64,000 nucleotides of DNA from Chiloscyllium plagiosum. Taxonomy: Eukaryota. The DNA lies in contig NC_057752.1 in assembly GCF_004010195.1 (NCBI RefSeq), positions 7,216,063 to 7,280,062 of the forward strand, in the 5' to 3' direction. Positions 1 through 64,000 of this stretch are shown here, one piece after another. The number at the start of each line of letters is the position of its first letter. Position 1 is the first letter of the stretch. The position numbers and the translations under genes are program-made. The notes under the pieces were generated by a model. It searched no databases, was not told the DNA's origin, and saw only the letters and a program-made list of their open reading frames with translations.

Positions 1-96
1 GCAGACACAGGGAGAATATGCAAACTCCACACAGATAGTTGCCCGAACCTGGGATTCTGGTGCTGTGAGGCAGCAGTGCTAACCACAGTGCTGCCC
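1..96 (-). mobile_element. HE1-type tRNA-derived SINE, 5' part
   Basis: Similar to the full copies at 17823 and 43814 (gtggttagcactgctgcctcacagc). Confidence 0.8.
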
Positions 97-562
97 GTTG
101 TAGAAGAAGGTTCCACAAAAGACAGATAAATCTGTAGTCCAGCACATTAAGATTTTAAAAACATATGCAGACTTCAATCTTTGTGGAATTTTAGTGACTG
201 AATTTTAGCTTTTGATTTTATCAATTATAATACTATAGAGTACAATTACTGCTTCTCTTTGTCCTAGAAATATAACCTCAGGCTACTGCCAAAAGTATAT
301 GATTTTTGTCGTTGTTCTGTAGATCTACATCATCAAAACTCTCAAAAGGTCCAAAAACTGCGCAGTGACTTGAAACCTGTGAAATAACACATTAGAAAGC
401 CAAGAGATAAGCACTCGTCCAGCAAGTACTACAATATCTGAGAATAAAATCCATTTTGTAAAAGTGACTCCAAGTGATTCAAATCCCTCATATTCATACT
501 GTAGAATACAATGTGATTCACAGCAAATTTTATTCCAAATAATCTGACCACCTTCATTTCTT

Positions 563-1229
563 ATAGAGTCAGAGTCCTATAGCATGGAACCAGGCCCTTT
601 GGCCCAAATTGATCCATGCCGACCAAAACGTCCATCCACACTAATCCCATTTCCCTGGACTTGGGCCATATCCTTCTAAACCTTTCCTATCCATATACAT
701 AGGAACCTTGATTATCCGAAGGATGCGGGTGGGGAGTATTTGTTTGGTTAATTGAATTCCGGATAATCGAATGCTGGATAACATAGTTTATCCAAGCATT
801 GGGACCTTGCGGTCTTGCCAGATAATCCGATATTTGGATAATCGAATGCCAGATAATTGAGGTTCCTCTGTATTTGTCCAAACACCTTTTAAGTGTTGTT
901 CATGTACCTGCTTAACCTACTTCTGCTGGCAGTTCACTCCATATATACGTACCACCCTGCGTAAAAAAAGGTTCCTCTAAGGTGCACTTTGATTCTTTCC
1001 TCTAACCTTAAACTGATGCCTTCTAATCCTCAATTCCCCAACCTAGGGAAAAAGACTGAGTGCATTCACCCTATCCATGCCTCTCATGATCTTATACACC
1101 TCTATAAGGGCCTTCCTCAGTCTTCTACGTTCTAAAGAAAAAAGTCCCAGCTTGTCCAATCTCTCCTTATAACTCAGACTGTTGAATTCTGGCAACATCC
1201 TTGTAAATTTCTTCTAAACTCTTTCCAGT
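563..1229 (-). mobile_element. CR1/HER1-type LINE 3' fragment, interrupted by a MITE
   Basis: Same RT C-terminus and ...atgactct tail as the copy at 23097-23700. Confidence 0.8.
698..870. mobile_element. Tc1/mariner-pogo-type MITE
   Basis: TIRs caTaggaacctTGattat / ataattgaggttcctctg; TA at 696-697 and 871-872; host CR1 sequence resumes after it. Confidence 0.8.
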
Positions 1230-1712
1230 TGTTAGGTTAAACTGAAACTTCAAACTCAACCACAACAAATCACCACAAATATGACTTATCCTCATGTTCT
1301 CTATGACTACCATGAATTATGTCAAGTATTTTCTTAATGTCCATAAAATGAAGATTTGAGGGTAATAATTCACCTCTAAGTTACAGGATCCTAAAATTAC
1401 AAACAAAAATCACCATCTTATTGGTAATAATTTAACTTTTGCTGGTGTAGAAATTTCAACGATTTCAGTTAGGTGAAAAAGAAAATGATTACTCTGGCCA
1501 ATGCACCCTTTAAAATTGCCTCTGCACATAGGCTGTACTAGTTTGTTTTATAAAGTTTGCAAATAGGTACCACATTATAATAAAGTATTCTCTTAGTGCA
1601 GATAAACCTTAGTCACAGGATTCCAAAGATTTTTGTAAGACTTTCTACCAAGTGTCTTATGGAATTCATGATGCTGGAAGCTCTGGGGTGTAACAGCCAA
1701 TTCTGGACTGTA

Positions 1713-2745
1713 TTTTTTTATTGTTTCACAGGACGTGAGCATTGTTGACTAGGTCAGCATTTATTGATCATTCTTAATTGCCTTAAGAAAGTGGTCAGGC
1801 ACATTCTAGAACCATTGCAGTCTATGGGGTAAAGGGATACCCAGAATGCTGTTAGAGAGGGAGCTCCAGTATTTTGACCCAGTGACACTGAAAGAACAGG
1901 CATGTATCTTTACGTCAGTAAGGTGTGCAATTTAGACCAGAACCTGCAGGTGGTGGTGTTCCCACAGTCTGCAGCCCTTGTTCTTCTACATAGTACAGGT
2001 TGTGGGTTTGAAAGGTGCTGTTGAAGGAGCACTGACGAGTTACTGAAAATGCTTTTTGTAGATGGTAAACACAACTGCCATTGATGAAGGGAATAAATGT
2101 TTACGGTGTTGGATAGGGTGTCAACCAAATGGGCTGCTTTGTCCTAGATGGTCAAGCTTCTTGAGCATTGTTGGAGATGCGCTCATCCAGACAAGTGAGG
2201 CTTTTCCATCATACTCTTGACTTGTGCCTCGTAAATAGGGGACAGGCTTTGGGGAGTCAGGAGGGGAGTTAATTGCCATAGATTTCCCAGCCTTTGGACT
2301 CGGTCTTGTAACTCCAGTATTTATAGGACTGGTCCAGTTCAGTTTCTGACAGCTGACAACCTTCAGCATGTTGATAATAGGAGATTGAGTAACGGTAATA
2401 CCATTGAATGTCAGGGTAAATGACTGGACCCACTCTTGTTCGAGATGCTCATTGCCTGGGACCTATTTGGCAGAAATGTTACTTCTCACTTAACAGCCCA
2501 AGCCGGGATATTGTCCAGGTCTTGCTGCATTTGGACAAGGATTGCTTCAGTACCTGAGGAGTTGAAAATGATGAACATTGTACAATCAGTGAACATTCTG
2601 ACCTTATGATGGAGCAAAGGTTATTGATAAAGCAATTGAAGATGGTTGGGCTGAGGAAAGTACCCTGAGGAACTCCTGCAGTGATGTCCTGGAGTTGAAG
2701 TGACTGACCTCCAACAACCACAACCATCTTCTTTGTGCCAGGTAG
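1713..2745 (-). mobile_element. 3' part of the tRNA-headed CR1-group LINE family
   Basis: RT motif GVPQGT.LSPTIF.CFIN in ORF 2479-2727; tail shared with 31547-34535. Confidence 0.8.
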
Positions 2746-4406
2746 CTATTGAATATATGTACTCAGAGTACAAGATCTGTGTTTGTTTTGATCGGAGATT
2801 CACTCAATCTGGCATTTTTAGAAAAAATATGATAAAAGATGTTCACTGTGGTTCGTCCTATTTTATGTCTTCATGGATTGGAGGATGTTGTGAAGAAATG
2901 GCCCATGAGTGCTTGCTCCAATCACTTGCAGTATTGATGTAGCCATTTTTGCACAGATTATATTGTGTTGCTGGTAGATTTATCAGGAGATTTGCATTTG
3001 GGTATTCACCAGAGTGACTGACTATGCATTAGGTTATGGTGATAGACATGATATACAGTAGGCTTGAATGAGTCTCAAAAGGCATTGATTAGAAAATGCA
3101 AGAACTAACAACAGCGATGCTTACGCACATATATTTGAACAGCCATTATAATTTCAAAATGATAGAAGCACATCAAACACCACTGGGATAGAGATTTGGG
3201 GCATAATCCGTCTGAATACTTCAAATGTGGACTCTCCCAACAACTTTCCATATGATATGATAAGCTGATGAATTTAAAGTTAGACTTGTAGATTCCTGTG
3301 AACAAGTCACCTTTCCTCCTGAAGAGTGCAAAATTAAATGTATGGCATCATAAAAAACAACATTGCGGAAGGGTGGGGTGACATGATTCGTTTTGCAGGG
3401 ATAGTAATTTCTCAGTTTGAGGTAAGGAGTAGAATTGGACAACTGTATAGGGTTATAAATATTGAAAGGTTATAGAAGGTAGTTGCTGGAAGTGCTCCAC
3501 AAGACAATTACACATACAGATTTTGACTTAATTGCACTTGTTGAAATTTGTTTACACTTCTATTAAAGATCATTATTTGTTATGGGTGCGGTCAGGCAAC
3601 AGGATATGATTAAAGACACACAGTAGGGATGCAAGGGTTTGGTGACAAAATCAAGTTCAGTTTACAGTCATGTTGCCTGAAATATATCAATTGCACAGTG
3701 ATTACACTTTCCCTGAACGGCTTGATCCTGCTCAGTAGTGACTTATCCTGCCTTGACCACCTCAATCTGCATTTAGGTAATTCTTAGACATATTTTCCAA
3801 ATGATTCAGTGGAGTCATAAATATACGTAAAACAGACATCAACAAATCTTTGATGCAAAGCAAATCCAAAATGCTGAAACCTCCACCAAGATAATTATTT
3901 AAGAACAACATTTGGTATTGCCATCAGCAAGTATAATTGATATATTAGTCATAATTCAGAATAGGAACAATTCAGCAATCTTAGCCAAATAACTGTCAGG
4001 AACATAGAAGCCCAAATTATGTCCTAACAGAGCAATAAGCCTTACTGAATGCTTGAGACCTGCTCAATCATTTAAACATACTTCCTGAAGTGTACTCCTC
4101 TTCGCCTCCTCAAACATTCTACAATTATTACAGGAGAGTGCAATGACAATATAGCAGACAATGTGTTCAACATGGAACATGTTTCTGACAGATAAGCCAC
4201 AAACAAATCCAACTGCTTCCTAATTATGTCAAAAGGAGAATGAAGCATCTTAAAAAGGAGACAATTATTTAAGGTGGATTATTGTCTACTCATTTAGTTT
4301 CATAATACATGTGAATTGTGATATCCTTTTCTTTCTTCATCAATTTGTTAATTTGTAGCCTAACAATAGATTATGAAATGATATTTATTTTTGGTGAATG
4401 ACCTAC

Positions 4407-4542
4407 CAGTTCTGTAGTTCAGCAAATGCCAGCTTCATCTTCCTAATAGAAATGTCCATTTCCTCTTTAATAACCGCCCGGTACCTAGCTAGGGACACAG
4501 TACATCGCTGCAAGTCTTTTGCTGACTTCTCTATATTAGTAC
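4407..4542 (-). CDS. SPATS2: SPATS2 coding exon, (G)TNIEKSAKDLQRCTVSLARYRAVIKEEMDISIRKMKLAFAELQN(C)
   Basis: ctctag|GTACT...AACTG|gtaggt; 136 nt, phase 1 to 2; conserved NIEKS.KDLQRCTVSL.RYR motif. Confidence 0.96.
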
Positions 4543-4890
4543 CTAGAGAAACAAAAAGGTGAAAGAAAATTGCTCGTCAATATACAGGCATATTGGAGTG
4601 AGTTGAACTTTAAACAAAGCAATTCCACCAACACAACTAAATGGGCCTGCAACGGTTTGCATGAGAATCAGTGTTCTTGCAACACAATCACATTGTGCTA
4701 AGATGTGAAAGAGAAAGCTCCCCAATTCATCACAAAGATGACTGATACCACCATGAAACGACCTGCCCCACCTACAGATCGGCTTGAGGTTCTCCAATAT
4801 ACCACATTATTAGCTACAACATTTATGTTATAACTAGCCTTTTGCACCATCCCAAAGGTAACAGGACAAAGAGAAAAAAAGGGAAGAGAA

Positions 4891-5235
4891 CAAACATTTG
4901 TATTTATCTAGCACCTTTCAGGATGTGGCAAGTGTTTTAAAACTGGCAAGTACCTTTGAAGTGTAATCACTATTATAATGTAGGAAACACTGCAGTCAAT
5001 TAAATCAGTAAACACCCATAAATATGAATGAGACAATGGAGCAGATGTTCTGTTTCAGTGATATTGGCTGAGGGATAAATGCAGGTCAGAACACAATACC
5101 GGTACTGAGAAGTCCTCTGCTGCACGTCAAATCATGTGTGAGGTTATTTGATGCCCAATTGAGGGCAGGTAGGGATCTTTATTTCACATCTCATCCAAAA
5201 GATAACCACCTCCAACAGTGTACCACCCCCTCAGT
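4891..5235 (-). mobile_element. Deu-domain SINE (SacSINE1/AmnSINE1-like), decayed
   Basis: Minus strand ggaggtgg..cttttggatgagatgt...atttatccctcagccaa...gtttcctacattat...gaaaggtgctagataaatac resembles the Deu core and tail. Confidence 0.65.
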
Positions 5236-6681
5236 TAAAAGGGATTAACAGTGTTAACATATATTACTAGTATGGACACAGGATGCTTTTTCAAGAAAGG
5301 AACTGGCCAGATTGCCTGAAGAGTTGTGATACATTTTTGGTGGCTTGTATGAGGTGGATTCAACAAACATAAATAAAGCCCCAAATGGTGACTGAAAAAC
5401 AATTGCACATTACAGTTGACTCTATTTTGGTTTTGAGGAACCTAGCCTTCAGGCTGTGCTACAGTACTATATAATTGAGCCATTCTACAATTTAAATAGG
5501 TCATCGATTCTCAGGGGCCACAGGGCATGATGTTACATTGATCACCAGATGAATGTAATTGTGTATTAGCTGACATAACAGGATATAGATGGAAACAAGG
5601 ATGTCTAAAGTTTGATCTCAGTGGCTACCATGACGTACAGTGGGCTGGTTTAGGGAAAATTCCAGCTGGTACAGCTGATGATTGATTCTACAGACTCTCT
5701 ACAACAAAAGGACATATGAGAGATGATTCTGTTGATTCTACATACAAGAGCAACAGTACATAAATCTTCACTTTGGACAGTCTTTATAGATGTTTTGTCT
5801 TATGCATTCGTGAGGATCAGTAAATGATTGGCCACTTGACCAGCGGTAGTCACATACAGAACCAACTACCTGGCTACATATCTTCAATGCAGTAGGGGTA
5901 GTCTCTGCTGTGGAGCAAGCCATCTCCCAGAAAACCCATTGGTCTACGTGAAACTACATTATATTTAATCCGACATCATTAACAGATTAACTCCGTAAGT
6001 GCTGTAGCGTTTCTACAATACTGAAGATAAATGAAACCGTACTGTTTAAACAATGAAGCACAAATATTATTGTTCTTCATTTATTTGCTGAAGAATTAAC
6101 TATACATTGACTAAACAGGCAGATTTATGCTATTACAGGCTTGTCAGCAGTTTACTGCACAGGACAGACAGGAAAAGGCATCCACGTTTGCGCTTACACC
6201 TACCTATTAGTTTTCAACTATCTACACAGGAACACCAAGATCTAGACACAAGAACAGGACATGACACACAGATCTTACCACTGTGTTTGCAAAGCATCAC
6301 TGTGTCACCTCGTTAACATTTTGTGAACAAGGTATCCAAAAGAAAACAAACTTAAAAAGCAAATGTGATTTTCATTAAAATGTTCCATTAGAAAATTTAT
6401 GTGGGACGTTAGGCCTAATTCCACATTTTAGATTAAACAAATTTGCTACATTTTGACATGTTGCTCAATAGATGCACAAAAGCAACACTCAAACAATTGT
6501 GCAACTGCAGAAGTACAGCATAGGAATTTTGTTACTTTTTTTTGCTGCTGTAACCCAACAGGAGCTCTCGGACAGACCACCTTCTTCTGAGGCAGTCACC
6601 AGAGGCCAAGAGTGTCCTGCTTCTATTCCAATTCAATGTGTCCGGAAATGGCTGGCATCTCCAATACACAATTGCACATTT

Positions 6682-7410
6682 AAAAAAAAATTCATTTGTG
6701 GGATGTGGGTATTGCTGGCTAGTTAACATTTATTGCCCATCCCTAGTTGCCCTCGAGAAGGTGGTGATGAGCTGCCGCCTTGAACCGCTGCATTCACCTT
6801 CTGTGGATTGACTCTCAGTGCCATTAGGGAGAGAATTCCAGGACTTTGGCCCAGTGACAGTGAAGGAACAGCTGATATATTTCCAAGTAAGGATGCAGAG
6901 AGGCTTGGAGGGCAACTTACAGGGAGTAGTGCTTCCATGTATCTGCTGCCCTTGTCCTTCTAGATGGAAGTGGTCATGGGATGGAAAGCGCTGTTGGAGG
7001 ATCTTTGATGAATTTCTGCAGTGCATCTTGTAGATGGTACTGAGCGTTGGTGGTGGAGGGAATGGATACTTGTGGATGTGGTGCTTGGATGGTGTCAAGT
7101 TTGAGTGTTCAAGGCAAGTGGGGAATATTCCCACACTCCTGCCTTGTGACTTGTAAATGGGGGACAGGCTTTGAGGAGTCAGGTGGTGAAATATGCGCTG
7201 CAATATTCCTAGCCTCTGACCTGCTCTTGTAGCTACTGTGCTTATGTGGAGAGTCCAATTACATTTCTAGTTAATGGCAAAACCCAGGATATTGATGGGG
7301 GGAATTCAGTGATATTAGCACTATTGAATGTCAAGGGGCGGTAGTTAGATAGTCTCTTACTGGTGATGGTCATTGCCTGGCATTTGTGTGGCGGGCATGT
7401 TACTGCCATA
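6682..7410 (-). mobile_element. 3' part of the tRNA-headed CR1-group LINE family
   Basis: Collinear with 33800-34535 and 54926-55700. Confidence 0.8.
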
Positions 7411-7559
7411 TTGTGGGTCAATAGTTCTTGAAGTTGGGCTGTTTGGATGTTAGTGTGCTCTCTCTGACCTTCAACTCACCTCCAAAATGTTCCCTTGGTG
7501 GGCTTAGTGCCTTCGCTATTTTGGTCAGTCACAAGTAGATTCACGCATGAGTTAGCATG

Positions 7560-8585
7560 GATTTTTGATCTCTTAAGGGATGTATCTGGGAGGAGGAGCA
7601 CATACTAGAGGACTTCAGGGACACTGTCTCCCTTCTTGAATATGGTATCATGTTGAACTGCAGGTAACTAAAGAGAAGTCTTCCTGGTATCTGCCACAAG
7701 AAAAATCATTGCATGGAACCCCCTAAACCTAAACCACTGTCTCCCAGTGACTGAAGAGCTGCTTTCTGGGTTGCAAAACAGTTTTCACCTGTCAAGAAAC
7801 ATCACAGATGTGATCTTCACTGGTGCAACAAATTCAAGTGCAAGGAATAGCATTCTCATGTTGTACATGACCACTTACTGATCCTGTGAAAGTCTTTGAA
7901 TCGGTCAACACAAAAACTTATGGGGTTCACAAATATCCATCATGGTACCTGCCACTAGCACAGCACAAAGTTGAAAATGCTTTCAGATGAGAAGCACTTT
8001 TGGCATGAATATATGACAACTCAAATCCCCACAGAAATATCACCACAGAAACATCCACAAAATCCTGTAAATCCATTGGCAGGATAGGCACTCAAAAGTG
8101 TTCTCTCGCAAACTAACATCAGCTTTGAGGTACTGTCAAACAGCTTCGATGAGCAGGCCACAGTGTCTGCATGCCTGAGACAAGGTCCTTAAAACAAGTT
8201 TCCTCCTCTAAGCCTGGTCACAAGTAAGTGGTTACCAGAAGGGTAGAGAAACAGTTCAAAGGACATCCCCAAAGACTTCCTGAAAAATAAATACAACATT
8301 CCCACTGATTTGTGGGAATCTCTTGCCCAGATTTCCCAAACTGAAAAGCATCTGTGAAGGTGACAACCATTTCACGCATCTCCACCAGGTCCAGGTAAAG
8401 GCCAACTGCAAACACACCACCTGTCTCTTCAAACTCCTTCTGCTCCATCTTTGGGAGTGTGTACAGACCCCAAGGTCTACTCACCTCAGGACACACAACT
8501 CTGGCGTGGAAGAAAGTCAATTTCATACTCAAGGGACTGCCTAAATGAGAACTGCTGCACCCTTGTTATTTCCTGTGCAAAAGAC
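7560..8585 (+). mobile_element. Old RTE-clade LINE fragment
   Basis: Decayed RT motifs (acagatgtgatcttcact, D.IFT; aaagtctttgaatcggtcaac, K.F.SVN) and an RTE-like C-terminus (aacattcccactgatttgtgggaatctcttgcccag). Confidence 0.6.
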
Positions 8586-8696
8586 AATGTTGGGTCTTGT
8601 CCGGTCTTCAGATCAGTCCAGCTATTCATCGCTGGAGCTGAGCTCCTTGTAGCCCAGGCTCTTTTTCCAGGATTGAACTGGAAAGGAGTCTGATCT

Positions 8697-10068
8697 GGAT
8701 AAATGCATTTTGGTACAACAAACCAGGGTAGAGGGCTTATACAATTAATGAAAGGGCCTTGGGTAGTGTTGTAGAACAGAGGGACCTTGGGGTGCAGGTA
8801 CACAATTCTTTGAAGTTTGTGTCACATATAGACAGGATGATTAAAAAAGCATTTGGCATGCTTGCCTTTATTGCAGGGTCCTTTTTAATGTAGGAGTTGG
8901 GACATTACATTGAGATTGTACAGGACATCCTTGAAGCCTCTTCTGGAATACTGTGTCCAGTTCTGGTTGCCCAATTATAGGAAGGATATTATTAATTTCG
9001 AGAGTGTCAGAAGAGATTTACTAGGATGCTGCCGGGTATGGAAGGTTTGAAATATAAAGAAAGGCTAGATAGACCGAGACTTTTTTCATTGGAGCATAGG
9101 AGGTTGAGAGGCGACTTGATAGAAGTTTATAAAACAAAACAATGACAGGTATAGGCAGAGTTAGTGATAGTTGTCTTTTCCTCAAGACTGGAGGCACATT
9201 TCTAAGGTGAGAGGAGAGAGATTTAAAAAAAAAGAGGGTGGTTAGCCCAGCAGCATCTCTACTTTCTGTGTAGACGGAGGAAAGCTCACCTCCCACCCCT
9301 CATTCTACAGAGGGTTCATTGAGAGTACCCTGAGCTGCTGCATCACCGCTTGGTTTGGGAATTGCACCGTCTCAGACCGTAAGACTCTACAACAGGCAGT
9401 GAGGACAGCTGCGAAGATCATTGGGGTCTCTCTTCCCTCCATGACAGACATTTACATCACACACTGCATCCGAAAGGCTAAGAGCATTGTGGAAGACCCC
9501 CACATACCCTTCACTCAAACTCTTCTCCCTCCTGCCATCTGGCAGAAGATACCTGAGCATTCCATCTCTCATGGCCAGACTGTGCAACAGTTTCTTCCCC
9601 CAAGCCATCAGACTCCTTAACACTGTACGATTGGAGTTTTTTCCATCAGAAAGCCTTTGCTTGAATTGTATTGTATTGCTGCTAGAACAATGTCTATTAA
9701 TTATCATTCTTTTATTACACTGCAATTTGCGTGTTTTGCATTTCTTATGCACTTTATATGATCGTGTAGCTTGTGCTGTCCATGTAGCACCGTGGTCCTG
9801 GAGCAACACTGTCTCGTTTTTAAGTGTATCAGTTGTATATGGTAGAAGTGACAAATAAAAGCTTCTCTCTCTCTGTCTAGTGTGTGGGATGAACTTCCTG
9901 GGGAAGTGGTGGATGTGGGTACAACTGCAACATTTAAAAGGCACTTGGACAAATACATGAATAGGAAAGGCTTGGAGGGATATGGTCCAGGAGCAGGCAG
10001 ATGGAACTAGTTTAGTTCAGCATGGACTGGTTGGATCAAAGGGTCGGTTTCCATGCTGTATGACTCTG
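8697..10068 (+). mobile_element. CR1/HER1-type LINE 3' fragment, split by a Rex1 insertion
   Basis: LEYCVQFW..., RFTRMLPG and tail ctgtatgactct; continuous across 9246-9877. Confidence 0.85.
9246..9877 (+). mobile_element. Rex1/Babar LINE 3' end
   Basis: CITAWFGNC, RTAAKIIGVSLPS, FSLLPSGRRY and NSFFPQAIRLLN; aataaa then (CT)n tail. Confidence 0.85.
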
Positions 10069-11389
10069 TGAGAATGTTCCCTGCTCAAACTGCCTTGAAG
10101 ACCATAGCAGAGCTTCTTCAGTGTATCGGTAGGTGGCCATTCTTTATCCTCTACCCTGCTGGAGAGGATGCCTGCCTGTCAAGCTGTTCGAAAATTTCCA
10201 CCTTGTTCTTCAGAGTGGTTGAACCTCCCATTTCCCAGTGATATCCACTTTTCGCTTTCCACAATTTCCTAATTATGGTATCGATTTCACATTGTCTTCA
10301 CCTTTATCATAGTTTCACAGAGAAATCCTGATGTCAACTCATGGCTTGCCCATGATTTAATGCTGCAGCAAGATCTAACTCCACTCCACATGTTTCACAA
10401 TCACATGACAGGCTTGAGTTACCAATCCAGAACTGCTTATCATGGACATCCTTCTGTTGGATTTCCTTTTCTGCTTTTGGGAATGGTTGACAACTTTAAA
10501 ACAACCAGAGTTTTGGGTTATTGAAATTTGACTCATCACAACTTCACTGTTTTATTTCATATGACATTGGAGGTTTTTTGTGTCTTTTTACAGAACTGTT
10601 TAGCTTTCTATGGCAGAAAGACTCTGGAGGTGGCAGTTAGGCTATGATGGAAATCCTCAGGGCACAAGTAGGGCATATGACAGAAATAGGCATCCATACA
10701 GGATTGTTTTGCCAGCACATTACTTAAGCCATGGTCTCACATAACACTGTTGTGATAACAGTAGTTGAATAATTTTACTTGGCAGCTTACTGGTCCAATG
10801 ATTTTAAATAACAAGTCCGGCAATTTCACACCCTACAAAACCTGTACAGCATGCACAGTTCCTCAGAGTTAGGAACACTACACAATGTCAACCAAATGCA
10901 GGATTCAGATGGGATCTATTTGCCAACATTCAAGGAGACTAACATAAAATAGATTCTGGCTAAGTTAAAGAAAACCATTCATAGATATTTACAGCAAAAT
11001 CATTTTCTTGGAAGTCGAACAAATAAAATTAAAATTATGCAAACTCTTCCGATAGCATTTTCAAAAAATGGTATGTTGTGAGATGACAAATCTTTACAAT
11101 TACTCAATTTACAAATCAATCATTTTTTTTGAAAATTTAAAAGTGCATAGTATCAAAATGCACCCAGGCACCAATGTGGTTAAGCTAGTTTCCATAGAGA
11201 ATCTTAGTTACAATTTGTTTTTAGGCATTAGAAAGGATATGAAGCTAGAAGGCAGTCTAAATTTCTTGAGCAATTACTTACACATTTTGACACAATAGGT
11301 CATGTGCATGTCAGTAAGACACGATCTTGGCAGACTTTTAGTCCTTTGTTTAACCCATTTCTTGCCCATCATGAATATAACTGTGTACA

Positions 11390-12025
11390 AATTAGGGGCA
11401 GTAGGCCACTTGACCCTTTGAGCCTGCTCTGCCATTTGACAGTATCATAGCTGATCTCCACTTCACACTCCTGTTTACCCTGATGGATTCTGACTCACCA
11501 GAAAGTTGAAGGCTATCTACCTCAACCTCAAAAATATTCAATGATCCCAGCCCCCACTGCTCTCTGGGGAGGAATTCCACAGACCTCAGAGAAAGAAAAT
11601 TCTACTCGTCACGACCTAAAAGGCATTACCCCTTATTTTTAAAGCTATGTTCCTCAGTTATGGTCCCTCTCAAGAAGAAACATCTGAAACAAAAAAAGAA
11701 AATTCTCATCCATCTTAGAAGGGAGACCGCTCATTCTTAAACGAGGTTTGCTAGTTTTAGTCTCCCCTCAAGAAGAAACAGCTCCTCTGCATCCACCTTG
11801 TCAAGCCCCTTCAGGATCTTACACGTTTCAATAAAATCAACACTCATTCTTCCAAATTCCAATGGAAACATGTTGAACAATGTCACATGAGGAAATCTCA
11901 ATCTCAGAAATCAAAGGAGCTTTCTCTGTACTTCTTCCAATGCAATTATGTCATTCTTTAAATAATGAGACTAAAATTGTAAACAGTACTCTCGATGTGG
12001 CATACGCAACTATATAATTGAGGTA
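11390..12025 (-). mobile_element. Older CR1-group LINE 3' fragment(s)
   Basis: Tail gtaggccacttgaccctttgagcctgctctgccatt, similar to 51290 onward. Confidence 0.65.
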
Positions 12026-12313
12026 AGATTTTCATAAGATAATGTCACAGTTGAAACAGCCAAACACAAAATATTTAACTTCTTCCACGCTGTCTCCGAA
12101 AAGCTTTGCATTTAACACATGGCTAGAAAGCTAACCACACAGCACAACTTGAACTGGGTCATTGCAACTTGCAGCATGCTAAATTTATGTGAATTTAGAT
12201 TCCGATTTGTAGATTCCCAATCAGATACTTGAGGTTGTTCTTACTAGGGCAGCCTCTTGATTAAATACAAGCTGCTCTTGGCCATTTTCAACCGATTCAT
12301 TCCACATGCAGAG

Positions 12314-12524
12314 GGAAAAAGTGAGGACTGCAGATGCTGGAGAGCAGAGTTGAGAGTGTGGTGCTGGAAAATCACAGAGGCTGGGCAGCATCTAAGGAGC
12401 AGGAGAATCGATGTTTCGGACATAAGCCCTTCATCATCAGGAATGAGCCTGAAGAATGCTCATTCCTGATGAAGGACTTATGCCTGAAACGTCGATTCAC
12501 TTGCATCTCAGATGCTGCCTGATT
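12314..12524. mobile_element. Fold-back Penelope-type mini-element with hammerhead motifs on both strands
   Basis: 11-bp TSD cacatgcagag (12303-12313, 12525-12535); inverted arms; CTGATGA...GAAAC(G/A)TC on each strand. Confidence 0.8.
12462..12497 (+). ncRNA. Minimal type I hammerhead ribozyme motif (stem II partly decayed)
   Basis: attc CTGATGA a ggac ttat gcct GAAA CGTC gatt. Confidence 0.55.
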
Positions 12525-12679
12525 CACATGCAGAGATCTGGAAGTGTATCTGAAATTCAACAGAAATACAAACTGAACAATAAAATACCTGCTTTTAAAC
12601 TGATATGACTTGTGTGGCTGGTTTTAACGTACACCAATTTAACTGAAGACCGTTAACTCATCAAGTCTCCCCCAATTGT

Positions 12680-12960
12680 ACCTTCCAGCCAGTGATCTAT
12701 ACCACGAAAGACAAGAACAGCAGATACACAGGGCACCACCACCTGCAAGTTTCACTCTGAGCCACACACCATCCTGACTTACAACTATAATACTATTCCT
12801 TCACTGTTGCTGGGTCAAAATCCTGGAATTCCCTTCTTGGTAACACTGTGGGATACCTAAATCCTCAAGTATTGCAATGGCTCAAGGTGACAACTCATCA
12901 CCACCCTCTTCGGGCCAATTACACATGGACAATAAATGCTGGCCTAGCCAGTGACATCCT
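12680..12960 (+). mobile_element. 3' end of the tRNA-headed LINE family
   Basis: caccaccacctgcaagtt...aaatcctggaattccct...aataaatgctggcctagccagtgac. Confidence 0.75.
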
Positions 12961-13811
12961 TGAAGAAGTATATAAAACAAACACCCAATTAAGCCATAGA
13001 CTGGCCACAAAGCATTTCCCAACTGCGCATTTACAGTACCATCAATAAGAATCTGAAAAAACAAGGGGTGTGGACAATCTAAAACCAGTGTATTGTGGAT
13101 CTGGATTCATAGCACAAAATAATTCACTAAGTTAAATTCTCAAAAGCCAGAAGGACAACTGTCAAAGGAAAGTTCACACTGGTGCAAGTATGAATTAATG
13201 CACCTTCTTCTATCAGAAAAGAACCCTACCTGGAAACTCCCATAGCAATAATGTGACAAAACAGCAATGTCCCATTATTCAACACTGGCACCCTTCATCA
13301 TTATGCCAACAAAACAATTCACTAAGGAAAATATGAAAATAAAAAAAGAGCACAATGTGGCAATGCAATTTTGTGAAATACCATTCTACCTGCACGTGAT
13401 ACGTTCCTATCTGCAGTTACGTTCATTGCAAGGAGTTGCAAATAGTGGTCTAAAACAAAAGCTTAAAAAATTGTTCTTGGTAAAAAAGGATTTTAAAAAA
13501 TCAGATGGCACGGCATACTAGGGGTACGCTTGCTTCTTTCATAGTTAAAAGCACATGCAATTGCGACTGTTAAAACTTAAAATTTTGCACCAATGTTACT
13601 TGGATCACTGCAATTTGCATGCAAATGGTGAAGCAGTTTGCCTTTACTTGGGAAATATGCCTAGCTTGCTGGTATCATAGTACAACATCTCCAAGCCTTT
13701 AGTGCCCTGCAAAACTAGGCCAATTTCACAAAGCACGATACACAGTTATACCCCCTACCAAATGGAGAAAAATATGGATGAAGAGTGAGGGATCAGGAAA
13801 TTATACTTTAA

Positions 13812-14370
13812 ACTGGAGCAGGTGCAGTAAGATTTAGAACGATGATACCACAACTGCGAGGATTTTCCCCTCATGAAAACATGAAGGGAGAATGCTGATG
13901 GGTGACCGAAGAAGAGTTGTTTTTTGAAGAAAATGAAAAGTTTTGTTAAAGTGGATACAGAGAGTGTGTTTCCTTGTGGGGAAGAGGAAGTCTAGGGGCC
14001 ATCAATATAAATCACCAAGAAATCTAATAGGGAACTCAGAAGAAACCTCTTCACTTGGGAAGTGGGAACGAGGGGAGGCAGTCGCCTAGTGGTATTATCG
14101 CTGGACTGTTAATCCAGAGACCCAGGTAATGTTCTGGGGACCTGGGGTTCAAATCCTGGCCTAGCCAGAGACGTTCACATCCCATGAATGAATTAAAAAA
14201 ACCTCAATACCACAGGGAGCAGCTGAGGCAAAATATTACAGAGAAACTTAAGGGAAGGTTAGTTAAGCACTAAGCAAGAAAGGGAACAGAGGGCTATGAT
14301 GATTGAACTAAACGAGAAAAGATAGGAGAAAACTCAAATGGAACATAAACACCAACATGGACTGGTTGGG
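13812..14370 (+). mobile_element. Old CR1 3' fragment containing a short SINE
   Basis: Decayed ctggagcaggtgcag..gatttagaacgatgatacca and tail catggactggttggg. Confidence 0.55.
14072..14200 (+). mobile_element. About 130-bp tRNA-head plus tail SINE, same ends as the tRNA-headed LINE
   Basis: A-box-like tcgcctagtgg and B-box ggttcaaatcc, joined directly to tail tggcctagccagagacgttcacatcccatgaatgaat. Confidence 0.75.
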
Positions 14371-14592
14371 ACAAACATACCACATCGTATGCATTTCTAG
14401 ATAAATGATCTCACTACCCAGTACTGTTACATTAACTCTTGCTTGAGCAAAGTAGTGCAAGTAATATCACACCCAACATCAAACTGGACCATGTACATGG
14501 GTAAAATATTTTTTCCCCAAATCAGTCTATATGCTTGAACATGGATAAAATGTATTTTAAAATACAGAAATCATTTTGTAAATACCCCTTAC

Positions 14593-14799
14593 CTATTTTT
14601 TTATTCTTAGATGAAATAAATCCACCATCATCTGGCATGACTAGGGAAAGGGAGGTCGAGGTTTGTGATCCTGGAGGAGCTCGTGACCTAGACTTTGCTG
14701 TATTCTTTTGTTGATATGTTTTAGTAGAATGAGAGCTATGGAAGTTGCGGGGTTGGAATTTTGATTCTGCTTTACACTTTTCATCTTCTGTTACAGATT
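14593..14799 (-). CDS. SPATS2: SPATS2 coding exon, (E)SVTEDEKCKAESKFQPRNFHSS...GFISSKNKKI
   Basis: ttttcag|AATCT...AATAG|gtaag; 207 nt open frame, phase 1 to 1; Ser-rich linker whose phases fit both neighbouring exons. Confidence 0.85.
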
Positions 14800-15209
14800 C
14801 TGAAAAAGTATTGGTTAAGTGTCAGAATGAATATTGTCGGTAAAAGCTCACAACATTTTCCCCATGCCAAACATTTTTAGCTTCAGGATAACATGAGGTG
14901 TTCAGATTTCCAATATTGTCTCTATTTTATTTGTGTCTAAAGCTCAAAATTCAAGGAGGCAGACTTCATGACTTCAGCTACAGGTAAAGCAAACATCAGG
15001 ACTTGAAGTAGCCTGTCACGGATTCATAGAACACTTGTTTTAAAATAAGTAGCTAAAATGAATTTCAGCCCCAAAGTAACTCAAATCTGTACAATAGTGG
15101 TTCACTAATAAGGATCTTTTCTATATATAAAAAGGAGAAAACTCTGATGTGACAACAATCTGAATTCCAAGCAGACAACATATTTCAGGCATTTTACACT
15201 TATATACAG

Positions 15210-15428
15210 GAGGAGAAAGTGAGGTCTGCAGATGCTGGAGATCAAAGTTGAAACTTTATTGCTGGAACAGCACAGCAGGTCAGGCAGCATCCAGGGAACA
15301 GGAGATTCGACGTTTCGGGCCCAGGCCCTTCTTCAGGAATGAAGAAGAGCCTGGGCCCGAAACGTCGAATCTCCTGTTCCCTGGATGCTGCCTGACCTGC
15401 TGTGCTGTTCCAGCAATAAAGTTTCAAC
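15210..15428. mobile_element. Young fold-back Penelope-type mini-element (90-bp inverted arms, hammerhead motif)
   Basis: 15-bp TSD tacacttatatacag (15195-15209, 15429-15443); arms 15246-15335 and 15340-15429 with one mismatch (15348); GGAA loop. Confidence 0.9.
15305..15340 (-). ncRNA. Minimal type I hammerhead ribozyme motif
   Basis: Minus strand attc CTGAAGA a gggc ctgg gccc GAAA CGTC gaat: intact core, 4-bp stem II, palindromic ACGT stem III, GUC site, attc/gaat stem I. Confidence 0.75.
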
Positions 15429-16252
15429 TACACTTATATACAGTATTGGCAAAAATATTTAACCAGTAACATGCTATATACTACAACAACTTGGATAATA
15501 GATGACTGGCAGAGAGTTTTATAATTCATTCAAAGGGCTATGAAAAAACAAGCAAAATTCAGGTAGTTATAAATGCTGGCAAGACCTCAAGATTGAATGA
15601 ATACTTTAAATTCACTGACAACATCGTTATTTTTATATTGCATGTGTCTAAACAATTTAAAAATGTCAATTCCTAAGTTATATACTGTTGTCATGATAAT
15701 ATTAAGAACTTTTAGTACAATATTTAAGTAAAATTAATAATAGAGGACTTGAACATCAATAATAATCACAAAGCTAGTACTAGAATGACAGCAGAACATT
15801 TGGAGTTAAACTAGAATGGCATACACTAAACGTAAAGACCAAGTTGAAATTCACAAGTTACTATGAGGTCCTATGAGGCAATTTGTTATTACCCAAGTTT
15901 CTCCATTGCATTAACTCTGTGGAAGTCAAACCAACTGTTACTATACATGTCATACACAGAACTAATAAAATTGTTGTTTTCCTATCACTTGTGAGGCTCA
16001 GGTGGTTGAAGTACTTAAGATAGTGTCTGTGTTATCATTAACAAATTTCAGTGTCATATATAGCCAAGTTTACAAAATATGGAACAGATCTTCCCCTTTA
16101 GCTTGGATTACAGAACAAGTCATCCCATTCTTAAATACAAATCCACATTTTTACAAATATTTGGGAGATTATGTACGTATGATTAAAAACAGAAAATATG
16201 AGTATTCAAAGATTTTAAAAATCAAATCAGAACTAAATTTAGATACACTTAC

Positions 16253-16523
16253 CCATTATACTATCGCTATCAGGAGTCATCAATTCTGAATCTTCCAGCT
16301 CTTGGGCATCCACGGAAAGGGCATCTAACTGTTCACTAAGAGAATCTACTGATTCATCATTTACAGATCCGTTGACATGATAACTGTTTATTTCGTCCTT
16401 CTCCCAAGAAGTTGTAGACAGTTCACCAGAATTGACAGCACATTTGTTGTCTGCATTTGTAGACTGCAGTTGCTCTGGTTCTGTTTTTACTTCTGCCTTT
16501 GGTTTAATCTTCTTCTTTTTGTT
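16253..16523 (-). CDS. SPATS2: SPATS2 coding exon, NKKKKIKPK...YHVNGSVNDESVDSLSEQLDALSVDAQELED...DSIM
   Basis: catag|AAC...ATGG|gtaag; 271 nt open frame, phase 0 to 1; YHVNG..ND.ESVDSLSE.L..LS.DA.ELED motif. Confidence 0.94.
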
Positions 16524-17629
16524 CTATGTGTTTTTAAACAAACAGATGCATAAACATTTGCTTTCAATGATTTCAAATTAGGAATTTTATTTTCTTCCAA
16601 AGTCATCATGTTTCTCCAGCAATTTCTGCTTTTGTTACTTCAAATGTTTCTTGGTTGTATAGGGGGGCAGATGCAAGACAAGATCTATTTACACAGCCTT
16701 AACTTACACCCATCTACATATACCAACACACAAATCTCAAAGCAGTCTTGCAAAGGTTCATCTCAATCACAACATTGTGTACGTTACCATTCCACACAGG
16801 TGTCAAATGACTATTCAGCTTGGAGGAAGATTGCGCTGTAGAAGTCAGAGTTGTGAACAGATCACTTTGCAGAACACATCCCTTCATCAGAGATCTGAAC
16901 ACAAATTAAATTCCTTCAAATGAAGAAAAACCTTGGTCCTTGCTGGATATGAGCCTCAACTTCAAAAAGGTAACAGGTCTTCACTAATTCCATTAGATTG
17001 AAATCCTCAAATTAGTGCTGGAATTTAATACTCAGTAGAACACTGACATTCACATCTCACTAAGCAGTTAATGCAGTGCAAGATGTACAATTTAGATTTA
17101 CAATACCCATGGGCCAGATTCAACAGAAAACAAATTTCCCTACAATTTGCAAAGCAACTGAAAGTCAGGTGTGTATAAAATTTTCAGCAACTGTCTTCTG
17201 ATGGAAATTTGAGAGATATAGGTTTCTAACTACTGCGTCTTAAGGGACAAACATTCAATCCCAAATAGGCTATTGTATAAGAGACACTCAGGTCAACACA
17301 ACCACAGACTGCCATGGAGAAGCTGGCTGGAGAAACCTTTGGAGCAAGTGGCTTGACTATTCATTAACAATTTACCAGTAGATGAAGCACACCTCAAGAT
17401 GCCACATACTGTACTTAACGAAATTGACTTATAAGCATTTTATATCAACTTTATACAGTTATGTACTTTTACAAATTTTATGAATGAAGTACATCTTTAG
17501 AAAAAAGGAGAACAAAGAAAAGTCAAGCTTATTTGTGAGTAGTATCAGATGGATGACATGAACAAATGTGAATTTAGTAGTAAAAGATGAAAAGCAAACT
17601 CTAGGGTGTCAGGTGAGGGTGATGAAACA

Positions 17630-17810
17630 AAGTACTATGGTGGATTAGCACTCTAGACTTTCATCTTTCAAGGCCTGTGCTTGAATCTAATCCACAAAAA
17701 TGGAAATAGACTCTTTGCTCCAGCTAACTCGAAGGTTCTATTTAAACAAATGAACCAGGGTGGACTCAATCCAGTATCTAGTTTCCCCAAGTCCACAGCA
17801 TAAGGCCTCC
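17630..17810 (+). mobile_element. Possible LF-SINE-like ancient SINE remnant
   Basis: tRNA-like start (tggattagcactctagactttcatct...ttgaatc) and ggtggactcaatccagtatctagt...gtccacagcataa, recalled as LF-SINE-like. Confidence 0.4.
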
Positions 17811-17822
17811 TCCTGAGAGAGA

Positions 17823-18133
17823 TAAGATTAGATTAGATTACTTACAGTGTGGAAACAGGCCCTTCGGCCCAACAAGTCCACACCGCCCCGCCGAAGTGCA
17901 ACCCACCCATACATTTACCCCTTACCTAACACTAGGGGCAATTTAGCATGGCCAATTCACATGACCTGCACATCTTTGGACTGTGGGAGGAAACCGGAGC
18001 ACCCGGAGGAAACCCACGCAGACACGGGGAGAACGTGCAAACTCCACACAGTCAGTCGCCTGAGGCGGGAATTGAACCCGGGTCTCTGGCGCTGTGAGGC
18101 AGCAGTGCTAACCACTGTGCCACCGTGCTGCCC
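17823..18133 (-). mobile_element. Full-length HE1-type SINE
   Basis: A box tggcacagtgg, B box ggttcaattcc, CR1-like tail, (TAATC)n end; possible TSD tgagagaga. Confidence 0.9.
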
Positions 18134-18469
18134 AAGAGAGTGAGAGAGAATTAGCATCTGTACAAAAATATACCTGAGGCAGGTAAATGAAATTTACATG
18201 TATTTTAATTTAAGCATACTGATCAGATTGTTGTAAGCTTGGGTAATATCTGCAACTGTGAAACTAAGTTTGCTTTAGAATCACAAGAGTAAAATTCTGG
18301 GAAGCTTGGATGTAACACTTGTCACAAATTCTTTCAAGGACAGACTGGTGAACATCAAGCAGGCACAGCCCATTAAGGGAATGGAAATTCCTAGCATTCT
18401 CACCTACCCCGATAACCTTTTACCTCCTGTATGAACAAGAATCTATATACCTTTACCTTAAGATGTTTA

Positions 18470-20876
18470 AGGGGGGATCCAAGATGGCAGTGACTTAGCA
18501 AGTCTGAGTCTATAGTGCTCCTCCCAAGACTTGGGCAAAGTGAGCCACCCGCCTCCACCACACTCACCAAATCATTTAAAATAGTTTTTACTCAATGTAA
18601 TTAGTTGCTCAGCACTAAATTTAAACAGTCTACTCTCCTGTAAAAATGACTAGGGGGAAGGGAGCCCGCAGTTCTCAGCAGGCAGGAGCCCCTCCCCCAA
18701 CCTCCCCAGCTGCAGCAGAGACGTCCGCAGCCGCCCCGGGGGACTTACCTACGGTGGCGAGCCTCACGGAAATAATCTCTAAACGCGATGCGAAGATCGA
18801 TGCCTTTATTGAAGAGCCCCGAAGCCGATGTAATTCACTCTCAGCCGCGCTACAAAAGCACGGCCGAGACATCGAGGAAATCGAACGCCAAGTCGGAGGG
18901 ACGGAGCTAAAGGCCGCGACGTCCAAGACCATTGCAAATTCGGCCGTGGATCGGGTCCGGACTCTCGAACAGCAAGTCTGGACCTTAGAGAATCACATTG
19001 ACGACCTCGAAAATCAAGGTCGTCGAAAAAATATTCGTTTGCTGGGCCTTCCCGAACGGGAAGGTGGTGGCCAGCTTACAGCGTTTCTCGTACAGTGGCT
19101 TCCACAGCTGTTAAATCTGGAGGCTGGATCAGGCCAGGTAAGGGTGGAATGGGCCTACAAGGAGAGGCAGATGCTCTTGGAAGCTTCCAGAAATCTGGGG
19201 AAAGATCCCCAAGCCATGATTTATAAAGGATCCAAGATTATGTTATTTCAGGACTTTTCCCCAGCTTTGGTCCGAAAGAGGAAGGCGTTTGACGAAGGGA
19301 AGAAGCGTTTAAGGGACTTAAACATTCAGTACTCCTTGCGCTACCTAGCTACGCCATGCTTCAGCATGAAGGGTCCGTGTATATCTTTGGATCACCGGAG
19401 AAGGTCAAGGAACTTTTGGACTCTCTTCGATAAATTGTAAGAGTTAATGGATGTTGTTCTGCCCTCCCCCCACCCCATTTTACCCCCCTTTTTTTTCTTT
19501 CATTACCTTACTGTTAAATATTATCTCCGGGGGGTGGGAAGAGGGGTTTATTTATTTATTCTTCACTTAGCGACTTTCTTCCCCCATATATATATAGGCC
19601 AGGGGGTCTAGTTAATGTAGATGGGGGGCAAGGTTGTTTTCCCCTGTTATTTTGTATTACAATATTTAATTATTATTTGCTGAGACTGTAATTTTATAGT
19701 CATATATGTTCATACATGATATTAACATTACCAAATATATCCAGGTGTTGGTGTGGGTGCTGGGGGCGGGCAGGATACTCATTGTTAATTCTAGCTCGGT
19801 AGTATACTTGAATTTTCTTTCTCCTATTGTGGGGTGCCTGGGTTAAGGGTGGGGCACTGGTTGGGAGAGGTTATGATGGGGTTTTGGAAAGGAAGTGATG
19901 CCTCCTGGGAATAAGGGGGAAGATCTCCGTTTAAATAAGTTTTATATTTTTTTATTTAGAAATAGTTTTTTATTATATTGATCCGAGTGTATTAAAGAGC
20001 CTTTATTTTGTGAATTTTATATGGTCTATGCTCGGGATGTTTTGGATAGGGTTTCTTCTCCCGAGGGGTCTCGGACTTGCCCGGTGATTATGGGTAATCG
20101 GTTGATTAAATGGTGCACCTGGAATGTCACGGGGAGTAATTCACCAATCAAAAGGAAGAAAATATTATCAAACCTCAAGAAAGAAAAGGTTGATATAGCT
20201 CTCCTATAGGAGACACATTTATTGGATAAAGAACACCTGAAATTACGACAGGGAAGAGATTATTTTCCATTCTCTCTCTCTGTGCAAGGAGAAATATTTT
20301 GGTAAACTGGGTGGCTGAGGGCCCTCATGGACTTTCGAGATGGCACAGAATAATTATGGAATATACTCCCCCTGACCTCCTTACAAATACGGTGCGCCAA
20401 AAAAAAAAGAATTACTCCATAAAATATGGCAGCCCTTCTTGAATTACACAAATACAGATATCTCGGTCATCCTAATAAGGGCCTTTATTTAATTGAGAGG
20501 GTGAACCTGGCTGGTGCAGGGCCCCTTAGGAGAGGAATTCCGCATGAATACAGGCTTTGTTATGATCTGATGTTAACACATTCCGAGCATGTATATCACT
20601 ACTCAATTTCTGTGTTATCAGTTGTTTTTTTTTCTCTTGAATAATGGAAGAGATTTAATCATACCCTCTGGTTAGTTGTAGGTTAGATGAGTAGTTAGTT
20701 GAGTTTTTTTTTCCCTCTCGGTATTTCCTTTTTTTCTGTTTGATAGATTTTGGTTATTATTTATTTAAGATTTAATTGCGTATCAATGTTTATACTTGGG
20801 GTTTTTTTTTAAGTTTTCTTTTGTAAACGTGTAAAAACATATTAAATTTTCAATAAAAATATCTTTATTAAAAAAT
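18470..20876 (+). mobile_element. L1 element with most of ORF2 deleted
   Basis: 5' ggggggatccAAGATGGC; ORF1; ORF2 start KWCTWNV.G then a jump to the C-terminus ...WQPFLNY...RAFI*; aataaa and A-rich end. Confidence 0.9.
18646..19440 (+). pseudogene. L1 ORF1 (coiled coil-RRM-CTD), damaged
   Basis: LENQGRRKNIRLLGLPE and FQDFS motifs; lacks the HRV..RPRP.LVRF segment present in the other L1; frameshift near the end. Confidence 0.85.
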
Positions 20877-20900
20877 CTTTAAGGACTCTGCTTCCACCAC

Positions 20901-21126
20901 TGTAGTGGTTAGAACCAGGGTGACCTTGTTGACTATGAGATTCTTGATTGGCCCAGGTTAACCACCCCATTCAGGAAAGCCCTGACTGACCAATATAACC
21001 AGGAGACTAGAATCTCCTCAGTGTAGTGGACTGACTCAGAGCTGGCTGACCATAGCCAGTATATTGTGCACAAGTAAATCAAAGGTGACTTGGTAATGGG
21101 ATACTGGACTCTGTGCAATTATTTAA
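20901..21126 (+). mobile_element. Solo LTR
   Basis: TG start, ...ttatttAA end (decayed CA); 5-bp TSD accac (20896-20900, 21127-21131); host CR1 sequence continuous across it. Confidence 0.65.
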
Positions 21127-21818
21127 ACCACCTTTTCAGGAAGAGAGTTCCAAAGACATTGAACCCTCAAAAGAAGAAAAAGACTCATCTCCATAATTCT
21201 GGCTGAAGATGGCTACAAACGTTTTGTCTTTTGCACACGCAGGCTGGCCTCCTCCATCAGAGAGACGGAATGTCAGAGGACTGCAGAGCTTCGATCTAAT
21301 CTGCTGGCTGAGAGACTCATGGATACTCAGTTTGGAGTTGCTCAATTGGTTTTGAATCTACCCATGTAGCAATGTAACAGCAAAATGGAGGAAGTCGTCA
21401 GTATGAAGATGGGACTTCACTTCTGCATAGATTTTGCATAAATCACTGGTCACTCTTATCAATATTGTCAGCAATCCTGAAATGTTCGTGGCATCACTGG
21501 CCCATACAATCCTTTTGTGGGATGAAATGACTTTTCTTCCGCCAATAGATAAAAGGTCTTTGTCAACATTTTACACAAATGCACCATCTAAAATATTTTA
21601 ATCATTGCTCACAAATTTCCAAATTAGGAAGCCTAAAGATGTTTGGAAATTCATTGGGTGGTGGGTCGAAAACTGAATGTGGCAATAAATGAATGGACTC
21701 TGATTCAAATTTAGCAACAAATGGCTTGAGGTACAGCATTCTCATGATCAAACTGAATGGCAGAGTAAGTTTGGGAGCTGAATGACCCTCTTTGCCCTTA
21801 ATGTGGCATGACCCTTAC

Positions 21819-21868
21819 CTTTTTCTTTCCTGTTACACTCCATTCCTTGAGAATGTCTGCAGCACAAC
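21819..21868 (-). CDS. SPATS2: SPATS2 coding exon, (G)CAADILKEWSVTGKKK
   Basis: poly-T tract, tgaag|GTTGT...AAAAG|gtaag; 50 nt, phase 1 to 0; matches the LKEWxVTGKKK motif. Confidence 0.94.
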
Positions 21869-23096
21869 CTTCATTTAAAAAAAAAAGAAGGTGATGGAGA
21901 AAGATTGCAAGGATTATTCAAAACACATACAAATTGTTGTGGAGACTGACACTCAATGCTTGCTAAATGTCAATAAAATCCAAAAAGAATTTTAAAAGTT
22001 GAATCAACAATCCACTTGTGACAGATAGCAGCCTTTTGTAACAAACCAGTGTTCACAAGATTGGCAAATGAAAGATATACGAGAAAGATTTACATTCTTC
22101 ATAAGCAGGCATTTGTAAATTTAGAAGAGTTACACAATACATTTTACCAAATGAAACAATGCAATACTCACTGAATATGAGAAAGACAGTGATGTTTCTT
22201 TTTTCTTCAAAGCTGAAATATTATAGCTATTTCATTAAATAAGCTAAATCTGTAACTAAAACCCCTGAGTTAGCTAGAATAATAACCTTTAGATAATGTT
22301 GGGGAGTGGAGAAAGGAGTGTGCGTGGTTTACCTGGATTCAAATCCAGTTTAAAAAAACTCTTCTCTGCCTGTTGGTTGCAGGGATACTATCTGCATTTG
22401 GGCAGCCTCAATCCAATTATTAACAAGCATGGATCTACAAAACTATCCTTACTGTTGCAGCTGAGCTACGCCATGGACAAAGAAAGCTTTCCCTTCTTCA
22501 ATGGCCTCATCCGCCTCCTTGGAAGAACATACCCATTTCCCCCAATTCCTCAGCATCCAACACATCACCTTGTCACTTGCCCCAGTCATGCAGAACACAA
22601 CACACCAGGATGCGACAGTACATTCTGTCCTGACTATACTCTGATGCCATTGTCATTCCAGGCCCACATCCATCATTCAATTTTTCTGTTTAGAACACAC
22701 CATCATTAAACTTACATGATAGATGAAGCAATGGTGTGCACCTCCTATGGCACCCTGGGAATTTGCACAAATAATGGTTTGTCTTTCGCCATAATTGCCC
22801 TCTTTTTAAGTCATTCCTGCTAATTTCACTAATATTAAGATCCCCCTCCCTAGCCTACCATGCCGTGGTGACTGACTGTCGCCAAGCTCCTGGACTGTGC
22901 CTGTCACGGACGGTATCAGGACCCCTGACAAACAAGAGCTCCACTCTCCCTTGGCTGGACTGAGGTCTAGCCCCCGCCAGTTTCTAATATGACCATTTGG
23001 TTCAATAAATGTGGTGTGAATGCACATGCTCTAGGTGTCAGATTGGTCTACCATTCACCATGGTGTTCTCCTCATCCTGGACAGATCCCCGCTGAC

Positions 23097-23700
23097 AAGT
23101 TGGGAGGTCATGTTACAGCTGTACAGGACTCGGTTAGTCCACTTTTGGAATATTGTGTAGAATTGTGGGCTCCTTCCTTTCGGAAAGATGTTGTGAAATT
23201 TGAAAAGGGTTCAGAAAAGATTTACAAGGATGTTGCCTGGGTTGGAGGATTTGAGCTACAGGGAGTGGTTGAACAGGCTGGGACTGTTCTCCCTGGAGCG
23301 TCGGAGGCTGAGGGGAGACGTTATAGAGGTTTATAAAATCATGAGGGGCATAGATAGGATAAATAGACAAAGTCTTTATGCTGGGGTGGAGGTATCCAGA
23401 ACTACAGGACATAGGTTTAGAGTGAGATGGGAAGATATAAAAGAGACCTATGGGGCAACCTTTTCACGCAGAGGGTGGTACGCGTATGACATGAGCTGCC
23501 AGAGGAAGTGGTGGAGGTCAGTACAATTGCAACATTTAAAAGGCATTTGGATGGGTATACGAATAGGACGGGTTTGGAGGGATATGGGCCGGGTGCCGGC
23601 AGGTGGGATTAGATTGGATTGGGATATCTGGTCAGCATGGGAGAGTTTGGACCAAAGGGTCTGTTTCCATGTTGTACATCTCCATGACTCTATGACTCTG
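23097..23700 (+). mobile_element. CR1/HER1-type LINE 3' fragment
   Basis: RVQKRFTRMLPG...LFSLERRRLRGD.IEVYKIM; (atgactct)n tail. Confidence 0.9.
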
Positions 23701-23779
23701 GCTGCAGCACCAATGTGTTAACAGGTAAGGTACAGATTCTGAGAATATACAGGCAGGCACTGAGTGAGTGAGCGCTGAG

Positions 23780-24100
23780 AGAGCAACTCCGAGAAGCAGC
23801 CTGGTCCAATCCTTGTCTGCGCGTGCACTGTGTCCTTGCTGCAGCCTTTCAATGCGAGTTGCTGATGCGCCCACAAAGCAAGGCTGCACTTCCTGAGTAG
23901 CTTGCAAGTGTGTCACAATGGTCTTAAAGGGTTGGCAAATGCTGGATGCCAATGCTTGAGGTGCATGTGTCTGGTGCCCATGAAAAGTGCCTCAAGATGC
24001 TGCTTGGTTCCACGCAACATTGAGTCCTGTGGAGCAAGCACTAAGCAGAATTCGCCATGTATCTGCTCTGATTTCCTCATCAAGTTTTCTTGACATTTAG
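23780..24100 (-). mobile_element. Decayed RTE-like 3' fragment
   Basis: Weak similarity in reverse to the RTE C-terminus at 8200-8585. Confidence 0.4.
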
Positions 24101-24236
24101 CTTGTTTGCTGAATTTGGCAAGGTAGAAAACTAAATAGTAATAAGGTGAGTTAGGTCATTAACAAGCAATAATCTCTCATAACTTGCCACTGTCTAGTGA
24201 GAAACTTGCCCGCTGAGCAAAAGCATAAAGAGAGCA

Positions 24237-24331
24237 AGAGGCTCTTGTGCAGCGGTAGTGCCTCTACCTCTGAGCCAGGAGGTCCAGGTTCAAGAAGGAT
24301 CCAGAGGTGTACCCGAACATCTGAACAATTT
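24237..24331 (+). mobile_element. Short tRNA-derived SINE
   Basis: A-box-like gtgcagcggtag and B-box-like aggttcaag; similar to 25553-25651. Confidence 0.65.
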
Positions 24332-25324
24332 AAAATGCCTAAAACATGGGGCAAGATGTTCTTGACACTGAGATAGGCCTCAATGGGGTTCGTGCTCGAT
24401 TCTGCCACAAATCTCGCCATTGCCCACATTGCTGAGATAAAACTTTGCATATTACTATGATCCACATTCAATGCTTCGATTTCTCTTCTTTACTGTGAAG
24501 ATTTGTGCAGAGCATTGGCTACATTCTTGCAGTAACTAATAACTGTGAAACACTAAACCCAGTGTATACTGAGAAAATCCAATGGGGAACTTAGTTTTTA
24601 AAGCAACTGGAATGTGAATGTTGACATTTTTGTGCCAGTTTACATGGAAATGCTGGGACAAATAATTAGCTGAATTCAGCAGAGGCCAGGAATTGTCGGA
24701 TGGAAAACACACCTATCAAGTACACTTCATTTTAGGTGCAGTTTAAGTTTAAGAACAACATGTTGTGGGACAAAGTCTATTTTAATTTTTATTATGCCCC
24801 ATCATCAAAAGATTTATATAAAAGAATGACTACTTTTCAAAATGCAACTGGTAATGCCTTGACAAAGTGTGGGTCGTCATTCGTTTGAACCATGGCCTGG
24901 CTTGTATTTCAGAATGTTGTTTTCTAGCAGAGGAGAAAACAGGGACAGAATTATAAAACAAAGCACTCTGGCAACTGAAACATCTAATGCAGTCCAAGAA
25001 GTTGCTTTATAGGGCACATTTTATACATTCAAACAAAGTTAAACCAAGAGCTTAACTAAGAAATAAATTGCAAACTGTGTAGCTTCATCTATCCTACTTA
25101 CTGCATCATTGTAAACAAGTTTCTTATAGAAAAGGCTATCCATACTGCTCATCACTTGAATTTGCATTGTTGGTTTTACAGACCATGGGTCTAAAGGCTC
25201 CTGATCTCTGTGCCCTTAATTTCAAAGGTCAGTATTTGAAAATTGCTGCTATACATTTGGAAGTTAGTTGGATTTAGCTGTGACTGAGGGGGATAAAAAG
25301 TTATAAAACAAAGAGAAGTCTTAC

Positions 25325-25433
25325 CTTCCATAAAAGCTTGTACTGTTCTGTCGACACAGTTATCATAATGTTGCAACACTAGAATTATCTCATTATTACT
25401 TCTGTTAGGGACTATTGCACGGACAGCACTAAT
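25325..25433 (-). CDS. SPATS2: SPATS2 coding exon, ISAVRAIVPNRSNNEIILVLQHYDNCVDRTVQAFME(G)
   Basis: ttctcag|ATT...GAAG|gtaag; 109 nt, phase 0 to 1; near-identical to the conserved SPATS2 N-terminal motif (AIVP and FMEG fit SPATS2 better than SPATS2L). Confidence 0.96.
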
Positions 25434-25552
25434 CTGAGAAAACAAAAGTGCAAATATGAAAGGTAACATCAAAAGATGATCTTAAACACAATTATACTTT
25501 ACATGGTCCAAATAGAAGAGCTAAACAGGAGAAAAATGCCTAAAAGATGGAG

Positions 25553-25651
25553 TGAGAGGCTCTTATAGTGGTAATGTCCCCACCTCTGAGCCAGGTGGTC
25601 GAGGTTCAGACCCACCTGATCCAGAGGTCTACCTGAACATCTGAACAATTT
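25553..25651 (+). mobile_element. Short tRNA-derived SINE with 20-bp TSD
   Basis: TSD aaaatgcctaaaagaYggag at 25533-25552 and 25652-25671. Confidence 0.75.
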
Positions 25652-25735
25652 AAAATGCCTAAAAGACGGAGCAAGATGTGCTGCAAATTCTCTTGAATTG
25701 CAATGATATCCCTGAACTTTGTAATTGGCAATTTT

Positions 25736-28700
25736 AAAAAAAATATATTTTTATTAAGAAAAAATAGATTTTTAAATATTACAACAAATACAAAACAATG
25801 CAATTCAAAACAGTACAAAAATAGGACAAAACTAAACCCAAATAATAAAAAATTCCCCAGCCCACCCTCCTATATGAATGTATAAACATATATAGAGAAG
25901 TATAAAATTAAAACAAAAACCTAAATTAGCTATTCAACTAACTAAATAAATACCTAACAACAAACAAATAAATAGTAATAACTCAGCCCAGCCAAACAAA
26001 ACACTCATACATTCACAGTTCCTCCTCCCTGGATATTGGACTCATGAAACACAATCATTACGGCTATATAAAAGCCCTTGTTAGTGTGGCAGATGAATCT
26101 GTGTCTAGGTATTTCAAAAAGGGTTGCCATGTCTTGTAAAAATTCTCAGTTTTGTGGTGTACCATATTTGAGAGAAAATCCAGGGGGATATGCTCCATAA
26201 CAATCTTCCGCCAACCCGACAGGCCTGGGGGTTTTCTGATATCCAACCTAGCAAGATATTCTTCCTTGCACAGACGTAAGAATATTGAAAAGTGTTTTCT
26301 TATGCGCGTCTGCAGGAAATACAATGGGTAGGCCCAAAAGGAGAGATAGAGTCCTTCTCCACCCCTACACATAAAATCCTCTCCATTGCACCCACCACAG
26401 CGCTCCAATATGTTTGAAGCCTGTCACAAGACTAAAGACAATGGGTAAGGGTGCCCGTGCAGACCTTGCTCTTGGGACATGCTGAAGATACCCCTGGTTT
26501 AAATTTTGACAAACGGTCTGGGGCTAAGTGGACCCTGTGGAGAATCTTCAGCTGTAAAGCATGGGTCCTATTGCAAATTGACATCTTCCTTGCATTCTCC
26601 CAAATATCCTCCCATGCCTCTGAAGAAACTTCAACACCCAGCTCTCCCTCCCACATCCTGCAGAGTCAATCAGACTCATCTGAGGTGGCACCACCCAATT
26701 AGTGATATGAAGTACTGACAGAGAGTGTGCTCTTAGTCCTTAGTACCTCTCTTTCTATGTCAGATTTGTAGGGATCAGTCAAAAGTGTGGTCTTTGTTTG
26801 AATAAAATCCCTCACTTGAAAAAAACGAAAGAGGTCTCTATTAGATAACGTGCACTTCCGTACTAACTGACCGAAGGACATCATTACATCTCCCTCAAAT
26901 AAATCACCCATGCAAGATATACCCCTAGCTGCCCAACGTTTAAATCCTGAATCTATCAGACCCGGTTGAAAACCCGACATACCCACTGAAGGTGTGAACA
27001 AAGATGTTTTGCCAATATTACCTTCCCTCTGCCGAATTGCCCTCCATGCTTTAACAGTATTGATGACTATTGGGTTATGGCAATATTCCCTAACTGTCCT
27101 CACCTTGTCCAAAAACAGCAAACTGGTAAGGGGGCACCTTGCCTGGGAGGCTACGATATCTAGTCATATTGAAAGAGGATCCCCACAAACCCAATCACTC
27201 ACGTAGGTCAAAAGCGAACTTAATTAGTCATTTTTAAATGTCCGGAAGGTCAAATCCCCTCAATCTGTGAGTCAACTGCAGTTTGGCTAATTTAATGAGG
27301 GGCCGTTTATGGTGCCAGATAAAGGAGCTGAACCAACCGTTCAGTCCCCTGAGTGTTTGTTTATTGAAAATCAGGGGGAGCATCCGTATAGGGTACAGCA
27401 AACGAGGGAGAATATTCATCTTAATAAGCGCTATCCGACCCAACCATGAGACTGGAAGTGCCTCCCATCTTTGGAGATCTTGTTTAATTTTTTCAAACAA
27501 TTGAGTAAAATTGGCTTTGAACAGCCAATCCAGATCTGGAGTAATGAATATGCCCAAATACACAAAACCCCCCTGTGACCACCTAAATGGGAATCTATAG
27601 TCACCCTCAAGAGCCAACTCTTTCGTAAGACCATCCATAGGCGTAGCCTCTGATTTAGCAAAATTAATCTTATACCCTGAAAAAGCGCCAAACGCGTGAA
27701 TGCATTGTATCAGGCAAGGCACTGAGACTGCTGGATTTGTCAAGAAAATTAGAACATTGTCTGCATATAGCGAGATCTTATGTAATTTTGACCCCATTTC
27801 TGGAGCTGATATATTGAGATTCCCACGAATGGCCTCTGTCAACGGTTCAATCACCAACGCAGAAAGTAATGGTGAAAGGGGACAGCCCTGCCGGCTGCCC
27901 CTAGAAATATTAAAATTGCTTGATCGTACCCTATTGGTGATGACCACCACGAGAGGTACTCTGTAGAGAACCTTTACCCATCTTATGAAAACTTTGCCCA
28001 GACCAAACCGGTCGAGAATACAGAAAAGGTACGGCCACTCAACTCGGTCAAATGCCTTCTCTGCATCTAAAGAAATCACTAATCCCTGTATTGACTGCTG
28101 TTGGCATGCTTGAATTACGTTAAGCAACCTCCTAGCGTTATTGGAGGATCTGTGACCTGTCTGATCCTCTTTAATAATAGAGGGTAACACAGTCTCCAAC
28201 CTTAAGGCAAGAGCCTTAGAGAGGATCTTAAAGTCCCCATTTAAGAGCGAGATGGGCCTGTATGAAGCACAGTCTTCCGGATCCTTCCCTTTTTTAAGGA
28301 TAAGTGAAACATTGGCCTCTCTCAGAGATGGTGGGAGACAATCATTAAACATATTCAGCATCGGGCCTGACAGTATACTTATAAATTCCTTATAGAATTC
28401 ACTGGGAAGTCAGTCAGGACCAGGCGCCTTTCCACTCTGAAGCTGCCTCACAGCTTCCTGCACTTCTTGCTCTGATAAGGGGGCATTGAGAAAGGACTGT
28501 TGTTCGCGAGTCACACCTGGGAGCTTCAGATCTCTAAAAAAGGATTCCATTTTGGCCTGCCCCTCCTCACAATTCTCAGACTGACACAACTTAGAGTAGG
28601 ATCTCTGGAACGCCACATTCATGTTCCGTGTGCCCCATTCACTTTCCATGTGCCCTGTTCTCTTTCTGTGTGCATCTTTTTAGAATCACAGGTTAGGTTC

Positions 28701-31481
28701 CAAGACCTTTCCCTAATCGCTGTAATGGTTTGTGGGGCACTTCTCTTTCTGGCAAGGTATGCTAAGTATTTGCCTGGCTTGTCACCATGCTTGTATAACC
28801 TTTGCTTTGCAAAAGCCAGCTCCTTCTTTGCCACCTGTATGAGCACGGAATTTAGTGCAGACTGCAGTGCTGTAATCCTCTGTAGGGTCTGTCAAAATAG
28901 GCCTTCTCGGCTGCCTTCGACCATACTTCAAGAAGATGTTGCTGCTCACCCTTCTGCCGCTTCCTACTGATGGAATATGAAATAACTAACCCCCTGGCAT
29001 AAGCTTTGGCAGTTTCCCAGAGAACTGATGAGCTATCAACTGAGCCTATGTTGATGTCTAGAAATGCCCGAAATTCCCTCGAGAAATACTCCACAAACTT
29101 ACTGTCCATGAGAATAAAGGGGTCCATTTGTCAGTACCTTGAATCCACTGTAACATCCTTAATCTTAACCATGAGGTACACTGGAGCATGATCAGAGATG
29201 GCAATATTACCAATTGTACAGGATGCCACCAGATCCAGGGTTACCGCAGGGGTCAGAAAAAAAATCAATCCTCGTGTGACATCTATGCGGATTGGAGAAA
29301 AACATGAAATCCCTACCTGTAGGATGGAGACACCTCCAGACATCCACCAACCCTAATTCCCCACACAAACCCAATAACTATTCAGTTTGTGCAAAGGGGA
29401 TATGGAGGGACCTTTAGGCAACCTGTCTACTGTGGGGTCCATGAGGCAGTTAAAATCTCCCCCTATAATGATGTGCTGAGACTTGAGACTTATCAGTTTA
29501 GAAAAAGCATCTACCAAGAATTTAAGAGGATGAGCTGGGGGACAATAAACATTTAAAATGCCATATTCTTCCCCATTTATCAAGGCTTTAAGAATTACAA
29601 ACCTCCCATATGTGTCTTTAACACAGTCCAACAATTTAAAAGAGAGATTTTCTCCTAATCAATATAGCCACTCCCCTACTTCTGATATTAAATGAAGAAA
29701 AATAAACTTGGTCAAAGCCATTCTGCTGTAATTTCAGATGCTCCTTGTCATCCAAATGTGTCTCCTGTAACAAAGCAATATCCACCTTCTCCTTTCTAAG
29801 ACTCAAGAGTACCTTCTTCCTCTTAATTGGCGAGTGACTTCCCTTGATATTCCAGGTACACCATTTAATCAAATCATTAGCCATAATCTTCTGCAATTAC
29901 ATTTAAATTCCAGAGAGGAGGAACCCGAACCACAAATTGCTGAGCCTTAGTGTCGCATGTTCCACCAAATATAAGAACTACATAAACTAAAACCACTACA
30001 TTTAACAAACATACAAAATTATTAAAAATAAAAAACAACAAAACCAGAAAACAAACCAACATCTACAGCGCCAATAGCGCTGAGTCGGGGAACTCACCCC
30101 CTGCCCGGAGGGGGCAACTACCCGTCCCGGACTGCCCATAAATAGGCATCTAACCATCTCAACCACCTTCACTTCTCCCAGCTAGAGCCGCATCGCAAGC
30201 ACAAGCTAAAAAGAATAAACACCCCATAGAATATCAGTATGAATAAAAAAAAATTCTTTTATATAAAAAAAGGGGAATAAATACCCCACCCATCCTTTGG
30301 TATGTCCTAACTTAGAAATTTAAAATGTACATCTTAACCACCGCCAGACATAGTTTGAACCAAATTATTATCAATAGAGGGTAAAAAAAGGGGGAAAAAC
30401 AAAGCTCCAATCGGATTTCCTCCATTTCTTTTACAGAATGATAAATGCATACTCAAGCAACAATATTTATACATACTACAATTGTTTAAATTAGGTTAGT
30501 TTGTCCACAAAGTCTCTTGCCTTGTCCGATGTGTCAAAGAGATGCATGGATCCATCTAAGGTGATCCGAAGCACTGCTGGATATCTCAGGGAGTACTGAA
30601 TCCCAAGCTCCTTCAATCTTCTCTTGACACCATCATATGATTTTTGTTTCTGGATCACCGCCGCTGAAAAGTCCTGAAAAAACATGACCTTAGACCCCTC
30701 GTAAATTAGAGCCTTTGGATCCTTCCCCTGGAGTCTGGAAGCCTCCATGACTCTCTCCTTATCCTGGTTATGATGGAACCGCACCAGGAAAGGACGAGGG
30801 CGTTGACCCAGACCTGACCGCCGCGCTGTGACCCGGTGAGCCCTCTCTATCTTCAATCCTCTCATGCCAGCCTCCAAGTTAAGGAATTTCGAAAGTCAAT
30901 CTTCAACAAATCCCGCAGGCCGCTCACCTTCTTTACCCTCAGACAGACCGATGATCCGAATGTTTTTTCTCCTGCCCCAGTTTTCAAGATCATCCACTTG
31001 GTCACGCAAATTACGAACCTGCGTCTTCAGGGCTTGGATCTCTTCCTTGAATGAACTGGCATCAGTTTCCACCACTGTGACCCTGTGCTCCACCTCATCC
31101 GTCCTCTTCTCCAAGTCTCCGAGTTGCTGCTCATGCTTCTGCAGCATGAGAGAGACTGGAGCCAACTTCTCTTCAATCTGTTTCCCCAGCATCTTGCGAG
31201 ATTTTGAGAGCTGGTTCACCAGGTCCTGGAGAGTAATTGGTCCCGAGGCTGCTGGAAGCTGAGCTGCAGACCCGGCCTCGGATGCTCCTCCTCCTTTTTT
31301 CGGCATTTCGGGACAGCTGAAAATACAGCTAAGTCAATTTTTAAATGTTTCTTGGGGCTCCACAATCTTTCCAACGCCCCAAGAAATCCTGATGACCTGG
31401 GTTGGGCAGGTTAAAGGACCATCTTGCTCCTGCTGCGATGCGAAGCTCTGCAGTGTGATCTTCTCAGATCGCCGCCATCTT
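25736..31481 (-). mobile_element. Near full-length L1 (ORF1 31306-30491, ORF2 about 29884-26064), disrupted
   Basis: 5' AAGATGGCGG (YY1-type); ORF1 LENWGRRKNIRIIGL; APE motifs TWNIKG, LQETH, GGDFN, SDH; RT motifs SLDAEKAFD, RQGCPLSP, YADN; Cys-rich C-terminus; several frameshifts and stops. Confidence 0.95.
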
Positions 31482-31546
31482 AAATTGCCAATTGCAGGGG
31501 GATCCAAGTGTATAAACACTTATTCTAGTATGGATATTGGAAACAA

Positions 31547-34535
31547 GGGAGGCAATGGTCTAGAGGTATTGTAGCAAGGCAACTAATCCAGAACTTATGT
31601 TCTGGGAACCAGGTTTCAAAATCCATCATGGCAAGTGGTGGAATTTGAATTCAATTTAAAAATAAATCTGGACTAAGAGTCTAATCATTGTCAATTGTCA
31701 GAAAAGCCAATCTGGTTCACTAATGTCTTTCAGGGAAAGAAATCTGCCATCCTCACCTGGTCTTGCCTGCATGTGACTCCAGACCCATAGCAATATGATT
31801 TGACTCTCAACTGCTCCCTGAAATGGCCTAACAGACCACTCCGTTGTAGCAATCGCGACAAAGTCTACACAAAGAAAGGAAACTGGGTGGGCCACTTGGC
31901 ATCGGCCCAGGCACCGAAAAGACAATGGCAGAAACAGCCCTGTTCATCCTTCAAAATCCTTCTGACTAAAATCTTGGGGCTATTTTCAAAATTGGAAGAG
32001 CCGTCTCAGACTAGTCAAGCAACAACCTGACAGAAGTCATACTCATCTTACAGGTAATGTCCCAAACACCACAATCACCATCTATGTCCTGATACATCCT
32101 GTCCCATCGACAGACCCAGCAGAGGTGGTGGCACTGGGTATACTGTCGGGAGGGAGTTATCCTGGGAGTCCTTGACATTGACTCCAGATACCATGAAGTC
32201 TCATGGCTTCAGAATTAAACATGGGTAAGGAAACCTCCTGCTGATTTTGATATACCATCCTCCCTCAGCCAATGAATCAGTACACCACCATAACGAACGA
32301 GACTTGGAGGAAGCACTGAAGGTGGACAAGGTACTCTGGGTGGGAGATTTCAATGTCCATCATAAAGAGTGACTCAACAACTGCTGTTCGGGTCCTAAAG
32401 GAAACAGCTGCGAGTCCGGGTCTGCATCAGGTGGTGAGGGTAAAACATACTTGACCACATCCTTACCAATCTGCTGGATGCAGATGCACCTGTCCATGAC
32501 GTTATCAGTAAGAGTGACCACTGCACAGTCTTGATGGAGACAAAGTCCTATATTCATGTTGAGAATACCTTCCATTGTGTTGTGTGGCATTATCACCATG
32601 TTAAATGGGACAGACTTCAAACAGATCTAGCAACTCGAGGCTGGGTATCCAGGAGATGCTGTGGGTCATCAAGAGCTGCACATTGTACTCCAGCACAATC
32701 TGCAATTTCATGGCCTGGCATATTCCCCACACAACCATTACCATCAAGCCAGGGGGATTAATGCTGTTTCAGCGGAAAGTTTAAGAGGGCACACCAGGAG
32801 CAGCACCAGACATACCTGAAAATGAGGTGTCAACCTGGTGAAACTACCAAACAGGACTACTTGATGTCACACAGCATAGGCATCATGTGATAGATACAGT
32901 TAAGCAATCTGACAGCCAATGGCTCAGATCTAAGCTTTGCAGTCCTGCCACATGCAGTTGTGAATGGTGAAGGACAATTAATCAACTCACTGGAGGCGCC
33001 GGGTTCACAAATATCCCTCCCCTCAATGATGGAAGAAACCAATACATTAGTGCAAAAGACAAGACTGAAGCATTCGCAACAATCTGCAGCCAGAAGTGCT
33101 AAGTGGATGATTCATCTCATCCTCGTCCAGTAGTCCCCAGCATTACAGATACCAGTCTTCAGCCAACTTGATTCACACTATGTGATATATAAAGGCTATG
33201 GGGCCTGACAACATTCTGAAGACTTGTGCTCCAGAGTCTGCCATTCCCCCAGCCAAGTTGTTCCAGTACAGATACAACACTGGTATCTACCCAGCAATGT
33301 GGAAAATTGCCCAGGTATGTCCTGTAGGTAAAAAGCAGGACAAATCTAACCCAGCCAATTTCCACCCCATCATCGGTAAAGTGACGCAAGATGTTGTCAA
33401 CAGTGTTAAGAAGCAACACCTGCTCAGCAATAACCTGCTTGGTGACACCCAGTTTGGGTTCTGACAGGGCCACTTATCTCCTGACCTCATTCCAGCCTTG
33501 GTTCAAACATGGACAAAAGAACTAAATTCCAGAGGAGAAGTGAGAGTGACAGCTTTTGACATCAAGGCCACATTCAAACTAGCCCACTCATCTCCAGTTG
33601 CTTCATCAATGACCTTCCCTCCATCAGAAGGTTAGAAATGGAGATGTTCGATGATTTTGCTTTGGTGCTGAACATTGAACAAAGAACAGTACAGCACAAG
33701 AACAGGCCCTTCAGCCCACCAAGAATGAGCTGACCCTTCAGATACTGAAGCAGTGCATGCTCAAATGCAGCAAGACCTGGACAACATCCAGACTTGGGCT
33801 GGCAAGTAACATTCACACCACACAAATGCCAGGCCATGACCATATGACCATCTCCAATAAGATGGAATTGCACTACTGCCCCATGACATTCAATGGTGTT
33901 ATCATCACTGAATCCCCACTATCAATATCTTGGGGGTTACCACTGACCAGAAACTCAACTGGACTCACCACACAAACAGTAGTTACAAGAGCAGGTCAGA
34001 ACTCGGAATACTGTGGCAAGTAACCCACCTCCTGACTCTCCAATGTCTGTCCACCATCTGCAAGGCATAAATCAGGAGTGTGATGGAATACTTGCCTGGG
34101 TGAGTGTACCTCCAACACTCAAGAAGCTTAACACCATCCAGGACAAGGGAGACAGTTGAATTAGCACCATGTCCACAAACATCCATTCCCTCTATCACCA
34201 GTGCTCAATTGCAGCAGTAGGCACTGCAGAAATTCACCAAAGCTCCTTTCAAATCCACGGCCACTTCCATCAAGGAAGGACAAGGGCAGCGACAGCAGAT
34301 ACATGGGAACACCACCACCTGCATGCACCCTTTGAGCCACTCATTATCCAGACTTGGAAATATATTCCTGTTCCTTCACGGTTGCTGGGTAAAAATTCTG
34401 GAATTCCCTCCCTAATGGCATTGAACTGCTGCAATAGGTCGACCAAAAAGGCAGATCACCACCACCACCTTCTCAAGGGCAACTAGGGGCAGACAATAAA
34501 TGCCCATGTCCCACGAGTGAATATAAGAAAAAAAA
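31547..34535 (+). mobile_element. About 3-kb CR1-group LINE with a tRNA-like head and ORF2 only (decayed)
   Basis: SINE-type head 31547-31820; APE motifs (ggagatttcaatgtc GDFNV, agtgaccac SDH); RT (YPAMWKIAQVCPV.KK, QFGF, DIKA.F, FINDLP); tail aataaatgcccatgtcccacgagtgaat. Confidence 0.85.
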
Positions 34536-35412
34536 TCTGACAGGACATTTGGGCAAATTTTGCCTCAGCACTACAGTTTCATAAAACAGCATCCGATTTT
34601 CTTTTTCATTCAGTTCTGTGTTGCTGACTAAGGTGAATTTCATCCCCAGTAATTCTGAGCTCCATACTAAAACTGTGGCATCAAAAACAATCTCCTTAGT
34701 TCCACTGCTTTCTTAAGATTACCAAGTCAGGTCAATTACAAAGTTTTAATAATCAGTAAAAGGGATCCCCAGTCACATTTTCAAGTAAAGGAAAACAATT
34801 AATGAGAAAATTTGCTTCAAAATGATCAATTTTAATCTAATTGCAGGGTTAATGCAGAGAGTTATAAACTCACTGGGTTGTCTGGAAATCTTTCAATGAA
34901 GCCTTTTTTGGGTGTGTGTGGGAGAGGATGTGAAATAATGCAATCACCATTGGAATATAAAGTTAGTTTGCAGCAATATTATGTCCTTAATATCTGAAAG
35001 CGTATTACACTTCTGGTACAAAAAGTGGTTTTGTTCCATGGGCATGCAGTGAGTGCATAAAGAATTTTTATAATGTGGTATGGTAATCTGCTACAAATTC
35101 AGAGTAGTGTTGAGAAGCTTGGACTTTGAACAATGAAGGATTTTTGCTGTCATGAGCACAAAAACAAAGAAAAATACTGATTGGGATTACGTGAGTAGGT
35201 GCAAGAATGCAATCAGGCTTTACTGAGATTTATGCCGAAGTTAGTTTTGAAATTAATTTCCAACTGAAAAGTAGAAGGAAATCAGCATTCAAAGCTTAAG
35301 GCAGTGATATAAAACAATCCTTTCTGGAGTTGTTCATGACAACTTATCAAAGGAAGTCTGATCTGAACCTGTTTAATTCAAAAGACTAAATTACTGAATT
35401 CATCAAGGAACT

Positions 35413-37172
35413 GAGAAATAAGAAAGGGATGATCACCTTATTGGGATTGTATTATAGACCCCCAAATAGTCAGAGGGAAATTGAGAAATAAACTTGTAAG
35501 GAGATCTCAACTATCTGTAAGAATAATAGGGTGGTTATGGTAGGGGATTTTAACTTTCCAAACATAGACTGAGACTGCCATAATGTTAAGGGTTTAGATG
35601 GAGAGGAATTTGTTAAGTGTGTACAAGACAATTTTCTGATTCAGGATGTGGATGTACCTACTAGAGAAGGTGCAAAACTTGACCTACTCTTGGGAAGTAA
35701 GGCAGGGCAGGTGACTGAGGTGTCAGTGGGGGGCACTTTTGGGCCAGCGAGCATAATTCTATTAGACTTAAAATAGTGATGGAAAAAGATAGACTAGATC
35801 TAAAAGTTGAAGTTCTAAATTGGAGAAAGGCCAATTTTGACGGTATTAGGCAAGAACTTTCAAAAACTGACTGGGGGCAGATGTTTGCAAGTAAAAGGGA
35901 CGACTGGAAAATGGGAAGCCTTCAGGAATGAGATAACGAGAATCCAGAGAAAGAATATTCCTGCTCGGGTGAAAGGAAAGGCTGGTAGGTACAGGGAATG
36001 CTGGATGAACAAAGAAATTCAGGGTTTGGTTAAGAAAAAGAAGGAAGCATATGTAAATATAGACAGGATAGATCGAGTGAATCCTTAGAATATAAAGGCA
36101 GTAGGAGTATACTTAAGAGGGAAATCAGGAGGGCAAAAAAGGGGACATGAGATAACTCTGGCAAATAGAATTAAGGAGAATCCAAAGGGTTTTTACAAAT
36201 ATATTAAGGACAAAAGGGTAACGAGGGAGAGAATAGGGCCCCTCAAAGATCAGCAAGGCGGCCTTTGTGTGGAGCTGCAGAAAATGGGGGAGATACTAAA
36301 CGAGTATTTTGCATCAGTATTTACTGTGGAAAAGGATATGGAAGATATAGAATGCAGGGAAATAGATGGTGACACCTTGCAAAATGTCCATATTACAGAG
36401 GAGGAAGTGTTCCATGTCTTGAAACGCATAAAGGTGGATAAATCCCCAGAATTCTGTGGGAAGCTACAGAAGTGATTGCTGGGCCTCTTGCTGAGATATT
36501 TGTATCATCAATAGTCACAGGTGAGGTGTTGGAAGACTGGAGGTTGTCTAACGTGGTGCCACTGTTTAAGGGTGGTAAGGACAAGTCAGGGAACTATAGA
36601 CCAGTGAGGCTGACGTCGGTGGTGGGCAAGTTGTTGGAGGAAATCCTGAGGGACAGGAAGTACATGTATCCGGAAAGGCAAGGATTGATTAGTGATAGTC
36701 AACATGGTTTTGTGCGTGGGAAGTCATGTCTCACAAACTTGATTGAGTTTTTTGAAGAAGTAACAAAGAAGATTACTGAGGGCAGAGTGGTAGATGTGAT
36801 CTATATGGACTTCAGTAAGGCGTTCGACAAGGTTCCCCATGGTTAGCAAGGTTAGATATCACGGAATACAGGGAGAACTAGCCACTTGGATACAGAACTG
36901 GCTCCATTTTTAAAAGAGATATAAAAGAGACCTAAGGGGCAACCTTTTCACACAGAGGGTGGTATGTGTATGGAATGAGCTGCCAGAGGAAGTGGTGGAG
37001 GCTGGTACATTGCAACATTTAAAAGGCATTTGGACGAGTGTGTGAATAGGAAGGGTTTAGAGGGATATGGGCCGGGTGCTGGCAGGTGGGACCAGATTGT
37101 GTTGGGATGTCTGGTCGGCATGGACAGGCTGGACCAAAGGGTCTGCTTCCATGCTGTACACCTCTATGACTC
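35413..37172 (+). mobile_element. CR1/HER1 LINE ORF2 fragment with an internal deletion near 36905
   Basis: YYRPPN, GDFNFP, NYRPV.LTSVVGK, QHGF and YMDFSKAFDKVPHG, then a jump to the 3' tail. Confidence 0.92.
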
Positions 37173-37496
37173 TAATTCAGTTTGATTTATGTACAGACAC
37201 AGTTCATCATGCCCCTTTATGGAAGATGCCCTACAAGTCTTATGTATATGCAAAATAAAGGATCCCATATGTTTAACAGCATAATCACCTTGTTCTGCCA
37301 CCTTCAATGAATTACCCAGCTAAAAGGTGGGGGGGGGGGGGAGGAAAAGGAGGTGTCTGTTCACGAATCCCTCTTAAAACTAGTATTTAGTTTTTCTTGC
37401 CTCTCCTCATTCCCTTCTTTCCAATGAATTTTAAGAAATGATGAGAAACTAGTTCTAAATCCCTAATTTCTGTTGGATGGACACAGTAAAACCAGC

Positions 37497-37498
<2 letters not shown>

Positions 37499-37552
<54 letters not shown>

Positions 37553-37577
37553 AACCAGCAGGTGTGTGTGTGTGTGT
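37499..37577. repeat. Compound (GT)n(GA)n microsatellite with duplicated aaaccagcaggtgtg unit
   Basis: Directly visible. Confidence 0.95.
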
Positions 37578-37904
37578 TCTTTACATTAAGAGTTAAACAA
37601 AGGGTCTCAACAAATTGCACAAGCTTATTTCCATACTGAGGAATGCTGATATTGTTGATGAATGGCAAAGGGAGCAGAACCACTGCCAGTTGCTATATAC
37701 AATGCTTAAGTACTCAAGAAAAGACATGGTTGAGAAAAAGTCACTTCTTTAGGAAATCATTGCTTCAAAACATAAATAACTACCACAATTAATTACATTT
37801 ACACTGGCAAGTATTTTTGGATATCTTGAGGATGTGTAGGATACTTCATTTGCAAAAAGTTTTTCCCTTAAACCTTGCAACATTAGTAACTAAAGATAAG
37901 AATT

Positions 37905-38072
37905 CCTATAGTGTGGAAATCGGCCATTTGGCTCAAGTCCACATTGACTCTCCAAAGAACATCTCACCCAGACTCACCCCTCCCACCCGCAACCCTGTGC
38001 CTCCCATGGCTAATCCACCTCACCTACACATCCCCAAACTATGGGCAATTTAGCACGGCTAATCCAATTTGG
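37905..38072 (-). mobile_element. HE1-like SINE 3' fragment
   Basis: gggcaatttagcacggctaatcca, with an internal duplication of the ggctaatcca motif. Confidence 0.6.
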
Positions 38073-38808
38073 ACTATTACGCTAAAGGAAAAAGTGACAG
38101 TGTATTATATCACTCCTACTCAAGTACATAAAGTTAGACAGTTATAGGTTTTCACATTGTTGCATCAGGATGCATTGCTAGGTTTGCAGACAGCAATGTT
38201 CCACAAAACCTACTGCTATTAATTTCTTACTGATGTACAAGTGTTCCCATCTTTGGGAGAAAAAAAATAAGCACTCACCCACATTAGTTTATTTAAGAGA
38301 GCCTACTAGATAAACTACTAAATGCCTTTTAAAATGAGCATTGCATTCAATCACCACATAAATGACATTTCTTTCAGTGTAACATTGGCTCAAATAATTG
38401 TGATGGGCCAAATTATTAAATGGACTGGATTCAGGTTCATATTATCCAGAGCTGGCAAGTTGAAAGCAACAAATATTCAGTGAAGACTACTGCGTATTTT
38501 AAAATATTACACAAATTTATAGCCAAAGAAAACCAATCTAACATGGTGAAATAATGAATTTGTTTTTAAACCTTAGTAGCTACGAGGGAAAACAACCATC
38601 AAATTACTTTCAAGAAGATTAGGAAATCTGTTCAAAATGATGGGTAGATTTCTCAATCATAGTCCAAAAACAAATAATCTAATGTTATCAACTACCAGTG
38701 TTTGGCAACATAATTGGAAATTCTAAAACTACGGAATCAAAGAGCACAATTCATTGTCATCGACTTGTTCACTAAATACAATAGGATATATGTCGGAAAT
38801 ATTGCTAC

Positions 38809-38888
38809 CTTTTCCTTTATGTTGTCATTAGATCCTCCCTGGGCCATCACTGCTTTGAATCGAGTGTCAAACATGACTCCAGTGGGAT
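38809..38888 (-). CDS. SPATS2: SPATS2 coding exon, (D)PTGVMFDTRFKAVMAQGGSNDNIKEK
   Basis: Minus strand aacag|ATCCC...GAAAAG|gtagca; 80 nt, phase 1 to 0; resembles the vertebrate SPATS2 N-terminus (D..G..FD....AQGG...KEK). Confidence 0.9.
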
Positions 38889-39214
38889 CTGTTTTGGAAA
38901 ATTTACAGAATTAAAAGTTTATCTATTTCATATATATATACAGACACAGTTAAAACACCGAGAGAAGCTATCACAATCAGTAAACCACACTTGCGTGGAC
39001 TGCTCTGGATTCAATCAAATTTAAAGATAATTGTTTTCTTTCAAATCTAACAATTATTTCATGCATGCTGTAAAAGAACTTTTACTTTGCTGTAAAAAAA
39101 TCAAAATAAGTAAATATAAAGAAGGATATTCTATGAATTAATGAAAGCTTCCAGAGTAAAAGGACTTTTAAGTACGCTCCTCCACTTTACAAATGATTCT
39201 AATGCAATGAGAAT

Positions 39215-39855
39215 GCCATTGTCATTCATCTTAAGAGGACTAGAATATAAAAGCAGGGATGTACTTCTGAGGCTTAATAAGGCTCCGGTAAAACCACGTT
39301 TGGAGTATTGAGAGTTATTTTGGGCCCCATACTTCAGGAAAGATGTACTGGCCCTGGAGTGGGTCCAGAGGAGGTTCACAAGAATGATGGCATGAGCAAA
39401 AGGCTTAACATATGAGGAACGTTCGAGGACTCTGGGACTATACTCAATGGAATTTAGAACGGGGGGGGGTTGGAATCTGATTAAAACTTTCAGAATACTG
39501 AATGGTCTGGAGAGAGTGGATGTTGGGAAGCTGTTTCCATTTGCAGGAAAGAAGAGTATCTGAGAGCACAGCCTTAGAGTAGAGTAAAGGGAAGACTTTT
39601 TAGAATGGAGATGAGAAGCAACTTTTTTAGCCAGAGAGTGGTGAATCTATGGAATTCATTGCTACAGAAGGCTTTGGAGGCCAGGTCGAGTATATTTAAA
39701 ACTGAGATAGATAAGCTTTTGATTGCCACGGGGATCAAAGTTTACGTGGAGAAAGCGGGAAAATGGGGTTGAAAAACCTATCAGCCAGGATTGAATGGTG
39801 GAACAGACTTGATGGGCCAAATGGCCTAATTTCTGCTCCGATGTCTTATGGTCTG
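39215..39855 (+). mobile_element. CR1-group LINE 3' fragment (second subfamily)
   Basis: LEY...FWAPY.RKDVLALE.VQRRFTRM; tail gatgggccaaatggcctaatttctgctccgatgtcttatggtct. Confidence 0.85.
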
Positions 39856-41799
39856 TGAAATATTGGTGCAGGTTTGCCAGTACTGGAGGAGCACGCATAT
39901 TAAATGCTGAGCTTGGCAAAAGGCGACAGCTTCTTTTTAAGTTCCTCCTGGTGCACTGTTTGAGCTTCAAACTCTGGTGTGACGGCCTGTCTTAACTGGG
40001 CAGATCACCGGTTACTACTGACCACATCAGCAGTCATGCCTGGATAACTTTCAGGTACTGCTGGTACTTCTCAAAATCTTTGAGCATATATTCGCCTCAG
40101 TAAACATATTCAACAAATTATTGAGTGGTGAGTGAAGCTCCACTGAAGTGGAGAATGCAACTCATCACAGCAAATGCCCAACAACAGCTCCTTTTTGTTT
40201 TAAACTACTCAAAGGAAAGCCTCATGTTAAATCTTAAATTAAAATGGGTCACATTTCAGTCAAGAAAAACTGAAAATAAGTGAACAGTTTTTTTTTTGTT
40301 TTTACAGCCTCATAACTTCCAAGCAACAAGTTGTTATGGGGAAAATTCTCTACTTCATCGATTTAAAAAAAAGGAATGCTCATGTGACTCAGATTTTTGA
40401 TGAGTGCTTTTTTTTCATGTGGCATATGACACACTTTCAGCTTCACAGAAGAACAAAATACAAACACCGTTCTAACAGAACAGAAATTAAATGTGCATAT
40501 CTTAATGTAAAATCTAAATCGACAGCTTTAAGTTTGAATAGAACACATTGTATAGTCATCCTCAGTATAATGAGGGAACACACTGGCCCTTAAGATGAAG
40601 GTCTTTGAATATAATAATCCTGTAGCCTGCACTAGAAAATGAAGTTTTAGCACAGTCATTGGACAAATACATGGAAAAGTTACTTTACAGTGATGCAAAG
40701 TACAGAGAATGCTAGTTAATGTGAACATTTTGCAAAAGAACTTTTTTTGAACATTACTAATCATTACCTAAGATCATGGGATCATTGGGTGTATAGTTTA
40801 GCTTGGAGCTACCGGTTTATTTTCCCTTGTCCAGCTATCTTCCTCTTTAAGCATTGAAATTCCTTACAAGGCTTTGCTGAGGGGACGTAAACTCTAACTA
40901 GATAGTACTATACCAAAATTTTGATATGCGCTGTAAGTGAGGAGGGTAGGTTCGGAACTAAATAGACAGTGTGCCAAGCACCACAATCTACCCAGAAGCT
41001 ACCTTTTCCAAGGTTGAATGGAATTTCATTTGGAGTTACAAATTCTATTCTTCCTTCTCCCCCCCCCCCCCCCCTTCTCCCCCCCCCCGCCCCACTCCTT
41101 CCACAGATTAAAGTTGGTTATTATCCCAGCTGATGGTAATCCCAGAGTAAAACTGGCTTGATAAACCTTAAGTTTTATGCTTGCAATTTGGTTACCATGG
41201 TGGTCAGTCATTGAACAAATTCACAACAGGCTGCCAAGATAGTTTTAACAGAATAAAACAAAATATATTACACTGAATATTACACAGAAATAAAAACTCT
41301 GACGATTTGAAAAAATCTGGTCATAACATGTCAAAAAGAAAGATTCAATCATTTTTCCGAACAATATCCTTTCCAGACAGATACTCAACCCTGGTGAAGT
41401 ATCATACCTATCTTCATGCTTTAACTTCTTATTCAACTGATGGGTTTAGTGTCATTTACTTTTGGTGAATTTTGGTACATTCACCAGATGTGATTTGCTC
41501 TGTTACTGTGTCTGTATGTCTCAGGAGACAAGGAGAAAAAGTGAGGACTGCAGATGCTGGAGATCTCTCAACTCTTGACAAACAGACACAAGCTAACTCA
41601 CTGAACTCCAAGAGTAAAAACAAGTCAGGGCTTTTCTCAGTCTTGTTTACTTGGACGAAAACAGCAAAGACTTAGACTCCTTTCCAGTTCTGATGAGTAG
41701 ATACTGCCCTTCTGCTGGTATAGATCCTTCTCTCTTAACTGGATTTGTTTGTGGTCTCTCTCCATCTGTTGTGCTGGGTCATAGATATTAAATCAGAAA

Positions 41800-42810
41800 A
41801 AAGCCAGAAAACAGGCTTTTTGTTCCAACAAGTCCACGCCGATCATGTTCCCAAACTATGCCACCTGCCTGCATTTGGCCCATCTCCTTCCAAACCTTTG
41901 CCATTCATGTACTTACCCAAATGTCTTTTAAATGTTGTCGCAGTACCTGCATCTATCACTTTCTCTGACATTTCATTACACACACGAACCACTATTAAAA
42001 AAAAGTTGCCCCTCAAGTCCTTTTTAAATTTTTTCTTCTCTCATCTTAAAAATGCACCCTCTAGTTTTGAACTCCCCCACTTTAGGGAAAAGACCTTTTT
42101 ATTCACCTTATCTATGCCCCTCATGATTTTATACACCTCTATAAAAGGTAACCCCACAACCTCCTATATGCCAGTGGAAAAAGTCCCAGCCTATTTTTAT
42201 AACTCAAACCCTCCATTCTCAGTAACATTCTGGTAAATTTTTTCTGAACCCTCTTCAGGTTAATAATATCCCTCCCATAACAGGCAACCAGAACTGGACA
42301 CAGTACTCCAGAAGAGGCTTCATCAATGTCCTGTACTCAAAGGTCTGAGCAATGAAGGCAAGCGTGCTAAACACCTTAACCACCCTGTCCACCGTGTGAT
42401 GCAAACTTTAAGAATTATGTACCTGAACCCCTAGGTGTCTCTGTTCTACAAAACTACCTAGGGCCCTACCATTAATGGTATAAGTCCTGTCCTTGTGTTT
42501 ACCAAAATGCAATATCTCACATTTATCCAAATTAAATTCAATCCGCCATTCCTCAGCCCATTAACTCAATTGATCAAGACCTCTTTGCAGTCTTAGATAA
42601 TCTTTTTCACTTTGGTGTCATCCACAAACTTACTAACCATGCCACCTATATTCTATGCAAATCGTTTATATAAATAACAAACAAAAGTGGACCCAGTACC
42701 TATCCATATGGAACACCGCAAGTCACAGGCCTCCAGTCCAAAAAGCAACCCTCTATCACCAACTTCGGTCTCCTACCATAAAGCTAATTTTGTATCCAAT
42801 TGGCAAGCTT
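41800..42810 (-). mobile_element. CR1/HER1 LINE 3' fragment
   Basis: Reverse-complement similarity to 8697-10068 and 23097-23700. Confidence 0.8.
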
Positions 42811-43813
42811 ACCCCAAAACTCAGGACCCGTCCTGACTGATCAATGCCTCCATCGACTTTAGTAAATACTGCTGGAATCTCACCAGATAGCTTGTCCAGT
42901 CATTTAAGTTAGACGATTTCTTGGAAAGGCAGTTTTGACCACTGCTACAAAGAGTTTCTGACCTTCATAAAACACAAGTCACATTCACAGAACTAAATAC
43001 CAAAAAACAATTTACTTCTACACCCAAGTTCCCAAATAGCAAGAATAGATTATAGACCTTCAATCACAAGTTGCTCCCATTTATTACAATAACTGAGCAA
43101 TGTGAAAATTGAGGAATTGTAATGGCATTATGCAGTTATCATAGGGTTGAGGAGAAACAGTTCCATTCCACGAACTCAAATGAATATAGACAATGAAATG
43201 GTTCGCATACTTCTGATTGCGCTTCAATGTCTTCAGACACATGAAGGAAACAGAAAAATTCCAAAGCACAAAATGAATAAGGGCAGGCAATCATTACATT
43301 GAAGGTGCAAAGCCTTACTCAAGAAGTGTCGGATAGGTTTCAGCAAAGCAAATGCTGATACATTGGGCTGTTTTGAATTAAAATGTTTTCTTTAAGAATA
43401 AAAAAACATTCTATGCACAGTCCCTTTAACAACTTTTAAAAACACATTTAACATTCACATTATTTATCAAGAACAGCATTTTTGAAGAGGGGGTGGAGGG
43501 CAGGGTGAGAGACAATTTAAACATAACAGGGCTCCCATTTAGGATTGAAATCAGTAGGAATTTCTTCTGCGGGGGTCATTTAGTGTTTGAAATTCTCTTC
43601 CTCAGCAAGCCGGAAAGCTGGGTCATTGCACATATTCAAGGCCTAGTTAGACATATGGCTGGTGACAAAAGAGTTCAGGTATGGCAGCATGGCAGGAAAC
43701 TGGAGTTGATTCAACAATCAGAGCAGCCATAATCTTGTTGAATGACAGAGCATGCTCAAGAGGTTGAACAGCCTACTCCTGCTATTTTTTATTTTGCTTG
43801 CTTGCTTGCTTGT

Positions 43814-44134
43814 GGGCGGCACGGTAGCACAGTGGTTAGCACTGCTGCTTCACAGCGCCAGAGACCCGGGTTCAATTCCCGCCTCAGGCGACTCTGTGTG
43901 GAGTTTGCACATTCTCCCAGTGTCTGCGTGGGTTTCCTCCGGGTGCTCCGGTTTCCTCCCACAATCCAAAAATGTGCAGGTTAGGCGAATTGGCCATGCT
44001 CAATTGCCCGTAGTGTTAGGTGAAGGGGTAAATGTAGGAGAATGGGTCTGGGTGGGTTACGCTTCGGCGGGTCGGTGTGGACTTGTTGGGCCGAAGGGCC
44101 TGTTTCCACACTAAGTAATCTAATCTAAACTAAT
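43814..44134 (+). mobile_element. Full-length HE1-type SINE
   Basis: A box tagcacagtgg, B box ggttcaattcc, (TAATC)n tail. Confidence 0.9.
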
Positions 44135-44416
44135 GTGCTTCTGGACTGACGGATGGATGAATGGACTGATGTGTACCATTTAAGAATGGTATGCATCAGC
44201 GTCATCCAAAAAATACTGAAAATAAAAGGAGGGCAAATTTATTTTTCTCTCATCCATTGAGCAAAAAAGAAGAAAAAAAATTGTGCTAAGTAAACCAGGT
44301 AGACCTACATTTAGCCCCAACGTGAGTAATGAGATTAGCAAGGTAATGCTTGCATTCTATGCTGTACATAAAACCTTTTCAGATAACTGTGCAGAACATC
44401 CTCTCAGCTGGAATGT

Positions 44417-45098
44417 TTTTCATTCATTCACGAAATGAGGGCATCACTGGCTAGGCCAGCGTTTATTGCCCAGAAGGCAGTTAAGAATAAACCACATTGT
44501 TGGAGGTCTGGAATCACATGCAGGCCAGACCAGAGAAGGACAGCGGTCTCCTTCCCTAAAGGACATTGAGTCATAGAGATGTACAGCATGGAAGCACACC
44601 CTTCAGTCCAATTCATCCATGTCAACCAGATATCCTAAATTAATCTAGTCCCATTTACCAGCATTTGGCCCATATCCCTCTAAACCCTTCCTGTTCACAT
44701 ACACATCCAGATGAGTCTTAAAATCTTGTACTTGCACCAGCCTCCACTTCTACTGGCAGCTCATTCCATACACACACCACCCTCAGCATGAAAAGGTTGT
44801 CCCTTAAGGTCTTTTTTATATCTTTCCCCTCTCACCCTAAATCTATGCCCTCTAGTTCTGGACTACCCCACCCCAGGGAAATGACCTTGTCTATTTACCC
44901 TATCCGTGCCACTCATGATATAAACCTCTAATCATGGATAGGTTTTCCAACAACAAAAAGTGGATGCATAGTCAACATTGGACTCTTAATCCCAGATTTT
45001 TCCTGAATTTTAATTCCATGATCTGCCATGATGGGATTTGAACCCAGGTTCCCAGAACATTATCTGGGTCTCTGGATTAACAGTTCATTGCCTCCCCC
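44417..45098 (-). mobile_element. SINE made of the head and tail of the tRNA-headed LINE, interrupted by a CR1 piece
   Basis: Head ggggaggcaatg...gggttcaaatccc, collinear with 31547-31815, then tail gggcaataaacgctggcctagccagtgatgccc. Confidence 0.8.
44568..44930 (-). mobile_element. CR1/HER1 3' end nested in the SINE
   Basis: gagtcatagagatgtacagcatggaa is the reverse of the HER1-type tail. Confidence 0.85.
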
Positions 45099-47079
45099 AA
45101 TTATTACCCTTTACATTCAACTTCATCTGGTGATTATTAAGAACAAAATGTAATATTTTCTAATGACTGACTAAGTGTTGAAAATGGACACAATCTAGGA
45201 AAGGAAAACAAAGCAAAGAGCAAAACGAGGAGAGTGAAAAGTTGATACAAGTTCCATACTATGTGCATCTTCCTGCATCATGTTTTGGCTCCTGCCTGGG
45301 TGGACTTAGACTTTATGCACAATAGTATAAAGTCAGTAACATTTATACACATGAATGCAAATCTGAAGTATTAACTATGAAGCAGCTGAGCTATATGGGA
45401 CATCTTTCTTTAGAATATAAAAATTATTTGGTGAGGGCATGTTTATGTATTTAGTTACTCCATAAAAACGCACCATGTACCAAAATCCATGACCCATGTA
45501 ATTCAGACATTCAAAACTAAGAAAAACGAAGACATAAATCAAGGAGTCACAAAAATACAAAAACATACTCAAAGTTTTACAAGATTCTATTAATTTTCAT
45601 TTGACTTGCACTGTAACACAAAGTATGGTTTCATATTTGTTGAGCTATTGAAAAAATTTGAGAATGCAATTTAAATTAGGAGGCACAGCATCCTCTTTGC
45701 AGATGGACATTTGGGTTTTCACAAAATATGTGCATTCATCTTAAATACAAGTCTACATAGAATGAACAACAGAATAGCTGCATTCAAAATTAGTTTTAGC
45801 AACAGCAAACAAATGAAGGACAGAAAAACAATTACTCATCTTCAAGAATATTGGAGGCAGAAATGTATGAAATATTTTCTAAAAATCTAACTGTTTGTAT
45901 CTCCAAGGAATAACTCATCTCTTTTTTTACTCTTAGCATGTAATGTGGTCAGACAACTACTAAGGGAAGAGCAACATCACTGAAAGTAATCCACAAAAAA
46001 AGTGTATCAAAAAGATTTCAAAACAGAAACAAAAAAAATCTATGCCAGTAAATACATATGCTTGAATTAGTAAAAATTTGGGAATTGGGTGAAGCAAGTG
46101 TTAAATATGAAAAATCAAAAAGGTTTGGTTCTGATGACCCCCAAAGTATACAGACACCATTGAAGAGTAAATATCTTCTGGATGCACCTCAAAAGAAATT
46201 TTGATTTCAGCATGACAAAAGGTTACTTTAACCTTGTATAACTCAATGATATTAACAACAGTTGGATAATGTGCACAATTTAATTGAATGCATGTTGGCT
46301 GCCAAGGGGTTGTTTTGCAGAGACGTGCATTCAGGACTCGGGACTCAAATTTATGAAGGTTTATTTTATTTGTCAAGTCTCTGAATAATTTGAAGTATTT
46401 CAGTTTAAGAGAGTAATTAATGTGTGCAAAATACTGCCATTCATTCAATGCTACAGTAATTTCTTCCTTTAAAAAGGCGCTAGACAAATATTTGATAACA
46501 TAAGATTGAAAATTACTGGATTATGTACAAACACAGAAACTAGGAAACTCTATATGAATCTGATCCTCTACAGGGTATAAATATCAACGCACATAATCAT
46601 GGTTACATAACATTGGACCCATATGCAAGTTTTCCCACTCCATTTGTCAAATAGTTGACCCTGAAGGCACATTTCTCTTCTGGAAAACATTATCTGGCTA
46701 TTTGAAGTCTGCAGGAAATTGCTTAGGAAGAGTTCAATACTGAATGCAATTTGGACATGGTCCAGTAGAAAGATTATTTCAAGGAAGTTATTTTTAAATT
46801 CTATGCTCTGTTGCAAAGTAATGTATTATGTGCTGAAACTCACAGTCCTTACTGTTAGCCAAAATGCGCTAAATTGCTACACAAGAGAGGGAAAATTTTT
46901 AACAAGATGAAAAACACTCAGTTGTTCTCTGGATGCCAATCAGAAAAAGATAGAAATGTAAAAATAACGATTCCTAGTAAAGGTAGGCATTTTAGAAGAG
47001 GTGCGTATTATTCATACCCATAATTTACATTTGTAACAACTGTACTGTGTAACCTTTCTCTAGACTAACTTCACAAAAT

Positions 47080-47640
47080 TCCGAAACCGCACGCCGCCAC
47101 AACTTCTAGTGTGTTCGCTGTTATTCTGCGTGGAATAGAAAGATCCCCAAGAACTCAACCAAGACGATTTCGCATGCAGAAATTGTAAAAGGGAATAATT
47201 AATCAAAACGGCAAAGATGCGGATAAAACTGCCATGACACACGCACCCAGCGCAGCAAGCTTCAGTATTTATCTACGAATACACTGAGGTCATCATGCTC
47301 TGTGCGCAGTTACGTCAGTGCCAGTGTACGTGCAGACTGCCCCACCTTTATTTCAGAAATTAGTTTTTAAAAGCAATTACCAAAGTTCAACCAATGATCG
47401 GTACAATTTAGTTATTTTAAATTCAATTTATTACTAACAGGATGAGTCCTACCACATTGCCGAAAAGAAAATGCATACTGGTTGCATCACACTCACGCTT
47501 GACTAACACAAAACATTAACAGCACGCTGTTCGGTCACTCAGTCGTGACGTTGTACAACGCAGCGTTCCTGTGCTTACGCCCTTATTGCTCCACCTTGTG
47601 GTGGCAGCTACTCTTCAAATGCACGAATTATTCGAAACAT
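47080..47640. promoter_or_regulatory. CpG-retaining non-repeat segment; candidate promoter or enhancer
   Basis: Roughly 25-30 CpGs by eye in otherwise CpG-depleted DNA; TTACGTCA 47310, TACGTG 47327, TGCGCA 47303, CCAAT 47391, CTCF-like 47588-47601. Confidence 0.45.
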
Positions 47641-47801
47641 ACCTAATAATCAAACAATTCACTGTATGAAATGTTAACCCCTGCACCAGATGAAGACTTA
47701 TTCAACAAAAGCTGTTTAACCCCCAAGAAAATGTACAAAACCACCACAGTTACAGGTCTCCAGCAACACTTCATTTGAACAGAACACTGGTTTGAAATAA
47801 G

Positions 47802-48910
47802 ACACGTGCTGGTGTTGGACTGGGATGGACAAAGTTAAAAATCACAACCAGGTTAAAGTCCAACAAGTTTATTTGGAAGTACAAGCTTTCAGAGCGCTGC
47901 TCCTTCATCAGGTAGCTAGTGGGGCAGGATCATAGGACACAGAATTTACAGTAAAAGATCAAAGTCACATACAAGTGATGCAATGTATTGAACAAACCTA
48001 AATTGCTGTTAAGTCTTTAAATACTTAGAATGGCGATGTAGGTTTCGATTGATTAATATGCAAATCCCAGAGCTTCTTTCAAGTCACAATCCAGAGATAA
48101 CTTAAGGTTTTATAAAAGAAAGGTGACATCTCAGCTAAGAGAATACATTAAAGATGTGCGGTTAGAGTCCGTCTGAATCAGAGAGAGAGCAAGAGCGTGT
48201 GCGTGTGTGTCTGTGTGGGTGGCCAGGGAGTGTGTGGGCGTTTGGGCGTTCTTGATAAAGTGTGTGCATGAGTGTGACAGAGTGTGAGAGGGCACGTGTG
48301 TGTGTGTGTGCGCACATGAGAGCAAGACAGAGCCGGTGTATGAGTGTGTAGTGTACACTACACACACATACACACACAACCCATCAGACACACACTCATG
48401 CGCACACCCTCTCACAGGCACATGTAAGTCTATCGGGACAATTTACATTTACAGATACATTCTATTTTGTTCAAAAAGCACACAATCTGTAGGCAGTCAG
48501 TCCATTGACATTTTATAAATTCCTAGTTTGGAAATAGAACCAGTCTGACTCAAGGTTGATATACAGACATACTCTAATCGTACACCTTTAAACGCATTGT
48601 CTGAGCTGAGATGTCAATTCTTTTTAAAATAAAGCCTTAAGTTATCTCAGGCTTGTGATTTGAAAGGAGCTCTGGGATTTACATATTTATCAATCAAAAC
48701 CTACATCCCCATTCTAAGAGATTAAAGACTTAACAGCAGTCTAGGTTTGTTCAATCTATCGCATCAGTTGTATGATACTTTGATCTTTTACCATAAATTC
48801 TGTGCTCTATGATTGTGCTCCACTAGCTACCTGAAGGAGCAGCACTCTGAAAGCTTCTACTTCCAAATAAACCCATCGGACTATAACCTGGTCTTGTGTG
48901 ATTTTTTAAC
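47802..48910. mobile_element. 1.1-kb non-coding fold-back Penelope-type element
   Basis: 11-bp TSD tttgaaataag (47791-47801, 48911-48921); about 340-bp inverted arms; GT/AC-rich centre; hammerhead motif in the arms. Confidence 0.8.
47880..47914 (-). ncRNA. Minimal hammerhead ribozyme motif
   Basis: Minus strand tac CTGATGA a ggagc agc gctct GAAA GCTT gta; palindromic AGCT stem III. Confidence 0.65.
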
Positions 48911-50954
48911 TTTGAAATAAGCCTGCAGAGTCAGGAAACAAAACTTTCTACTGTCACAGCCAACAAGTATGCAGAAAACATGCATGCTGCATCATATATT
49001 CAGTAAGTTATAGGAGAAGACTGTGGAAACTTGAGTTTTTGTGTCTGAGAAAAGGGATCTGATCTGAGTGCTACACACAATAAGAAAATAAATTTCAAAT
49101 TAAATAGCAAACCAATAAAATAAAAACATTTAGAATTGATCCCAAGAAATTAATCTTCATGAACAGGATAATGGAACAGACTTCCTGAAAAACTAGCCAA
49201 ACCAAAAGACCTGGAGCCTCTTGTAGGGGGGAGGAAAAAAAAAAAAAGAGGCTTTGAAAGGTGGTGGTTTTGGGAATTGTTTTATATGAATGACCAAAGA
49301 TGGTTCAAATAATTTTAGTAACAAAAAAAAATAAAACCACTTTTGTTCCCCCCCACACTGAATAATATCATGGCGCTGAACTCTCAATTTCCTAGACAGA
49401 TTTGAACTACTGCATATTTAGAGTTAACAGAAAATAGACAGAAAAAAAAAAGAGTAGTTCTCATAATTTATACCAAACGTTATCCAATCAAATAACGCAA
49501 CGAGGATGACAAGTTATTGAACGTACACAGCCTTCCACCAACTTTACAGCAAAAAGAAGCCTCTAATGGAAATATCTTGTGGGAGGAGCATGGACAAATA
49601 TCAAGAATTAAAAAAAAAACACTAAATACAAAAGGATTAAATTCAAAGGGCTTATTTATTGCCAAAATCTGCACAACCAAAACTTAGTTTTCTGAAGATG
49701 CTGTTGTCTATATTTCTGTTAGTTCCAGAAAAAGAAGTCATTCTGAACAGTTCTATGAATGTTCAGTATGGCAACTCTGCATGCTGTAAACACTTCAGAA
49801 CAGATTCTGGATGTGTTTCAAATTTCACATTATAGCTATGCACTTTAGTTCCTGTTTGGCCTGCCTCAAATACTTGCACTTAAGACTACTGTCACATTGC
49901 CAACAAGGATATTGCATCCCTTTGTGCCCAAGGAAAAGCATTGTATGGGCTCATCATTCCGGCCATAAATGTTTGATTATTCATTGCTTTGTGCTTTAGA
50001 ATTTTGATCCTCCCTTTGAACTACAAGCAAAGATACTGGCATTTGTAATACACGTTATTGCACATTTTCCACAAACTCCAGGGCTTTGACAGCTCTTAAA
50101 ATAAAAGGTTGTGTAGAGACAGACAGACAAATCCAATCTGATCCAAAGATGAACATCCAAATGGCCTTTCTAGTCAGTATTACATCATAAAATCATCTAA
50201 CAATTGAACATTCCTAATTAGTGTTACCACAATAAGGTTATGCTTGGATTACAAATTACTAGCGTCATAGGCTTACTCAACCACACTTTCATTCAACTAG
50301 TCTTTTCCTAGCATACTCTGACAACGTCAAGAACAGACAGCCTATTTACTTTCTAAGTAATTTCTGCTATCCACTACATGGCGGTAGCATAAAGATTAAA
50401 ATCCATTTCAAATGAAAATTTTATATCTTACGAGGCATTTCCACCTACCATCACAACAAATATTTTCCTAAAAAGAGTTTCCTAGCTTGAAATCCTAATA
50501 ACACAGAATTCCATAGGGAAGGAAGGGGAGAAGTTAAAGTTGGCTAGAGAAAAGAGAGAATCCATGACCAACCATTTCATTTCAAAATACAATACTATGC
50601 TGTGGCGTGGAAACTCAATGATTGCGGTCTCTTTCCCAAAATCAGAGTCTGTGAAAGAGCTTGGCTTGGCCAATCGACTGATAATCATGATTTTGTGAAA
50701 TATCAGTACCTCTCAAAACTTGATCTGTGACGTCTACAAAGAATGCTCTGATGTACGTTTTCAATAGTCACCGCGCCCTTTTCAAATATAGCAAACAGAA
50801 ACGAACTTTTGTCAGAGACCTTTATCCTGTTATCAAAATTCCCCAGCTGTTTAGAGACAATGCTAAAATAACACACCCATATCTTAGAATTAGAAGCATC
50901 CACCTAGCAACAGGGCAAACAACACACTACCTGTTCTGTGGTGTTGCATAAACA

Positions 50955-52450
50955 CTGTAAAAGGAACTGGCCATTTAGCTCAATTAACCTGTTTTGCCAT
51001 TCAGTTAGATCATAGTTTATTAGTACCTCTGATTATGAGCAAAAATTGAATATCTCAAATTCCTCAAAATTTCAACTGATCCAGTTCTCAGTCTTTTGAG
51101 AGAGTCAGTTCCTGATTTCTGCAATCTTTTGTGAAAAGAGCTTCCTGCTTTCACTCTTAAATAAAGCAGGCCCAATTTCAACAGTGTGCCCTCTTGTTCT
51201 GATTGGCACATCAGAGTATATAGTTTCTCTGTATCTCAAGCTATCATTTTCCCATGGAATAAAAGCCAGATTCATGCAACTTACCTTAAGATGCCGAGGT
51301 AGACTTTGGCCATTTGGCCCATTGAGTCTGCTCTGCCACTAATTAGATCATGGCTGATCCGATAATCCTCAACTCCAATTTCCTGCCTTTTCCCTATAAC
51401 CCTCGATTCCCTTACTGATTTAAAACTGTTTATCTCAGTCTCAAATAGACTTAACAACCCAGCTGCTACAACCCTCTACAGTAAAGAATTCTACAGATTC
51501 ACTACCCTCTCAGAATTAAATTTCTTCTTATCTCTGTCCTAACTGAGCGACCCCTCACTCTGAGATTTTGCCTCTGGTCCTGCACTTTCCCACAGTGGAA
51601 AGCAACATTTCCTCCTTCACCCTGTCAAGCCCCCTAAGAATTTTATATGCTTCTATCAGGTTGCCACTCCTTCTTTTAAATCCCTAAGAATACAAGCCCA
51701 ACCTACTCAACCTTGCCCTCCACACTTGGTATCAGCCTAATAAACCTTCTCCGGACTGCATCCAATGTCAGCATTTCTCTCCTTAAATAAGGGGGACCAA
51801 AACTATTCACAATATTCCAGATGAGATCTGACTAGTACCTTGCATAGTTTGAGCAAAACCGCTCTCCATTTAAACGTGAACATTTCATTTGCCTTCTCGA
51901 TTACCTGCTGAACTTAGATACTAGCTTTCTGTGATTCATGCATGTGGATCCCAAAACCCCTGAATGCTACAGCTTTCTCCGTTGAAACCAAATTCAAATC
52001 TTAAGATTCTCTCTGCCAAAGGGTATGACTTAACTGGTCTATATCTCTCTGTAGACTCTTCTTGTGATCCCCTTCACTTGCCTTTCCACTTATTTTTGTG
52101 TCATCCAGCAAGTTGCAGTATCATTTTGGAGAATCTATACTGTATCCTCTCCAAGACCAATATATCCCTCCTGAGATGCACTACCAACACTGAACACAGT
52201 ACTCTAGATGGGATCTGACCAAGACTGTACAACTGAAGCACAACTCTCACCCTTTTGTATTCCCGCACTGTTGAAATAAAAACTCTTGACATTTCATTTG
52301 GCTTTTTAATTTCTTTTTGTAGCTGCGCACTAGCTTTTAGTGACCTCATACAATATGAGGGAATATTATTCTTGGAATGGGGGCAAGGATGAGGCATGAT
52401 CTTAATGAATACAGAACAAGCTCAAGGGCGAATGTCATACCTCTGTTCCT
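50955..52450. mobile_element. Cluster of old CR1-group 3' fragments, mostly minus strand
   Basis: Tails at about 50955 and 51290; ORF 52101-52397 LRRDILVLERIQ.RF. Confidence 0.7.
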
Positions 52451-52556
52451 ATTTGCAAAACCCTATTAGATGTTGTGATCGCGTATGTATACTTCTTTCC
52501 TTAGGTTCTCACAATTAAAAAACAAATGTTTTTCCATCGCATAAAATATAAAATGG

Positions 52557-52756
52557 CACTGGATAAAGCACAACAGGTCAGGCAGGGTCTGAGGAGCAAG
52601 AGAGTCGACGATTCGTGCGTAACCCTTCATCAAGTCTTACGCTGAATTGTCGACTCTCTTGCTCCTCAGATCCTGCCTGACCTACTGTGCTTTAACCAGT
52701 GCCACACTTTATCGACTCTGACTTCTCTAGCATCTGCAGTCCTCACGATCTCCTAC
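52557..52756. mobile_element. Fold-back mini-element, same family as 15210, opposite orientation, hammerhead decayed
   Basis: 13-bp TSD aaatataaaatgg (52544-52556, 52757-52769); inverted arms about 52554-52609 and 52649-52704. Confidence 0.8.
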
Positions 52757-52801
52757 AAATATAAAATGGACACATCAGGGCTAAGTATTCATAAGTCAAA
52801 C

Positions 52802-52939
52802 AAAGACAAAGAACTGCAGATGCTGGAGATTTGCAACACACAAAAACAGAAATTGTTGAAGAAACTCAGCAGGTCTGGCAGAATCTGTGGCACGAAGAGA
52901 GAGTTAACCTTTCAAGTCCGGTGACCCTTCTTCAGAACT
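52802..52939 (-). mobile_element. Related single-arm mini-element with a hammerhead-like motif
   Basis: Minus strand agtt CTGAAGA agggtcaccggactt GAAA ggtt aact; shares the actgcagatgctggag end. Confidence 0.65.
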
Positions 52940-53033
52940 TTTAAGTTACCAAGTTCTACTGTCTAACCTTCCTTAATTCACCCACAATTCTGTGCAAACT
53001 GATCATTGGTAGCAAGTTAAGTCACAACTAGAA

Positions 53034-53261
53034 TTTAGATTAGATTAGATTACTTACATTGAGGAAACAGGCCCTTCGGCCCAACATGTCCACACCGCCC
53101 CACCGAAGCGCAACCCACCCATACCCCTACATTTACCCCTTACCTAACACTACGGGCAATTTAGCATGGTCAATTCACCTAACCTGCACATCCTTGGACT
53201 GTGGGAGGAAACTGGAGCACCCGGAGGAAACCCACGCAGACACAGGGAGAACGTGCAAACT
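53034..53261 (-). mobile_element. 5'-truncated HE1-type SINE
   Basis: Nearly identical to 17823-18045. Confidence 0.88.
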
Positions 53262-53887
53262 CTTCAACGTGACACGCATAAGTAACAAATAATTTACCAA
53301 AGTTTGTAAGCTGTAATCTAGAAAATCAGTTGTTGCTCACATAAATGGGAACCCGCCAAATGTTGAACAAATGCGGACATGAAGTCCTTCTAAAATAAGA
53401 ATAGAAACATTGAAAATACTAGCAGCAGGTTTGGTAGCATTGGTGGAGAGAGCTTAGATTAGCTATTACTGGTTACAGCTAAGTAGAAACTGTTGTGTAC
53501 AACAGTGAAGCACTTCCAGGAAAGGGTATTGCAAAGGCTTTTGCATTTTTGCAGAAATTAGGTTCCTTTCAAAAGGCTTTGTGAATTTGTTCACAATCCT
53601 ATTTTAATGATTTCCACACTTGAGGATCAAAGGTGTGTTCAATGATTTAAACACATTTATAATATTTTTCAAGTTTCCCATATTAACATATATACGTAAT
53701 GTGCATATGAAAGCTTTCCTCGTGTCATCCAAGTTCAGGAGAGTAAGAAGCAATTATTGTGAAAGGAACTTGCAACGTGAATGAATAAAGTACAAACCTC
53801 TTAAGAAACTTTTCATTTTGGGTAGGATTTTCCTCAGGGATGCTTGTAGTTGCCACCAAGAAAGGTGCAATCTTGCTGATGTGTTAA

Positions 53888-54205
53888 TGGCAGTATGGTG
53901 GCTCAATGGTTAGCACTGTTGCTGCACAGTACCAGGACTCTGGTTCGATTCCATCCTCAGGTGACTGCCTGTGTGGAGTTTGCACAGGTTTCCACAGGGT
54001 GCTTTGGTTTCCTCCCACAGTCCAAAGATGTGCAGGTTAGATGGATTGGCCATGCTAAATTGCCCTGTTGGGTCCAGGGTTATTCAGGTTAAGTGGGTTA
54101 GCTATGGTAAATGCAAGGGTTATGGGGATAGAGTGAATTGCCCTTCGCAGGTTCAGTGCAGACTTGATGGGCTAAATGTCCTCCAAGTGTGCTGTAGGGA
54201 TTCTA
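53888..54205 (+). mobile_element. Older HE1-type SINE
   Basis: tggctcaatggttagcact, ggttcgattcc and the conserved HE1 body. Confidence 0.8.
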
Positions 54206-54925
54206 CTCCACGATTCTAAGACAATTCAAGATCACGTTGCTACCTGCAGCCTTTCCATGTGACTTGATAGCTAATGTGGCAGGGGCCTGGCTGTAGATAC
54301 ATATCCACCCTTTCATCTAGCAGATGGCCTGGGGAAGGGAGTGGTCATTTTATAAATGATTGTGTGTGTCTGGCATTTCAGTTTACTTCAGTGAATTTAA
54401 TTGGAGCAGATAATTTTGTTGGTAGCTGTACTGCAGGGTTAGAGTTGCCCTCGTTCACAAAAAAAAGGACAATATTTTGGGGGGGTGTTGGACAGTAGGG
54501 TCAGGATGGAAGAAAAATACAAGAAGAGTGCCATTTTTCAAACAAAATAATTACTGCATGATCCTAAATTTAAATGGTGAATTTCCAAAGTTATTCTGTT
54601 AAATACTGCCTGAAATTTGCCAGTATCTTGGATTTCTTTCCTGTGATCTTTATGACCATTGTCCTCACTTCATTGCTTTCTCACACAGTTGATTTCTCTA
54701 AGTTTTAAGAAACAATCCTTTCGTGTTAAAAATACCGTCTTTAAGTTTCCTATGTAAAACATACCCACCGTTTCCTGAATAGATATCAAATGAGTTTATG
54801 GCATATCTGGGACTGTAGTAGTAATCCCTTTTGGATCAAGGTTCAAATTGTTTTTCCATAGTGGAGAGATCCTGGAATTATACATCCAAGGGTGCATGAC
54901 CAGCACAAGAGAATACCTGATTAGA

Positions 54926-55995
54926 CTTTGGTTTTATTTATTCGTGGGACACGGACATGGACATGCCTGAACTGCTGTGCTCTTCCAGCACCACTAATCC
55001 ATCACTGGCTGGCCAGTATTTATTGCCCGTACCTAACTGCCCTTGAGAACGTGGTGGTGAGCTGCCTTTTTGAACCACTGCAGTCCATATGCCGTAGATT
55101 GACCCACAAAGCCCTCAGGGAGGCTATTCCAAGATTGTGACTCAGCAATAGTAAAGAAACTGTGATATATTTCCAAGTCAGGATCGTGTGCAACTTGGAG
55201 GGGAACTTACAGGGGATCGTGTTCACATGTAACTGCTGCCCTTGTCCTTCTAGATGCAAGTGACCATGGGTTAGGAGGGTGCGCCTAAGGATCTTTGGTG
55301 AATTTCTGCAGCGCATTTTGTAGATAGTACGCACTGCTTGTGGTGCAAGGAGTGCATGCTTGTGGATATGGTGCCAATCAAGTGGGTTACTTTGTCCTGG
55401 ATGGTGTGAAGCTTCTTGAGTGCTACTGGGCACCCATCTAGGCAAATGTGGAGTATTCCATGTCACTCCTGACTTGTGCCTTGTAGATGGACAGGCTTTA
55501 GGGAGTCAGGAGTGTTACTTGACACAGAATTCCTAGCCTCTGCCCTGCTCTTGTAACCACTATGTTTATATGGTGAGTCAAGTTCTGTTTCTGGCCAATG
55601 GTAACCCCAGGATGTCGATAGTGGGGGAAACTTTTCAAGGGGCAGTGGTCAAATCATCTGACTGGAGATAGTCACTGACAGGCATTTGAACAGTGCAAAT
55701 GTTATTTGCCACATCTCAGCGCAAAACTTGATATTGTCCAGATCTTGATGTACTTGAACATGGACTGCTTCAGTATCTGAGGAGTTGCGAATAGTGCTTA
55801 ACCTTTGTGCAATCATTGGCAAAAATCCCTACTTCTGATCTTATGATGGAGGGGAGGTCATTGCAGATGTAGCTGAAGATGGTTGGGCCTAGGACATTAG
55901 CCTGAGGAACTCCTGCAGTGATGTTCTGGAGGGGAGATGACTGACCTCCAACAGCCACAACCATCTTATGTGCCAAGTATGACTTCAACCAGAAA
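54926..55995 (-). mobile_element. 3' part of the tRNA-headed LINE family
   Basis: GVPQANVLGPTIFS..CNDLPSIIRSEVGIFAND; family tail; small fold-back-element fragment inserted at about 54964-55000. Confidence 0.85.
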
Positions 55996-56197
55996 GACTT
56001 CCGGTTCTTATTCTTGTATGCTCGAGAACAAATCAAAATTCTCTATTTCTTAAAAAACTAATAATATCCTCATAACCTTGAGAGGTTTCAATTTGGATTT
56101 TATTTGATTCTAGGTACCTTCTGTTCAAGCATAAAAGTGAATAGCTGTGCAGAAGTGTTAACTGCTGACTTTGAGTTGAGGAGAAATTGTTTGAAAT

Positions 56198-56620
56198 AAC
56201 ACAACACTGGACAAACAGGCAGATAACTAGCTACCAGGATACATGAACATCAACTAGCCACAAAAAGACATTCACTCTCACTAGTATCCTTACATACATA
56301 AGAGGAAGGACACCACTTCAACTGGGACAACACATCCATTCTAGGACAAGCCAAACAGACACGCACGAGAATTCCTAGAAGCATGGCATTCCAACCAGAA
56401 CTTTATCAACAAGCACATCGACTTGGACCCTGTTTACCAGCCCCTGTGAAAACGAACAGGAAATGACATCACCAACCCAAGGAAACCTAAATACACAAAT
56501 AGAAAGCAGGCCATACTGCCAGTGCTTCAGTTGGAGGCTCACTACTGATGTTACTTAGTATGGTGATGAAACATCTCGAAACAAATCTTCCAGCTCAGTG
56601 AGCAAACCGGCATCCACATA
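56198..56620 (+). mobile_element. Penelope-like element 3' fragment (GIY-YIG C-terminus and pLTR)
   Basis: GQTGR.LATRIHEHQLA...HHFNWDNTSILGQ...REFLEAWHS. Confidence 0.88.
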
Positions 56621-57169
56621 TTTGTTGATTGTACAATGTTCAGCAACATTCACAATTCTTCAGATACTGAAGTGGTTTATCTGCAGTGTTAGGACTTTCT
56701 GGGGTAGTGCACTAGAAACCAAGTCCTGCTATTCCCAGAAGCATTGCAAAAGTTAAAGATTAAGTAGTATGCAGAATTCACTATTTTTGCTTGACTTTTT
56801 CAGATTTAGGTTGACAAAGCACAGACTGGTTTCTGTACAGTACTTACGAATTGCTATTTAAAGTAGATTGACTCTAGCTGCAGAGAAACAATTATTATGA
56901 ATCGTTGGCATATAAATCTACCCCTCATGCAAACTTGCTCTCTTCCCCCACCCAAACAGACATATACATGAAAACAAACTGTGGTCACTCAAAATGAGCG
57001 TTGTGAATAAGATAGTAATTCAGACAATGCATACTGGAAGTAATTATGGGTGGAAGGAAAAATTAAAAAGGCAGTTCAGTGGTCTGTGTTTCCAGGTGAT
57101 ATGTAGTTGACTTGAAGCGCGTTACACCCAAAACTGCTAATGGTTGTATAGAAAACTTCAGACAGAAAG

Positions 57170-57242
57170 TTAGATTAGATTAGATTAGATTACTTACAGT
57201 GTGGAAACAGGCTCTTTGGCCCAACAAGTCCACACCGACCCT
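57170..57242 (-). mobile_element. HE1-type SINE 3' tail
   Basis: (TTAGA)n then cttacagtgtggaaacaggc. Confidence 0.8.
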
Positions 57243-57276
57243 CTTGAAAGGTATTTTGTAAATTACATTATTTTTG

Positions 57277-57785
57277 CTTGTTGTAACTGTAACAAACTCT
57301 ACATTGAACAAACAGGCTAAAAACTAGCCACCAGGATACATGAACATCAACTAGCCACAAAAACCCACTCTCACTGGTATCCTTACATACAGATGAGGAA
57401 GGATACCACTTCGACTGGGACAACACACCCATCATAGGACAAGCCAAACAGAGACACGCACGAGAATTCCTAGAAGCATGGCATTTCAACCAGAACTCTA
57501 TCAACAAACATATCGACAAATGGGTGACCCCATTTATCACCCCATGAGAAAAGAATAGAAAATGACATCACCACATGAAATGATGTCACCACAGGAAATG
57601 ACATCACCAACCCAAGGAAACAAACAAATAGAAAGTGGGCCATACCACCAGTGCTTCATCCAGAGGCTCACTGATGATGTTAACTAGTATGGTGACGAAA
57701 CATCTGAAAACGAACCTTCCAGCTCAGCGAGCAAACCTACATCAAGAACCTCAACATGAGCTACAAGTCTTCTCAAATTTCGCTA
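57277..57785 (+). mobile_element. Penelope-like element 3' fragment (GIY-YIG C-terminus and pLTR)
   Basis: C.NCNKLYI.QTG.KLATRIHEHQLA...REFLEAWH; hammerhead motif in the 3' part. Confidence 0.9.
57668..57707 (+). ncRNA. Minimal hammerhead motif in the Penelope pLTR
   Basis: tca CTGATGA t gttaac tagtat ggtgac GAAA CATC tga. Confidence 0.6.
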
Positions 57786-59122
57786 TCAACAATTATCTCC
57801 ACTTCTGATGTTATGGTGGAGGGAAGGTCATAATGAGGCAGCTGAAGGAGGTTGGGCCTAGGACACCAACCTGAGGAACTCCTGCAGAGATATCTTGGAA
57901 TGTAGATGACTAACCTCCAACAAACACAACCCATCTTCTCCTTTGTGCGAGGTATGACTCCAACCACGGAGGTTTTCCAACTGGCTCACATTGACTCCAG
58001 TTTTGCCAGGGTTCTTTGATACACTTAGTCAAAAGGTTGCCATGCTGTCAAGGACAGTTGCTTGCTTTGACTTTTGACCATGTTTGAACCAAGGCTGCAA
58101 TGAGGTTATGAGTTGAGGGGCCCTGGCGTAATCCAAACTGAGGTGCTGGGTTCCCTCATCATGATTAGTGGAGCATCCTCCTCTAGTGAGTTCTTCAACT
58201 GGCCACCATCATTCACAGTTGAATATGGTAGGACTGCAGAGCTTAAATCTGATTGGTGTGGGATCACTTCGCCCCCATCTTTTGCATGCTGCTTCTGCTA
58301 TTTGGCACAGAAGTTTTGTGGTTTCACTAGGTTAACACCTCATTTTTACATATGCCTGATGCTGCTCTTGGCATGCCCTCCTGCATTCTCCATTGAACCA
58401 GAGCTGATCTCCTGGCATAAATGGTAGATATGCCACGTCTTGAAGTTACAGATAGTGGTTGAATGCAATTCAGCCGCTGATGGCTGACAGCACCTCATGG
58501 ATACCCAATTTTGAGTTGCTAAATCTATTCAAGTCTTTCGCATTTAGCAGAGTGACTGTGCCACACAACAGAGAAGGCATGCACATTACGAAAATGTGAG
58601 TTTTTCTCTACAAGGACTGCATTTCTACAGATTCTGTCATAGGTGCTAGTGGGACAGGACACACCTGGAAATGGTGACATCTGGGACAACTCCCGTAAGG
58701 TACGATTCTACAAGTATGACCATCTTTGGCTGTTTCTTGACTTGTCTGGGAAACAGCTCTCTCCATTTTGGCACTAGTCCCCAGATGTTCGCAAGGAGAA
58801 CTTTGCTGTCGTCATTTCTGGTGTCTAGGTTTATGCCAATTGGTCCATCTTCTTTCATTGTTTTGTTGAAATTTTACAGCAGTTTACTACAACTGAGTGG
58901 CTTTCTAGGCCATTTCAGAAGTCAGACAAGAGTCAATCGCAAGGCTGAGAGTCTAAAATCACGTTTTGGCAGACTTCCTTCCCCAAAAGAAGTTGGTAAA
59001 CCACAATTGTGTGTAGCTTTTTAAATTCCAGATATCTTTTTGATTGAATTCAAATTTCATTATCTGTCATGGTGGGATTTGTACTCATGTCCCCAGAACA
59101 TTAGTTGGAGGTTGTGGATTAC
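57786..59122 (-). mobile_element. 5' part of a second tRNA-headed LINE copy, internally deleted
   Basis: Head (ctaatgttctggggacatgagtacaaatcccacc) leading into the APE start KVLLANIWGLVPK...VILVESYL; RT piece at 57786-58110. Confidence 0.78.
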
Positions 59123-60977
59123 ATTGTAACGAGGGAGTAGCATTGTGGTAAACTGTTTGCATTTCTAAGTGCTATTTTACAATTCTACATTGTTCTAAGT
59201 ATTTTCTTTGTAAATATATATGCTCTATGAAATATCAGAGCATATATACCACCTACAAATGTTAAGCGAATGGTGGTGTAGTGGCAATGATAATGGATTG
59301 TGTTCTTGAAGTCTTGACTAACTGTCTGTACCATGACACCTGGCAGAATTCAAATTAATTAACAAATCTGGATTTTAAGGTATCCTTAGTAATATTTTCT
59401 TCTATACATGTCTCCTATATAAGGCCTGCTTTTTCAAAACTCTCCTCATGGATAACATTCCAAATTTTCAATGAATGCACAGAATTTCTGAACCAGGATT
59501 AAGTCAAAATGCTTAGGTGATCACAAATTAGTCGTCTTAGAACAATCCTGTCTCTATTCAAATGCAGACTTATACCAACCGAACTTGAATCAGAGAAGCT
59601 TAAAATTAATCAAAGAGTTTGCTCTACATCTTCTGAAAAACTATCTAGTTTTAGAAAACTAAAGCACTTTAAATCATGTGACTTAAAAACAATTTAATTG
59701 CATCACTAAGGGCTCAAAAATACTCTCTAATGCCCTCCGAAATACTGAGTGAACTATGTCTGCATTTTACTTAGGACTTGCTTCCAATGATATGGTCAGG
59801 ATCAAAAACTGTATCAGTTAACTTTTTTTTAAAAAGGTGACTCACTAGACCTACTTGTATAGGATAGCATGCGGGCCAAAATTAAGAAAAAGCTTTTAAT
59901 GTTGGTGGCAATGAATCAGCTTCTGCATTTAGCCAGAGATCTGATATTTAAGATAAATATTTCATTGATCATTGTCAGTAACAATGGTCACTCAAAAAGA
60001 ATATGGATTGGACTGTAATTCCAGATAATTCATAAAAGAAGCAACCTGACAACCTTTGAGTTGGTCATTGTATTTCCAAATCATGCCATCTCCAGATTTT
60101 ATGTAGCCCAGTATTTTACTATATCTGGAGCTTGTTAAGATTGGCTTCCTCAGTTAAAGGATCAAGTGAGAATAATCCTAATCTATAGCATCTTACTTTA
60201 GCTTCTCGCATTTGGGCAACAAATTGAGCATCAAATATCTAGAGAATGAAAAGATCAACACACAATTTACACAAGTAGGGATCTCTCCAAAGAATATGTT
60301 GAACAATTTTGATAATGTCAGAATTATCCTGAATTATATGAAATACCTGGAATACTGTACTGCTAGCTTTATTACCAAATAATGAAATCCACGATAATGA
60401 GAACATGGTAAGTATCTGGAACACTGAAACAAAGCACTGGAAGACAGTGGCACAAAGATCAGTAGATCAAAGATCCAATGTATGGACTGTCAGTTTGAAC
60501 ATACAGAAGAGGATCAGAGTGACAGTGTAAAGAATATGGGTGAAAACTTGGAAAAAAGGAGTAGTTTCAAGTACCTGGGGTCAGTGGTGGCAGATGATCC
60601 AAGTTTGGAATTGGAAATTAAGCAACTGATTAGGTTTGGGTTTGAGTAATTGGAAGATGTGAAGTGGCGAATTGTATGAAAGTTGCTCTTCTTGTCATAG
60701 GCTTCTTCTCTCCTGTGCTTGCTGATAGGGAGCTCACAAGTGAGGATCTCAAAAGAAGCCCTCAAAAAAAATAAAAAAATGCTGTATGCCTTGTTAATCA
60801 ACCAGCATTGTGATAATCCCCCCAAAAATTAGGGGGAGCAAAAAGTAGTAGTGAAAATTGGGCAGAAGCAGGGTAAAAAGTGAAAACTACAGGAGCTTAT
60901 GCTTTGATTGTTAACATTATGCTTACGGTGTTGAATATAGTGATCATTTGCTTTGAAGAATTTGAATTGTTGTCTAG

Positions 60978-61149
60978 GACACTGGGAGAATTGCCCCGCT
61001 CTTCAAAACAAAATAGCATCAGGATCTTTTGCATTGATGTGAAAGGAGAAGGGTCCTTGATTTAAGGTGCCATTTGCACGAACAGTACAGCATGCCCAAA
61101 ATTGGATGCTCAAGTCTCAAGAAGTAGGGCTTGAACCCATAATCTTCTG
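60978..61149 (-). mobile_element. Deu-domain SINE fragment
   Basis: Minus strand gggttcaagccc B box, aaaagatcc...gaagagcggggcaattctcccagtgtcc. Confidence 0.5.
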
Positions 61150-61362
61150 TGTATATTACAAAATATATATATATGTCTCTAACCATGGTTTAAATTTGGG
61201 GTTGCCTATGTACAAGAACACTCTTGACCATCAAGTTTGAAATTTTCTACAGGAAAAGACAAAATTACATAAGCATTAAAAAATTCAGCTCAAGCAATAT
61301 TAAGAATCTTTAATAGTAAATATATCTAGACAGTCCCCTAAGCAAGGTTTAATCTCATTGTT

Positions 61363-61460
61363 TTGAAGGAGGTTCACTGGACTGAAAACGTTAACTCTGC
61401 TTTCTTTCCATGGATGCTGTCAGACCTGTTGAGTTTCTCCAGCAATTTCTGTTTTTATTT
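61363..61460 (+). mobile_element. Decayed single-arm mini-element, same type as 52802
   Basis: tgaaggaggttcactggactgaaaacgttaactctg...gatgctgtcagacctgttgagtttctccagcaatttctg. Confidence 0.6.
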
Positions 61461-63069
61461 TAATCTCATTCAAATTGTCTTTGCTTTGCAATTAAAATAA
61501 TTCCCAATTGGAGGATCACTGCATTTTATAGAACTATCTATGCAGTTATGTAATGATCCTACTCTTCACTTCATACAATAACATATTCAGAAAAGTTAAC
61601 TAAGCAGGTTGTTGCAATACAGAATGTCATTAACAATAAACCTTGTCCCTGGTCATGTTCGCATAGGATATCCAAAAAAAGTCAAATCTCTTTCCACTAC
61701 AATATTTTACCTGTCTCATCAGCAGTTACATTTCTGGAGATTTGTGGTTTAACATGCCTCTTTTCCCACCTCCCAACCCCCACCTACTGTATCCAAAAAT
61801 AAGAAACCATATTGCACCTGGATTATAACAATGGTCTGTCATTTCTCTCTTTCAGAGCACACAGTGATATTTTTCAGACAACTGCTAATGTACGCTATGT
61901 CATACAAGCTGTAACAAGTGTAAAGATTACCCTGCATGGCAAGCTATCATAAGACAAACTATTCCCTACTACTCTGTGGTTTTCCTGCACACCAATCTGT
62001 TTAAATGTTAATTTTGCTTCCAAACCAGTATTGATGTCTCACTCAAATGTACACAGATCAACAATATTTAATCTAAAAAGAAAAGTTTGGCCGTGGTTGT
62101 GGAACAGTTTTTAAACGAAAAAAATTTGGCAAAACCATGCGCTGCAGGAACTTTGGAGAGACACACTTACTCAGATAAATTCAGATATCTTTATCGAAGC
62201 ATAAAGTTGCACTGCTTGCATATTTGGGTCACTGCAAAACAACAGAAGACAACAGTCTCCATTTTTAAGGTTTGTTGGTTTAAGCATTGGATATTCTGAA
62301 TTTGTAACTCCAAAAGCCCCATTCATTTCATTTCTCAATACATGACAATGATTGGAAATTGTATTCATTTGCTGAATGCTGCATATATTTACATATTATT
62401 CACTAGTAGCCCCAAAGACAACATTTACCAATTCCTAAATAACTTGCAATATACTTTCCACAAATGGAGTTTCATATTATTCATCTAAAGGTTAATTTGA
62501 TATAAACAAATCTTTTTGATAAAAGCTTAATATTCTCTCTAGATACCATGAAAATCTAAGTTCTCAATGTTACACTTTACTAAAAGCTGACGGGAATCAA
62601 TGAATGTGTCTGAAGTTGTTTCTATGATTAGGAGAATACTGGACTTAGGGCTCTGTTCAAAGTGTAATGATCGAACTGCTGAAGTACAAATAACCAAAGT
62701 CCTTGAGCAGTTTGATGCAGACAACTACACGAGAATGTTATATGGGAAAACAAAGTGGGTCACAATTTTAAAGTGAGATTTGATGACAATTATTTTTCAA
62801 AAAGTCAGTGCTGAACATTCTGCTAGCAAGATAAGCTTGTTTATCCAAAGATATCAAATGCTCGGGAGTATGGAAACTGAAACTAATTAGAGCAGGAGAG
62901 ATCTCAGATACGATTTATGCGTCAGGGTGATCACAAGACTCAACAGGTTGAGAATGTAAAACCAGTGCATCAAAAACAATACATCATTTAACAAGAAAAT
63001 TGTATATATTGCATGTAAAAATGAGGGGCTTACCACTTTGTACATCATTCTTCTTACCATAGTATTTCT

Positions 63070-64000
63070 TAAATGGAGGAGGGGAGGGATTGGAAAGTGT
63101 AGAAGTACAAAGGGACTTGGGTGCCCTCATCAATCAGTCACTGAAGCCTAACATGCAGATGCAGCAAGTTAGCAGAAAAGTTAATAAAATGTTAGCGTTA
63201 ATTGCAAGAGGATCGCAGTACAGGAATATTGAAGCCTTGCTTCGATTACCAACGAACTTGATTCGATTGCACCTAGAGTACCATGTGCACTTTTCATCTC
63301 ATCTCAGGAAAGATATTAAAGAGGGAGTGCAATGAAGGTTCATCAAACTTGTTCTGGGGATGGTGGCACAGCTAAAAGGAAATAGATTGGGCAAATGGGC
63401 AGCACCGGTGACAGCAGACTCCTTCAAGATGCTGGTACTAACAAGGCAACATCTTCAGCCAAAGCAGGACTCGTGGCCCAGCAGCAGCCTACCCTCACAG
63501 CAAAGCCAGGGACTCTTAGTTGCGGGGCAAGTGTGGGTTCAGCGGCATGAGCGAAGTGGGCCCAGTGGCAAAGAGATGGTGCCTCAAATGGGGTAATTTC
63601 AACTCTGGTGGGCCCAGTGCAGGCAGCAGAGGTCTCTCTCTTGACTGGGTCAGAAAGACTGACATTCTGAACTTTTCACTATTTTTTCTAATTTATCCCT
63701 ATGGCCTATAATGCTGCACTGTTTATTTCTTTACTTTCCTTTTTTTGTTTCCTAAGAATTTGATCTTAAGTATCTGTACCTGGGTATCTTTGTACCCAAG
63801 ATGTGGCAACGGTAAACTTGTCACTGTACTCATTTGAGTACGTGAAAATAAATTCAATTCAATGTATTTTCAGGAACTTCGAAGAATGAGGGGTGACCTC
63901 ACTGAAATCTACAAAATACTTAAAAGGGAATAGACAAGGTAGCTGCCAGGTAATATTTTTCCCTGGTTGGAGAGACTAGAATCAGGAGGCACAAGTTAAA
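63070..64000 (+). mobile_element. CR1-group LINE 3' fragment with an insertion at about 63385-63862
   Basis: QRDLG.L..QSLK...HLEY...LRKDI in ORF 63090; resumes gaagaatgaggggtgacctc after the insert. Confidence 0.75.
63385..63862 (+). mobile_element. Unclassified non-coding retroposon
   Basis: GC-rich 5' part, T-rich middle, ends aataaattcaattcaa; interrupts the CR1. Confidence 0.5.

Follow-up and report, generated by a model that had tools for sequence, protein, structure and literature searches.

A recent hairpin insertion with a hammerhead motif derives from the pLTR end of a Penelope-like retrotransposon and was probably built from two separately primed cDNAs

Within the window, by which we mean the whole 64,000-nucleotide stretch of Chiloscyllium plagiosum DNA that was analysed, lies a 219-base hairpin carrying a hammerhead ribozyme motif. 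A preliminary description took it for a recently active, non-autonomous mini-Penelope. The locus raises the question of whether such a hairpin is an element of its own kind, copied as a unit, or a product of a larger retrotransposon, and of how its two arms came to be joined. Our reading is that it is probably a recent, 5′-truncated, two-armed insertion of the pLTR end of a Neptune/Nematis-type Penelope-like element (PLE), composed of two separately primed cDNAs, and that it likely arose in this way rather than from a fixed 219-bp master. The parts of the insertion, together with two older insertions in the window, are given below; q numbering starts at the tail end (q1 = 15210, q131 = 15340).

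15195–15209, unstranded: left copy of the target site duplication (TSD), 15 bp, an exact repeat that is present as a single copy in the empty-site contig of run X15
15429–15443, unstranded: right TSD copy, whose first base is also an element base (1-nt microhomology)
15210–15342, minus strand: tail-bearing arm, the pLTR between about +1 and the distal 3′ end site (q1)
15210–15245, minus strand: 36-nt tail between the two 3′ end sites (q1–3 and q36–39)
15340–15428, plus strand: short arm, the other pLTR copy, inverted and running from +6 as far as the proximal 3′ end site (q37/38)
15340–15342, unstranded: 3-nt microhomology joining the arms head to head
15340, minus strand: position +1, the first base of stem I and the presumed 5′ end of the template RNA
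15305–15340, minus strand: minimal type I hammerhead with 4-bp stem I, 4-bp stem II and palindromic stem III, called by descriptor, with a predicted cut at 15309/15308
15255–15260, minus strand: AATAAA of the tail-bearing arm
15415–15420, plus strand: AATAAA of the short arm
12314–12522, unstranded: older two-armed insertion of the same lineage, 74–80% identical, with a hammerhead core on both arms
52559–52754, unstranded: older, decayed two-armed insertion of the same lineage, 74–80% identical

The element itself (15210–15428, 219 bases) is flanked by both TSD copies, which agree at 15 of 15 positions; the chance of a 15-mer being duplicated at both ends is about 2e-6. Its inverted arms (15246–15335 and 15340–15429) span 90 nt, lie 4 nt apart and are 99% complementary with a single mismatch, while the 36 nt of 15210–15245 are unpaired with the opposite arm. 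AATAAA stands on the sense strand of each arm. The longest ORFs in the element (73 aa) are at chance level, and a motif search of it with the usual Pol III A and B boxes returned neither these nor an A-run of at least 5; no tRNA was found in it. The perfect TSD, the inverted arms, the one-sided extension and the lack of ORFs, Pol III boxes and poly(A) had all been described before and were recovered here.

Being short, non-coding and abundant, with inverted arms, the insertion resembles a DNA transposon of the MITE type or a SINE, and such hairpins are easily misfiled by annotators as MITEs or as separate non-autonomous families. We give this classification next to no chance, in agreement with the preliminary description. 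TSDs vary from 10 to 20 bp in length and have no fixed sequence, the ends are asymmetric and form no terminal inverted repeats, the arms correspond to the end of an RT-encoding element, and A and B boxes, tRNA and poly(A) are missing from the element.

On the minus strand, all core parts of the hammerhead described earlier could be located: the 5′ strand of stem I (15340–15337), CUGAAGA (15336–15330) followed by a bulged A, stem II (15328–15325 with 15320–15317), GAAA, the palindromic ACGU, and a GUC ending at 15309 before the 3′ strand of stem I (15308–15305). The copy in the short arm is incomplete, lacking C3 and the 5′ strand of stem I as had been noted, and the single arm mismatch disrupts one of its stem II pairs. 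For the same 36 nt of a parent pLTR, RNAfold predicts stems I and II in a weak fold of about -7 kcal/mol; when two copies of the motif are co-folded, the stem III dimer is not the predicted lowest-energy form. Because an Rfam scan of the window gave no hammerhead family at E<=1 (its miRNA matches were rejected as hairpin artefacts), the call rests on the descriptor and on covariation across families. A core-only descriptor matched 310 times (93 distinct, 55 with a stem II of at least 4 bp) in 773 kb of fetched DNA, a total that is enriched, as the loci had been picked for carrying the element; five shuffles gave 6–11 matches. Three families in the genome differ in the sequence of stems I, II and III and keep the pairing despite this. 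Stem I is only 2 bp long in an older subfamily; an apparent 6-bp stem I in some copies was discarded, its extra pairs being junction bases, and the parent has 4 bp. On these sequence grounds we take the motif in the window to be real. Within the stub it is a passenger, because arm ends do not gather at the cut site and because a whole-stub transcript is predicted to fold as one long hairpin that would mask the ribozyme fold.

The preliminary description had suggested searching for an autonomous PLE with the same pLTR, and one was found. The tail-bearing arm is identical to locus L037 at 130/131 positions and to the pLTR behind a 684-aa RT-EN ORF at locus L143 at 128/131, which substantiates the proposed derivation from Penelope. 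Longer copies run past the hammerhead into a 3′ UTR and then into the end of the ORF. L139 and L143 contain open frames of 674 and 684 aa with RVT_1 (Pfam E 2.5e-7 and 2.7e-6) and GIY-YIG (E 3e-4; 3.9e-6 for the domain alone) in one frame; one RVT_1 score and both GIY-YIG scores lie just below the Pfam cut-off, and the GIY-YIG domain alone passes it. Their translations show two cysteines between the GIY- and YIG-like motifs and histidines downstream, which form part of the definition of EN+ PLEs taken from the text of PMC8557442. The further marks of EN+ PLEs are likewise present: RT with a C-terminal GIY-YIG domain, hammerhead-bearing pLTRs in tandem or inverted, a 30–40-bp tail and a variable TSD. 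RT and EN are connected by a CX4CxxC linker, and a CX2-5CxxC linker marks the Neptune and Nematis clades (PMC8557442); by its linker, the parent would be of the Neptune/Nematis type. A PDB sequence search with the parent ORF returned 0 matches.

In 2/25 loci, belonging to a sister subfamily, the sequence that follows the tail is found some 0.8 kb upstream of where the N-terminal part of the ORF is encoded. Because this sequence precedes the ORF, the parent unit is pLTR – leader – ORF – 3′ UTR – pLTR, seen in pieces: an intact full-length copy was present in 0/18, 0/25 and 0/25 loci, many of them broken by N runs in the gapped assembly. A Pro/Thr-rich 36/72-bp repeat makes up the N-terminal part of the ORF (L244, L267–L291; C15:4034387–4036231) and is expanded to a long array at one place. 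The continuation of this pLTR end into a 3′ UTR and an RT+GIY-YIG ORF speaks against the earlier idea of a non-autonomous 219-bp element of its own kind.

The family is very abundant, as had been surmised. In the 3.56 Gb of genome searched, a 34-mer across the border of tail and arm occurs exactly 10,223 times and an arm 25-mer 19,180 times, and reversed-control k-mers occur 0 times. We drew a sample of 70 copies from the first 73 places listed on one contig, C1; three in one tandem cluster were excluded and examined on their own. Their tail arms show 25 differences in 9,048 bases relative to one natural copy. A 291-nt contig of run X15 (depth 3.7) passes from the left flank to 15209 and on from 15444, carrying one copy of the target, and thus represents the empty site; it is a single contig, from the one of four runs in which the insertion site was covered. 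Both observations support the claim of recent activity, and young copies of this kind are polymorphic markers. Targets are mildly AT-rich (60%). The TSD measures 12–19 bp in 35/40 two-armed copies and 14–20 bp in 24 of the best 25 matches; among one-armed copies it measures 10–20 bp in 14/30, and none of at least 10 bp is present in 16/30.

Not all of the related copies listed in the preliminary description belong to this lineage. Those at 12314 and 52557 are two-armed insertions of it and those at 41528 and 54964 are fragments, whereas those at 52802 and 61363 come from a different hammerhead-bearing family. Two further hammerhead-bearing Penelope-like families, with different stems I–III, are present in the window at 52802–52943, 61363–61450 and 47875–47919.

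The unselected sample comprised 40 two-armed and 30 one-armed copies; the former number is a minimum, as a few complex pairs, L075 among them, escape our rule. The ends of tail arms lie at about q1–3 and those of short arms at q36–39 (31/40), and every two-armed copy combines one end at the tail site with one shorter end. Pairs with two tails were seen in 0/40 cases, and in 0/20 of the copies sharing the window junction, of which 0/20 were tailless on both sides. One-armed copies end at the tail site in 5/13 and at the short site in 8/13 cases. Because the ends cluster at both sites, the tail at 15210–15245 would be the stretch between two internal RT start sites.

We compared the loop alleles of the two arms at 73 loci. 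They agree at 68 and are clearly mixed at 1; the remainder are 3 junction cases and 1 one-base difference, and one further mixed pair was seen by eye. The rare loop allele of the window copy is present on both of its arms, and likewise on both arms at 4 further loci. Its presence on both arms points to one RNA or one source locus, as a cDNA folding back on itself would also predict. At L021 and L014 the arms carry different loop II alleles, one of those at L021 being that of the older subfamily, which may reflect two templates or later conversion. A G-to-A change in stem II occurs in 8/25 best matches (window position 15349; L002, L007, L008, L010, L015, L016 and L019), on one arm only per copy, on either arm and with either loop allele, and in 1/100 listed copies with the window junction; it is possibly a slippage hotspot beside a GAA repeat. 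The unrelated loci L085 and L086 share an odd junction in which a stem II fold-back piece and an A-run precede +1.

At their other end, the arms stop at a wall. Among 109 arms (one further arm was dropped for ending in N), 77 end at q118–133, including 30 early ends at q118–127 and 31 ends at q130–131, and 10 pass q140. Of the arms that reach q128, 47/61 end in q128–133; the end rate is 0.185 per base at the wall, compared with 0.003 before it and 0.01 beyond q140. Genome-wide, 8,658 arms hold +1 to +33, with 2,073 ending exactly at +1 and 4,179 within 5 nt. The wall is soft, in that 4,479/8,658 arms continue past +1. Ends defined by ribozyme cleavage were rejected: only 3/109 arms have their end 2 nt or less from the cut site, against 1.6 expected, and for this reason the templates were likely uncleaved. 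A splice acceptor at +1 was rejected too, there being no AG. Position +1 is the A of a perfect initiator-like hexamer in the parent, matched to what we take to be the initiator consensus. Transcription of Penelope starts within the pLTR (PMC2377424, PMC8557442). We infer that the wall reflects run-off at the RNA 5′ end. In RNA run X19, 375 reads were found, 84% of which continue into unrelated sequence, and they showed no pile-up of starts; RNA run X20 contributed 0 reads. In a check for cap-derived G at +1, 4/12 G cases were untemplated, and untemplated non-G cases were about as many.

Could there instead be a 219-bp hairpin master whose transcripts the Penelope protein copies as a whole? The window junction was found 235 times genome-wide (in an estimated 4% of two-armed copies), inverted composites with a captured 124-nt piece share junctions (at 4, 3 and 2 loci), and tandem hammerhead units of 224 and 320 bp exist, all of which such recopying would explain. 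Yet in the first 20 listed copies with the window junction the tail is split 9 to 11 between the two arms, which rules out a one-tailed master almost entirely. The commonest centre junction accounts for only 4/40 unselected pairs and involves 3 nt of microhomology, the 30/70 one-armed copies end at the same wall, and promoter boxes are missing, so that the chance we leave to this reading is slim. Its strict form, a derivative spread by a fixed master with one junction and one orientation, was rejected on the varying junctions and the 9 to 11 split. A 224-bp tandem unit was likewise rejected as the stub master: such units reach q145 and hold 79 nt behind the tail that are absent from stubs. One-armed copies, varying junctions and the tail on either arm also speak against the mini-Penelope family of its own that had been proposed. 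Because the window junction bears the tail on either arm, the hairpin was likely built at each insertion. One way of building it is from a single cDNA that folds back on itself, or from an antisense RNA that primes itself, with the endonuclease resolving the product at either site to leave a one-sided tail, and with the arms becoming uneven through jumps at the hairpin centre or through deletions there at a later time. Penelope palindromes and tails are interpreted along these lines in the texts of PMC3846280, which favours self-priming for Penelope inverted repeats, and PMC8557442. Agreement with it comes from several junctions at stem II (L044, L059, L075, L085, L086), a place at which a cDNA might fold back, and from variants mostly mirrored between the arms, although these fit twin priming as well. 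Snap-back of one cDNA is disfavoured because it cannot give non-nested arms: in 22/40 pairs the short arm outreaches the tail arm in the 5′ direction by at least 5 nt, and in 13/40 by at least 10 nt. Moreover, a hairpin is not required for either end, since both end sites and the 5′ wall are found in one-armed copies as well, and in vitro both sites are RT starts (PMC11167929). We consider snap-back decidedly unlikely.

The wall itself could be an effect of structure, left by a 5′-to-3′ nuclease trimming the RNA to the folded hammerhead or by an RT that falls off on leaving stem I. It coincides exactly with the 5′ edge of stem I, conservation in a second family drops just 5′ of its stem I (11 copies), and the cap-G check gave no clear signal, as this explanation would have it. 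It is nevertheless unlikely in our judgement, given that the site is a perfect initiator-like hexamer by the consensus assumed above, that the fold is weak (about -7 kcal/mol), that a block to RT is expected 3′ of a structure, and that a third family (41 copies) has no sharp wall. Twin priming on uncleaved RNA with 5′ run-off is favoured because it accounts for the pairing of tail and short ends, the non-nested arms and the ends at stem I rather than at the cut site.

According to this twin-priming reading, the RNA would start at +1 in the upstream pLTR, at the initiator-like site. The element endonuclease would make a staggered cut about 15 nt wide, and each cut end would prime RT inside the RNA, one using the distal site, about 131 nt from +1, and the other the proximal site, about 95 nt from it. 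With priming near the RNA 5′ end, synthesis of both cDNAs would stop by run-off at +1 or slightly before it. Their 3′ ends would then anneal through 1–3 nt of microhomology and be filled in, giving a hairpin with a one-sided tail; if only one end were primed or kept, a one-armed stub would result. The template would likely be uncleaved, and the hammerhead would not set the ends. The idea of twin priming comes from LINE-1 work, in which two cDNAs primed from both ends of a staggered cut are joined by microhomology and an inversion results. Two end-primed cDNAs joined by microhomology are the shared feature; in LINE-1 one priming occurs at the poly(A) and the other at a variable internal position, whereas here both sites would be fixed and internal, 36 nt apart. 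In its fullest form, the proposal reads the stubs as a genome-wide record of Penelope insertion, in which a 15-nt staggered cut is primed at each end by a dimeric RT-endonuclease, on uncleaved RNA and always at a different one of two fixed sites 36 nt apart, with run-off near the RNA 5′ end at a transcription start site that is the first base of the hammerhead; we advance this tentatively, with confidence somewhat short of even. If true, inverted pLTRs and tails would be products of twin priming, and ‘solo pLTRs’ would be strong-stop-like copies of the mRNA 5′ end, not truncated copies of the 3′ end. About 10^4 near-identical young stubs allow counts that separate insertion models, and these counts favour twin priming and a fixed 5′-end run-off.

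As an element, the insertion is ordinary. Penelope insertions with an inverted truncated copy, a 30–40-bp tail, a TSD and a minimal hammerhead follow a published pattern, and the accounts in PMC4209133, PMC3846280 and PMC8557442 uphold the preliminary description in treating hammerhead-bearing and inverted pLTRs as established. Pen2a of Adineta vaga (PMC3846280; overview in PMC8557442) shares with our element the head-to-head inverted 5′-truncated copy, the one-sided tail of 30–40 bp, a variable TSD, an initiator-like pLTR motif and solo pLTRs. It differs in that here the entire insertion consists of two pLTR stubs, in about 10^4 copies, with a longer TSD (mode 14–15 bp) and a sharp 5′ end at stem I. 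We found no census of such two-stub insertions in the main texts of the open literature. What our analysis adds is the pairing of tail and short ends, the non-nested arms and the 5′ wall at stem I. PMC8557442 describes the way in which Penelope inverted repeats and tails form as undefined, and in the main texts of the open literature we found no paper on twin priming in Penelope or on a hammerhead 5′ wall, although Fig. S2 of PMC11167929 may bear on this.

The closest experimental parallel is Poseidon of Anolis carolinensis (PAc). According to the text of PMC11167929, its RT has two internal start sites in vitro, which flank the tail and lie about 95 and 131 nt past the hammerhead, as in our element. 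Cutting and extension take place on both target strands, and ribozyme mutants integrate as usual, cleavage being unneeded for insertion. PAc is of the Poseidon type with an ORF that starts in stem II (PMC11167929), whereas our element has the Neptune/Nematis CX4CxxC linker, no ATG in stem II and the mildly AT-rich targets. With the minimal hammerheads of metazoan PLEs (PMC4209133) it shares the full core, a bulged base before stem II, G10.1-C11.1, a palindromic 15.2-16.2 and a short stem I. Many solo hammerhead copies and opposite-strand pairs 100–700 bp apart have already been reported there; sharks are not named among hosts of hammerhead-bearing PLEs in the sections of that paper covered here. 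For the whale shark, an expansion of Penelope-like elements has been reported (bioRxiv 10.1101/443036).

Animal non-LTR retrozymes, as described in the text of bioRxiv 10.64898/2026.07.22.740005, are likewise non-coding, derived from Penelope pLTRs and equipped with a type I hammerhead. They are head-to-tail tandems with two complete hammerheads, however, whereas the window element is head-to-head with one complete motif, and we rejected its classification as a retrozyme. The description does suit the 224- and 320-bp tandem units at other loci of the family. Head-to-tail 224-bp units made of hammerhead, tail and a 79-nt leader occur at L064:2797–3434 and L065:2939–3804. A recurrent, internally deleted 320-bp unit, in which the leader is joined to the 3′ UTR, is found at L107–L118 (about 1500–1820) and L148:1841–2490; it has several breakpoint variants, and a first look for its leader piece gave 1,188 candidates. 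Larger inverted composites recur with identical junctions at unrelated places (L041, L051, L198 and L213; L217–L219; L187 and L197), which sets limits to the case against fixed stubs. In most of them a pLTR cut at q27 is followed by one and the same captured 124-nt piece, and they look recopied as units. Because composites recur and tandem units exist, recopied non-autonomous forms do occur in this family, hairpin masters among them; the window element shows no sign of being one.

With each arm, an AATAAA enters host sequence. At L148:2134 (q37), an A-run directly follows the short-arm end in 33 reads of the poly(A) RNA run X19, and the AATAAA of the element likely acts there as the poly(A) signal of a host transcript.

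Follow-up and report, generated by a model that had tools for sequence, protein, structure and literature searches.

A tRNA-headed Zenon LINE of sharks and rays as a candidate protein-coding retrotransposon of RNA polymerase III

Introduction

RNA polymerase III (Pol III) normally makes short non-coding RNAs only. In a 64,000-nucleotide stretch of contig NC_057752.1 of the shark Chiloscyllium plagiosum (hereafter the window), an initial annotation had described a head with A- and B-box-like motifs that is followed by an endonuclease, a reverse transcriptase (RT) and a tail, and this layout was borne out by the sequence and by domain matches (Table 1). Reviews assign LINEs to RNA polymerase II (Pol II) and SINEs to Pol III, and hold that Pol III limits the length of what it transcribes (PMC10886601). 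The locus thus raises two questions, namely what this element is and which polymerase would make its RNA.

Results and Discussion

Identity and layout of the element

Judged by its sequence, the element is a copy of an elasmobranch Zenon LINE, an APE+RT element of ~3.3 kb. Seven elasmobranch Zenon consensuses of 2,886-3,314 letters from five species, one of them a ray, have been published (Stuart et al. 2026, PMC13343379), and these elements (RhiTyp_, CarCar_, ScyCan_, SquAca_ and HypSab_Zenon) belong to the same family. The match was made by eye on the first 400 letters of the consensuses alone; over this part about nine in ten letters of RhiTyp_Zenon-1 are the same, and 7/7 elasmobranch consensuses begin with the head and leader found here (PMC13343379 supplement). 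Two hagfish and one coelacanth Zenon consensuses show, over their first 400 letters, another 5' start that is T-rich by eye. Like the window family, the published elasmobranch elements are described as 3.2-3.3 kb long, with APE and RT, a poly(A) tail and no ORF1.

Zenon and Rex1 are reported to have 'universally lacked ORF1' (PMC13343379, section 15) and Zenon elements to end in poly(A) (PMC13343379); the family likewise has a single APE+RT ORF, no ORF1 and a poly(A) tail. The initial annotation was therefore right that ORF1 is missing, but the absence loses its surprise, because it is the normal state in Zenon as published. An RT tree of 38 rows (two of 40 were dropped, having no RT), which held no labelled Zenon references and was weakly resolved at depth, separated the family from CR1 and L1 of the same genome, and the only CR1 row of this genome with good coverage fell into a 100/99 clade that does not include the Zenon family. 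The usable flanks of the copies also showed no ORF1, whereas an esterase ORF1 marks CR1 proper. HE1/HER1 and SacSINE1 had been considered as identities and were dropped upon the Zenon match; HE1, SacSINE1 and CmiSINE are described as other shark SINEs.

The window copy is 86% identical to the column majority of its family. It begins with a G run (GGGAGG at 31547), its ORF carries numerous stops and frameshifts, and ~175 nt of the RT are deleted near 33580. The head has an additional hairpin of ~20 nt, placed after the anticodon-like arm and before the B box, and the 3' half of the leader is nearly invariant, by eye, between shark and ray consensuses. Within the ORF a basic N-terminal extension of ~44 codons precedes the endonuclease, which starts at ~31960 in the window copy (the match to PF14529 is weak, E 5e-4), and the stop at 34484-34486 lies downstream of the RT. 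Target-site duplications were not obvious by eye in seven full-length copies and the window copy.

Sixteen profile matches to the Zenon family lie within the window; more fragments were seen at 1710-2744, 6672-7409, 12655-12962, 21186-21470, 55000-55994 and 57785-59122, the last of which (minus strand) includes head and endonuclease. An L1-type LINE at ~26700-31480 on the minus strand stands head-to-head with the Zenon copy, its 5' end at most ~70 nt from the Zenon head, and contains a coiled-coil ORF1-like frame (30899-31333) and an RT frame (27237-28409). The former was considered as the ORF1 of Zenon and rejected, since it belongs to this neighbour. Another L1-type ORF1-like frame, of 271 codons, occurs at 18625-19437 on the plus strand.

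Table 1. Features of the Zenon copy and of its short partners in the window
Feature	Coordinates	Strand	Basis or remark
Zenon LINE copy, whole	31547..34535	+	dead copy
tRNA-like head; 5' end common to the family	31547..31640	+	family alignment; published Zenon consensuses begin here
A-box-like motif, decayed in the window copy	31556..31566	+	sequence; family alignment
B-box-like motif, decayed in the window copy	31612..31624	+	sequence; family alignment
Leader, common to the LINE and the 370-nt partner	31641..31822	+	alignment
Micro-ORF ATG-GCC-stop, immediately 5' of the long ORF and in frame with it	31823..31834	+	
Single APE+RT ORF, broken in the window copy; 974 codons at the level of the family	31832..34486	+	
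CR1 3'-tail fragment, later antisense insertion (approximate coordinates)	33657..33741	-	beside the ~175-nt RT deletion
Short 3' UTR and poly(A) tail (A8), common to the short partners	34487..34535	+	
370-nt partner: head, leader and tail	44409..45098	-	split by CR1 fragment 44560-44928
~125-nt mini form, a fusion of the head with the final ~50 nt of the tail	14072..14202	+	

One constant 5' end

At a single locus a one-off chimera, or a SINE that happens to lie next to a LINE truncated at its 5' end, could give the same picture, and short elements with this head are abundant. We searched the 3.56-Gb genome of the source with the head and junction (31547-32150) and scored 40 of the 8,047 candidates. 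All the other best matches (39/39) started in the head or leader and ran colinearly on into the endonuclease, with a query end of at least 500 (72-79%), and 13 of these 39 began within 10 nt of the 5' end of the window copy; in the flanks of the copies similarity drops sharply at the starting G run. No tail was found at the junction and no other 5' end was seen, and the layout is identical in 7/7 published elasmobranch consensuses as far as their first 400 letters extend. The alignments of the copies refute chance adjacency, to which we attach next to no probability.

A second sample was anchored on the RT, so that it would not select for the head. From 150 listed RT matches it drew 60 copies: 40 were taken from among the best, the window copy and a short contig being passed over, and a further 20 were chosen for their long open frames. 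Thirty-seven of the 60 are 5'-truncated inside the ORF and 23 extend 5' of the endonuclease, with three ending in the N-terminal extension, five in the leader and 15 reaching the head. Eight of these 15 are single unbroken alignments, and the other seven were chained over gaps, and chance neighbours may be among them. No alternative 5' end or ORF1 was seen in the 56 usable upstream flanks, and no pair of these was alike at both breakpoints. The head-ORF junction, the constancy of which had been left to be checked, is thus a fixed feature of the family and not a chance SINE neighbour, and the different 5' end with ORF1 that could have overturned the first reading did not appear among these flanks.

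None of the 80 copies fetched is intact over its full length; the longest gap-free natural frames, as printed for ten loci, are of 269-334 codons, and searching proteins for a shark ORF of full length returned only fragments inside gene models. For HypSab, 3 of 612 ORF2 are entered as intact (PMC13343379 supplement). The annotated shark gene models P0001, P0004, P0005, P0006 and P0008 contain pieces of Zenon RT, which are probably annotation artefacts or exonisation.

The tRNA-like head

Alignment of the family head with 14 host tRNAs gave z scores of 2.2-6.5, the best being Leu-CAA (6.5), Leu-AAG (6.2) and Thr-AGT (6.2), and 0/500 shuffles reached its score. Two tRNA-Gln genes gave z scores of 6.0 and 6.3, values which are inflated because the genes were picked by a pattern derived from the head; one of them aligns to it with a single 20-nt gap. 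These scores point to a head that derives from a tRNA and has A and B boxes, with several candidate donor tRNAs (Leu, Thr, Gln). The window copy alone is barely tRNA-like, with a best z of 2.9 among the 14 tRNAs, so that the tRNA resemblance proposed from this copy holds for the family head (z ~6) and hardly for the copy itself. ARAGORN found no tRNA in the window or in 14 head-bearing copies, and Rfam found no tRNA and no ribozyme in the window head and eight loci. The head showed no significant fold and no cloverleaf (z -1.6); other folding tests of head and leader were not significant (z -1.3, -0.9), and the tail gave -2.3.

Across the shark and ray consensuses the A and B boxes persist while the intervening spacer varies, as seen by eye in the first 400 letters. 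Boxes that are kept while their spacer changes are what is expected of an internal type 2 promoter. Head variants without the 20-nt second hairpin, and with ordinary tRNA spacing between the boxes, were seen at L235, L236, L238-L242 and L244-L246; these are 10 of the 12 loci fetched, the remaining two being the tRNA-Gln genes. Set against the features of a SINE2, the LINE has the tRNA-derived head and a sense strand without internal Pol III terminator, but with its 3.3 kb it is neither short nor non-coding, as only the 370-nt and 125-nt partners are.

A selected ORF without an ordinary start

For the ORF, bases were counted at each column of 207 aligned pieces. A single frame runs for 974 codons without a majority stop, while across the model the remaining two frames have 38 and 63 stops, and the 17 columns with a stop in more than 15% of copies all have CGA or TGG as their codon. 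Between two subfamilies, of 13 and 25 copies, the ORF shows 46 synonymous versus 25 non-synonymous changes (pN/pS 0.16). The ORF2 whose intactness had been in question is thus open at the level of the family, and the alignments indicate a 974-codon ORF that was once functional and under purifying selection.

The first in-frame ATG of this frame is codon 290, 3' of the endonuclease. Directly 5' of the frame, and in frame with it, stands ATG-GCC-TAG-CAA with G at -3 and G at +4; the micro-ORF ends in TAG CAA in the family versus TAA CAG in the window copy, and the first base of the TAG is present in 29/45 copies. A 16-nt motif around ATG-GCC-TAG-CAA occurs in 6/7 published elasmobranch consensuses, the ray included. 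Between micro-ORF and endonuclease the subfamilies have indels of 3 and 6 nt, which preserve the frame, so the basic N-terminal stretch before the endonuclease was probably translated; in the relative P0014 a Met opens a similar basic stretch. An ATG near column 416 was rejected as the start, being out of frame and varying C/T as in CpG decay. Readthrough or reinitiation at ATG-GCC-TAG-CAA are, with less confidence, candidate routes to translation of the ORF. The known type I readthrough motif is UAG-CAR-YYA (PMC3542737), of which TAG-CAA-GCC fits the first half only, and termination-reinitiation has been described for SART1 and L1 (PMC5972666).

Avoidance of T clusters on the sense strand

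The initial annotation had called for a count of TTTT runs on the sense strand. The family model of 3,292 nt has none, and it has four TTT runs as against 52 AAA, 46 CCC and 39 GGG. The null model was a synonymous permutation of the ORF in which the protein and the codon usage are preserved. Under this permutation three TTT runs were found in the ORF versus 12.0 expected (P=0.0002), with A, C and G runs as expected; the absence of TTTT was not significant (0 vs 1.8, P=0.12), and base shuffling gave 0 vs 4.4 (P=0.012). Phenylalanine is encoded by two TTT and 15 TTC codons, and of 65 codons able to form TTT by synonymous change alone, three do. Looser clusters are depleted as well, with four T in five bases once versus 10.4 expected and four in six seven times versus 33.8. 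A CR1 control from this genome, treated alike over 1,542 nt, had 24 TTT versus 24.9 expected and six TTTT. As a further control we used 10 of 14 metagenome relatives with 27-49% protein identity, four loci with short matches being left out; these 10 headless relatives, in which no A/B-box pattern was found, have TTT at 0.76-1.6 times expectation and TTTT in all, as compared with 0.16 in the Zenon family. On this comparison the sense strand avoids Pol III terminators. Avoidance of splice acceptors or of poly(A) signals found no support as the cause of the T loss, as pyrimidine tracts and AATAAA are not depleted; nor are A clusters.

Individual copies do contain TTTT, at the A run of the leader in 10/49 and at the tail in 11/40. 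The TTTT at the leader A run would reflect drift after insertion, because its lengths vary, both subfamilies are affected and the tail behaves likewise. A recurrent drift from AAT(A)n to AAT(T)n(A)m was seen in about a fifth to a quarter of copies where a long A run is preceded by T, at family column ~137 and at the tail (e.g. window 31655-31662). Tails of a T run plus A were considered as a 'T+ SINE' signal and rejected, since the same drift affects the internal A run.

These results bear on whether the element is after all an ordinary Zenon, transcribed by Pol II or by host read-through, with the head a passenger of an old template switch and the T-poverty a composition bias or the outcome of another constraint. 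Published accounts treat LINEs as transcripts of Pol II (PMC10886601, PMC5786205), and small-RNA heads without a Pol III promoter do exist, as in the U1/U2-headed Tx1 elements of crocodilians (PMC4494074). Nevertheless, the loss of T clusters is confined to one strand and holds after control for amino acids and codon usage, CR1 and the headless relatives show no such depletion, and the A and B boxes persist in sharks and ray while the spacer varies (by eye, in the first 400 letters). We therefore rate transcription as an ordinary LINE as improbable.

Short partners

Head and tail of the window LINE recur in the elements at 14072 and 45098, as had been noted at the outset. The best 30 of 42 matches to one short copy all have head and leader fused to the 3' UTR at one junction, a layout selected by the query. 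The whole ORF and the micro-ORF are absent from the 370-nt partner, and short copies have diverged about as much as long ones (0.89 vs 0.87 identity to their own majority). The 370-nt partner probably arose from the Zenon LINE by internal deletion, and we infer the direction from LINE to SINE. The ~125-nt mini form is possibly a second SINE subfamily.

A proposed life cycle

From these sequence features it appears likely that Zenon is an autonomous LINE, the retrotransposing RNA of which would be made by Pol III, with the internal A and B boxes as its promoter. We lean, with less assurance, towards the fuller proposal of an autonomous protein-coding Pol III retrotransposon, with an uncapped RNA of 3.3 kb, a terminator-purged ORF and readthrough or reinitiation at ATG-GCC-TAG-CAA, which may have existed since before the shark-ray split. 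The SINE-LINE hybrid with a Pol III-type promoter that was suggested from the window alone has gained by the fixed head-ORF junction, the functional ORF and the T avoidance, whereas the Pol III promoter itself we infer.

An ancestral Zenon would have gained the head once, before the split of sharks and rays, when its copying switched template to a tRNA or to the RNA of a tRNA-SINE. The need of Pol III to read 3.3 kb would have led to selection against TTTT and near-terminators, and the polymerase would stop at the first T run of the flank. The uncapped RNA may then be translated without a normal start, most plausibly by initiation at the strong-context ATG-GCC-TAG-CAA followed by stop readthrough or by reinitiation just 3' of it, a step that we hold less firmly. 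Pol III transcripts can reportedly be translated, a result ascribed to Gunnery and Mathews in 1995. The ORF protein would start target-primed reverse transcription (TPRT) at the A tail and would mobilise the 370-nt partner too, which on deletion of the ORF would have become a SINE at once because the Pol III head was already present.

The length of the element counts against reading by Pol III, as SINE lengths of 100-700 bp have been tied to weak Pol III processivity (PMC10886601) and the 3.3 kb of the Zenon LINE are far above this range. Of four RNA runs compared with copy L087, a raw poly(A) single-cell run yielded 2,023 reads, more of them in sense and with no pile of starts, a second yielded 0 reads, and the other two consisted of contigs. 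Of the 2,023 reads 95% continue into unlike sequence, as for copies inside host transcripts, which suits a division of labour in which a Pol III RNA is copied and the protein comes from capped Pol II read-through transcripts off host promoters. Such a division would also explain the T avoidance without translation of an uncapped RNA. On the other hand, purifying selection on the ORF is easier to understand if the protein acts on its own RNA, and ATG-GCC-TAG-CAA together with the ATG-free first 290 codons would need special translation on either RNA; we consider the division unlikely. The preferred reading remains that of one Pol III RNA that would be copied and may also be translated.

Relation to known systems and implications

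The Zenon family and its lack of ORF1 were already published; the selected ORF, the T avoidance, the ATG-less start and the ORF-less partner are findings of the present work. The words 'tRNA' and 'polymerase III' have 0 occurrences in the main text of PMC13343379, and its available sections do not describe the head, the T avoidance, the missing start codon or the short partner. A Pol III reading of Zenon was not found in the literature searched, Repbase, Dfam and subscription papers (e.g. Ogiwara 1999) set aside, nor does it appear in the accessible parts of PMC13343379, 10.1101/443036, PMC5499810, PMC4824008, PMC11481361, PMC5786205, PMC10886601 and PMC3747384.

Several systems share part of this organisation in their published descriptions. 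Lepidopteran Zenon has in Persaeus an abundant ~350-nt partner with the 5' and 3' ends of the LINE and poly(A) (Wang et al. 2019, PMC6740152), but Persaeus is described without tRNA homology or a Pol III promoter, whereas the shark LINE and its partner both have a predicted one. In the crocodilian Tx1-2_Crp, Tx1-4_AMi and Tx1-11_Crp a head derived from small RNA is common to the LINE and its partner SINEs (Kojima 2015, PMC4494074). However, U1 and U2 have no internal promoter, and SINEU contains oligo-T, for which Pol III was excluded by the author (PMC4494074), while the Zenon head has A and B boxes and its body no oligo-T. As far as these accounts go, the U1/U2-headed crocodilian Tx1 would be the nearest precedent for a small-RNA-headed LINE, and it is not of Pol III type (PMC4494074). 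Bov-tA/Bov-B and SINE2-1_ACar/Vingi-2_ACar also combine a tRNA head with 5' and 3' parts of a LINE; there the tRNA head is found on the short non-coding element only, whereas in shark Zenon it is on the coding LINE too. The TRIMp3 elements Cassandra, Helenus and Ajax are retrotransposons with a Pol III promoter from a small RNA, but they are of LTR type, short and non-autonomous (PMC10886601).

If the proposed cycle is true, this very abundant LINE of sharks would provide a case in nature of a protein-coding RNA made by Pol III and would cross the polymerase line between LINEs and SINEs. It would also offer a test bed for cap-independent translation and for Pol III processivity, and would reveal a new route of SINE birth, by deletion of the ORF from a LINE that is already driven by Pol III.
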